From: Spizellomyces punctatus DAOM BR117 | Taxonomy: Eukaryota | Assembly (NCBI GenBank): GCA_000182565.2 | Contig: KQ257451.1 | Length of the DNA: 64,000 bases | Strand: one strand, 5' to 3' | Part shown: positions 1-64,000 of the stretch, piece after piece | How positions within the stretch are numbered: position 1 is the stretch's first letter | Layout of the letters: the number at the start of each line of letters is the position of its first letter | Notes under the pieces: model-generated | Told to the model about the DNA's origin: nothing | Databases searched by the model: none | The model's input: only the letters and a program-made list of their open reading frames with translations | Position numbers and translations under genes: made by a program

Positions 1-153
1 TTGTTGGGAACGACCGAGACATGCTCGTGTGTGCGTATTTTTGTCGCTTTACCGAGCGTTATGAGATTATGGGGACTTAAGAGGGTGATTTGTGAGATGA
101 AACGTTGGAACCAGGTCATTAATTCGTAAAATTGTTTTCCTGATCGTTTGCAG

Positions 154-3021
<2,868 letters not shown>

Positions 3022-3739
3022 AGTAAACGCTCACAGTATTATGGTTATTTCCTAGATGAAATAAAATTGTTTTTTTGTTGCCAGTGTGTTGGACTGGGTT
3101 TGGTATTTTTTTTGTAACTATGATAAAAAAAAAGGATTTCATAACCAACATTGGGTCGTACGTGTGGTACTGATGTTTATGTGTGAGAGCTTTGTTGGGT
3201 TTTTTGCTAGAGTCCTGTCGTTCTTGTTGGCAAGTAATGAAACGAGAGGTCTTCTGTTGGGGTGTTGGATCGATCTATTCTCACAGTTGTAGACCCTTCA
3301 TGCCTGAATATCATCTGTAGCTTGTTATACAAGGACCTGGTACTCCACAGTCCTATCATGTCGAATGCACTTAGTTAAAGGTGACCGTTTACCCGGGAAA
3401 TACGCAATATGCCAGGAAGATATGGTACGTACATGGTGATACGTTTCTTAATCGGGTAGTGGCGAAGTGGATGATAAGAGCTCGAGTAAGTAATCGGGAA
3501 AATACCACCTGTAAAGCAACAAAAAGACTGACTTCATCTAGAACATCTGAGTTTGTATGGGCGCTTAGCTCGGCGTCGCAATTTACTCGAAAAGGACTAG
3601 TCCCTCAATGGAAGCCCCCAAATGCTTCGCACTTTGGCATAGTGAACGAGACGGAGATCTGTGTGCTTTTTGACAATGGTAGACTAATTGTTTTTTGAAC
3701 AGACTGATGACGCAACTTGAGTGTCGAACGTCACAAAGC

Positions 3740-4463
3740 CTACATTGCAAAAAACCATTCTGGAATAGACGGCGATACAAATGTTTTTGTCGAGCCGGTT
3801 ATGAGTATTACTAGTCGGCACACTGAACTCACGGCAAACGTGTTTGATGCATCCTTGGTTGACTGAAACCTATGCGCTTCAAGAATGGTGTGCACAGTAG
3901 GAACTTGGCTCACGAGCGTCACAATCACAATGTCTACATTGCAAAAAAGCCATTCTGGAACTGAGGGAGATATTGCAAGTGTGATCAGTCGGCACACTGA
4001 ACTCGCGCGGCAAAATGTGTTTGATACTTTCTTGGCCGACGAACCTATACGCAACGGTGCACAGTTGGTTGTTGACTTGTCGCTGGTATTTCCTGAGGAT
4101 AGCACTGTCGATATGACTGGCGAGAAGAAGTATCCCTACGTGCGTATTGGCGATAGCCCGTTCGGAACTCGCTAGTTTCTGTGCTACTGGATCCGACATG
4201 TCCAGTCTACCTTTGCGGGCACCATATCTTTAGTATTGTCAATATTTTGCGAGTGCTGGGCAGTCTGCCAAATGCAAGCCGACTTGAATTGTGTGAGCGC
4301 TTCAAATATGGTGTGTAGGTCGTTGACGGATGTTGTCGCTGTAACTTCCTGATGATAGTCCAGTTGGTATGACTGGCGAGAAGATATAGCAATACGTGCT
4401 TATTCGCGATAACGGTCGGGAACGACACGTAGCACGCTAGTTTCTGTGTTGTTGGACCGGAAC
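3740..4463 (+). repeat. Degenerate local duplications (A-A'-B-B'), probably a decayed gene
   Basis: 3740-3877 resembles 3934-4052 (shared CTACATTGCAAAAAA, CCATTCTGGAA, AGTCGGCACACTGAACTC). 4071-4197 resembles 4322-4463 (shared TATGACTGGCGAGAAGA, CGCTAGTTTCTGTG). Confidence 0.75.
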
Positions 4464-4691
4464 TTTGCTATTGTTAGTATTTTGCAAGTGGTGTGCAGTC
4501 AAGTCCAAGAGCGGCCATGAAAAGCGCTCAATGATTGTCTGGATATCATTAAAAACTGTGTTGGTGTGCATGTTTTCATTTTTCATCCTATTTCATCCTT
4601 TATCGCAGGCCCTTCCTCCGAGGAGGATGCCATCATCGCCCGAAGGCTCCGGCGAGTCGTTGCTCCTACCATTTCTGGCGCGCGCACACGA

Positions 4692-5012
4692 TCAGTCCCA
4701 GGCGCCCACCTCAAAGAGGTTAGTACGTTGCATTACTACAACGACCTTTAAAGTTATCCGGTTATGACTTTTCGACCGAGTTGAGTTTAGCGCCAAGTTC
4801 CCAGGGCGGGCTCGAGTTTTACGCCGTCCCAAGGCGAGTGAAGAGAGTGAAGAGAGAGTGGGGGGATGCGGGAGAGGGTGCCTTTTTATAACTTTTGGAG
4901 GTGGGCCCCGTTGGGGCTGTGGGGTTCTTGGATGGAATGTGTTGGATGGGGTCTGTGCGTCATCAAGACCTTCCATGTCTTCTTCATCAGGGACGTTGAA
5001 CGCCCAGACCAT
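4692..5012 (-). CDS. Possible small low-complexity hypothetical protein (MVWAFNVPDEEDMEG...)
   Basis: ATG at 5012, Pro/Ser/Arg-rich open frame, branch-like ACTAAC near the 3' end. No recognisable family. Confidence 0.25.
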   Translation of the reverse strand: MVWAFNVPDEEDMEGLDDAQTPSNTFHPRTPQPQRGPPPKVIKRHPLPHPPTLSSLSSLALGRRKTRARPGNLALNSTRSKSHNRITLKVVVVMQRTNLFEVGAWD

Positions 5013-5277
5013 GCTGCTTGCTTGTTGAATAACGCGTGGACGTTCTTTTGCACACGTCATCAACGTAGATGCACGTTGCAATTTGGAAAAAGGGACGCGC
5101 AAGATGATTAGGAATTTCAAATGCATTTCCTTTGCATGCTTCGAAGATCTATTGATGTGGATAGTGGAATGGAGTTTGAAAGCAAAGCATGATGAGAAAC
5201 GAAATGAGGCAATTGGTCGATGCCCGAGAAACACATCCAACGAGATCTATACACATGCGAGCAGGACAAGACAGATT

Positions 5278-5502
5278 GGAACAGACTTACAACACGGCGA
5301 CGAACTGCAAATGAGTCAATTGACCCATGGCGGAACAGACTCCAACACGATGACGAACGAAAAAGGAGGTAATTGCGTGCCTGCGCTGCGTTACAGAGGT
5401 ACCGTTATTGGATTGTCAATTGGTCCTATGGCTGGAGTACGTGGAACAAACTTCCAACACGGTGATGAACGAAAAGGGAGTTAATGATCCTATGGCTGGA
5501 GT
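5278..5502 (+). repeat. Three imperfect ~30-nt direct repeats plus a duplicated 15-mer
   Basis: GGAACA(G/A)ACT..CAACACG.(C/T)GA(C/T)GAAC at 5278, 5332 and 5443; TCCTATGGCTGGAGT at 5424 and 5488. Confidence 0.65.
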
Positions 5503-6134
5503 TCATTCCAAATTGCGTGCCTCAAAGGGGCATCATTATTGGATTGTAAAGATACTCCTTCTGATCCAAGAAGATTCTTGGATGAACGCACATGGACATT
5601 ATTACCCTCATGACCACAGGGCTATCTCAGCGCAGTTCTTCTTTATTGCAGCAAACCAAATCTATTGGGGCTCCCCGCTGACATCTCCAAGGTCATACAC
5701 GTTATCTTTCAAGTATCCACATCCTAGTTCCGCAATATGAACCGAATGCCCTTTCGATAGTCGGTGCGGTTGACCTCATGCGATATGCGAGGACGTCTCT
5801 TCAAAGCGCCCAAAAAAAAACCGCAGTACTTGTAGATTGGATTGTAGTTGGAGATGGAGGGTTGGGTTTTGTTTTTATTAAGAGTGAATATGCAAATAAT
5901 CGTCCATCAACGGGCAAAAAACAAAGCCAAATAGTGCAATTAGTTAAGTCTTGAACGACATACAAAGCAATACTCTGACTGACTTTTGAGATCGCTGCTC
6001 TTGTTCTCACCAGACCGTGGGAAGAAACCTGAGTTAGCTTACGTAATCATGATATCCGAGATATCGGACCAACTTGCGCGTCTGGGTGATTTGCAAGCAA
6101 CCTCACATTCCGAGATCTCAAGACCACGTACACC

Positions 6135-6582
6135 ATGGCAAGCACACATGCCACAGCGCGAGAGTCTCCATTGGACGACACATTTATCCCTCAAACTCCC
6201 GCTGAACTAGCTGATCATGTAAGTGTCATGCATTAGTCGACAAGCTAGCACTGTCAAAATCTAACACGCTAGATCTTTGGACATAGGTTGAAGCAACTCT
6301 ATCCAAGCTGGCAAGTCCACACACTATAACATAAATTGATTCCAGTGTGGATCTATGTTTTAATACGTGCGATTTCATGTAGCAACAAAGAATGGAGGAC
6401 ATGTCAAACAAGATTCTCTCACAGAGTGCGTATACAATCGCCGTTTAACCAACTGTTGATGCCTTGTGCTGACAAAGGTTTCAGTGGATCAGATGGGTTC
6501 AAGAATAGATACTTTGGAAAAATCTATTGGTGATCTGTTGGTTCAAGCAAACGACGAGCAGAAACGGCCAGAGAGTAATTGA
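6135..6582 (+). CDS. HSBP1: Heat shock factor binding protein 1 (4 exons; absent from ORF track)
   Basis: Exons 6135-6218, 6287-6310, 6383-6425 and 6485-6582 give MASTHATARESPLDDTFIPQTPAELADHVEATLSKLQQRMEDMSNKILSQMDQMGSRIDTLEKSIGDLLVQANDEQKRPESN*, matching the HSBP1 coiled-coil signature (M..RID.LEK.I.DL). Intron 2 has a GC donor. Confidence 0.85.
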
Positions 6583-6656
6583 TTATATATACGAAAAGAA
6601 TACAAAATGCATATATAGATAAAATAAATGTACATGTTGATTCCCCATTTCAGCTT

Positions 6657-9332
6657 TCAATGCTTTTTCAGCTGATTTTGGCTTCTGGAGAGGATGTTTA
6701 GCTTGTTCTCCGTACCCAATGTTCGTAACACGGACGGAGAAAGGGATCCACGCCGCTCATGTTGAAGGCGGTAGATATCGTTTTCCGATCGGGAGGCTTC
6801 TATGCCAGATGTACTCATGACAGCAGTCACTGTCGACCTTCGCCGTTTACGTTTCTTCTTGACAGAGATCTTGGTTTCTACTGCTGGTCTGGCTGGACTG
6901 TGCTGTGGTGTCGTTTGCGGGGTTACGGGGTGGCTCGCCGATGGCGGCTCAGCGGGCTCGATTTGAACCTCTGGCAGCTGCGCGTTGGCAGGGATGGATA
7001 CCGGATTTGATTCCTTTGATTCGTGCCGGTTCATAGGAAGGCTTGCCTTTGTCCATGCCAAGATGCTGCCTATTCTGGATACGGTCAACCCTAGAAAGAG
7101 GGCTCCCGCAACCATTATCGTTTGAAGCAACAGTGCCGTGACATCTACATGATCTGTCATTAGTANNNNNNNNNNNNNNNNNNNNNNNNNNNNNNNNNNN
7201 NNNNNNNNNNNNNNNNNNNNNNNNNNNNNNNNNNNNNNNNNNNNNNNNNNNNNNNNNNNNNNNNNNNNNNNNNNNNNNNNNNNNNNNNNNNNNNNNNNNN
7301 NNNNNNNNNNNNNNNNNNNNNNNNNNNNNNNNGTATGACGGGCAACGGAAATCAGTCAAGAACTTACCAAATCAGTGTAGATACGGAAAAGTGTGCGATT
7401 ATAATGGGCAAGGAAGGCATCAAAGCGCTCTTGTTCTCGCAGTCCGGCACGTGTGAAGATTTCGTTCAGAACCTTGCTTTGCTCTTCCAAATAGATATAC
7501 GAAAGAGTGGCGTTCCGTTCCAAAATGCTTAAACGCTTCATCATGGTTTTGAAAATGCTTTCTTGCGTTCCCCCACCGGAGGAACCTGTTGGAGTGCCCA
7601 CTGGCTGCTCGCCGTTCGTGCCGCCGTTTCCTTGATTTCCATTGGGAGATACTCCATCACCATTGGCATTGCCTGGGGTCTGTCGGATAAAACCAGACTC
7701 TGCAGCCAGTCCTTCTGGTTCGGTGGACATTCTGGCATAAAATCGTTCGGAAATAAGCAACTGTGTTGGGTCAACCACGTTTTGCTTCCATTCATCCCAG
7801 AGCGAATCCGGCGGAAAGGATGGGCGTGCGGCGCTATAGCCGGTCAACTTTTCCAGTGCATGCGGAGTTGGGCTTGTACCGTGATGATCGGTTGCCGCTC
7901 CACTGTGCGTGTTTTTGGATTGTGATGATGACACGTGTCCCGGCAACGGCAATGATGGTGAAGTGCGAACGTTATCCGCCCGGGTGGACGTTTGTCGCTG
8001 AACGGGCACTCGGTCAGCGTTCAGAATGGGAATCAGCGAGGGCTCAAAAGGTGCATTTGCCGACGGAATAAGCCCTGTTGGCTGGGGAACAATTGCTCCG
8101 CTCGTGATTGCCAGATTATCCTCTTCTGCTTTCATCTCTTCCATCATGGTTGTACCGTACACTCGTAACATACTCAACGGACAGTAGTACTCATGACCGT
8201 ACTCTGAGAGGAAATTAACGCGTAGATAGCGAGCCCAAATGCGTGGGTTATGCACTTTAAAGTACTACACTCCCAGTTAATAGATCGACTTGGAGGATTC
8301 GAACAATAATGCCGCACTCACCTGAAAATCCCGAATATTTTTCGCACGAAACTGACCAAGGAGAGTCCATTCATTGTCCTTTGGAGGATAGCGATCGCTT
8401 GCATATATTTGGAAATCCTTAAACATGGAAGAAAAGAACTCAAAGTTCGCGAGCATGACAGTATCAACCAGAATATCTTCACATAATTCCACCACAACAA
8501 ATCGTTTTGCGGAGCACTTGTTGAGCATATACGCATCCTTATTGTTGTGCAAGATCGAAGTGACAGAACTCGCCCCACGATTGTTCGCGAGAATCAAGGC
8601 GCCGCAGTCAAAAGATGCATAATTAAATCTTTCTTTTGATATATTTGAATTGACGGTGCTAGGTCTTCCAATGGGGATGTTGGGCTGTATGGAAGGCGTG
8701 GGGTGCTCAATTTGGTCAACGGAAAGCGTTGGGCTGTGACAACTTTTTTCATCGCTTGAGTCGTGTGAAGCAGAAGTCGCAGCTGTGGTTTGATCGGTAT
8801 GATCAGGCGTGACGCTGGGAACAGTTTCTGTGGCAGTGGTTGTAGGTGCTAAAGTATTATCTTGTAAAGCAGGCTTGGTGGAGAGTGGCAGTAGAGTTTG
8901 TCCCATTAGAGCTGATGTGGGCGTTGACACAGGTGGCTCTCTTTTTGTGTCGCTAGAGGTGGCTTCCGGCAGATGGCCCTCTACACTACAAACTTGAGTG
9001 GGCATATCTTCTTGTAATGCACCTGACTGAGAGACAGGGCGACACTCCTCATGGAAAGGTGTCACGTTCGCGGTCGGCCTATCTTTGTTCATGCACTCTC
9101 TCGGCACAATTGGTTGGCTTTCCAAAGTAGCGAGTGCTTCGGTGCTCGGCAGAGCTGGTAGTGTGGACCATAACTCAGTGGGACATGTACCCTCACTTGT
9201 GAAAGACTCCCACAGGTCTGCAACCGAACAAGTGGACGAGATAAACTCCGCGGGCAAGGGTTCAGAAGCAGCGACATGGACAACAGAAAGGAAGGCCGCA
9301 CAGCAAACTAAACTTGCAGTAGAGACCTTCAT
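6657..9332 (-). CDS. SLP1: SUN-domain membrane protein SLP1/SUCO-like (interrupted by assembly gap 7166-7332)
   Basis: Signal peptide; ERFNYASFDCGA, NKDAYMLNKC, VELCEDILVDTVMLANFEFFSSMFKDF, WARYLRVNFLSEYGHEYYCPLSMLRVYG, QESIFKTMMKRLSILERNATLS..YLEEQS; C-terminal hydrophobic segment. Confidence 0.9.
7166..7332. other. Assembly gap (N run)
   Basis: Run of n inside the SLP1 gene. Confidence 1.
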
Positions 9333-9556
9333 CCTATGTCATGGGTCCTGGCGAGGACAAGAAAACTGCATGAGCGCAAAAATGGAAATAATACAAGAGG
9401 ACTGTACAGTAGGCTGCTTGCTTGGCCCGCCTTCCAGCTCGAGTGTGCTGTGCCACATACGTGGTTTTGTTGTTATGGGAACACTCTGGGATGCAAGGTA
9501 GGGATGTCAAACGAACTCCTAGATAATCCGCTAGATCAAACTCTCCAAATAACAAA

Positions 9557-10842
9557 ATGAACGCCCCTACACATATGATGCCAGGCATGCCAGGCATGCC
9601 TCCTCCGATACCCATGCCTGGAGTAGTTCCGCCTCCCCCTCGGATCCCCAAGCTACCACCTCCAACTGAGGCGAGTTTGATGCTGATTGGTTCAGAACCC
9701 GTAGCTTGGCTTGCTGACCTTGTATTTCATCCAAAAGCCTTGCCAAACCCTGTACATTCGCAACCTTCCAGAAACTCGCGCGCTTACAGGTAGATTTATT
9801 TGATATTTTTCTTTCTGGCGCTTCGGGCTCATGTTTTCACTTTGCAGCTCTTGAGAGCGCCTTGAAAGCGCTGTTTTCACAGTTTGGCGAAGTGGTTCAT
9901 ATTCGACTTAAGCGCAACATTTCACTACGTGGACAGGCCTTTGTGACCTTTAAGGAAGTTGATTCAGCGACCAAAGCACTTAAGGAGGTGCAGGGATTTC
10001 CTTTATCAGGAAAACCAATGGTATGGGAATGAAGAGTCGCAGCGGTCCGACGTTGGTTCTAATCACAGAATGTCTGTAACACGTAGGATATTCAATATTC
10101 GAGAAACCGTTCTGACAAAGCCGCAGAGCTGGAGGGCGAGGAAGCTTTGCAAGAACACAAGCGAAAGCGAGCGGAAGAGAAAGGTAAAATTGTTTAAAAT
10201 GGACGGGAATTTGCTGACGTGTTTGCTAACTGTTGATGACAGCCAACCGACACAAGAAGCCCAAGGACGAAAAGGTGGATGCTGCTGCTGTGGCAGCTGT
10301 CTATGGTCCCGGTAAGTGATCTGCGCCGGAATGACTGGTGCAGCCGTTTTGACTCTTACCACCCCCACTTCCATACAGGATACTACTACGGAGCTGCTAT
10401 GCCCGAAGATATGGTGCCCCCCAACAGTATTCTATTTGTACAAAATCTCCCACCTGAAACGACGGAAGCAGTTCTGGCTGCCTTGTTCCAACAATTTCAA
10501 GGATTCAAAGAGGTACGATTGGTACCAGGAAAGAGTGACATTGGTAAGTTTCATTTTCCTCGCGTGGACTGTATTGGGTGTATGATTTCTTAAAGGGACT
10601 CGGATACACACACGCATAAGTTGTATATCCGAAGGGTCGGCCTGTCCATTGCACTCCGGGACGGCGGAACAGTTGTTACTGCAAACTTTCATCCACTGTT
10701 GTCATTGATTGGTGTCCTTTTCTTTTTTGTAGCCTTTGTCGAGTACGAGAGCGAAATGCAAGCAGGCGTTGCAAAGCAATCCCTCAACAAATTCAAGATC
10801 ACCCCAGAAAAGGAAATCAAGGTCACATACGCCAAAAAGTAA
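9557..10842 (+). CDS. U1 snRNP A / U2B''-family two-RRM protein (U1A-like)
   Basis: Spliced RRM1: [10 protein letters not shown]...[54 protein letters not shown]2: [12 protein letters not shown]...[55 protein letters not shown]. Confidence 0.9.
10640..10665 (+). promoter_or_regulatory. Candidate intronic U1A-binding hairpin (U1 snRNA stem-loop II mimic)
   Basis: GCC(T)GTCC-ATTGCACTCCG-GGACGGC within intron 10544-10732 of the U1A-like gene; the loop carries the U1A consensus AUUGCAC. Confidence 0.75.
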
Positions 10843-10923
10843 AATAGAAACTCGTGTGTGTTTGCTGTGCTCTGCGGTTGTTTAAGAAGGAGAGCTGATA
10901 ACAACAAAGCTGTGCAGTTCCAT

Positions 10924-11023
10924 NNNNNNNNNNNNNNNNNNNNNNNNNNNNNNNNNNNNNNNNNNNNNNNNNNNNNNNNNNNNNNNNNNNNNNNNNNNNN
11001 NNNNNNNNNNNNNNNNNNNNNNN
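10924..11023. other. Assembly gap (N run)
   Basis: 100 n just downstream of the U1A-like gene. Confidence 1.
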
Positions 11024-11481
11024 AATTGACGTCAATCCATTGCTCCAGATTTGTGGGAAAAACCATTTTTTTTATGTCCAAAAGGCTCCAAAGCTGTGCG
11101 TCGCCAAAAGGAAAAATCCGGTTTTTCCTTCCCTTGCTCCTTTTGACAGGTTGCGCTTGCTTTGCTTGCGTTGCTTGCGTTGCTGAGGGCCACGTTCAGC
11201 CTCAGCTCTCCTTCTCTTCTCATGCACCCTCATATTTAACAACTTCGCAATTCATCGGCTTTGCATTTCATCTCTGTTATCGCTCGATACGACACGTGTG
11301 TGCCGAGCGCAAAACTAGCTGGTGGCTGAATGGAACACCCATCTCGAACAATCCTTGAGCAGCACATTGCACCTCTCCCAACCGACATTAGCAGGCCCAC
11401 GTCTGCCGAAACTGCCTGTCGTCTAAAGGACCAAGCCATCTTCCGCTTGTAGGGAGGGACCATCTGACGCGCTTCAGCGTG

Positions 11482-13223
11482 ATGATCTCTCCTGAAAGTA
11501 GCGCCGTTAGCGACACTGAAAGCCTCGACGCGTCCACTGCCAAAAGTGCCACCAAGCCGTAAGGGTTTTTAACTGTGTTTTTCCACTGATTTGAAGAACA
11601 TTGTCATGTTAACGAGCTCGAATTGCTGCTTGTCGTAGAAAACCCAAGCGGGCGAATCACAATGAATTGGAACGAAAGCGCCGCCAGCACCAAAAATGCA
11701 AACTGGAAGAGTTGAGGGAAGCGGTCCCAAGCTTGCAAACGAAAGACAAACCGTCCACCGTCGTTATCATGCAAAAAGCAAAGGAATACATTGATCAGCT
11801 CAAACGGCGGATTGTTGAGTTAGAGATGGACATGGATCGGATGCGGCGAGGCCAGTTTGCAGGCCAGCTTACAAAGTCCTATCCTGTGGTTGCCCACGGA
11901 GCGGATCCGCTGATTGAACGTCTTCGGCGAGAGAATAACGAGCTGAAAATGGCAGTGCAAAATTTGCAAAATCAATTATTGAAGCAGCACAGTATGCTCC
12001 AGCATTACTCTCCTGCGCTTGATCCGCTTCAGCCTGTCGTTTTGTCAGGGACACTGTCAATGTCACCTGTTGAGCTTAACAAACCCAGGGACCTGAACAC
12101 TCCGTCAAAATTGCTCACGGGAACTTTTCATACGGGAATGCATACACGAACTCTCAGCGGACCATCGTCATTTGATAGTCAGAATCTACAGCAGCGGTTT
12201 CTGAATAATGCTCCCGCCTCATCTCTACCGCACCAACAATCGTTCTCAATTACGTCGTCACCCTATGACACTCCCACCGGACTCACTTCCCCAGTTGAGC
12301 TGCAGCAACCATCCATACTCTCTGCTCAAGGTACCCCATATCCCATGGACATGGGGACCTCGGCGGCCAGTACTGGAGCAGTATCGTTTAATCATTCACT
12401 TCAGTCTTCTGTACAATCTTCGCAAGGCGGACAGTCATACGCGACAGAATTGAATCAATCCGTTAAGGTCAGCCGCACCGTTTCACAAGGTTCTTTGATC
12501 TGATGGAGTTGAGCTTACGACAGTTCCATGTACTGCAGCAGGAACATGGTGAATGGAATTTGCAGTTACAGTCAATGCAACCATTAATGCCTACGTCCGA
12601 CGCTCCTCTTACACCACTGACACCAAATGACCTCGTTTTACCAACACAACCAAAAAAAAGGAAATCTAATCAGTAAGTGATTGTGTAACCATGACTCTAA
12701 TTGTTCTGTATGAGCTCATTATCTTGTTCGCTGCGCATCAAAGTGATTTTCATTCAGTTCGAAATGTCACCTATTCCACTGTACCGCCAACTAATACAAA
12801 TCCCAGCATGGTATCGTCTCCGGTATGTTTCAACCAGACAAGTCATTGTCGGCCTTTTCACGTCCTCACGCACCATGGACCGCAGACATTATCGGATTTC
12901 AGCTTCCTCCAGGCTTTGCAGCTTACCGACAAGGCACCAAATGAACCCGCTGACCTGTCTTCTCTGGAGCTAGGAGGAAACATTCCGGTACCCGAGATCA
13001 AGTGCACAATCTGCGACAAGGGATATGGAGAAACAGTTATGTTAGACTGTGACGTGAGTACCTGTCCATTTCGGCGTGCATCCCTGGCCTTTGGTGATTA
13101 ACCGTCGAGTCTTGATTCTCATAGCGCTGCCACAATTGGTTTCACGGCGCTTGCGTCTCACTTACTGATGTAAAACTGATACCAGAGTCGTGGCTTTGTC
13201 CTAGTTGTCAAGTACTACGATAG
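11482..13223 (+). CDS. bHLH-leucine zipper transcription factor (Max/Mlx-like basic region) with a C-terminal PHD finger
   Basis: KPKRANHNELERKRRQHQKCKLEELREAVP...STVVIMQKAKEYIDQLKRRIVELE. Last two exons give CTIC-DKGYGETVML-DCDRC-HNWFHGAC-VSLTDVKLIPESWLCPSC (C4HC3). Confidence 0.8.
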
Positions 13224-13389
13224 ATGCTGTTCAAAAGTTTAATGATACGATCTGTATAAAATACTTTTATAATTAGTAGAAATAGTATATTTAGAGATAC
13301 CCCCTACGTAGCATCTGGCGAAAGGACTCTATGTTACTGTGTTAATATCGCTAGATATGAAACTGGGGATTGTCTCTAACGTTTTTAGA

Positions 13390-14574
13390 CTACCAGTTAT
13401 TTACACCCAACCTCTCCACCAACGCTTCAAGTATCTGACTTTCATCCTTGTTACCGTTCTGATGCAATATACATGCATTTCCACCCGTTAGTCGGTTGCG
13501 TACACGTCCAGCTCTAACGTCTACTTTTAAATCCGCCATGACGGTTGCTTGCAAGCTCATAAAAATATCTTGGTAGTAATCCAATGTCACCCCCATTTTC
13601 TGCCAATTTGGATTATTCTTGTCACCGCCGAGCAATTCCAGGCGCTCTAAGAAGGTGTATGTAAATGCGCCTTGGTCATCGGCACATTCGCTTCCGCCCT
13701 TATTATAAGAATGGGCAAGAAACTCTCGTAATGCGGCTGCAGTGCCTATCACTGTTCCCGCATTCAGGTACCGACTCCCGGACCGATGGCCCGCACTGGT
13801 TGGTGGTGGAGGCGGTACTTCCGGATATTGGGACCAAATACTCGTATATGGCCAGCAATATGGCTCCGCAGTGAAAACCACGGATGTATTTAGGCGTTTG
13901 TACGCTTCCTCTACTTCCTTGATGTCGCATCGCGCGAAAATCACGTCATCGCCGTCCGACAGGATAACCAAAGAGTCATCTGGTAGTGTTAGGAGGTAAT
14001 CATGATACAGGCGTATTCGGTGACCGAATCCTTTCCATCGGTCTGGGTACCCGATAATGGCCAGTGGGATTCCAGCGCTTTGCAGGTTTGCAGCTAATCG
14101 GTTGAAGCCTTTTGAGCAGCGACTTCCCATGGACACCCATACGACTGGGCAGTCCTCTTTTTCGAAACATTCCCCAGTCAAAATGGGATGTCTTCCTTCA
14201 CCCTCCTTTGCTTCCTCAGCCCGATATGCACCAAGCGTCCGTTTCTCCCATCCCCTCTCAACCAAGTCCTTGGTGACAACATGCCGCATAAAAACCTCCG
14301 AACAAGGCGACTTATCTCTCTTGATCATATACCCGAGCGACCACCCCGTTTGCCTTATGAGGCATATGGGATCCGCCAATAATGACGGCGCTCGAAGAGG
14401 ACTTGAGTAGTGCACTGGCTGGGGCAGGTGTACGAAAAGATAATAGACAAAAAATATGACTACTACGCTAGAGACAGCTAGTCGTATTATGCTATACGGC
14501 GAACGTTTGCGGCCTCGGCCGAGTGTAAGGGAGCGGATGAAGGAGGGTACGTGGCGGAGGGCAACAAGCGGCAT
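13390..14574 (-). CDS. Type II membrane glycosyltransferase, PLOD (lysyl hydroxylase) GT-domain-like; intronless
   Basis: N-terminal TM helix; WKGFGHRIRLY, VILSDGDDVIF, VVFTAEPYCWP, RYLNAGTVIG, DDQGAFT, LDYYQDIF, CILHQNG follow the PLOD N-terminal GT fold. No dioxygenase domain. Confidence 0.75.
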   Translation of the reverse strand: MPLVALRHVPSFIRSLTLGRGRKRSPYSIIRLAVSSVVVIFFVYYLFVHLPQPVHYSSPLRAPSLLADPICLIRQTGWSLGYMIKRDKSPCSEVFMRHVVTKDLVERGWEKRTLGAYRAEEAKEGEGRHPILTGECFEKEDCPVVWVSMGSRCSKGFNRLAANLQSAGIPLAIIGYPDRWKGFGHRIRLYHDYLLTLPDDSLVILSDGDDVIFARCDIKEVEEAYKRLNTSVVFTAEPYCWPYTSIWSQYPEVPPPPPTSAGHRSGSRYLNAGTVIGTAAALREFLAHSYNKGGSECADDQGAFTYTFLERLELLGGDKNNPNWQKMGVTLDYYQDIFMSLQATVMADLKVDVRAGRVRNRLTGGNACILHQNGNKDESQILEALVERLGVNNW

Positions 14575-14984
14575 GACACAAGCGGACCTACGAATTGGAA
14601 CATGAGTACCAGTTCGGTGCTTACCAAGAGAGCTTATTAACTCCCACGTTCGACCTACCTTGTCAAGTCCTCCCAACGAGACATTGTTCATACTGGCGAA
14701 CCAAACTGACCAGGTACAAATTGGCAATTTGCTGTCACTGTTGAACAAAAGCAATCACTCCGAGGGCCCTATTCCGGTGACGGTGACTACGCCGTCGTCA
14801 TATGTCTTTTTATGGATTGTAGCACAATCGGACATATTGGGAAACTCCGACGATCAGGTAATGGTGGTTATGTGGTTACTCACACCCAGTCCCTTCGTTT
14901 AACACTAGGACATTCCAGCAACATGGCAGGTTAAGCGATTAGGAATATGCGCTGAAAAGTCATTAATCTTGGCTTATTCTCATT

Positions 14985-16919
14985 ATGAAGGCGACGACAA
15001 CCCGTCGGCATCTCCTCGAACGACGAGATCAGGAACTAAGACGAAAAGAACTTGAACGAGAAGACCTGTTAACCAAATTGAATCGAGATGCTGTGTTTCG
15101 AAGCAATTTGGACTCTGATGACCGTGTTGATGCCAAACGACGGCTGCGAAATCAACGCATCCGGGAGGAAGAGAGGAAGACTTATGAAGAGCTCATGGAT
15201 GTTGGTTTCATTCGTTGCCACTGCCAGAAATAATACGATTAGGGATGTTGACAAGTTTGTGTAGGCAGCAAAGAAAAGAATACAACGTGAGGCACAAATT
15301 CAACGAGAACAGGAGATGGAACAAGAAGCCGAAAAACTCGAGCTAAATCGTCTACGGGAGGAGAAGATGCGACAATCCATTCGCGAAAATAGTACCGAGT
15401 TGCGGGAGTTGGAGAAAAAGTTGAATTATGCCTATATGAACAAGGAGCGGTCACTCCAGATGCAGGAGAAAGTTCTTCATCTGCAACAGCTCAAGGTACG
15501 GAATGATTTCACAAGACTGAAAGATCGAATCTAATGGGCTCGTTTAACAGGCAAAAGAAGCTGAGCTTATCGCTGAGATGAACCGACAGCTTGAGAAGCA
15601 AAAGCAGCAAGATCTCGAAAAGGACCGCGAAGCCTACGAAAAATCACTAGAGTACCATAAAGCACTTAATGACCAGCTCCTCGAACAAGAGGCGCGACAG
15701 CAGGCTGAATTTGAGCAGTTTTTGCGTGAAAAGGAGATGGTGGATGCGATTGTGCGGAAGATTATGGAGGAGGATGAGCGGTATGCTGCGGTACTTTCTC
15801 GTACGCCGAGATACGTGCTAATCAATTGCTTCATGATGTGAAAAGTGAGGCGCGCCATAGACTGGAAAAGCAAAACGAGACCAAACAATACATTGAACAG
15901 TTTATTGTCGAACGAGAACGATGGAGGCAGGAAGAAAAGGAACGACAGATGGCGGAGAATAGAAGAATTGAAGAATATGCTCAAATGCAAAGGGCAAGGG
16001 AGGAGGAATTGCAAGCTGTAAAGAAGCACCGGGACGACGAGCGGAATGTTATCTACGACAGGGTATGCTTCCATTTTGGACACAGACTGCAAAGTTTTGG
16101 CTAGTTTTTAAATATGGGAACTATCCCTCCTGTCAGCTGGCCGCCGAGATGGAACGACAAGAACGCGCCAAGGCTGAGCTCGAACAGCTTCGCATCGAAC
16201 TGTACCAAGAAGAGCAAGAGGAGGAGTCTCGTAGAAGGGATCAGGTAAACATGCGACTTGGTATCTTATTGCAGATCAAAATGTTGATGTCATATACAGG
16301 AACTGTTGGAGTCTCGAATCAGAAAGAGATTGGAACTCATCGACGCCTATCGCGAGCAAATTCTCGAAAAGAGATTCCGACGTTTGCAAGAGCAGGAAGA
16401 GGAGGAGGAGTTCCGGAAAAAGGTATCAATATGCTATATTCAAAAATCCGTACCGACAAGCATTATAACGTTATTCCCATGTAACCAAAAAAGATGATGC
16501 AAAAGTACGCCGAAGACGAAAAGCTTGAGCAAATGAATGCCCAACGCCGACGCATGAAACAACTTGAGCACAAGCGGGCAGTTGATGCGCTCATCCAAGA
16601 ACGACGCCTCCTATTGCAAAAGGAACACGAGATGGCTTTGGAGGCTCAGAAACGCGAGGAGGAACTGGAGAAATATCGACAGGCCGTTGTGGAGCAGGAG
16701 CGTCAGAGATTGTTGCGGGAGCATGCTGCAAGTCTGTTGGGCTATCTACCAAAGGTGAATGATTGCGAGTCCTTTCCTTTTTGCGTGTGATTCAAATACC
16801 TGATTGTGGTTATCTAGGGCGTTCTGAGAGATCAGAAAGATCTCGACCTATTCGACGAAGAGTTTCGCAGAAAGTTCGAGTCAATGGGCATCCACCCCCA
16901 TTCTGCTCCCCCCCTTTAA
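14985..16919 (+). CDS. MNS1: Meiosis-specific nuclear structural protein 1 (axonemal coiled-coil, TPH domain)
   Basis: RQSIRENSTELRELEKKLNYAYMNKERSLQ; KYAEDEKLEQMNAQRRRMKQLEHKRAV; LLGYLPKGVLRDQKDLDLFDEEFR. An alternative start at 14923 via a GC-AG intron is possible. Confidence 0.88.
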
Positions 16920-17037
16920 GTTGAATATACAAAAAAAAATACGTAGTTGCGTACACTGTCTCTGTTGATAATTTGTTTTCAAACAACCTATTACTAGATG
17001 TCATATATATCAGGGTTCTTACACTCGACTCGGCTGA

Positions 17038-19318
17038 TTACAGTAACGTTCTTCTGATTTCCTGGATGATTTGCTTCAGTGCAGGCTGCATGACAGAGAG
17101 GTAAGCATGTCATAAATGTAAGTAAACCATGCAAAACTGCAACAACCTTTCCAACTGCGAGTGGATGACACACCAGCTCTGCTGTGGTATCATTAAAAGG
17201 CATGATCCTTCGTAATCGTCCAACATTCCTCTGTGCTCTATTGGACCGAGCTTTCTGCTTCATTAAACTATTGGTCCGTGTCAATTCAGGGAGGGAGGTG
17301 AATCGTTTCTTGTCTACATTTTAGAGGATGATGAGTATCTTCTTAGTTGGGCTCCACCTAAGGGAAGTGTTTCGTACCTAGCGCAACCAACTGTGACCTG
17401 CTTCCCCTTGTAGCAGGTCGTCCCGAGATACCCTGTACAAACAATGAGCACATGCGGTGGAGGAAACCCCAGGTTCCCATATAAAATCGCCTTTGCTCAC
17501 CAATGCATGATTTACTGCCATTCGGGCTTGCTCATCAGATATCTCCACGAGGTTTATGATATCTTCAATGAGCGGCTGTGAGAATGAAATGTTAAATTCG
17601 CTTGTTTTCCAAATTATTATTCGAACGCTGAGTGAAATACTTTTTTGATCTCAACGTCTACGTCCGTGTCAAGAGACAGGGCTGGACCAAAGTTTACTTC
17701 TGCAGAGAGAATACTAATGTAAGGTCGCGAGAAATCGTTAAGCTAAAGATTTGTCGTACCAAGAAGATGCGGTCGCAAGTTCTCGTCCAACATAATATCT
17801 AAAAGAATATTGCCAAATCAGTCATACTGAAGCCAAAATACAAAAGTGCAAAGGAAACGGTACCAAATCCATATAGCTCAAAGCACCCTGCCGGCACTAA
17901 TGGCACTTCCACAGCCACTGGTAACAAGGTTAACAAAATGATTCCCTGTATCCTGAAAAAAATGAACGTCAGGTTCTCTCCCACAATATAAATAAACTCA
18001 TGGCGATACAAACTTTCTCCAAATCTTCTCAAAATCCACGCCCATGCCTTCAAACCATGTCCTCAACTTTCCAAGAGTCCATCTACACCCACTCCCAACC
18101 TCATCCTTTTCATGTGAAAGGGATGGGGAGAATTTGTTGATGGAGGTATTGGTTAGGTGCGCGTATACGTTTGATAGCTCTGTGGTTGTGTATACGCTCT
18201 TTTGGTCGATTTGCTAGGTTAGTTGTCTGGTTGTTGCTCGTCGTAACGGTAGATCTCGTACCGTTGCGAACCGGGCTATCCCTTCTTGATTCAAGTAGAC
18301 GACGAGGGGGTTGTAGGATCGTACGACGACATAGCTAACAGGGCATATAAGCACTTTGTCGCCAGCTGATAATAAGCTCCGTCCATCTTGCATACCATCT
18401 TATGTCGAACTTTGTCAGCAACGAGGTAGAGAGTTAGAGAAAGAGGAAAATGCCAGATCGGTACTAATCAACCGCTAACCTTGTACCCAGATATTAACAT
18501 GGGATTGGAGATATATCGTTGCACAATGACACTAAAATATATGGAGTAAGATTGACATCGTGTTAATGGTCAAAGGGTATTATCTCGGCTTACTTGCAAT
18601 CGTACGTCAACTCATGCAAGTCTCTAAAGAGAAAAATCCCTCGTCCCCTACTCAGATCAGCGGGCTTACAGATCCACAAACCCTATCAGGACGGTCAAAT
18701 TCAGAGACTCTCATCATTTAGATTACAGCAACGGGTGCGAGATGCCCACCTTGACACCCTGTTCATCCTCCTCAGCATAGACCCTAACGAATCGCACATA
18801 ATCATTTGGCAACGAAAAGGTGAGAGGGACAAAATCATAAATGGGGCCATAAATTCCTCGCATAGTCTTGAGTAAGCGGTATAACGTATCCTATGGTGGG
18901 ATTCTCATTGGCATTTTGTGTGGCATGCGAAACAGGTTAACGAGAAATACCTTGCGAGTGAGGTTCAAGGTTTTGGGAAAATGATTGAGTCTTTGCCATG
19001 GTTGACAAGCTTCGTAGTCTGATTTTCTGTAACGGGAGCCTGTAGAGTTGTTCGAAAACTGTTAGTCATTTGGGGGCATTGGAAGGCATTGAACGTGCGT
19101 AAAGTACCTTTCCACCACAAATTCCAGTATAGGCTCTTCCCTTCTACATATGGTAGCCATCCTGTACGGAAACTTTTTAGTAAACGATTTTTCAATCAAA
19201 ACCAAAGGGCTATACCTTTGCTCTCTAAAACGTCTTTAACAACTTGGGGCCCTGTTTCGGCCATGACATAGTAGAGTCGTCGCTCTTGCACATCCTCCCT
19301 GCATGCCGCTGCTGCCAT
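17038..19318 (-). CDS. Tubulin-tyrosine ligase-like polyglutamylase (TTLL2-like), many small exons; start uncertain
   Basis: Hand-spliced: [120 protein letters not shown]. Confidence 0.88.
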
Positions 19319-19867
19319 TACCGCACGGTAGTTACCCTCACGGCCTAGGTAAGGCAGGCTCCATTTACTACGAACAGAGTGATTACGAAATGTGGAGACG
19401 TCCCACGTTCACTGGAATTCTTTTTAAGGAATGCGGGCTTCAAGGGGATCCATCTTATTTGGACTGGGAGACTCCTTCAAGCTGCTGAGTGATTCGGAGA
19501 GCGTGAAAATCACAATTAACCTGGGATGGACTCTGTGATATTCTTCCTGGGAAGCAACCGGTCGGGACGGATTATGTAATTCTTCCTAAGCCACAATCCC
19601 GATCTGCAATCCCAAGGCACTGGGAGCAGTGGTTCATTGACATTATACCAAGTGCCAACACGCCATACCTTGCGGTTCCAGACCAAGTGAACTTGATCAT
19701 TGACCACAATGCGGATTTGATCCGGGTTTGCTGAAGCTAGAGTATGTTAAATTCGATATAAATGTACAAAAATATGCTTTTTACAGGTAGAAGCGCGATC
19801 ATGCTACAGGCGCCAAATCGCAAAACAAAGCTAATGATACTAGCGGGGGATCGCAGATATGTTGCAT

Positions 19868-21775
19868 TCAATTGTGTTCTACCATTGCGCCGTTGATTTC
19901 TCCGCTGCTGTGGCTAATAGTGCCATCCGTAATAAATCCCTGTGGCTCCTCTACCGGAGCTGACCGAAGAACCGAGACCGCGTCGCCAACCACTAATAGT
20001 GCCGGTGCTCCTACTGCTGCATCCTTAACTCTTCCAACGATAGTTTGCAGTGTTCCGTCAACTACTCGCTCAGAGCCATCTCTCCAACATCCCTTCTCCA
20101 CAACAGCTGCAGGACAGTCGTTCGGATAACCTTTTTCAATCATACGATCAACCAGTTCTTGTAGTCTACCAACGGCCATAAGAACGACGGTCGTTCGCTT
20201 CTCATAGTGCGGAGGCACTTCCGGGAATGCGCCGCCTTCTCCACGACCAGATAACACCAGAAGCTGATCAGCGACACCACGGTGCGTCACGGGAATGAAA
20301 GCACTTTCAGGAGCTGCAATGCAGGAGCTGATACCGGGAACGATTTTCGGTTCGTATCCTTTCTCGCGGAAGAATGCGACCTCTTCCCCGCCGCGACCAA
20401 ACAAGAAAGGATCGCCCCCTTTCAGACGTACCACATTGAGTCCGCGGGATAATGCAGCCAGGCAAGTTTCGTTGGCATCATTCTGAGAGGCATCCGATTT
20501 CCCGGCGGCCTTCTTTTGAACAAGATGCAGTCTCTTACGAGGTACAAGAGCCAGTATCTGGTCGGAAATAAGTTGGTCTGACACAACAAGATCAGCGGTC
20601 CGAATGGCGTCAAGTGCGCGTAGAGTCAGCAATCCTGGATCCCCAGGACCGGCCCCAACAAGTGTGATGCCTCCTTCTGGACGGGGTGAGACGTGAATGG
20701 GAAGTGGCAGGAGGCACAACGTGCCTCTTGCTACTCGAGAAACCGCTTCTGGCAAGAGGCGGAGTCCATTTTCAACAATATCCTCAGTACATGTCACAGC
20801 ATACTGGATGTAAGCGGATCCTGTCTCTTTAAGAGCCCGCGCATAAGTGCTTGTAATATCCAATGCATGGCCTCCAATGGCAGAGGCTGTTTCAATGCTA
20901 CCAGAAACTGCAGATGTGGTCAAGTTCCAAGCGCTTCCTGTAGCAGAAGCCACAGTATCGACTGTTGCTCCGACCAAAGGGACTGAGTGAGCATACTGTA
21001 TCAGAGTTAAACCTGCTGCACTGCGATCTTCATGGCCATCGCCTACGCCGTTTTTGCCGTTCGCGTTTTCTCCCCTCCTTCCAGGAGGTGGAGGCGGTTC
21101 CTTGTCCCCTCTTTCATAGGCATCTAATAGCTCCAAAACTCCATCTTCCTCCAACGCCGCGATTTCCTCAAATGACCATATATCGCATAACCGACTCAAC
21201 CACCTCATACGCCGTCCACTGCTTTCAGGATCGGGATCGGCTTCCCTGATCTTTTTCCTTACCGACCCTATTTTATCCACTGCCTCCGCCGTTCTTGGGG
21301 GTAGAGATAACACAACGTGATCTCGCAGCCTAGCACCTAGCCGAGGTCCGCAACCGTTGGTCGAAACACCAATTTGAAGTGAGCCGTTCCGATGCTGCGC
21401 CATGAAGTAAAAGTCGCACAGTTCTGGAATGTCTGCACAGTTGACAGGTATACGACGCTTGCGGCACAACGTGGCGATACGGCGCGATTCGTCATGCTCG
21501 TCAATGCACGACAGGACCATGTCCGCGTGGTCAAGGTCCGAATCAACAAAGTTTCGATCAATGTGGACAATCTCCCCATTATGCACTCGAGTCTCGACAT
21601 CCTTATTGAGGCCAGAAGCCGGGCAAACCACAGTAACTCTGGCGTCAGCGTCCAGGGCGAAGAATACTCTTCCGGACGCTTCCTTCCCACCACCCACGAC
21701 TAAAACATGCTTCCCACCCAGTCGATATCCTACAATAAAGGACGCACCGCCTGTAACCTTCCGAGGTTCAGGCAT
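19868..21775 (-). CDS. Siroheme synthase, CysG-like fusion (Met8-like precorrin-2 dehydrogenase/ferrochelatase + Met1-like uroporphyrinogen-III C-methyltransferase); intronless
   Basis: N-terminal VLVVGGG, VNCADIPELCDFYF, LQIGVSTNGCGPRL; C-terminal LVGAGPGDPGLLT, VVRLKGGDPFLFGRGGEE, VPGISS, IPVTHRGVA. An upstream in-frame ATG exists at 21877. Confidence 0.92.
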   Translation of the reverse strand: MPEPRKVTGGASFIVGYRLGGKHVLVVGGGKEASGRVFFALDADARVTVVCPASGLNKDVETRVHNGEIVHIDRNFVDSDLDHADMVLSCIDEHDESRRIATLCRKRRIPVNCADIPELCDFYFMAQHRNGSLQIGVSTNGCGPRLGARLRDHVVLSLPPRTAEAVDKIGSVRKKIREADPDPESSGRRMRWLSRLCDIWSFEEIAALEEDGVLELLDAYERGDKEPPPPPGRRGENANGKNGVGDGHEDRSAAGLTLIQYAHSVPLVGATVDTVASATGSAWNLTTSAVSGSIETASAIGGHALDITSTYARALKETGSAYIQYAVTCTEDIVENGLRLLPEAVSRVARGTLCLLPLPIHVSPRPEGGITLVGAGPGDPGLLTLRALDAIRTADLVVSDQLISDQILALVPRKRLHLVQKKAAGKSDASQNDANETCLAALSRGLNVVRLKGGDPFLFGRGGEEVAFFREKGYEPKIVPGISSCIAAPESAFIPVTHRGVADQLLVLSGRGEGGAFPEVPPHYEKRTTVVLMAVGRLQELVDRMIEKGYPNDCPAAVVEKGCWRDGSERVVDGTLQTIVGRVKDAAVGAPALLVVGDAVSVLRSAPVEEPQGFITDGTISHSSGEINGAMVEHN

Positions 21776-21850
21776 CTCTTCTTTGCGGATGACGGCGGCA
21801 ACAGTGTGTGAGAAAACCAAGCCCACAAAGACTGCACGAGACCACACTAG

Positions 21851-21860
21851 GTCACGTGAC
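21851..21860. promoter_or_regulatory. Palindromic E-box GTCACGTGAC (Cbf1/USF-type)
   Basis: Perfect 10-bp palindrome about 75 bp upstream of the siroheme synthase ATG at 21775. Confidence 0.5.
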
Positions 21861-22199
21861 TGATCGCCCTTTTGCATGAGATATCTCCATCAAATGCGCG
21901 GACAAGTGGGCGTAGTTGCCCAGAATGTGAAGCCGTAACAAGATCCTATTGATTATATGATTGCATTAAGTTTGGCAGACGTGCTCATACGACTCGTTCG
22001 TACTTTGTCCTGTGTTTTTATGCCCAATAGAGCACCCTTCATGGCGAGTGCGAACGTCCTGCGATCTGTGGAAGGCAGTCTGATCAGAGTCCAACCGGTT
22101 TCATTCATGGTTGGGCATTCCAAACACGGGCAACGTATCACAATGGCATTTGGCCTCGCGAACGGAAATCTGTCGTAGATAGATCCTCATTTATTCACG

Positions 22200-23329
22200 A
22201 TGCGACCTCTAATAGCCGTCCTTCTCGTCATCGGGTTCACCTTGTCCAATGTGAACGCGCTGTATTTCTACCTAGAAGGGTCGGCTAAGAAATGTTTTAT
22301 TGAGGAGCTACCTGCCGACACGACTGTAGTTGGTCTGCACCATCGTTCGCTTGGTTGTCTATATCGACAGTTCTAAACTATTTACATTCTTGCTACATTT
22401 AGGCAACTACAAATCTGAGTTGTTCTCAGAATCCTCAAACAGCTACTCTGCTGACCACGAGAATAAAATCCAGATATCGGTCGAGGTAAACAAGGTCCCG
22501 CCCGTAAAGGAAAGGGCGCTTCTTAACTAACCTTTTTGTACCCGTTATATAGCACCTCGAAAGCCGTCACGTTATTGTGAACCAAAAGGGAGATCCCAAA
22601 GGACGTTTCACCTTCTCTACAGCCGATGCTGGGGAATATGCCATTTGCTTGTAGGTTTCGAAGCTCATAGCGCCCGTGATAAATCCGATCTCATATCATC
22701 TACGCTTGATGGACCAGTTCGACTACCAGTAATGGATGGTTCTCGGATTCAAGCAAGACTGTAAATATCTCCAAGAGGTTCTATTCAAGTATTAAATACT
22801 CTTGTTTTAATGTTTGGGTCGATTGCAGAAATTGCATCTTGATTTGCTCTTTGGAGACGCAACACACGATAACTTACCTGACGCGAAGAAGGAGGCATTG
22901 AGCGGTATGTACCAGCTTCGGTTGCGCGGCCACTGCTGCGATGGACCCTAACTTTGAATCACCAAAAAGACTTGGCACTGCGTGTACGTGAGCTGAACGT
23001 TAAGGTCGCAAGTATTCGTCGGGAGCAGCAATACCAGAAGGTTAGCAAGCACGAGTCAGCAGCTGTTTACGAACTCGTATCTTAACCTCATGATACTGGT
23101 GGATTTAGGAACGCGAAGTCGAGTTCCGAAACACCAGTGAAAGAGCCAACTCACACGTTCGCAACTGGACTCTTGCTCAGCTCCTAGTTTTGGGAGTCAC
23201 CTGTCTATGGCAAATTCGGCATCTCAAGAACTTTTTTGTTGCAAAGAAACTTGGTAAGGTTTCATCTGAACTGGTATTCGCTCACTGAAGCTAACATTTA
23301 ACCTACTTCTGAATACACCAAAAGTGTAA
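22200..23329 (+). CDS. p24/emp24/gp25L family cargo receptor (alpha subfamily, Erp1/TMED9-like)
   Basis: MRPLIAVLLVIGFTLSNVNALYFYLEGSAKKCFIEELP; GRFTFSTADAGEYAIC; IRREQQYQKEREVEFRNTSERANSHVRNW; WQIRHLKNFFVAKKLV* (last coding exon is 5 nt, 23325-23329). Confidence 0.92.
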
Positions 23330-23486
23330 AACTGCCGTCCAAAGACGATATGTTTCTATCACTAATATATACAACTCAATTGCATCCGATGGCCAAGTCC
23401 ACTCAATTCAAGTAACAAGAGGAGATTGAAATCTCAACATCTTGTCTGTTGTCTAGCACCAGATTGGTGGTCAATGGTTGATTGTA

Positions 23487-25348
<1,862 letters not shown>

Positions 25349-25583
25349 GATGGGAATTGTGGTGCGTGGGTGAATGGCGGGTGACAGGAAGAATGGTGGT
25401 AAAGGACAGTCTGCTTTGCGTGTATGCAGCTGCTAGACAAAAGAAAAAAGGAGGACCGTGGTTTGCCTGCTGACAAGGGATAGACCGGAAGGGTGGGAAG
25501 AAAGAAACCTGTGGAGGCTGAGTGGACAAAAGGCGTGAATCATGCGCTCCCCTCAGCTTTAAATGCTTGGATTTGAACTAAGC

Positions 25584-25597
25584 ATGACGTGACGTCA
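25584..25597. promoter_or_regulatory. Overlapping ATF/CREB (CRE) sites upstream of HOG1
   Basis: ATGACGTGACGTCA: a half-site ATGACGT overlapping a full TGACGTCA, about 240 bp upstream of the HOG1 ATG. Confidence 0.4.
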
Positions 25598-26276
25598 TGT
25601 CTGCTCCCGAGAGTTTGGATGTAAATTTTGTTAGAGCCGAGAGAGCGTAACCCCCCACGGGAGTACGCACTTCCAGGCCTTTCTTTCGGCTTGTTGTTCG
25701 ATGCGTTTCGTCATTGGAGGGTACAAGGTGAGGTTGCAAAATGCCCCTAATTCGAGTCCTTTTTGGGCTCCTCAACGATCATGGCATTTGTACGTGGCTG
25801 ATAACCTTTCTTGCCCAAAGGCCTCATGATCTCCTCGCGAGCACAAAAGGGATGAAAGCACGCATTGGAAAACAAAAAGCCACATTCTAAGGCTGTAGTT
25901 GGCCAGTTGGCAACAACGCTGAGGCAAGGGATAAACCAAGGGCAATGGCGGATCGGGATAGTGCATGTATCCTGCATTGTTTAATACTTTAAGAATCCCA
26001 CTGGGCCAATACTTGTTCAACTTCAAATTGCGCAACATGAGATCTGGACAGGTTTCTAGTTGTCTGATGTGCTGCTGTTCTTTTTGTTAGTGTTCTGGCG
26101 TATCTCCGCTACCACTGAATTAGAGGCTTAGCACACCACAGTCACATGACACAATGCTTAATGCTGATTGGACAGATTGAACGTGTCGGCTGCCTATACT
26201 GGAGCAGGGCAGTAACATCCTCGTTCCACACTCAAAGCTACATCCTCTCGATTAAAGAGGCAAGCTATCAGTAGAG

Positions 26277-26841
26277 ATGGTCAACTCACGCCCCCACAGG
26301 TTCGTAGGAAGAGTGATGACGGATTGCGGAATGACGAGAAGGGATGGATTGGACGGAGGAATGGACGGATGGATGGATGGATGGGTAGTAGGATAGAAAT
26401 GGCGGAAGGTCGATGCAATTTTCTCCATTATGACATTGGCGACTCATGGTGCATGTCTCCTTTCCAGACTCTACGCAAAGGGCCGGGTTCTCGGATTCCG
26501 TCGCTCCAAGCGCAACGTGAAGGAGCACACCTCTCTCCTCCAGATCGAGGGTGTCCGCAGCACCGAGGACACTGACTTCTACCTCGGCAAGCGTGTTGCC
26601 TACGTATACAAAGCCAAGCGGGTCATTGATGGCAGTCGGATTCGTGTCATTTGGGGGCGTGTCACCCGCTCGCACGGAACGTCTGGTGTTGTGAGGGCCA
26701 AGTTCAGGTCCAACCTTCCTCCTCGTAGCTTCGGTGCCAGTGTCAGGATTGTACGTACTCTACATTCTCGATGGGACATTGTCATATGCATACTGAAGTG
26801 TCCTTTTTTTGTCTTAGATGTTGTACCCATCCCGCGTGTAA
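26277..26841 (+). CDS. RPL35A: 60S ribosomal protein eL33 (L35a / yeast L33)
   Basis: [37 protein letters not shown]...[14 protein letters not shown]...[43 protein letters not shown]. Confidence 0.97.
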
Positions 26842-27492
26842 GCGCTTCTCGAATAGTCGTATTCACAGTCGATGTAACACGTGTGTGGTGTATAATATAT
26901 GGCCTTGAGGGGATTTTTTCATTTTCCGTTGTGCCAACCGATTGATGCGTGATTGTAACGGATGTCGGATGGATGTTCAATTGGCCAGTATAGCGATGGT
27001 GACGGTTAAGGCTGTAAGCATTATCCTTACTGTCTTGTAGCTGGAGTGGAATGTCACTGTGGATGGACTGGTGAAGCACGTTGTTAAGGATGCTTCGAGC
27101 CGCACGCCACATTCTATATGGAGAGCATCCTGTATTGTCGTCAATCCGTCAGGTAATATGCAGAGCAAGGGCCAATTAATCCTCCAGTCAATGTCCAACG
27201 CATTCGTGTTGTCATCATCACTCTCTGTCAGACGGTATTCGCAATCAAGGACCAAATAAGCTCTTCCTTTACTGCCAGCCAGTGTGAATACCTTGACCCA
27301 TAGGCATGCGCCGGACTATTACTATCATCCATGGGACTCTTTGCGACAGGCGTTTCAAGCCTGTTATATCCTTCTAATCCCCATTACAAGTGAGCAACTA
27401 TTGACATGACGCCAACTAGGACAGTTTGTGCTAGATATATAGCCTTCCGCAAGCCCTAGAAGGGTCCACCGAGACTTCATCATATCCACTAT

Positions 27493-27942
27493 TTACATCT
27501 TCATCGGCTGAGCCCCATTTCTTTTCGTCATCTCAGACCTGTCATAACGCAGGGTTGAGAAAATTATTTTCGCCACCGTACACACTGGAAACGGTAAAGG
27601 AAACTTACTGTAGCTGCACAGAGAAATCTTCAGTTTCATCGTCATCCGCCCATGTGTCCTCCCATTGATTCAAGGTAACTTGATCATCTTCAGTTTCCTC
27701 CCACGCTATACGGACACAGCAAAAAGTAGATCGCGGTATAGCAAAGAATGATGAGCAAAATATCTGTGGTAAAGGAACCGGCTATGTCCTGATAGGTTCC
27801 TACCATCGGCGGGGAAGTCCTCAAACTCATCGTCCTCCTCGAGCATTATTGATGCTGTACCCTTTTTCAGCTTGGCTGCAGCAGCCTCCTTGTCTTCTGT
27901 TGTTGCAGGCGTTTTTGGTGTTTTGTCTGTTGGTGAGACCAT
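27493..27942 (-). CDS. SEM1: 26S proteasome subunit Sem1/DSS1
   Basis: MLEEDDEFEDFPAD|AWEETEDDQVTLNQWEDTWADDDETEDFSVQL..; three exons. Confidence 0.93.
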
Positions 27943-28148
27943 ATTGATTGTGAATAAGAGGAGTGGAGTGGATTCGCAAATGTGTTGAATGGAAGGCAAA
28001 GAGTCAATGTGGACTGTCTTGAAAACATGAGTCGCGCTTACGCGTCTCTTAATGTCCCAGCCCTCACGGTTTGTTGCTTGCACTTGAAGCTTTCAGGTTT
28101 CCTCCCCATGGTCCAACTCATCTATATTACTATACTATAAAAGATATC

Positions 28149-31007
28149 ATGACGGCAACACCCGATACTCCTCAACCTATTTTGCAGTTTGAGCCGTTCA
28201 TAAGTGCCGTTGAACCCACATTTTGGCACACACTTACGAGGAATAAAATTGACTTGTACCGACTGGACGATGCCCCACGAGAATTAATGGGCTATTATAG
28301 CACTGGGCAGATTGTGAGTGCTAGGGATAGTACTGTACAGCCGAGTGTTGCGCCCGCGAAGCTTTGCGTCAGTTCTGGTTCTTTTGACGGAAGGTAAGCA
28401 AACCATTGGGACAAATAGTGCCTTTCTTGTAAGTATCAGCTCAATAAATTGTCAATATGCACAGCTGTCCGCCATTCACCTTTCCTGCTCCCGGAACCTT
28501 GATAAATACAAATACAATTGAGGAATTCAAAAAGATTGATAAAATGAAGATATTTCGCGACACAGCGGAGCAGGTCAGTCCCGGGGAGCATGTTTGTGTA
28601 ATGCCCATAGCATGCTAAAGATGCCATAGATATGGTCGGATATAGTTTCTGGGAGAGCTGTTACGGATCCGTCTCTTCTGTGTCGGTTTCTGGTCCTGAC
28701 ATTTGCTGATCTCAAACAATATCGATTTCACTATTGGTTTGGATTTCCTGCACTACTACCGCCGGAGCCAACATTAGTGAAACGTACTACTCCCATCGCT
28801 GAGGCTCTCTCCCCAAGCCAGGTGTGTGCCCACTTACACTTCCCGCAGCTGCAAAAGTGGTTTACATTCTAATATATGACAGATCGCATCTCTCCGAGTT
28901 GAATACGATGCACTGAAAGGCGGGGACAAGGCTGCAGTCGCCCCGGCATTCTTTGTGCTCCATAAAAGGGATAATGGCGTCAAGATAGGAAACTTGAGTG
29001 AACTGGACGCAGGCGGCGATAAGGCTCCGGGCGGTGAGGTCCGTTTATACTGAGAACGCTCAGTTGTTTCCGTTTATCTCACTTAGATGGTTCCATGGAT
29101 AGATCATGGTCGGATTCGCTGATCCGTCTGGTTTGAGCAGTCATCCTGGATGGCCTCTACGAAATTTCTTGATTTTACTGAAAAAGCGATGGAATATCCA
29201 TACAATTCGCGTCCTATGCTACCGTGAAAGTCTTGGTAAAGGTGACACTTCAGCGAGTATTGTACTCGATATTGAAATACCTGGTGAATTCAAAGGTCTG
29301 CTTGGAGTTGCCATGCCTTCGTCTTTGGCATCTCGTAATCCCAGTTTTGCTTTTTTGACTATCCAGTGGATGAATGCCCAAAATCTGTTGGATGGGAGAA
29401 AAACGCAGCAGGGAAACTTGGTTCACGATTAGCGGATTTAGCCCCTCTCATGGATCCGAAACGGTACGTCGCTTTAGAGAATGTGGAGACTAATGAAGCA
29501 GAACGATTTTTACATGTTTGATTGCTTCATACTTGCAGATTAGCAGATACTGCAGTCGACCTAAACCTGAAGCTCATGCGATGGCGCATCATGCCTTCCC
29601 TGCATCTGGAGAAAATCGCGGCTACAAAGTGTTTGCTTCTGGGATCTGGGACATTAGGCTGTTACGTTGCACGATCGCTAATGGTAGCATACATGGCATT
29701 TTACTCGTTGACATGCCATATTATAAAGCCTCATATTCTCCCATCTGGACAGGCATGGGGCATTCGACACATTTCCTTTGTTGACAATGGTCGGGTGTCA
29801 TTCTCCAATCCGGTTCGCCAGCCTTTGTTTACGTTCGAGGATTCGCTTGACGGGGGCCGACCAAAGGCCGTTGTTGCAGCTGAGAACTTACGAAAGGTCT
29901 TTCCGGGGGTGGTACGCTACCGTGCATATTGCTTTACCACATGTTACGTAGCGTATACTAACACAGAGCGTGATGGGTTTATAGAAGGCTACTGGCTATA
30001 ACATGAGTATTCCCATGCCTGGCCACCACTTGGAGTCCGCGGACAAGACAAAAGCTGATATTGAAACGCTTCGAGGACTGATCGATAGCCACGATGCAGT
30101 TTTTCTGCTTATGGACAGTCGAGAAAGTAGGTGGCTTCCTACTCTTCTTGGAGCCAGTTTAGGGAAGGTGTGTTCCTGCTTCCTGCTTTACTAGTGCTGC
30201 ATAGTCAATAATCAGCATAAATTGGGTCTCAAGATTGTCATAAATTCAGCCCTAGGCTTTGACAGTTTTCTGGTCATGCGTCACGGCATGCGAGTGCAAG
30301 TCCCTATGACGACAGCCAACAGCAAAACCACAAATATACGCTTGGGATGTTATTTCTGCAACGATGTTGTAGCTCCCGCGGATGTATGTAAAGAAGTACG
30401 AGACTGCTGCTATTCGCGCCACTAACCTGTTGATGACTGTCAGTCGCTGAGTGATAGGACGCTTGACCAGCAATGCACCGTGACGCGTCCGGGATTGTCA
30501 GCAATTGCGTCTGCCTCCGCAGTTGAATTACTCATCTCAATCCTAAATCACCCCGATGGGTAAGACCTTTCTATGTCTCGGCAATCGTGACACTTGCGTT
30601 GATGCGGTTTGTGTATACAGCCCTGCCGCACCTCCTGATACGACCTTGCTTCCTTCGGAACCCACATCGCAACCTCTCGGTTTGGTGCCGCATCAAATAC
30701 GCGGTTTTCTGACCCATTTTGCAAATTTACTGGTAGTAGGACACGCATACGATAAATGCACGGCCTGTTCAGATATGGTACATGCCAATTGACAAATGTT
30801 CCATCTAACATGCGTTATCTTACGATGAGTTCTCTTTTGAACATTTAGGTCCTTTCGCTATATCAAAAGGAAGGAGATGACTTTCTATTACGTGCGCTAG
30901 CTTCACCAGCTTACCTAGAAGAAGTGACTGGATTAAAGCAGATGCATAAAGAGACGGAGGAGGCAGCCGTTGAATGGGATATTGATGTTGACGCGGAAGG
31001 TTGGTAG
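28149..31007 (+). CDS. ATG7: Autophagy E1-like enzyme Atg7
   Basis: [115 protein letters not shown]. Confidence 0.97.
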
Positions 31008-32563
31008 TAATAAAAAAGCAGATAGGATCACTAGAAGCCAGTTAGATTAGGGAACAGATGGTATATGTTGACAATGGAGATCACTCCGATGAACGGGGGA
31101 GCGCGCGGAGCTAAGCCATCCATCCAAGACACCTAGATGTAGGTTAGCGGTACCGCGAAACCATATGCTCATTTGTCATAATGTCATGCATAGCCGCAGT
31201 TGGACGAGAGAAAGTATTGTGTGGTTTTCCTTCTGTTTACATACATATTTGCCAGTCCATCATGTACCTCGTGGTTTTATAATGAGGACCGATCTCGGCC
31301 GCCCTTTCAAAAGGCTTTTGATGACACATTACACATGTTAATAAGCCAACGAATCCCTTCAGGACAGAACATTCTTTGCCCAAAAAGTTTGGCGCAAGAG
31401 CGTTTACTAAAGGATTGTACATGTGAATATTACTCTTGAACGCAACCTGTGATTTCAACAGACATCGTTCGATCTCGCTATATCCAAACGTTGCGCTTGA
31501 GTCAAAAAGTCATGATGGACACAACAAAAGCCACGTTATACAGCGTGATTATGCAAGCCTTTGCTGATGTATCTTCATCATAGCCTCATCAATCAAACAT
31601 AAAAAAATTTGGAATGTGCCCAGCAAAAAAAAAAAAGAAAAGCCCCAAAAAAAGCTTGCAGTCCAAAAGGATCGAAACGATGGATCCTCAGCTGGGCGGC
31701 TTTTTTTGGTCATTTTCCGACAATGGGAAACCCCTAAAAATTGACCGTGTTGGTGTGACTGCTGCGAAATTCTTCCAGATCCGTCGCTTTTAGAGAGAGA
31801 GGACATTCATTCACACACACACACACGGATTCGCCTCCTTTTTCCCCCTCCTCCTCCTTCTTCCCAAAGGCCCATTTTTCTTAAGTGGATCTCATTGGGA
31901 ATTACACTCTAGTCCCCTAGGAAATTGCATAGCTTTGACTGAATACACTACCCTCAGAGCTGCTCTTGACATCCGACATATACTCCTCCCCGCCCATTCT
32001 CTCGCTTTTCGCTTTGGGTGACGCTTGTTGTTTTCGCATTACAAAGCGTCATTGTTTCCCACTCTGGGCACATTCCATTTCGCGGCCGTTCAAGAACGCA
32101 TACGTGTCGGGCACTATTCGGCGCAGTGAAAGTAACTTTTGGGGCTAATCTTACACGTACGTACCGGGAAATTCTGGAGCTGGAGGACATTGTCGATTGT
32201 GGAGGAATTGGGATTGACCAAACAAGAGGGCTTTTTTGGATATTCATTGGGATGGAATAAAAAAAGGGCTGTGGACTGCGTTAGACTTGCGGAGGGAATT
32301 TTGGATGACAAACATGAAAATAGCTGCAAAACGTTTTATCCGTCAAAGGCTAACTCGGGATTCTTCTTGTAGTTCGGACTCAATTTTTGGCATTCATCAC
32401 TGGACAGGCGATATCTATCTTAACTAATCGGATATCGCTTAATTGCTGTCGACCATACGAATTCCCCATTTTACCATTATGCGGCCTCGCACCTGAGGTT
32501 CACCCTTAGCAGATATTACTCCGTTCGATTACTGTCACCTACTCTTGACATACGCTGGTCATA

Positions 32564-34212
32564 ATGGGATTGTGTACGAGCAAAGAGGAAATAATTCAGT
32601 CGAAAACCTCCCTTGCGATTGACAAGGCTATTGAAGAGGATTCGAAGAGATTGAAGAAGGAATGCAAAATATTATTGCTTGGTGAGTGATATTCTTGACG
32701 TGCATAGTACACCCAGCCGTGGTGCTTGAAGACATGAAGGCAATCTGCCTAACATACCTACCGCGGGTAACACCAATTTCTGAGGCATTAACTGTCGCAC
32801 GTTTTCTAGGCGGTGGGGAGTCGGGCAAGTCGACCATTGTCAAACAGATGAAACTTATTCATCAGAGCGGCTACACTCGGGAGGAATTAATGGCTTTCAG
32901 ACCGACGGTTTATAAAAATATACTTGACAGCATTCAAGCGCTTATTGCTGCCATAACAAATTTTAACATGACATACGCGAAGCCTGAGAATGAGGTATGT
33001 CAAAAAAAGGATCGTATGAGCTTGGAGCTGCGGAAATGAAACTTTTTGCAATCGCTTGTAGGCTGTAGCGGATAAGCTGATGGCATTACGCCCAGATTTT
33101 GATGGGTCATACAAAATTACCCCTGACATTGCGGATGCCATCTATGCCATTTACACGGACCCAACCGCAGAAACAGCTTTGGAGCGCTCCAATGAATTCT
33201 ACATCATCGACTCCGCACCCTAGTAGGTTATCATCCTCTAAAATCTGTGGCAAACGATTTCGTTGACGTTCTTTGGTCGAAAACAGCTTTTTCGCCGATG
33301 TAAAAAGAATAGGGACAAGTGACTATTGCCCAACAGAGCAAGACGTACTTCGAGCTCGTATCAAAACAACCGGAATAACAGAGACGCGATTCAACATGGG
33401 ACAATTGAGCATACAGTGAGTTGGATCATTGGAGAAGCTAACGTTGCTGAAAATGTGAAACTGACGACCTCGTATAGTATGTTTGATGTGGGGGGACAGC
33501 GATCAGAGCGACGAAAATGGATACATTGCTTTGAAGCTGTTACTTCCATCATCTTCTGCGTGGCTTTAAGCGAGTATGACCAAGTACTACTGGAAGAATC
33601 GCAACAGGTACGTGATATACTGTATTGGCATGCGTATTGCACGGATATTGATAGGATATTATCGCTGCAGAATCGTATGGCGGAAAGTTTGATACTTTTC
33701 GAATCCGTCATCAACAGCCGATGGTTTCTGCGCACATCGATTATTCTGTTCTTGAACAAAATCGATCTGTTTAAAATCAAACTGGCAAGAAATCCACTGG
33801 AAAAGTACTTTCCAGAGTACAAAGGTGTGTTCATATGTTGTTTAGGGTTGTAGCTGAGGGCCGCTAACGCGCTTATGTTGTAGGTGGACCGGACGTGAAC
33901 AAAGCCGCAAAGTTTATTCTATGGCGATTCACACAAACTAACCGAGCGCGTCTGAACATCTACCCACAGTAAGAATTGACCTTCAAAAGTTTGCGATTGC
34001 CGCAATGCCTTTTGCTTATAAATATCTCGTTCCATGTTAGCCTGACACAAGCCACTGACACGTCAAACATCAGACTTGTTTTCGCTGCTGTTAAGGTGAC
34101 CATCTTGCAAAATGCATTGAAGGATTCGGTAAGGGGCTTGAATCGTGTAAATGCGCCACGATACACTCGTAGCTGAATGATTGTGTGTTTGCTCCCTCAG
34201 GGTATCATGTAA
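32564..34212 (+). CDS. Heterotrimeric G-protein alpha subunit (fungal group III, cAMP-pathway type)
   Basis: MGLC N-terminus, [50 protein letters not shown]-terminus [13 protein letters not shown]. Confidence 0.93.
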
Positions 34213-35678
34213 GACGCACCAGTATGCTTACTGATTTCTTGGTCCTTTCTTGTGCTGCGGTCGAGAGCCTGTCGACCCTATCGACCCTTGACCATTTCCT
34301 CATACTATTTAATTTTCTCTGGTCTGTTGCGACGAGGGGAGCCGTGACCGCCACAGGCATCTGTGGGATTTGATAGACTTTTGTTTTGATGTATATAATC
34401 TTGTTTTCTTTTTGTTTTTTTGGGAAAATCCAACAGACGGTTGGTCACATGAGTCATTATATCACGTGCATGAGGCGCCATTTGGGGGCGCGGAGGTGTT
34501 CTGTTTGACAAGGAATAGATACAAACAAATGACGTCTTGATGCTGTCACTGGAACAAATTTCTTTTTTCCCACACGATTGCATTTATCATCCTTTTCACA
34601 CCTACAAAGTACTGTTTATCACCGATTATAACGTGTATATTCGCCAGATACGTGGTGGCCTTTCGACCCTTTTCCCCCTCGTCCGCTTGCTTGCTCGTTC
34701 ATCCTTGGGGGCAAGTGATTCCAACCTACTGTCTTGTGTGTGCATCTGGGGTACGTTCCCGCCCTTACCATAGCCATTGCACCATTCGGGAAAAAGACAA
34801 AGTTCCATCAGGCTCACCCTGATACCCACCGTCCCGGTGCGTGTTGTCCATTTTCCGTGACCCATTACTCGAAACACCAGAGACCTCGATCTCTTTCCAC
34901 GTCCTCAACAGGTTTGTTTTCAGACGTGGTCGCTAGCAGATTAGGTCTTGGAGCCGAGGATCCGGCCTAGTTGCATTCTCTATATTTACGTAAACACGCC
35001 CCGGCATACACACGCTGACTTCCATTCCTCGAACTTTTAACTCTCTGCAGAGTTCCCTCTATAGGGTCACGTAGCGCTACCCACTTGAGTAAAAAGGACT
35101 TTGCCGTACTGAATATCAATCCAAAGCTTGCAAGGTAAGAATCCTCTAAATCCCCGTCGCCAGATTCGAAAAGTCGAGAGTCTGTTCCAAGAGTGCTGCG
35201 GAGGCACGACAGTAGTTAGCAGCATGGTGTCTGCCAAGAGCATCTGCACGGCCTGTTCTGCTTTTATGCCGTGGCCGCAACGACGCTTGCCGGACACCCT
35301 TGCTTTGCGTCATGAGACGTCATTTTGGGGGTGCTCGCCAGGGACCACTCTATCTGACAAATCAAGCTATTCTATTGAGGCACCTCTTGACTCATTCTTC
35401 TCGATCTCGTGCCTCTCCCTTGTTCGTAGTTTGCCTTGGGGAAATCCGGTTGTCGGCCAGCGTTGAAGCACCGCGCTCCCAAACGATTACCTTGCGAGAG
35501 GATCGCCCCCTTACTCAGAATTGGCGACCATTATCCTTTGCAGCGGTCCGGTGACCTGCAGGTGAAGAAATTTTAGATGGAGATGTCGCTTCCTTTGGCC
35601 TTTGCCTAATCTCGATCAATTATTCCCGTGTAGTGAACATTTGAGCACAACGACTGCGAGTGACCATTAACTGTAAGA

Positions 35679-37320
35679 ATGGCCACGGTTGCCACGGCTT
35701 TCCGCGAACCAGCGTCCGTGGGATTGAAACGAGAATCCAACTCTCCAGTGGCGGATGGAGAACAAAGGACGGAAAATAGAGAAACTACACAAGCGCAGTC
35801 TGTTGAGTCAACGACGTCACAGTCTGCACCTACACGAATCGGTCTACTAGATTTTCCTCCCGGTGTTTCCCCCTCACCTCTGCCTACTATTGATCAGACC
35901 CCCAATCGTTTTCTCCAAAACTGCACGAAGCTGGATTTAGAACCGAATCCTTTTGAAGTTAGCTTTCTAGCACAGCAAAATGGAGCTCCGATACCAGAAC
36001 CGCCCTCTGGTGTTGGATTTGCATCAAGTCCAAATCCAATCTTACCGCCGCTGGTACCGAGTCCGCGTTTCAATGGTAGCTATGAACGTGAGGCATTTCC
36101 ATTTGGAAAGCCGGGCTCAACTGGATTTACACCAGGACCCTTACTCACCCCAATCAGCGCGGCATTAGCGTCCTTGGGCGCCCCGATCACCACTGGACCA
36201 AACGCTAATATCAGTGCTCCAGCAGAAGCGAATGGAGGTGGACCACATATTCCCCCGGCCTCCGAAACGTACACCTCAGCTTCGACTAACAGTGTAGTAC
36301 TTGGACCGCACGCACCGTACTCCTACCCTGGTGCTGATGGATCAGCCATTCCTATGGGTCCAGTGCATACAGGTACGGCCGTTGCGCCGTCAGAAGCAGC
36401 CTTCGCTCCTCCATCAGGTGCCGCTCCGGCTATGCCTGTGTATCCTTCACACAATGAAATCCCCCCGGCTGCGCAAGGCATGTATGGCCCCTCACCATTC
36501 CGGCATGCCGCATACGCCAATGGAATTGATCCGATGCTGTCAATGCAATATCCTCCCCACTCCCCTCAAGCAGCAGCTGCAACCTTATTAGATATGCGTC
36601 GAGATCAGGATCGCTCGCGACAGCGTCCAGCAGGACATGATCGAAGCTCTTGGGCTCCGATGCCGTCTCAGGAGCGCGAAGTACCCCCTAGTGTGCCTCG
36701 TAAGCGGTCGGTGGAGGAAGAGGAGGGAGAAATGCCAGGTTCAGCAAAGAGGACATCCCCACCATCTAAGGCGCGCCGAAGATCAAATGCCAGTAACGTT
36801 GCAAAGAGCGTGCCACCAGAAGATTCACCTGAGCAGTTCGATGATATGAAAAGCGACAAAAAGGTCGAAGATATGGATCCCGAGGAAAAACGACGAACGT
36901 TCCTGGAACGAAACAGACAAGGTATCTGTCGTTCTCATGTAAGAATGGCAGTCGGTGTGGTCCAGTGACTAACGTTTTCTCGTTTGTAACGCACAATAGC
37001 TGCGCTGAAATGTCGGCAAAAGAAAAAGCAATGGCTCCAAAGTCTGCAAGCCAAAGTTGATTTTCTCACAACAGACAATGAGAATCTGCAAAATCAAGCG
37101 ACCCAGCTGCGAGAAGAGATATTGAATCTCAAGACCCTACTATTGGCTCACCGAGACTGTGGGTATTCCTTCCCACCGAGTCGAGCCAAATCAGAATACT
37201 CACGGCTACTTGTCTATTTTAGGTCCAATTGCAAAGCAGAACGGTCTCAACCTTGCTGCCATAGAAGCCACTCTCCCTATATCAAGCATTCAATCATATT
37301 CCGCACATCGTCTGTACTAG
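35679..37320 (+). CDS. ATF/CREB-family bZIP transcription factor (Atf1/AtfA-like)
   Basis: N-terminal KLDLEPNPFEVSF motif typical of Atf1/Sko1; bZIP EEKRRTFLERNRQAALKCRQKKKQWLQSLQAKV...LKTLLLAHRDCP; several SP/TP sites. Confidence 0.9.
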
Positions 37321-37869
37321 TCGATATGCAGACCACAAACTACTTCCCGACAAATGATTTAATATGTGGGCTCGAAAGGTGACATTTGCCCTAGCGTCAT
37401 AGTAGTCAGAAGGAAAGAGGGTAGTTTTCCTAGTTTTTATCTTCATGTAAATATCCTCTGATTTTTTTGATTGTGAAAAATATCCACTTTTCCCTGTGCA
37501 TCATGTTATTGTTTTGTCAGTTTCCTTGTGATGTACGATCAGGAATTATGAATTAACATGAGAGTTGCCCAATGTTGCAAATGACGGTGGGCAATCGTGA
37601 ATGCTCTGCACTAAATACAAGAAATGTCTATATAATTCTACCAAATGAAAAATGCAGAAAATTGTGTGAAACTAAAATACTACTATTCACATCACTCGTG
37701 AACGGATAGATAGCACTAAATATACTATAAACTAAATGAAACAGTGGCTTTGTAAACCAACCATCTCTCGTGTACGAATAAAAATCAAATACCTTGAAAG
37801 CAAGTTTGCTTTTTCAATACCGGCGCCATGCCAAAGTAATTGTATCCAAGCAATAAAGCCATTCAGTAT

Positions 37870-38568
37870 CTATGCAGATAGTATGACGGATACTTCGTCC
37901 TCTTCGTAATCCGCATTGGCATGGCGCGTTTCCACAACCTCCACACCCATCCGCGCAGCTACATCCTTCAGCAATGAATGAACGCGGACATTCTCATGCA
38001 GCATAGCCGCTCTAATCTCCTTTATGCCATCCTGTTTTGCGTATTCGAATAATCGTTCTACCATTTGAGTGGCAAGACCACGCCCCTGGTATGCATCAGT
38101 GACTACTATCGCCAGCTCCGCGACAGTCGGATCAGACGGAATAACATCATATCTGCACACTGAGACGATCGTAGGAGTTTTCACTGTCGACGAAGGTTCA
38201 GATGGTTTGAGTGCGATGAGCGCAACACGGGTATGCTGGTCAATGTGGGTGAAATAGTGGAGTTGGGCAGGAGAAAGGTGAAGGATGACGCCGTGGAACC
38301 GTTCAAATTTCCTATTCAAATCCAACTTGAGTACAGACCGCCAGAGTACTATCCCTCTGTCTATTGTTATTCGTCAAGTCACTCACGTTCGATCACTCAG
38401 ATTTTCATGAAATAAGTATAAAGCTTTCTCGTCTTCTGGAGAAAGAAGTCGTACGTCCAGCACTTCACCGTCGTCTAGTGTGATTGGGTCACTTGTGCGT
38501 GAGGGAACGACATCATACCATGCTCCTGGCATGTGAATGTCCTCGACTGGAGGTTGTGATAGAAGCAT
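37870..38568 (-). CDS. GNAT N-acetyltransferase resembling the GNAT domain of bacterial Pat-type acetyltransferases; one intron (38312-38386)
   Basis: TLDDGEVLDVRLLSPEDEKALYLFHENLSDRTKFERFH...FTHIDQHTRVALIA...VCRY...AELAIVVTDAYQGRGLATQM (motif A Q-G-R-G)...MLHEN. Confidence 0.85.
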
Positions 38569-39107
38569 GGGGACAGATGGCAGCGCAGGGCTTTGAAGAA
38601 ATCACCCTTGGGTCTTTGCGGCTTAGAACCTTAAATGAAATAGCGTGTCATTTTGACTCAGACACCCTGTAAGCCACGAGCTCCGTGGATCAACCAGGCA
38701 GATCCCCACTAGGTGAGCAAGATTGAATATAATCATGTGGATACTTTCTTACTTTATGAAGGCATCCTGTCAGCTAAAAAGTTCTCCGTCGGGATTGAGC
38801 TTTATAGCCGCCGTTTACAACGGTCGAAAGTCGGCTTTTACCTAGACCAGATGTCCTTTGTGGCATAGACCTAGCTAGTCAATAGGCATATCTTTTTAAG
38901 ATAGCTTGCGTTAAAAAATACGAAACCCTCAGTGGGTTCTAACAAGATGCATAGTCATGCATCGGGGGAATGATGGCCAGAGTGGGAAACTGATATCAAA
39001 AAGCTTCCATTGAGGTCTTGAGAAAATCGAGTAGCACGTGTGCTCAACCACCAAAATCAATTTCCAGCTTCACAATTCGCGCTCGCCCTCTGTGACTACC
39101 ACAACAA

Positions 39108-40685
39108 ATGTCTTCATGGAATAACTCACAAGGACAGACGGTAAGTTTTGCTCTTATCTCTTTGGTTTCATGCGAGACGGAGACTAGAAAGAATTATTGC
39201 TCCAGCCTGGACTTCAAAATTCGGCTTTATCACAGTTCCTGGCGTCACTGTCGACAAGCAGTACAGCGGTATGTTTCCCAACGATGTCAACCAGAAATTG
39301 GACAGTTTTCCAATTCGAAACATCTCCAGTCCACGGAGCCTGGTAGTCAACTGTACACGTCAGGGCTACTAAGTTCTACCACAGGCTTACAGTCCGGAGC
39401 GGTTGCGAATCATGGCTTGATGCCGTTAGGGAGTGATCTCTACCAGCAAGTGCGAACAGAATATCAAGCCACGTCCGCACCTAGCCTTTCCACAACGGCA
39501 TATACTACTACCAATGCACTGCAATCTAGCTTGCCACAATATGGTCAGCCGCCGCAATCGCAACCACAACAGCAGTCTGTTGCTGCCATCCTGTCGGCAC
39601 TATCTGGACTGTTAAAGGCACAGCAGTCTGCTAATGCTTCCGCAAGTTCTCTCTCGTATCAACAACCAGCGAGCAGCGATTTTGGTATCGCAAATGGACA
39701 TATAGGGTATCCATCGACATTAACGCAGACGCCATCCCTGGTCGATGTTTTGGGGGTTCGGGTTGATACGTCTCAACATTTGAGACCTTACGGCGCTTCC
39801 AGTCAACCATTGACTCAAGCATCTGAGCAACAACAAGCTTCAATACAGTCATCGCAAACATATACGGGATTGGGAGAGCCAGTACCGGCCAACGGCAATA
39901 AGATGTATACCGCCCCGGCCGTCTCATACTACGTGCCTGAGCAAAGTCCAAAAGTTGCTAATATCAACGACCAGGAAAAGAATTCTATACCACTGGCGTC
40001 GGATGACCTTCTCCATCGAAACTACGATTCATATTTTTCAAACGATGTAGAACCGGCCCCCCAATCTCAAGATCAGGAGCAAAAGGCATCCGTTGCAATT
40101 GTGGAAACAGTTGCACCAAGTAAAGGCAAAATGACCCCTGGGGTACTCATCCATTTAGCACGGTTAAGCGAGGAAGGTTCGATATTCAATCTTTTGAAGG
40201 AACTACAAGATGCCCAGGTATGCTTTTGCGTGAATAGCAACACAGCACTGTCTGCAGCAGTTCAGACTTTCAACTCTTCGTTTTACCACAGAATGCCAAG
40301 GAGGATGAGCTATTAGAAAAGCGTAACGCTATCGTAAAGCAATATGAGAGTGAAAAGCTGGCGAGAGAAATCATGGCAGGGTCTACTCCAGAGAAGGAGC
40401 GCGAAGCTAAAAGACAGTTGGAATTAGAGATCAAAAGATATGACATGTCAATTCTGGAAGAAATGGAGGTCACTCGTCGACAACAGCAGAGAGCATTGGA
40501 GACGGTACGTATTTTGGCATCCATAATCTAGTACCTGGTTTCTTGTTAATTATTTTCCAAAAAATTGTGTTCATCAGGCAGGAGTTCCTCTATTTAAAAT
40601 TACCGATGACTTGGAGGACATCATTGCGCAACAAAAGCTTCTTTCCCTATTGGAAAGTATGGCACCAACAACAACGGGAGACTAG
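39108..40685 (+). CDS. Hypothetical protein, Q/S-rich N-terminus and helical C-terminal domain (possibly DUF2458-like)
   Basis: Long ORF plus spliced C-terminal exons ...ELEIKRYDMSILEEM...QQQRALETAGVPLFKITDD...QQKLLSLLE. Family assignment tentative. Confidence 0.6.
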
Positions 40686-41208
40686 CTAGTGGGTTTATTG
40701 TATCTTTCTTGTTTTATATGTATATACATGGCGTGCAGACCGGAGCAAATGCAGTGACACTACCAAGCGCATCAAATGTCCGAACGCCCTAGTGGGCTCG
40801 CTACACTGGCCACATGTCCAGTCTTGAATCCAGAATGCACAATGCTATAAATATGTTGCAGCACTCAGTCTTCCTACAAGTAGCTACGATCATGTATCTT
40901 TCTGCTCTGTGTCGTTCACATCGTTATGCCCCAGCAATCTATGGACAGTTTGATTTTCTATCGTCTCGGCTCCATCGAAAATTGCAGGATGGGGTAGGGC
41001 AGCGGTGATCGACGTATTTAAATACGGATTTGGTTTGTGTATGTTGGTAACATTAAAAGTTTCCACACTATGATACAACCAGACTGAATGAATGAAACTA
41101 GATCAGTTTCCTTCCAAAGTTCACACATCATAGCAAACTAGATCGAACCTTTTTATCGTCAACGCACTCATGCCATTGCCCACGACAGTGTCATAATATA
41201 CAAACACG

Positions 41209-42166
41209 CTATGACACAGTCGGAATTGGGCGTCCAACAGAAAACTCAGGCTGACTATCGTTATTGAAACGTCTTCGCTTCGGACAATGGTTGGCATAAT
41301 GACCCTTCTCCCCGCACTGTCATCATACAATAGTTAGCCACACGGTAATTCACACAAAAAACTCCAACAATGACTTACTCTAAAGCAGGTCACCTCTTCT
41401 AGTGGTCGGAATGGTCTTCGTCCATCCATCATGTTGCCCTGCATTACATCCAACTGGCCAACGGAACCTACAGGGTTTTGTGAAGGCGGATCGAACTTCG
41501 GGTGTCCTAAGGAACATTCAGGGCCTTTTGGACAGAAGCCAGTAACATAGTTCTGACAAATGGCTTTCCGTACGTGCTTGTATCGGCATTCAGGGCCTGA
41601 TGAAGCACGGCCGAATGTGTGTTAGCTTCGTAAACGAGTCTCTGCATGGTAAATGGTTACCTACCTAGTTTGCAAAACCCGCGAGCATACCATGCGCAAT
41701 CTTTGATCTTTGATTCAGGATCGACATGGAGGTACATACACTCTGGATTGGAGCACTCTCCATATTTCGCGTAAAACCAGCATTCTGGCATTTTTTTCAG
41801 ATTATATTCGTGCAAGAACTCGCACAGCTCTCCCTTCTTGCATAGTCCTCTCAGCCAATGCTTGCAAACAACCGTCTTGTCGTTTCGCGCATGTCGGAAT
41901 TGGCAGCCAGCTCCCTTATGACAATAACCTTTGAGGTAGAACTTGCAGACATCTGATTGAGCGGACGAACGATCGCGGGTAATATCCAAATTCAGTTCGG
42001 ATACTAAGAAGGGCTCAAAGTCGAAAGATATATCGGTTGGAAGCGATGTGATTGTGGTAAACGACAGGGCTTCTGGGACTTTTGTTGTTGCAGTTGGTTT
42101 AGGTGTTGTCGATATTTCGCTGGATCCTCCTCCGTCCGGGACCGAAACGACTACGGGGATTGTCAT
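41209..42166 (-). CDS. YTH1: mRNA 3'-end processing factor Yth1/CPSF30 (five CCCH fingers plus a C-terminal CCHC knuckle)
   Basis: VCKHWLRGLCKKGELCEFLHEYNLKKMPECWFYAKYGECSNPECMYLH; RPLEEVTCFR|CGEKGHYANHC. Confidence 0.93.
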
Positions 42167-42443
42167 ATCGAAGGAGTCTATAAATGTACACAAGAGATGC
42201 GATGATACGTATTGTCGGGAGTTGCAAGTCCTGCTACAACACACAATTGCAACCGAAAATGATGCGAAGAAGATATTGCGAAGGAAGGAGCAACTTAAAG
42301 AAGATCCAAAGGATTATAAATGTGTAAACACGGGATAATCACATTATCACCATTGATGACTCACCAATGCCCAAACGTCGCGGGCTGGCAAGTTGGAAGA
42401 TCACTGTCCAATGCCTTCCCGAAATATAGATTAGACTACACAT

Positions 42444-45400
42444 ATGCCACACTCAAGAATATTCCCTGCTCCAGAACCCTCACCCCTACAAAGCCCATCA
42501 TATCACAACTATACTCCATTTCGAAATTCAGACACCCCTATAGTCATTGACAACGGGTCCAACCAGCTTCGAGCAGGATGGGCCACCGACGAAGTGCCTC
42601 GCTGTAGGTGTTCAGCAAGATACTGTCACTGCATGTGTTTTAGTGCACAGTATGCAGTCTTTGTCTTTGTCAATATATATGCGCAGGCTTTCTTACAAAC
42701 CGATCGCTTCTTATCGATACCTTGCAGTGCAGTTTGAAAATATTGTCGCAAAGTATAGGGGCAAGTCGACAAGAGATGCGCTGTTGGTGGGGAATGATGT
42801 CCATATTGGTGGGATGAGGTCCAATAGCAAATCGGCGTTTGAGTCTGGGGTGCTGATAAATTCTGCGACCTTTGTAAGATCTTGTCACAAGGTTGTAATT
42901 TGTTACTTACTGCAGACTAATGCACGCTGGCGATCTTTGTAGGAACACACTCTGGACTATGTGTTTTCAAAGCTGAGCATTGATACAGAACGGATATATC
43001 ATCCTATAGTGATGAGCGAGGCATTATGCACCCCATCTTACAGTCGAAAATGTAAGTCCAGTCCTGATATGGTTCATTATGGCAATTCAATCTGAAATGG
43101 ACGCTCGCTTCTCGCAGTGGTATCTGAGCTACTTTTCGAAGGATATCAGGTCCCTTCTGTTGCCTATGGGATAGACGCACTGTTTAGTTACTATGGAAAT
43201 CGTGGATCGTTCGACGCTGGAATGATCATTTCATCGGGCAACGTAGCTTCGAGCATAATTCCAGTCCTCGGGGGACGCGGTATCACGGAGCATTGTAAAC
43301 GGTATTTTTTGATCATTTTGATCACGCAAGTATCGTCGATTGCCGGCTGCTGACGATGACGGATTGCTCTTGTTGACTAGAATATCCTACGGGGGTCAAC
43401 ATTTGTCGGATTATATGCTGAAGCTGCTTCAATACAAGTATTCCTCGTTCCCACACAGAGTGACGCTCGACCAAGCACAGGTATGTATGATACTGTGTCA
43501 CCGACTGAGACAGTATCATTGAATCTTACGAGAATAGGAGTTAGTGAAGGAACATACGTATGTGTCCTTGGACTACATGGCAGAGCTGCGAGAGCTTGCT
43601 GTCCCAGAAAAGATCGATAAGAAGGAACACATAATTCAATTCCCCTTTGTGGATAAGGTTCGGCACACCTGGTCAATGCATTCATAATCGTACGGTGGCC
43701 AATGCCTCTTCCTCTATAGGTTGACGCCAGAGAAGCTCAGGAAGAGGCAGAGCGATTGAGTCAGAAAAGAAAAGAGCAAGGACGGCGGCTTCAGGAAATG
43801 GCTGCACGTAATCGCGAGGAAAAGGTTCGATATTTTTTAGTGTATACAAGTATTTTCTGCGGTCATACGCTCATGCGACGTTCTCTAGTTACAACGAGAA
43901 GAGGCAAATCTAGCGGACCTGACGGAGCTACAGAAAGCAAAGTCCTCGGAAACTCGAGCCGAATTCACGGTAACATTAGGCAGCATCCTTCCCAGCAGGT
44001 TCAATTGGTAGAGAACTGAATGGTTTTCTACAATAGGCCAGGTTGAGGAGTGCGGGTTTTCAGTCCGAGGCCGAGCTTGAAAGCGCAGTGAAGGCATCTG
44101 AAGCTGCCATAAAACGGATACGAAATCGCATGCAAGGAATTGAAGAACCGGAGGAAAAGGTAAGTCGGTAGAAGACCGCTCCTTTTTTTGTACGTTTAAT
44201 GAAGGAAATGTCCACATATTGCAGGTTGTGCCTTCCTTCCCTTTAGTGGACATCCCGGACAGCGAGTTATCGGAAGAGCAAAAAAAGGAGAAGAAGAAGC
44301 AACGATTGCTCAAGGCGGGCTGGGAGGCAAACGAACGCAAGAAAAGAGAAAAGGAAGAGGAACGGGCACGAGAGGTGAGTGAGGTTGTCATGGCTTGCGA
44401 AGACAAGTGATTAACAGGACCGGTCATGTAGGCTGAGCTCGCCCGACAAGAAGAGGAACGTAGACTGCGGGATCCTGATGGATGGCTTGAGGAGGTTAGA
44501 ACAAGGCGACAGGTATTAACACAGAGTTCGGAGACACACCGCTTTCTCGAACGAATTCGATTTCCAGTTTGCTAACTCACCATCGGATAGTTGTTGCTTG
44601 ATAAAGTACGGGCTCGATTGCGAAAAAAAGCGCAACTTACGGATCGCCGCAGCCGGGAGTCTCAAATGAGAATGAAGAATATAGCGTCCCTCGCAGCAGA
44701 GGAAACGCCAGTTAAGCGACGACGCGGAGGAAACAGCGGTAAGATTGAGATGATGTCAATATCTGTATTACACTTTTTCGCTGATATCTCTGTTGGGGAT
44801 CGCAGAGGACACGTTTGGGGCTAACGATGACGATTGGGGTATTTATCGCGAAATCGTAAGTGGCTACAAAGGGTTATGTATCCTGTTTTCGTTCCTTATT
44901 CCATTTGATGTGTAGAGCAGAGAAGAAGACAGCGATGAGGATGAGGATGCTGTAGCGCTTAGCAAGCTGGATGACTTGCTAATGACGCACGATCCCGGTT
45001 TTGTGCCAGAGAATCCATATGATGAGCGCCCATTCCAAAATACCATTATATTCCGCCTTGCCCATGGACCAAGAAACGTGGATCCGGAAGATCCGGCTAT
45101 TCAAAACCAGATTCACTTGAATGTAGAACGGATACGGGTTCCTGAAGTGCTTTTTCAGCCTAGCATTGTGGGGCTTGACCAAGCGGGGATCATCGAGACG
45201 TTTGCGGATATTCTAAAGCGGTTTTCTGCGGAGCAGCAGACCCGAATGGTGCAGGTCAGTCTCTCTAGTCTGCCATTAAAGGCCGATAATGCTGACTCAT
45301 GCGAGTTTTTGTAGAGCGTGCTTATTACCGGCGGTAATACCCTGTTCACAAATATGGCACAAAGAATAGAAAATGACATTCGTGCTCTACGTCCATATGG

Positions 45401-45590
45401 CTCATCGATACGTGTTTTACGCGCTGCAGATCCTCAACTGGATGCTTGGAAAGGAGCAGCCCGATGGGCATCCTCCGACAGTGATGGTTTCAAACAAAGT
45501 GTTGTTACAAAGGAAATGTACGATGAGTACGGCCACGACTATCTCGTGGAGCATCCTATGAGTAACAAATATTGGCGCATGCAGGGATGA
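42444..45590 (+). CDS. ARP5: Actin-related protein 5 (INO80 complex)
   Basis: PIVIDNGSNQLRAGW, SELLFEGYQVPSVAYGIDALFS, RRLQEMAA, KKKQRLLKAG, MRMKNIASLA, DTFGANDDDWGIYR, QIHLNVERIRVPEVLFQP, LDAWKGAARW. Confidence 0.95.
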
Positions 45591-45688
45591 TGGGGTCAAG
45601 GCGGCTGTTTCGCTACAAATCATGTAAATTTGAAAATGTAATGTACATATATGGTTTCCATATTATATAGCCAAGGGGATAGGTCGAT

Positions 45689-47619
45689 TTACAGTTCTTC
45701 ATGGCCAGCCTTTTTCTCCTCCTTTTTCTTGTTTTCCGCTTCAGCGGCCTCTTTCTCCTTTTTGATCCTATCAGCCTGCTCGTCGTCATACTTTTGTTTC
45801 GCCTCCCATTCCGGTATTTTATTCTTCATAAATGTTTCTTTGGCAAACTTTCTCGCCTCTTCCACTGAATCCGTGATGATAATGTCGTCGAATAGTGAAC
45901 CAGCAGTAACCTGCCCAGAGCTCAAAAGCGATATAGGCTGACTTGTAGGCATATATCTCACTGTCAAAGACTAGCAGAAACGGGGTAAATCAATGTTTGA
46001 AATGTACGGCTGGAAGAACGATTTTTGGGGAGGTCTTACAATATGCGGGGTTATCGATTTCTGGATGAACCCAAGTCCCGTTGTACGCGGGGTTTGGGAG
46101 TTGCTAAAGAAATGGGGCAGAGTGAGTGGCTGCCATTCCCCCCATCTTACGTTCCGTTGGCCTACCCTTGGTTTCCATTCTCCCTTCCAGGCCGGATTTG
46201 GTACCATTGGTTGGTACCATTCCCCATTTTCCTCCTCATCCCTGAATCAACAAGAGGTATGAGCTTCTATTTTTTTTTAATGTCCGTGAACATGATTCTT
46301 TTACCAGTCATCTGGAGGTGGGTCATTGGGGTCTGGAATTTCTTCAGGTTCATCTTCCCAGTCGCTTGGCATAAAGTCATCCGGATCCGGAATCGTTTCT
46401 CGATCTAATAATATATGACATGAACTTTAGTAACGCTTTTTCAAAAAATGTTTTTTTTTCTGTTTCTGAAATAACTTGATCATACCGTCCCAATTTTCCG
46501 GTCTGCTGACATTGGGATCCTTGATTCTCTTTGGAGGCAAAAAGTTGAAATCTTCGAGTAGTGACCCAGAGTGCTCTTCTTCATTGTCGACCAAAACTTG
46601 ATAAGTTTGGTTTGGGTGAAGAATCAGCGTGTACAGGTCTGCAATGGACAATATATCAGTCAACATGTGGCTAATTGGATGATGATGGTTGGAAGATACA
46701 TACGAGTAAGCTGGTCGGTTGCTGGGTACATGTCGACATTGACCAGATGGTTTTCTCCCTTGTAATTAAAAATCAGGTGCACCTTCCTTGTGTTGCCACC
46801 GCAGATATCCGGTCCGAACACTTTTTAAAGAGCCAGTAAGTACCATGCGCCGGCATTGCAATAATGAGTATTACAAGACAAACGTACTTATATTGTAATT
46901 CTGGAGACGAAAAACAAGTGTGAGTGAGTAGATTTATCGAGTTACGATGCAAATGATTTTGGACCTACCGTTTCTCCATTGAAGCCCAAAACGTTGATTC
47001 CCGGCGGAAGGATCTGAGGACGCTGTTTGAGTATTGACGACGATTATGGAACGATCGGGTATCAATCATCACCTTGAGGTAACCACCAGCGCAATCTTTT
47101 CATGGCCAAGATACAGAATGATCAGAAAAAAAAAAGTTGTCGAGACTGGCTTGCTGTCGTGTACTTACTTGCTCCATTCTCAAACTTTACCGTATACTGT
47201 ATAACCAGCGTTTTATTCTTGTTGTCAAACTCTTTATCAAAAGGAGCCGTAATTGCATAATATCTGGCGTCTTGGGTCGTCTGCAAAGCTGTCCGGGAAA
47301 AAGTGAGCCTCGGATTCTGTTTTTGAAAGGGGAACACCAGGCGGAACCAAACCTCGATTGGCCACGGCGTCTGCATAAAACGCCCCTGTAGAGACGTTGA
47401 AAGCGCCATATGAGCTATCGTGAGTTGACTGAACCCATCTCTTTTTCCAAGAGTCTGTAGGCAAGGTTGAGTTGATTAGAATCCGACGCTATGCAAGGAA
47501 GTTCCACGGAATGGCGCTTTCACTAAACAACCATCATCAAAAGATTCTTTAAAATATATTTCACCTCGGACGAGGACAGGGACGACAAAGAGAGAAGCTA
47601 GCGCCAATAGGCACTTCAT
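45689..47619 (-). CDS. CALR: Calreticulin (soluble ER lectin chaperone, HEEL terminus); apparent +1 frameshift at 45914-45916
   Basis: Signal peptide, KTLVIQYTVK, CAGGYLK, YNIMFGPDICG, P-domain repeats (IKDP, IPDP, GEWKPR), FELW/QVTAGSLFDDIIITD, no TM helix, ends GHEEL*. Confidence 0.9.
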
Positions 47620-48043
47620 AGTGAGGTAGATTCAATGATATTGAACGCTTTTGATGGGTAGGATAAAAAGTTCATGCATAAAGTGATGAGGAACGAAAGC
47701 AAACGTCGGGGCGGATCTTGGCAGCAGGAAAGGCTGACCACAGCCGCCCAAAGGTTTTTAACTTTAAAAGGCATCATGTATTACAGAAACTGATAGAATC
47801 CTTCTCCTTCTTGTTCTGGCTGTAACATTGGTAGAGCTTTCTGCTCGTTTGTTCAAGGCAAAAAGATGGGGGGCGCTTTGAGACAGGTCTTGAATTGTTT
47901 TCGAGTTTGAAACCGTTCGAGGACGCGATCTATTAGCTAATGAGGGTGGCTTATATTGCTTACATACGCAGATTAGGGCTCCAAAATCTCTTTATTTGGC
48001 TGTCATCCAGCTGGAATTCAACTGCCGTGATCTACTATGTATA

Positions 48044-50208
48044 TTACACTTTGAGCCGAAAAGCAGCAACCGGCTCTGCTTGCAAAGCATCAAACAACCC
48101 TCCCCCTTCATCTCCATCGCCAGCGAGAGTTTCTCCTCCATGCGCGGCTTTGGGTGCGGATGGGGAGTCGTATACCTTTCGCTTCTCGCCCGCACCTTTA
48201 CTGGGAAACGTCGGGAAAAGTGATGGATCTTTGGGTAACGGATTTTCCCTGCATGCAAAATTAGAATAAGTGGGTGTTTGGCAAGAACATAATTGGCTAA
48301 CAGGTCGACGTACGTAAAATATGGATGGCGGAGTGCTTCTTCTGCTGTGATGCGCTTTTCAGGATCATATGTTAAAAGCCTTGTCATCAGATTTAATCCA
48401 TTCTCGGTCAAATAAGGAAATCTGCTTCTGAGGTTGTTATATCTGGAGCGCAGGAGAAAGAATACTTTAGGTTTTGGTACCTTATCAAGGAACAACGGCT
48501 CGATGGCACAAACGTGCCCCCACGTACGGTTGATTTGCGAAGCTGAATGTCTTACAACCAGGTAAGTCTGCCATGCCTGGCCACGTCCGCTCAGTTGGAG
48601 TCCCCAATAGCTGGAACATCTATTCAACAATTTGATCAGATTGTGGGACTAATATGCCATTGTGCATTCGCCGCATACCTTTTTCAGTTGATCTATTTCG
48701 CCTCGCCCGGGTAATAGCGGCTCCTTGTTTACTAGTTCACCAAAAATGCAGCCGACAGACCATATATCTATCGCAGTTGTATACTCCTTTGCCCCCAATA
48801 GTAATTCTGGTGCCCTTTTGGTACCAGCGTTTTTTAGACAAGAAAACCCCACACATTACTGCACAAGCTTATTATACTCACCTATACNNNNNNNNNNNNN
48901 NNNNNNNNNNNNNNNNNNNNNNNNNNNNNNNNNNNNNNNNNNNNNNNNNNNNNNNNNNNNNNNNNNNNNNNNNNNNNNNNNNNNNNNNNNNNNNNNNNNN
49001 NNNNNNNNNNNNNNNNNNNNNNNNNNNNNNNNNNNNNNNNNNNNNNNNNNNNNNNNNNNNNNNNNNNNNNNNNNNNNNNNNNNNNNNNNNNNNNNNNNNN
49101 NNNNNNNNNNNNNNNNNNNNNNNNNNNNNNNNNNNNNNNNNNNNNNNNNNNNNNNNNNNNNNNNNNNNNNNNNNNNNNNNNNNNNNNNNNCCAAGTCAAG
49201 TGCATAATCAATATGAGATCAAGGAAAAAAGACATGTTCGGTCATGACATACCCGCGCATGCTCGGTGTAACAACGATTTCCTTCACGTTCACAATGTTG
49301 GGATGCTTAGCCAAAAGCAATGTATGAATTTCTCTCAATGATGTGACGGGGAAACCGTTATTTTCATTTTCCAGCTTCAGTTTCTTGAGTGCAACAATTT
49401 CTCCGGTCTGCCTATCCCGTGCTCTGTACACAACCCCGTAAGCACCTTCCTCTATTCGATTCAGTTTTTCATAGTTATCCACATTGCGGCAGGAGACAAG
49501 AGGAGGGCCAATCAGTCTGGTACGACGCGGTGGGGCAATGGGTGGGATGAATTCTGCCTCCATTGGAGCTTGAGTGCCGTCTGATGCATCATTTACTGAT
49601 ATCGGTCCCACAGATGTTCGGTCGTTAGAGCTATGTGATGGGGAAGGTTGATACTGCGGTGTTTTATCTGCATCATCCTGTGACGCAGCCTCAGCCGCTT
49701 CAGGTCTCTGTCTCTTGAGTGAAGGCTGGTCAACTTCTGGTGTCTCTTCGTCAGAGGCTGGCACGCCACGCTTTCGGTGCAAAAGGTCCGCAGCTCCCTC
49801 AACCTTCTTCGTTGCCTCCTCCTTCCCCTTCTTTCGACTAGATGCCTTCCTACCGTCCCTCTTTTTGGTAGCATTTTCGTCCGAGTCTTCTTCCGATTCC
49901 CACTTTGACTTTTGCTTGGCCTTCTTTCGCACCTGCAACGGAGATTCCCCAACGGAACTGTGTAGGGTGTTGGGTGCAACATTGTCCAACAGAGTTGAAG
50001 CATCCGTCATATGGGATGGTCCACTCGATTCAGGTGATGTGATGACTTTGGCTGCATTGCTCTCCGTCCGCTCAATGTCTACCATTGTTTCAAGCTGACC
50101 ATTCTGAGCGTGTATGCCAACGTCAGATACATTTGCCTGCAGCTCGCCCTCCTCAAGATTATCAGTGGTTGCCGAGACGTCTTGCGCTTGATTTCCTGGT
50201 TGCGCCAT
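48044..50208 (-). CDS. CDK11: Cyclin-dependent kinase CDK11/PITSLRE-like (middle falls in assembly gap 48888-49190)
   Basis: [83 protein letters not shown]. Confidence 0.9.
48888..49190. other. Assembly gap (N run)
   Basis: Run of n inside the CDK11-like gene. Confidence 1.
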
Positions 50209-51268
50209 TTATCGTTCAATGTTGGTCATGGAGTCACGGCGAGCGTCGGTTGAATCTACAAGAACCTATAATGTTGCTACTGAAGAGCGAGTGTAATTTC
50301 TGGTGATCTCGATCCCTGGTCAGGTGACCATATCACCAAGCGGGGGTCGTCATGGTTGATGTTCGATCACTCTGCAGGCCTGTGGACGGGCGCAACACAC
50401 AACCTTGACTTGATACCACAAATTGATGGAGGCATGTTCTGCGAATGGCACACGCACGCATCTTGCAAACACTGTTATCGGCCATCAGATCGAGCAGTTT
50501 GTGAATATCTGATGTTTCTACCAAGCAAATTCAGCTTGAGGCACAACTGCCTTTGAAAGTGTGGAAAATATATTGGATAGGCTATATGGCAATACGGGTT
50601 GAAACTGACAAAACTCGAACAACACTATAAAAAGCGTTGATCAACTCTGCAAAGAGATGAGCAAAAGCCGTATGTCCGTGCTCTCGGATGCATGATGAAC
50701 AAAGATTACATTGCAATCAAAAGCTAAAACCCATTCAAACCAATTCATGATGACGAGACAGTTCGCCTCCCAAACAAGAAAAAAAAAATAGACAAAAAAA
50801 AAGAAAAAACAGTCCTTCTGGAAAGGGCAAGAAATCCAAACTCTTTATTTACGCCCTGGCCATACGCCAAATGTCACAAAACTCCTAGAGTTGTTCAGTT
50901 GCTAAAAGAGATATCATTCCCTCTCAACAACAACAACAAAATGCCCTTTTCTCCTACGCCCTTTTTCTTCTTCAACAAACAAATCGCAGTAGGGAAAGCA
51001 AACTGAAAGTTGAATTGCCCCCCGCCTTCATTCCTCTCTTTCTTCCCACACGACGCGCTTTTCATAAACAGAAAAAAAAAAAACTTTGGTCTCTTGAAAA
51101 AAAAAATATTTTTTTTTGTTAGCAAACTGTTTAGAAGGAAGGAACTTGGTGTATTTGAACCGTTCTCCTTTTTTTTTTTTTTCTATTTTACAAGGGCCTT
51201 GTTGGCTCCTCCCCCCCTCAGCCTTTTTTTTATTTTTGTACATACCACCAACAGTCCCGTTTGCACAT

Positions 51269-51685
51269 ATGCCTGTAGAAATGCCCGGTCATCCCATGCA
51301 CCACCATCACGATTTTGCGTCAGAGCTGCAACGCATGTCACAGGTAATTAGCAACTCACTGTGTCGCAGAGTTGACAATGGCCATATTCAAAATGTCCCC
51401 GTGCAGCCATCCCGCGATGCCTTTGTCCAAAATGCCCCTTACCCGTACTATTGGAAGCGGGAGGCCCCACCACCACAACCTGGCTTTCCTATGGAAGGTG
51501 GACAGCAAAAGCGACGAAAGATAGACCTCGAGCATACCATCGATCAAACGTGTCGGGAACACACCAAACACGATTACGCTCAGGCTCAAGCGAAAGCATA
51601 TCATCAATCACAGCAACACTATCACGAGCAACAGCAACAGCAGTATCAGCAGCAACAACAACAGCAACAGCGACTTCAACAACAA

Positions 51686-51731
<46 letters not shown>

Positions 51732-51749
51732 GACAGCAACAGCGACTTC

Positions 51750-51789
<40 letters not shown>

Positions 51790-53090
51790 GCAGCAGCAGC
51801 AGCAACGCCAGCGCGAAGCCAACTTTCAGCAAAATGCCGATCTACGAAGAGACCTGTCTCCCAAGGCCATGCGTGTCCAGAGTTTGGTCATTGAAGACGG
51901 CAGCAAGCGCAACATTGCTGATGATCGCTCTGAACCGCTCTCCCCCTATCCCATCGGCGCATCCCCAGATTCAGATCCCGACGGAAAACCTTTTCACTGC
52001 GACCACCCTGGATGTGACAAAAAGTACAAGAAACTTAATGGTCTAATCTACCACCGCCAGACCGCCCATTCTCCTGTGGGACTAAACGACCCTAAACCTT
52101 TTAAATGCACAATGCCGGGTTGCGACAAGGCATATCGAAATTCAAATGGACTAGGTGAGCAATGTTTGATGGAAAGCAATCGCAAATCTGGTGGATATTG
52201 ACCTTGTGTCGCTGTATAGCCTATCACTTGGAGAAGGGTCATGGCAGTGGCGTAGGAAATGGTTCTACCACCCCGCGGACAAGAGAAGCTGTCGAAAAGC
52301 CGTACGTGTGTCCTTACAAAGGATGCGGCAAGGCATACAAGAATCCCAACGGTCTAGGTAAAAATTGTTACAACACAAAAGAGATTGAATCAATATCGCT
52401 TATCATATACCTTTGCGGAATAGCCTACCATTTGCAAAAAGGCAAAGCCACGGGCCACAATATCGAGGTGGAGTCACCAAATGGAATCAGGACATACGTT
52501 TGTGCAGGTACGTAGTTTATCTTTGGAGGATGTTGAACGATGCATGTTTTAATACTCATTTTTATTGAGCAGTTCCTGGATGTGGAAAAACCTACAAAAG
52601 CCCCCAAGGACTAGCCGACCATATCGAAAGAGCGCACGCCGATATGGACCCTTTGGTGAGTCCCTCCGACGCCCCCGCCAGTCGTATCCTCGAATGTCCA
52701 TCGTGCATGAGACAATTCCGAAGTCTCAACAGGTTCGTATCTCTACAGCTCGGTCGACATTTTAACAGCTCGTATTGATGCGTTGATTTTCTTATTAGCT
52801 TGGAATACCACACATCGACAGTCCACAACCATAATTCCCGGGTGAACTCAAAATCACGCCCAGATCCCGCCGCCGCCCACATTGCCGCCAACACAACTGT
52901 GAAACGTAATCACTTGCAACACCAACAAGGTTTTGACGAACGTCAACCGCATCATGCTGGCCATTATCAAGCGTTTCATCCATTTTATGATCAGGAGGAT
53001 GAGGAGGACTTTTCGGATGATGAAAGCACCTCAGAAGCGGACCAAACTTCTACGCTCATGGACCGCCGGTTGGAAGTTGTTGCAGCATGA
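51269..53090 (+). CDS. C2H2 zinc-finger transcription factor with polyQ tract (five fingers, Sfp1-like finger type)
   Basis: KPFHCDHPGCDKKYKKLNGLIYH, KPFKCTMPGCDKAYRNSNGLAYH, KPYVCPYKGCGKAYKNPNGLAYH, YVCAVPGCGKTYKSPQGLADH, LECPSCMRQFRSLNSLEYH. Confidence 0.88.
51628..51805 (+). repeat. CAA/CAG microsatellite encoding polyglutamine
   Basis: Mixed (CAACAG)n, (CAA)n and (CAG)n blocks inside the zinc-finger gene. Confidence 0.95.
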
Positions 53091-53195
53091 TAGTGTCCTA
53101 TACCCTTTCACTATTTGTATCCCATACATACTTGCAAAACAGCTATCGTACAACCCTACAGCCCCTTTCTATGATATTTTATATTGTCTGGAATA

Positions 53196-55033
53196 TCACA
53201 GTCGCTTTTTACTATTGAGGAACACAGGGCTACTGGGATCCAAAACGGTCTCCTTGGACATGAGAAGCTCCAACTGGATCCTTGTTTGGAACTGCTCGAA
53301 AACCCTCCCAAAGTCCATGACTGTGATCATGGGTTGTGCCGCCCAATACTTTCCAAACTCATCGAACATGTAACCTAGAGAAAACTCAAATGTGAGTGAC
53401 GGCGCAAATGGAAAGCGTCTTGACGAACTTGCAAAACATACAATAAAACTCATTAAACATTGTAGTGGTAGTTCCAAATGTGTACAAAAAATGTTGTAAC
53501 TGTCGTGTTCTCACAAGCTGCACAGCAAAGTCCGTGATGTTGATGCCAACAATCGCCATAGAAAACCTGATTATGGCAACGATATTAAATTAATCCTCTC
53601 TTCGGATGTCTCTAATACGCCCACACGCGGTAACTTACCAAGCGGTAGGATGATGAGACGTCTGTAGGACCCGCTGAACAGAATGTGGATGGTGCTTCGC
53701 ATAGTAGTGCAAATTATCTAATCCGAGCATTCCTAAAAAGCGATATGGGAGTGTCAATATTGAAATAATTCCGATTAATTGTCTTCCACTGCAACTCTTG
53801 CACGCGCGTACCCATTCCCCGAAAATCAGTTGCAGGATCCTTTCCCTGAAATCCTGTCCAAAAACAAGTTCACATACACCATGTAAGCCCACGGGATGAC
53901 ACTTGACAATTTACGCATGTTACATACCAATCTTTTGCCACTGATCCGAAAATCTAGATGTCAGCTTCTCGTCTGGCATCATAAGATCCCATAACTACGG
54001 ATGGAGGGTATTTCAGTTAACCCATAGTGGCAACATAAGGTACACATTTTTCGTCGACCTCAAGCAGTTTCCGTTCATGTGATCGATTTGTCGGATCATA
54101 TTTTGTAGCGGCTCGCGCATTCAACTGAACAGAGTGAGTTTAGGTCTCACGAACCCTCTTATATCCCTCATTAGCTCAATACCTCGTGAACCAGCTTGTA
54201 CGAGGACATGATAATAGTGATGCATTGACGGAGGATTAACGCTTGCGGACTGCTCTCAGCAACATAAACAAACCGGTCAGTTCGCTGATATGGGTAAATG
54301 CGACAAAGTATACTTGCGTTTTTGGATTGCCATTACCCGGAAATCCCTTTTTGACGAGGATGATGGCGAAAGGTTCTTCTAAAGTACTATATGGTGACTC
54401 TAGTTGTCGTCGTACTTCCTATGAATCAATGAGTTCACATGTGGATCGACATAATCTGATTATTATGGAATTTCAATACTGACTGTCAATGTAGTCGAGT
54501 ACAGTAACGCTCGATCTGGAGTGGAATGTCATGAAGCGGTTTATTCGCGAGCAAATTCATTACCGATCTCGTCATCCACACAATAGTACCTATGCGATAC
54601 ACCGCGGCCGGCCCAACATAGGCGGAAAGAGACTTTGAGTTGACAAACTTGACCTTTCGGCCAGACTTTTCTGCCTTCTCATCCCCCTCCTTGGCCTCCA
54701 GGGTTTGCAACTCCGTTTCTTCCTTGGAACGGGCAGATTCCGCGGCTTGGACGGCTCCGTCGCATATACGGTAGAGTTCAGATGTGCCGGTAAGCAGTCG
54801 ATAGCATGACTTGAAGATTTTATATATCCAAAATAAGAAGGAAGACTGATATATTTGGGTCATGACTGGTTTTGACAGCATACAAGACACCGTGAGAAAA
54901 GACCTAGTTCCTGACAAAGGACTTTTGCAAAGGTTGAAATGGGTTTCAACGCACCAACTGTTCCAGCACCGTGTGCATAGTCAATAAAGAGGGGTAAATA
55001 CACCGGCCTCCCGAATAACCAGTCAAGTATCAT
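53196..55033 (-). CDS. ELMO-domain protein (ELMOD-like ARF/ARL GAP)
   Basis: YRLLTGTSELYRIC, SDQWQKIG|FQGKDPATDFRGMGMLGLDNLHYYA, FSMAIVGINIT, FGKYWAAQPMITVMDF. Confidence 0.88.
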
Positions 55034-55240
55034 CTTGGAGTTCTTGAATGTGCGCAAAATGAGGTCCAGCAAAGTAGCAGTTTGTTTGAGTTTGTTCGTA
55101 GGCCATTTTGACTTTGATGATCATGTTGATGGAGTAAGCATCACATGTGTCTCCGAACCCACGTGGACAGACTGACCAAGACGAGCAATCTGTCACCAAG
55201 TTGAGAACGACAAAAGCATCAGAGCAAGCAACCAACAGAA

Positions 55241-56607
55241 ATGGCAACCACAACGGCTGCGTTCAAAGCTACCGATTATGACTACGTGGACGAGATTAAC
55301 CAAAATCTCTTATGTCCTATATGTTATTGTCCGTTTATTACCCCAGGTACGTGTTCAAGTTCGTGGAATTCCTGACCTTCTTTGCTCACTTGCGACACCA
55401 GTTTCGTCCCCATGTGGTCATACCTTCTGCCAAGACTGTATAACGTTTGCTCTAGCTTCAACACCCACACCATCTTGCCCCATTGACCGCACCCCCCTTT
55501 CCCTGACACAAGTGACACCCGCTGCGAAACTGATATCGAGCCTTCTCGATGAGCTGCAAGTGTTTTGCCCGAATCGCAAAGACGGGTGTACGTGGATTGG
55601 ACAGCGGCAATCCTTAAATTCGCATTTGTCTGTGCATTGTCTGTATGCACAGGTAGGATGTGAGTTGGACGGGTGTCAGGAAGGTGTCCGGCGAAGTGAG
55701 CTTGAGAGCCACATGCGGGAGTGCAGTTACCGAGCAGAGGCATGTACTCGATGTAACCGGACGATTAGAAAGAGGGATTTTGCGGTAAGCACTCTAGTAT
55801 TTATAACCTGTCCTTTCTCTTTGACGGTTGTTGACATCCGTCTATCAGGTGCATGTCAGCGAGTGTTCAGCAGGCACCGCGTCCTGCATGCACTGCAAAC
55901 GAGATATCCTTCGATCAGACTTGGCAGGGCACATAAATGATTGCCCAGAAGCAATAGTTTCTTGCACTCATGTCCGACATGGGTGCTCATGGGAGGGCCA
56001 CCGCAAATTGTTGAATGAGCAGCACCTCATCACGTGTCCCTTTGAGGCCATAAAGGGGTTCTTTAGGATCCACGATCAACGCCAGCAAGCAGTGGAAGAA
56101 GAAAATAGGGAGCTCCGTCGCCAACTTGCAGATCTACAACAGCAAGTTGAAGCGCTTCGCGAGCGTCCGCTGGTGATATCACCGCCAGAAGCTGCGATGG
56201 TACCACCCATCGTTGGCGAAACAGCGGACAGGATTGGTCAACTACTGGCTGAGACAGACCAGTTGCGCTCAGATTTGGTCAATCTGAGCGCTGGATTTTC
56301 AGCAATGGAAATGAGGCAGGACATGGCACTGCTCTGCGAAACATCTCGATTGCGGGAAGAAATGCATTCTGTGCGGGCTTTATGTCAAGCTGTACAATCG
56401 CAACTCATTAATTTTGCGTTGGATCGGCGAAAGGAGGCATCTGCCTCATCATCCACTAGCAAGTCGGTCCTTAGCTCGGCTATCAGTGCGCTCGCAGGAG
56501 GGTCATCGGAAGGGGCATCCGCGAGTAGGGGCAGTCATAGAGATGACACGGATCGGTCTCGAACCATGATATCCCAGTTTCGCCAGGATGGGAGCACGAA
56601 ACTTTGA
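55241..56607 (+). CDS. RING (C3HC4) + TRAF-type zinc fingers + coiled-coil protein, no MATH domain
   Basis: YDYVDEINQNLLCPICYCPF..PCGHTFCQDCI...CPIDR; LLDELQVFCPNRKDGCTW...HL..HC; HINDCPEAIVSCTHVRHGCSW; coiled-coil tail. Confidence 0.88.
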
Positions 56608-56741
56608 GTGGATGATATAATACCAATAATGTACATATATGCTGGATACTAAGCCGTTCCTGCGCAGTTTCAAAAGCTAATCACCATCGGGCCATGTCGC
56701 ACGAGGTTTTTCCTCCTTGAGCAATTCCCCTCGGATAACCT

Positions 56742-58166
56742 TCAGTACCACACCGTCTTCTTGTTGATCAGTCTTTTTAGCTGAGCGCCACTATCCTTGT
56801 ACCACTGGCGCAGATAGGCATCCAGCAAAATATGGTTCATCGTAGCCAGATCCTGATCCAATCCTTCTGTTGTTTTTGCCTTCTGGACCACCGCTTCTGC
56901 AGCAACGACAGCAGCAGCTCTAAGACGGAGATCCCACTGCTCAGTTGTTGTCCCCAAATCATCGCCCCTTTCTAGCATTGCGGCAAGGTCGGGTGAGACT
57001 TTGAGGACGCCCAAATGAATCCAAAGCGATGGTAAAATATCATCCGCCAAAACTGTCAGCATGCTCATGTCCGAGAACTGAAAGCGAGCTGGGTCAGCAT
57101 CTCTGAAATATCGATACAGATTCAGAGCCATAAGCTGTGGTCGTCGGAAAATGTACACGTCTGAAGCCGAGCATTAGAAAATGACCGTCCTGCTATAGGC
57201 TGGCATCACACCTACCGACTCCATTGCATCGGCCCATATCCCTCATTGAAGGTAAGGTGCTCGCCAGCGCCGCTACCAAATTCTCTGCTGATGGATATCC
57301 ACTTCCATTGGCTCCAGGTTTGGTGACGTCAAGTAAGAAGTGCGCCAAATTGCGATAATCCTTCTGCTGCAAAATGGCGCCCGTCTCGTTCATCACATCT
57401 GTGATTTTCTGGGCGAATTCGCGTAATGGATGCGGTTCAGTCAGAGTCAGCGGTAGAGTTTCATGGGGAACGTCTCGGGTGACAGGGATGTTGAACAACG
57501 TAGCCACCTTTTGGAGAGACTATTTTGTAGCTCCGTGGAGGGACTCAAACCAAGAATTTACTGCGTACCTCGCCCAAGGTGATTTCTCGCATGTACTTTG
57601 CAGATACATCCACGGAGGAGATGTGTAGAGACATGACGCCTGATGATGAGGTTGATTATCTGTCTTAATGTAACCCGGAAATCTCAAGCAATAATCTTAG
57701 AAGTGACGCACCGAAACGAAGGGTATCATAGGCTCCCTAAAAGATGGCGGTGACGCTAAATATTATAAACTCCATGAAATGCAGGCATGAAACTTACTCT
57801 TCCCACAGCTTCCTTGAGTTGCGACCTCCACCCACTACCGAAAGTCAACAGATCAATCAAGGCAATAATGTTCAGCTCTTGTTCCAGCGTGTCAAACTTT
57901 AGCGGCATCCGCGTCGCTTCTTTTTGAGCTTCCCGCCATTTGCTTGGATCTATTCGGGAAATGAAGTCTTGGACCGCAATTTCATCCACCTTCCTGTGAA
58001 TTAGCCCATCCAGTCAGGTTTCACTGATGTAACAATGTTGGAGAGCACATACAGTAATATCAGGAGACAACGTTTGACTCAAAGCGTTACATGAGTTGCG
58101 TACAGCATCTAGATAAGCTCCGCTGGGAAGCTGGCAGGTTGTTGATTGCAAGATGGCTGGCATCAT
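56742..58166 (-). CDS. Queuosine-salvage (QNG1/DUF2419)-family protein, divergent
   Basis: AVRNSC, IDLLTFGSGW, LPSMRD..VYIFRRPQL, FQFSDMSMLTVLADDILP..LGVL, LRAAAVVAAE, LDAYL align with Q_salvage family motifs. Confidence 0.7.
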
Positions 58167-58629
58167 GAACTGAACGTCCAAAACTACGGTTCGTAGTTTG
58201 CGTGACTTTCTTTGCAAAAGTCGTCAAGGATAACGGACAAGGATAACTGCGTTGTGGTGTTCAAGATGATAGGCTTGTGGATAAGTGAGTTGCTGAACGA
58301 TCGGGGTGCGTCAGCGTGGGAAACCCATTCGAGCCGATTAATGATTTTTGTTGCTGCGCCACGACCACTCGCGTTCCATCTCTGCTCGCTGCTCTTCCTT
58401 CACCCTGCAACCATTCTAACACCGACGTTTTTGCGGCGGTTTACCTGGTTTTAGGCCGTCACCCCGCGCAAGACCATTAAGTCTGGCTGTGCACACTTCC
58501 TGGTGAGCTAATTCGGTCTATTATACCGGTTGCTTTGGGGCATATCCCTACGATATGCTAGCAAAGATCTTCTATAAATTGACATATTATCACGACCTTA
58601 GAGTGCCTCACTGCTAGCGTATCTATATC

Positions 58630-61344
58630 ATGTCACCTGTCAACGTATTGCTTGTTGGATCTGGTGGACGGGAGCACGCCATTGCTTGGGCCTTGGCAAA
58701 GTCGCAGCGGGTAGCCACCATATTTGTTGCTCCTGGTGAGTTCTGCTCTGTTTCGAGCGGAAAGCATTTTGCATTGCTTACTGAGAGCTGGGTGATTGTC
58801 ACAAATTAGGAAACGGCGGTACGGAAACGGCTGGACCAAAGGTGAAGAACGTTTCAGTAGACGCCGGGAACAACTTTGAGGGCCTCGTTCGCTTTGCCTG
58901 CGAGAACAATGTAGCGCTCGTTATCCCTGGTCCGGAACAGCCCTTGGTTGATGGCATTCAGGCTGCTTTCAAAAAGGTCGGAATTCCTTGCTTCGGACCA
59001 TCAAAGGAAGCAGCTCAGCTCGAAGGATCGAAAGCGTTTTCCAAAGACTTCATGAAGAAGCATCAGATTCCGACTGCCGCATACGAGGTCTTCACGGATT
59101 TCAACAAAGCCAAATCTTACATTGAAAACTTCGGTGGGCAGCTGGTAATCAAGGCCTCAGGACTTGCGGCTGGAAAGGGTGTGCTGCTACCTGAAACCAA
59201 AGAAGAAGCGATTGAGGGCCTGAAATCTATTATGGTGGATTCCGTGTTCGGAGACGCTGGCAGTGAAGTTGTTATCGAAGAACGTCTTACCGGAGAGGAA
59301 GTTAGTGTGCTGGCATTCTCAGACGGTTATACAGTCATCCCAATGCCTGCGGCGCAAGACCACAAACGGGCTTTTGAGGGAGATAAGGGACCGAATACTG
59401 GAGGAATGGGCGCATATGCTCCCGCCCCCATCTTTACACCTGAGCTTGCCGCTGAGGTGAAGCGGACCGTCTTGCAACCTACCGTCGATGGAATGCGCCG
59501 GGACGGCCATCCTTTTGTGGGTGTCCTTTACGCAGGTCTGATGCTGACACCTTCTGGGCCAAAAGTGCTCGAATTCAACGCACGGTTCGGAGACCCAGAA
59601 ACCCAAGTGGTACTTCCCCTGTTGGATGACGGATGTGATCTTTTTGAGATCACTCTTGCCGCAGCCGAAGGGCGCTTAGATTCCGTAAAAGTAAACTTCA
59701 AGTCATCCTCTGCTGCAACGGTTGTGATTGCTGCTCAAGGCTACCCTGGATCATACGAAAAGGGCAAAGAAATCAAGATTGCCTCGGTACCTCCAAGTAA
59801 GAAACGATGCGATAATTACCGCCTTTGTTTTGGATATGTAATAATCATGTTAATACTCCTGCAGATGTTACTGTTTTCCATGCTGGGACAAAGTTGGACG
59901 GAGGAAGATTGACGACCTCAGGAGGACGTGTACTCGCCGTAACCGCTGTGGCTGGCGACCTTCAAGAGGCGTTGAAGCTAGCAAATTCCAGCGTTCTTCT
60001 GGTCCAGTTTGACGGAGCTCAGTTCCGTCGTGACATTGGTCACAGGGCCTTGGCTTTGCTCGGAAGCAAGAAAACATCTGGTGCCACTTACGCACAGGCC
60101 GGAGTAAACATTGACGCCGGCAATTTGCTGGTGGAGAAGCTGAAGCCGCTTGTTAAGGCAACCAGAAGACCTGGTGCAGATGCGGATCTTGGTGGTTTTG
60201 GAGGACTTTTCGATCTACAGGCAGCTGGCTACAAAGACCCTGTACTCGTGTCCGGAACTGACGGTGTGGGAACGAAGCTCAAGATTGCTCAAGCTATTCG
60301 GAAGCATGATACAATTGGTACAGTCTCACCATGCAGGTCTCGAAAGCGATTGATATCAAATCCTAAGTTGGAATCTTATTAGGTATCGATCTCGTGGCTA
60401 TGAATGTCAATGACGTTATCGTTCAGGGCGCAGAGCCTCTATTCTTCCTCGATTACTATGCGAGCAGTAAGCTGGAGGTAGACGTTGCCCGCGACGTGAT
60501 TGCGGGCATTGCAGCTGGATGTAGCGACGCTGGATGTGCGCTTGTAGGTGGTGAAACGGCGGAAATGCCGGGTATTTATCAACATGGTAAGATGCACATC
60601 TCAGCCTAGGTTATAGTGGAATGAAGCTGACAGGTACTTTCTCATGTGTACAGGCGACTACGATCTGGCTGGTTTTGTTGTTGGGGCGGTTGATCGCAAT
60701 GAGGTTCTTCCTAAATTTGACGCTATATCAGAGGGCGATGTCGTGCTGGGTCTACCATCATCTGGCGTGCATTCAAACGGCTTTTCGCTTGTTCGTCATG
60801 TTGTTGCCCGTGCAAATCTCGATTACTCGTCTCCATGTCCTTTCGCATCGCCTGAAGTCGGCCAAACACTCGGAGAAGCCCTTCTCACCCCCACCCGCAT
60901 CTACGTCAGACAGCTTCTTCCTGCCGTGAGGAAAGGATTGATCAAGGCAATGGCTCATATCACAGGTGGAGGTTTCCCAGACAATATCCCTAGGGCCTTG
61001 CCGGACACCATTGGAGTGCAAATTGATGCACGAACATGGCCTTTACTTCCCGTTTTCCAATGGGTCAAGCGCACTGGTGGAATTGCAGATGGTATGAAAA
61101 ACATTCTCCCCTTCTCCTGGTTCGCTTGGTCATCGTTTAACATATGAAACCCTGTCTAGCCGAACTCGCACGAACATTTAACTGTGGTATCGGTATGATC
61201 CTGATCGTTAGCCGGGACAATGTCCCCGAGGTGAACCGCTTACTACGAGACGCTGGTGAAGAAGTGTATGAGATCGGAAAGGTTGTGAAGCGGACTAGTG
61301 GTGAACAGGTAGAGCTCATCGGCACAGAAACCGCCTGGGCTTAG
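58630..61344 (+). CDS. ADE5,7: Bifunctional GAR synthetase / AIR synthetase
   Basis: [113 protein letters not shown]. Confidence 0.98.
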
Positions 61345-61481
61345 ATGTATGAGGTAGAAGGGAGTATGCATTTTTTTCATTCGCAAAAAGGGTGGGTGTA
61401 ATGTACAGTACGTAGACGAAGGTTCCACATATATAAACATATTGGCAAATAGCGTAGCCGCCAAACCATTGTATGAACGGT

Positions 61482-62015
61482 TCATCCTGCAGCATTTAAT
61501 TGGCGCACCAGTTTCTGGACGTTAGCATCGAAAAGATCAATGCGTATTGGCATCTCCGGATTGTAAAAGGGGTTCTTCATGACAAAGTCAGCGTAAAGTT
61601 CGTACACACGTCTTGATGGTACATCCACGTTAGCTTGCGACGGATCGGTGATTAAAAGGAACTTCACCCCTGTGAAGCGGTTCAGCTACGTTTCCCAGTC
61701 GCAGTCCCCAATAGCATATTTGCTCGAACCTGTGAGGGTTTGAAAGCAGAAGATTTTGAAGGTGTCTGTTTCTAGGACTTCCATGCCTGAAGAAGGGGAC
61801 ACTGGGGATATTCTCGAGGTGATTGCGTGGACCCTGTTCACGAAATGTTATAGGACCTTGGGTGTAGCGACGTCCTCGACCGCTGAAACGCACCCATGAA
61901 ATGTGCCAGCCATCACAAGATACTCATTGCTTGTTAACTTCGCCAGGCCTTCCGTAAAGTCTCGGTTGTATATGAGACCACCAGCCTTATTTATAATTAG
62001 GATTGCGTGAAGCAT
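61482..62015 (-). CDS. TRS23: TRAPP complex subunit Trs23/TRAPPC4
   Basis: IINKAGGLIY, LTSNEYLVMAGTFHGVHAI, CFQTLTGVKF, VYELYADFVMKNPFYNPEMPIR. Confidence 0.95.
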
Positions 62016-62614
62016 CGTGAACCTGCGATCACTGTTCGGTGACAGCCCGGGGGAGGGGATTCGCGCTTGACCGTGTTGAATGGATCCATCCAGGCCACGT
62101 GATTTGCTTGCAAGCGGCATGGAGCTCCCACGCAACCAAAGATGCCTGCAGAGGAACTACCTGTCCAAGATTTCTCCTTTGTGCCTTTTTGCTTCGCTCC
62201 ATCATCTGCGACCCCCATTTGGCTTTATCTGGCTCTGTGTATTTGTCTGGTCCTCCTCCACAGTGGCCTTCTCGGCCCTGCGATCTCCAGCAAATTGTCC
62301 AATTCCACCTGAGTGCACGCTGTTGACTGGATAGGACGGAGCCAAAGGGCATTCGGCTCAGCTCTGCACTATTGGTCCAGGCCGCAAGATATCTTGAAGC
62401 TGAAACATTGGTTGTTCTCTGGGATAAGCGTGGTAGGCGGGTTTTGCAAGATTGTCGCTTTTTTATGGCCATTTGATGGCGCCACCCGCGGGCATTTAAT
62501 GGCTGACGCGAATCGTTATATCTAACTTATCGTCGCCCGTACTGTCAGTAGTTCCTCGAGACTTGGACCTTCACGTAGACGTCTTAAAGCTTGCTTGAGC
62601 CGTCAAAAGCCTTA

Positions 62615-64000
62615 ATGGCCCAACCCATGCAGCATGCGCGACAGAATTCAATGCAGGGCAGTGAGGGCAATACCGGTGTCATGTCGCCAGAATTATACGG
62701 TTCGCCATATGGAGGGAGCGGCGACCCAGTTCCTCCAATGTCGTTGAATCAGCAGGATTCACGAGACGATTTAGAGAGAGTTATGGAGACCAGTCCAAAT
62801 GCAAGATATGCAAAGGTGCAGAATCCCTCTTATTTTCGGGGTTGTGCGATTGATGATGGGCATTGAGCGGGCCGCTCGCAGAGGGTCCGCTTTCTTGATA
62901 TCAAGTACTTATTTTGCAATATGTCGCATTACTGCAGCTCAATCAACTGCTAGGAAAGGGCGCGTACAAGGTTGTATATAAGGCGATTGATAGGGAGGAG
63001 GGCTACGAAGTCGCGTGGAATACGTGCCAGGTAGGTGATTCAGGTCAATTGCCAGGCTTTCATAACCTTAAATACTCTGTTATAATATTAAAGACTACCA
63101 AAGCGGAGTTTATGGAGTTGAGCGAGGAGATTGAGATCCTGAAACGAGTGCGGCATCCGAATATCATACAATTCCATGATTGCTGGTACAATAATATGGA
63201 GTTCGTTTTTATTACGGAGCTGATGACTTCTGGAACACTGCGAGAGTAAGTTGTATGAACGGCGTATTTCGGCATGGGAAGCTGATGGATGTTCTTCGCG
63301 TAGGTATATTCGCAAACTTCAGATTCCAAATTTGAAGATTGTAAAGCGATGGGCACGACAAATACTAAAGGGTCTATCATATCTTCACTCACACGATCCA
63401 CCAATTATCCATCGCGATATTAAGGTAGGTTCGAAAAAGCTAAGAATTTTGAAGTACGGGTTGATCGTATGTGTTATTTACTTGGAAACCTAGTGCGATA
63501 ACATTTTCATAAACGGTGCACACGGAGAGGTGAAGATAGGGGATATGGGAACGGCAAAGATGAAGCTTGGGAAGAAGTACACAGTCATAGGGACGCCGGA
63601 ATTCATGGCACCGGTACGTACTGGATTGTGTTAAGTCCAGCTGGGATAGTTATAAAGAATTAGGTATTATAGGAAATGTATGAGGAAAAGGGGTACAGCG
63701 AGAAAGTTGATATATATGCATTCGGAATGGCGTTGTTGGAAATGGTAAGTGCAATATGTTATTCAGGACATGATGTTTTGACGGCTTATATATTGTTGTC
63801 TTGACATCAGGTCACTGGAGAATATCCATATAACGAGTGCAAAAACGCGGCGCAAATCTACAAGAAAGTCACGCAGGTACGTTCGGGTGTTCCACACCTT
63901 TTCTCGATTTGGTTTGATAAAAGGGTTAGCGTTCGGACGGACACTTTGGGTCGAAGGGAGCAAAGATCTTGTCAAAGACTCACTGAACCCTTTTTTTTTC
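62615..64000 (+). CDS. WNK (with-no-lysine) family kinase, runs off the window
   Basis: [105 protein letters not shown]. Confidence 0.95.

What the first reader, a model, noticed from the sequence alone, without database searches (positions are those of the whole stretch)
10544..10732. The U1A-like gene carries its own binding site in its last intron: candidate splicing-level autoregulation circuit
Seen: the last intron is 189 nt, two to three times the local norm, and contains TCCATTGCACTCCGG (10645-10659) presented as a hairpin loop (stem GCC-GTCC/GGAC-GGC, 10640-10665). Retaining the intron gives an in-frame stop at 10591-10593 that truncates RRM2. Established: U1A RRM1 binds AUUGCAC in U1 snRNA stem-loop II, whose vertebrate sequence contains this same 15-mer, and vertebrate U1A autoregulates through AUUGCAC boxes in its 3' UTR (PIE element) by blocking polyadenylation. 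Inference: here excess free U1A binds an SL2 mimic in its own intron and blocks or diverts splicing, an independently built feedback loop that I do not know to be described in fungi. A 15-nt match landing inside the gene for the cognate protein is hard to explain by chance.
Basis: partly seen in the sequence, partly recalled or inferred. Interest (0 to 1): 0.88.

Follow-up and report, generated by a model that had tools for sequence, protein, structure and literature searches.

The report
U1A gene intron carries U1-like hairpin
The gene for a U1A-type splicing protein in a chytrid fungus carries, in its unusually long last intron, a copy of the RNA hairpin this protein family normally binds, and similar copies in many other fungal U1A genes suggest the protein limits its own production through splicing.

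Summary
The window is Spizellomyces punctatus. A 7-exon gene (9557-10845, +) encodes SPPG_01120, a two-RRM protein of the U1A/U2B''/SNF family. Its last intron (10544-10732) is 189 nt, against 58-67 nt for the other five, and RNA-seq confirms it is spliced. It holds a hairpin (10640-10665) whose loop, AUUGCACUCC, and C-G closing pair match U1 snRNA stem-loop II. Retaining the intron gives a TAA at 10591.

Orthologous introns from close relatives could not be fetched, so conservation within Spizellomycetales is untested. One more distant chytrid-like protein reads through a 66-nt intron at the same site, and that intron has no motif.

Eighty metagenomic U1A-family loci give an independent pattern. 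ATTGCAC occurs 59 times on the sense strand and 11 times on the antisense strand. Strict stem-loop-II-like hairpins number 38 against 2. In 20 Pezizomycotina-type loci the hairpin's 5' arm is the 5' splice site of intron 1. In 11 loci the hairpins lie in the 3' UTR.

Best reading (about 0.6): free protein binds the decoy and blocks productive splicing, giving negative feedback. Eight literature searches found no description of this. I rate it a new variant of a known kind.

The parts
9557..10845 (+). Gene for a U1A/U2B''/SNF-family protein (SPPG_01120, 259 aa). Coding exons: 9557-9670, 9738-9789, 9848-10020, 10087-10183, 10243-10311, 10379-10543, 10733-10842; the stop codon TAA is at 10840-10842. 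Intron 1 has a GC donor.
   Evidence: Gene model. Its translation is identical to P0002. Two RRM domains. Best solved relatives are human U2B'' and U1A.
10544..10732 (+). Last intron, 189 nt, GTAAGT...TAG, phase 1. It splits RRM2 between ...GKSDI and AFVEY...
   Evidence: Fifteen spliced reads from 7 start positions. Sense-strand depth inside the intron is 0.79-1.37, against 16-110 in the flanking exons, and antisense depth is 0.
10640..10665 (+). Hairpin resembling U1 stem-loop II. Stem GCC-U-GUCC / GGAC-GGC; C-G closing pair; loop AUUGCACUCC(G).
   Evidence: Folds. Rfam U1 model positions 52-88 align here. It is the joint top hit of a model built only from other species' U1A-gene hairpins (15.6 bits, E 0.29 over the window).
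10648..10654 (+). AUUGCAC heptamer at the 5' side of the loop.
   Evidence: One of 6 copies in the 64-kb window, and the only ATTG[CT]A[CG] between 9400 and 10924.
10591..10593 (+). TAA, the first in-frame stop if the intron is retained. The product would lose the second half of RRM2.
10600..10632 (+). Second, upstream hairpin (CGGAUAC.../...GUAUCCG). The Rfam U1 model places it at stem-loop I in its global alignment.
   Evidence: Its fold is unusually stable (z = -3.83, 0 of 200 shuffles as good). Alone it gives no U1 hit, so any likeness to U1 stem-loop I is unproven.
10592..10721 (+). Predicted long-range helix, AAAGGGAC (10592-10599) with GUCCUUUU (10714-10721). It would enclose both hairpins and cover the start of the pyrimidine tract.
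   Evidence: Present in the minimum-free-energy and centroid folds, but not significant (z = -1.39, 15 of 200 shuffles as good). Inference only.
10705..10729 (+). Candidate branch site UUGAU (10705-10709) and pyrimidine tract. The site is a weaker match to CURAY than the CUGAC/CUAAC/CUAAU sites in the gene's other introns.
   Evidence: Read from the sequence. Inference.
10925..11023 (.). Run of N inside or just after the 3' UTR. RNA depth is still 33 at 10902-10920, so part of the 3' UTR cannot be inspected for further sites.

Best explanation
The hairpin at 10640-10665 is a decoy of U1 snRNA stem-loop II placed in the pre-mRNA of the protein that binds that stem-loop. When the protein exceeds the snRNA available to hold it, free protein binds the decoy through RRM1. 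This hinders removal of the last intron, either directly or by locking a fold that hides the weak branch site and pyrimidine tract. The unspliced RNA carries a TAA 47 nt into the intron, so it yields no full protein and is probably degraded. The result is negative feedback at the level of splicing.

Shown: the hairpin and its stem-loop-II features; the intron and its splicing; the stop codon on retention; and the same kind of decoy, restricted to the sense strand, in many other U1A-family genes. Inferred: binding, the direction of the effect and the fate of the unspliced RNA.
For: The hairpin has AUUGCAC at the 5' side of a 10-11-nt loop and a C-G closing pair. It matches the Rfam U1 consensus at CCAUUGCACU.CGG. 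It sits in the one intron that is three times the gene's norm. Intronic reads are sense-strand only, at a few percent of exon depth.

RRM1 keeps the RNP2 and RNP1 motifs and the IQY..SD segment when aligned to human U1A.

Family-wide pattern in 80 metagenomic loci, 171,642 nt in all. ATTGCAC occurs 59 times on the sense strand and 11 times on the antisense strand. Strict hairpins (ATTG[CT]AC opening a 10-11-nt loop, stem of at least 4 bp) number 38 in 34 loci on the sense strand, against 2 in 1 locus on the antisense strand.

In 20 loci (15 distinct sequences) the 5' splice site GUAUGU or GUACGU of intron 1 forms the 5' arm of a 9-bp hairpin with loop AUUG(C/U)ACNNN, UCC in most. 97.5% of cells are paired, with one compensatory C-G to U-A change, and the fold z-score is -3.8. 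Retaining that intron destroys the reading frame in the 12 loci whose start codon my script placed plausibly.

The closing pair is C-G in 20 of 20 hairpins gathered. Annotated proteins of Lasiosphaeris hirsuta, Apodospora peruviana and two Xylariales translate the hairpin (MCHCTPTHT, ATYVSLHSDT), which places it in sequenced genomes.
Against: No orthologous intron from a close relative could be read, so conservation of this particular hairpin is unknown.

A chytrid-like protein, P0154, reads through a 66-nt intron at the same position and phase, and its translation excludes ATTGCAC. The element is therefore not general to chytrids.

46 of 80 loci have no strict hairpin. These include 13 fungal loci with long flanks (L004, L007-L010, L026, L029, L031, L033, L038, L039, L043, L045), of which I read the region upstream of RRM1 in seven.

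The hairpin is in mid-intron, 97 nt from the 5' splice site and about 40 nt from the candidate branch site, where a bound protein need not block splicing.

Its stability is ordinary (z = -0.32). The whole intron folds no better than shuffles (z = +0.65). The model built from other species scores it at only E 0.29 over the window, tied with an unrelated hairpin at 55627-55655.

Splicing is efficient in the one RNA run, which is 3'-biased and gives only 15 junction reads. The organism's U1 stem-loop II was not seen.
Confidence: 0.6

Rival explanations
1. Neutral sequence. The hairpin arose by chance, or is a relic of a U1 snRNA-derived fragment that landed in the intron, and is tolerated without any regulatory role.
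For: The Rfam U1 model aligns globally over 10586-10716 at 16.8 bits, 6.6 bits more than stem-loop II alone gives, which hints at a U1-derived insert. A relative has a short intron without the motif at the same site. Hairpin stability is ordinary. Splicing is efficient. The model built from other species gives E 0.29 over the window.
Against: The exact 14-mer is unique in the window and lies on the sense strand inside the gene for the cognate protein. With 6 copies in 128,000 positions, I compute an expected 0.01 copies of the heptamer in a 189-nt intron. The strong sense-strand excess of such hairpins in other U1A-family genes (38 against 2) makes a functionless copy in this gene unlikely. 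The 16.8 bits is far below U1's gathering score of 69.5, and the 5' part of the intron alone gives no U1 hit. The intron has no other copy in the window.
Confidence: 0.22
2. A real binding site for the protein, but with another outcome. It might help splice an unusually long intron by nucleating a fold that brings the splice sites together. Or, as in vertebrates, it might act on 3'-end formation of the nearby terminal exon rather than on splicing.
For: A long-range helix enclosing the hairpins is predicted. The site is in the last intron, about 180 nt before the stop codon. The known vertebrate mechanism acts on polyadenylation (PMC5829640 passages; PMC9977717 passage).
Against: The long-range helix is not significant (z = -1.39). 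In the Pezizomycotina-type loci the hairpin occludes the 5' splice site, which points to inhibition of splicing as the family's theme. The site is more than 270 nt from any possible poly(A) site. From recall, the vertebrate element lies close upstream of the poly(A) signal.
Confidence: 0.12
3. The extra 125 nt of the intron encode a separate small RNA, such as a snoRNA, and the U1-like loop is incidental.
For: Fungal introns often host snoRNAs (general knowledge). The upstream hairpin at 10600-10632 is unusually stable (z = -3.83).
Against: No Rfam family reaches its gathering score anywhere in the window. Relaxed scans of the intron give only U1 and chance-level hits. I saw no box C/D or H/ACA signature in the sequence. 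RNA depth inside the intron is flat and low, though that poly(A)-type library would miss small RNAs.
Confidence: 0.04

Closest known systems
Vertebrate U1A polyadenylation inhibition element (PIE) in the SNRPA 3' UTR
   Same: The protein's own pre-mRNA carries AUUGCAC-type sites copied from U1 stem-loop II. Excess free protein binds them and lowers its own mRNA output (PMC5829640 passages; PMC9977717 passage).
   Different: From recall, PIE lies in the 3' UTR just upstream of the poly(A) signal. It presents two boxes in internal loops, binds two proteins and blocks poly(A) polymerase. Here there is a single terminal hairpin loop inside an intron, far from the poly(A) site, and the expected outcome is intron retention. 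No Rfam family other than one tRNA scored E <= 0.01 on 20 of the related loci.
U1 snRNA stem-loop II (Rfam RF00003, model positions 52-88)
   Same: Loop AUUGCACUCC, a C-G closing pair, and the stem all align to the model.
   Different: It is not a U1 gene. It scores 16.8 bits against a gathering score of 69.5, has no Sm site or 5' end, and lies within an mRNA intron.
Splicing autoregulation by yeast ribosomal protein L30 (formerly L32)
   Same: A protein binds a mimic of its normal RNA site in its own pre-mRNA and blocks splicing. The works of Vilardell and Warner appear in the reference list of PMC5640933; the mechanism itself is recalled.
   Different: The protein family and RNA motif differ. 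The yeast site lies at the 5' splice site, as in the Pezizomycotina-type U1A loci found here, whereas in S. punctatus the site is in mid-intron.
Hairpin at the 5' splice site of intron 1 in Pezizomycotina-type U1A genes
   Same: Same protein family, same loop, same C-G closing pair, intronic, sense strand.
   Different: It lies in the first intron, not the last. The stem contains the 5' splice site itself, so the mechanism (occlusion from U1 snRNP) can be read from the sequence. In S. punctatus no splice signal lies in the stem.

Membership tests
[quoted passage not shown] | Two RRM domains joined by a linker, with RRM1 carrying the RNP2 and RNP1 motifs of the family | tested here: met
   Pfam RRM_1 matches two stretches. 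Full-length alignment to human U2B'' gives 1.6e-53 and to U1A 1.3e-52.
[quoted passage not shown] | Assignment to U1A rather than U2B'' or a single dual-function SNF-type protein | tested here: inconclusive
   The scores against human U2B'' and U1A are equal within 3 bits. The genome could not be searched for a paralog.
U1A-binding hairpin of the U1 stem-loop II type | AUUGCAC at the 5' side of a loop of about 10 nt | tested here: met
   Positions 10648-10654 open a loop of 10 nt (Rfam register) or 11 nt (minimum-free-energy register).
U1A-binding hairpin of the U1 stem-loop II type | C-G pair closing the loop | tested here: met
   C10647 pairs with G10658 or G10659. The same closing pair occurs in 20 of 20 hairpins from other U1A-family genes.
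U1A-binding hairpin of the U1 stem-loop II type | Binding by RRM1 of the cognate protein | not testable with these tools
   Needs a gel-shift or similar binding assay.
U1 spliceosomal RNA gene (RF00003) | Score at or above the family's gathering score | tested here: not met
   16.8 bits against 69.5. The window has no gathering-level hit to any family.
Vertebrate U1A PIE | Located in the 3' UTR next to the poly(A) signal | tested here: not met
   The site is inside the last intron, 175 nt upstream of the stop codon.
Vertebrate U1A PIE | Two heptamer boxes in internal loops of one stem (recalled definition) | tested here: not met
   There is a single heptamer in the transcribed region 9400-10924, and it lies in a terminal loop. 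The 3' UTR beyond 10924 is hidden by N.
Autoregulation by intron retention | The retained intron introduces a premature stop | tested here: met
   TAA at 10591-10593 is in frame.
Autoregulation by intron retention | Retention responds to the level of the protein | not testable with these tools
   Only one RNA run was available. It shows a few percent unspliced reads.
Conserved regulatory RNA element | Present in orthologous introns of related species, with stem covariation | tested here: inconclusive
   No Spizellomycetales DNA was reachable. P0015 shares the intron position but is cut off. P0154 has a 66-nt intron there without the motif. Parallel elements elsewhere in the gene occur in other fungi.

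The most novel reading that the evidence does not exclude
Genes of the U1A family across fungi and other eukaryotes have repeatedly built decoys of U1 stem-loop II into their own transcripts, at different places. In Pezizomycotina the decoy's stem is the 5' splice site of intron 1, so the free protein and the assembled U1 snRNP compete for the same few nucleotides. That would be a direct sensor of unassembled U1A. In Spizellomyces the decoy sits in an expanded last intron. In other lineages one to five hairpins sit in the 3' UTR. Splicing-level self-control of U1A would then be widespread and older or more recurrent than the vertebrate polyadenylation mechanism. A bolder add-on, which I rate at 0.1 or less: the 130-nt insert in S. 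punctatus imitates U1 stem-loops I and II together and assembles a partial U1-like particle on the intron.
Probability: 0.5. Interest if true: 0.85.

Novelty: new variant of a known kind. Interest (0 to 1): 0.74.

Why it matters
U1A self-control through its 3' UTR is a textbook case, but it is described for vertebrates only, and plant U1A is reported not to bind its own mRNA (PMC5829640). If fungi control the same protein through splicing, with decoys in introns, then balancing this snRNP protein against its snRNA is a general need that has been met by different mechanisms.

The Pezizomycotina version can be tested directly in Neurospora or Aspergillus, and the Spizellomyces version in a chytrid that, from recall, can now be transformed. 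It would also give a natural, compact protein-responsive splicing switch, and a warning for annotation: several database proteins wrongly translate the hairpin.

Tried and rejected
Whole-genome search for the organism's U1 snRNA and a U2B'' paralog: no genome is held.

RNA holders: no RNA holder was listed for the stretch. The run I laid was offered by species label. X1-X3 proved to be low-depth DNA contigs.

Orthologous introns:
- The metagenome scan gave 80 loci, the best 80 of 347 relatives. None is closer than 76% identity, and none has an intron at the DI|AF site.
- The scan of prokaryotic genome contigs gave one animal-like contaminant without the motif.
- Searching with the intron-plus-exon-7 reading frame for ORF-type gene calls found nothing in the word-indexed search.
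- The full HMMER search found only P0154 with a read-through at this site.

U1-derived insert: the 5' part of the intron alone gives no U1 hit. Repeat or mobile element: the intron has no second copy in the window and no similarity to the loci. snoRNA: nothing in Rfam. Vertebrate-type PIE in the related 3' UTRs: no Rfam hit at E <= 0.01.

The covariation count on the pooled hairpins is not independent evidence for pairing, because I had selected those hairpins for having stems. Only the invariant C-G closing pair and the loop are informative there.

The second top hit of model R1, at 55627-55655, has the loop AUUGUCUGUAU and is a chance hairpin.

Full report
**What is in the sequence.** The region holds a 7-exon gene on the + strand. 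Its coding exons are 9557-9670, 9738-9789, 9848-10020, 10087-10183, 10243-10311, 10379-10543 and 10733-10842, followed... the last of these ends in the stop codon TAA at 10840-10842. The spliced translation is identical over 259 of 259 residues to P0002, which a source names SPPG_01120 of Spizellomyces punctatus DAOM BR117.

The introns are 67, 58, 66, 59, 67 and 189 nt. The last intron, 10544-10732, runs GTAAGT...TAG and splits RRM2 between ...GKSDI and AFVEY.... Read through, its first in-frame stop is TAA at 10591-10593. TCCATTGCACTCCGG lies at 10645-10659.

**The protein.** Pfam finds two RRM stretches. The best solved relatives are human U2B'' (1.6e-53, 185 bits, full length) and human U1A (1.3e-52, 182 bits). 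RRM1 aligns without gaps to human U1A and keeps YI.NL, RGQAFV.F and IQY..SD. The protein therefore belongs to the U1A/U2B''/SNF family. Whether it is a dedicated U1A or a single dual-function protein could not be decided, because no genome is held for the window.

**RNA evidence.** No listed holder of the stretch is on record as RNA. One RNA-seq run offered by species label was laid.
- Fifteen reads from 7 start positions join 10543 to 10733, so the intron is real and is removed.
- The library is strongly 3'-biased.
- Depth in the four bins inside the intron is 0.79-1.37 on the sense strand and 0 on the antisense strand. It is 16-34 at the end of exon 6 and 27-110 in exon 7.
- A few percent of transcripts are therefore unspliced.
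- No alternative junction reached the listing threshold, but 15 junction reads cannot show rare forms.

**Is it chance?** The window has 6 ATTGCAC on both strands, against 11.6 expected from shuffles. That gives about 0.01 expected copies in one strand of a 189-nt intron (my arithmetic). The exact 14-mer CCATTGCACTCCGG occurs once. U1 is the only Rfam family that matches the hairpin, at model positions 52-88, which is stem-loop II. The match is identical at CCAUUGCACU.CGG and has the C-G closing pair (10.2 bits).

Against this, the hairpin is no more stable than shuffles of its G+C-rich sequence (z = -0.32), and the whole intron folds no better than shuffles (z = +0.65).

**Is it a piece of U1?** Over 501 nt, the U1 model aligns globally to 10586-10716 at 16.8 bits, against a gathering score of 69.5. 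In that alignment the stable upstream hairpin at 10600-10632 (z = -3.83) sits where stem-loop I would be. That part alone gives no U1 hit. The intron has no other copy in the window. A U1-derived origin is possible but not shown.

**Relatives.** Proteins of other Spizellomycetales are 78-94% identical over exon 6, but their DNA could not be reached. Two ORF-type gene calls show that the intron position is shared among chytrid-like organisms.
- P0015 ends ...GKSDLGT, which reads into an intron at the same place.
- P0154 reads through an in-frame 66-nt intron at the same site (...TDI-GNFSLVFFQFTWFSIRLNHVFL-AFVEY...). That translation excludes ATTGCAC.

The hairpin and the extra length are therefore not general to chytrids. 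Whether they are shared within Spizellomycetales is open.

**The family-wide pattern.** I scanned metagenome contigs with an alignment of exon-6 peptides. The scan kept the best 80 of 347 relatives. Many are intronless cDNAs from metatranscriptomes, several are near-duplicates, and none has an intron at the DI|AF site. Over their 171,642 nt:
- ATTGCAC occurs 59 times on the gene's strand and 11 times on the other strand. 39 of the 80 loci have at least one on the gene's strand.
- I applied a strict definition: ATTG[CT]AC opening a loop of 10-11 nt, closed by at least 4 consecutive pairs. This gives 38 hairpins in 34 loci on the gene's strand, against 2 in 1 locus on the other strand.
- By position, 23 loci have the hairpin just before RRM1, 11 have it after the stop codon, and 46 have none.

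**The splice-site hairpin in other fungi.** In 20 loci (15 distinct sequences) a short first exon (M...A) is followed by the 5' splice site GUAUGU or GUACGU. That splice site is itself the 5' arm of a 9-bp hairpin, GUAYGUGUC-AUUG(C/U)ACNNN-GACACRUAC, where NNN is UCC in most rows and CCC, AUC or UGC in the rest.
- 97.5% of cells are paired. The one variable splice-site position is compensated (C-G in 6 and U-A in 3 distinct rows).
- The fold has z = -3.8.
- Retaining this intron destroys the reading frame in the 12 loci whose start codon my script placed plausibly. For 3 loci the start was misplaced.
- L076 has the hairpin just before a GUAUGU. L079 and L080 have a 7-bp hairpin with loop AUUGUACCUC 20 nt inside intron 1.
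- Thirteen other fungal loci with long flanks show no such hairpin by the scans. I read the region upstream of RRM1 in seven of them.
- The RRM1 exon of L051 is 93% identical to a protein of Immersiella and 84-90% identical to the other named Sordariales proteins near the top of the list (Echria, Podospora, Neurospora, Chaetomium).
- Annotated proteins of Lasiosphaeris hirsuta, Apodospora peruviana and two Xylariales translate the hairpin, so it exists in sequenced genomes.

The 3' UTR hairpins (for example five in L015) come from unidentified eukaryotes and are not recognised by any Rfam family at E <= 0.01.

**Cross-check with a model.** I built a covariance model from 20 of these foreign hairpins. 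It finds the S. punctatus hairpin as joint top hit in the window (15.6 bits, E 0.29). The tied hit, at 55627-55655, has a different loop. The model is too short to be significant over 128 kb. The closing pair is C-G in 20 of 20 foreign hairpins. The rest of that pair count is circular, because I had chosen the hairpins for having stems.

**Mechanism.** The simplest account is negative feedback. Protein not held by snRNA binds the decoy through RRM1, productive splicing falls, and the unspliced RNA ends at a premature stop. In the Pezizomycotina-type genes the means can be read from the sequence: the splice site is locked in the stem that the protein would stabilise.

In S. punctatus the hairpin is in mid-intron, 97 nt from the 5' splice site and about 40 nt from a weak candidate branch site (UUGAU at 10705). 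How binding would block splicing is therefore inferred. A predicted helix between 10592-10599 and 10714-10721 would cover the start of the pyrimidine tract, but it is not significant (z = -1.39).

**Literature.** Eight full-text searches and passages from six papers turned up no description of a stem-loop-II-like element in a fungal U1A intron.
- The two surveys of fungal RNA structures do not mention U1A or snRNP in their main text (PMC5640933 and PMC8216456, passages). One of them removed candidates that matched Rfam snRNAs. Their supplements could not be read.
- A 2023 review names only the 3' UTR element (PMC9977717, passage).
- Arabidopsis U1A is reported not to bind its own mRNA (PMC5829640, passages).
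- Baker's yeast U1 lacks a stem-loop II equivalent (PMC6325900, passages).
- Subscription journals are outside the library searched.

Noticed in passing
L036, L040, L046, L049, L051-L053, L058-L060, L062, L066-L069, L071, L073-L075, L078 (e.g. L051:905-932): In Pezizomycotina-type U1A genes the 5' splice site of intron 1 is the 5' arm of a 9-bp hairpin whose loop, AUUG(C/U)ACNNN (UCC in most), resembles U1 stem-loop II. One compensatory change keeps the pairing. This looks like a splice-site-occluding autoregulatory switch. I found no description of it in print.
   Followed up: yes
L015:870-1128; also L011, L020, L024, L027, L034, L035, L037, L042, L044, L048: One to five sense-strand hairpins with AUUGCAC loops and C-G closing pairs lie in the 3' UTRs of U1A-family transcripts from unidentified eukaryotes. 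L006 and L013 have two heptamers 24-27 nt apart that may sit in internal loops, as in the vertebrate element. No Rfam family matched.
   Followed up: partly
P0038, P0056, P0094, P0102 (also P0070, P0125, P0142): Database gene models of several Sordariomycetes start in, or read through, the intron-1 hairpin (MCHCTPTHT..., ...ATYVSLHSDT...). These are probably annotation errors caused by the element.
   Followed up: partly
window 9671-9737: Intron 1 of the gene has a GC donor (GCGAGT...AAG). The resulting protein is identical to the database model.
   Followed up: partly
window 10883: 21 of 49 RNA reads carry an extra A after 10883 in the 3' UTR, with loose read ends at 10884-10885. This is a strain difference, an assembly error or a heterogeneous site.
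   Followed up: no
window 10925-11023: A run of 99 N lies where RNA depth is still about 33, so the end of the 3' UTR is missing from the assembly. A further ATTGCAC at 11366-11372 (+) is not in a hairpin and lies in an ORF of the next region.
   Followed up: partly
window 55627-55655: A perfect 7-bp hairpin with loop AUUGUCUGUAU ties with the U1A-gene hairpin under the hairpin model. It lacks the heptamer and is probably chance.
   Followed up: partly
L015:1663-1735: A tRNA gene (37.4 bits) lies downstream of the U1A-family gene on this contig.
   Followed up: no
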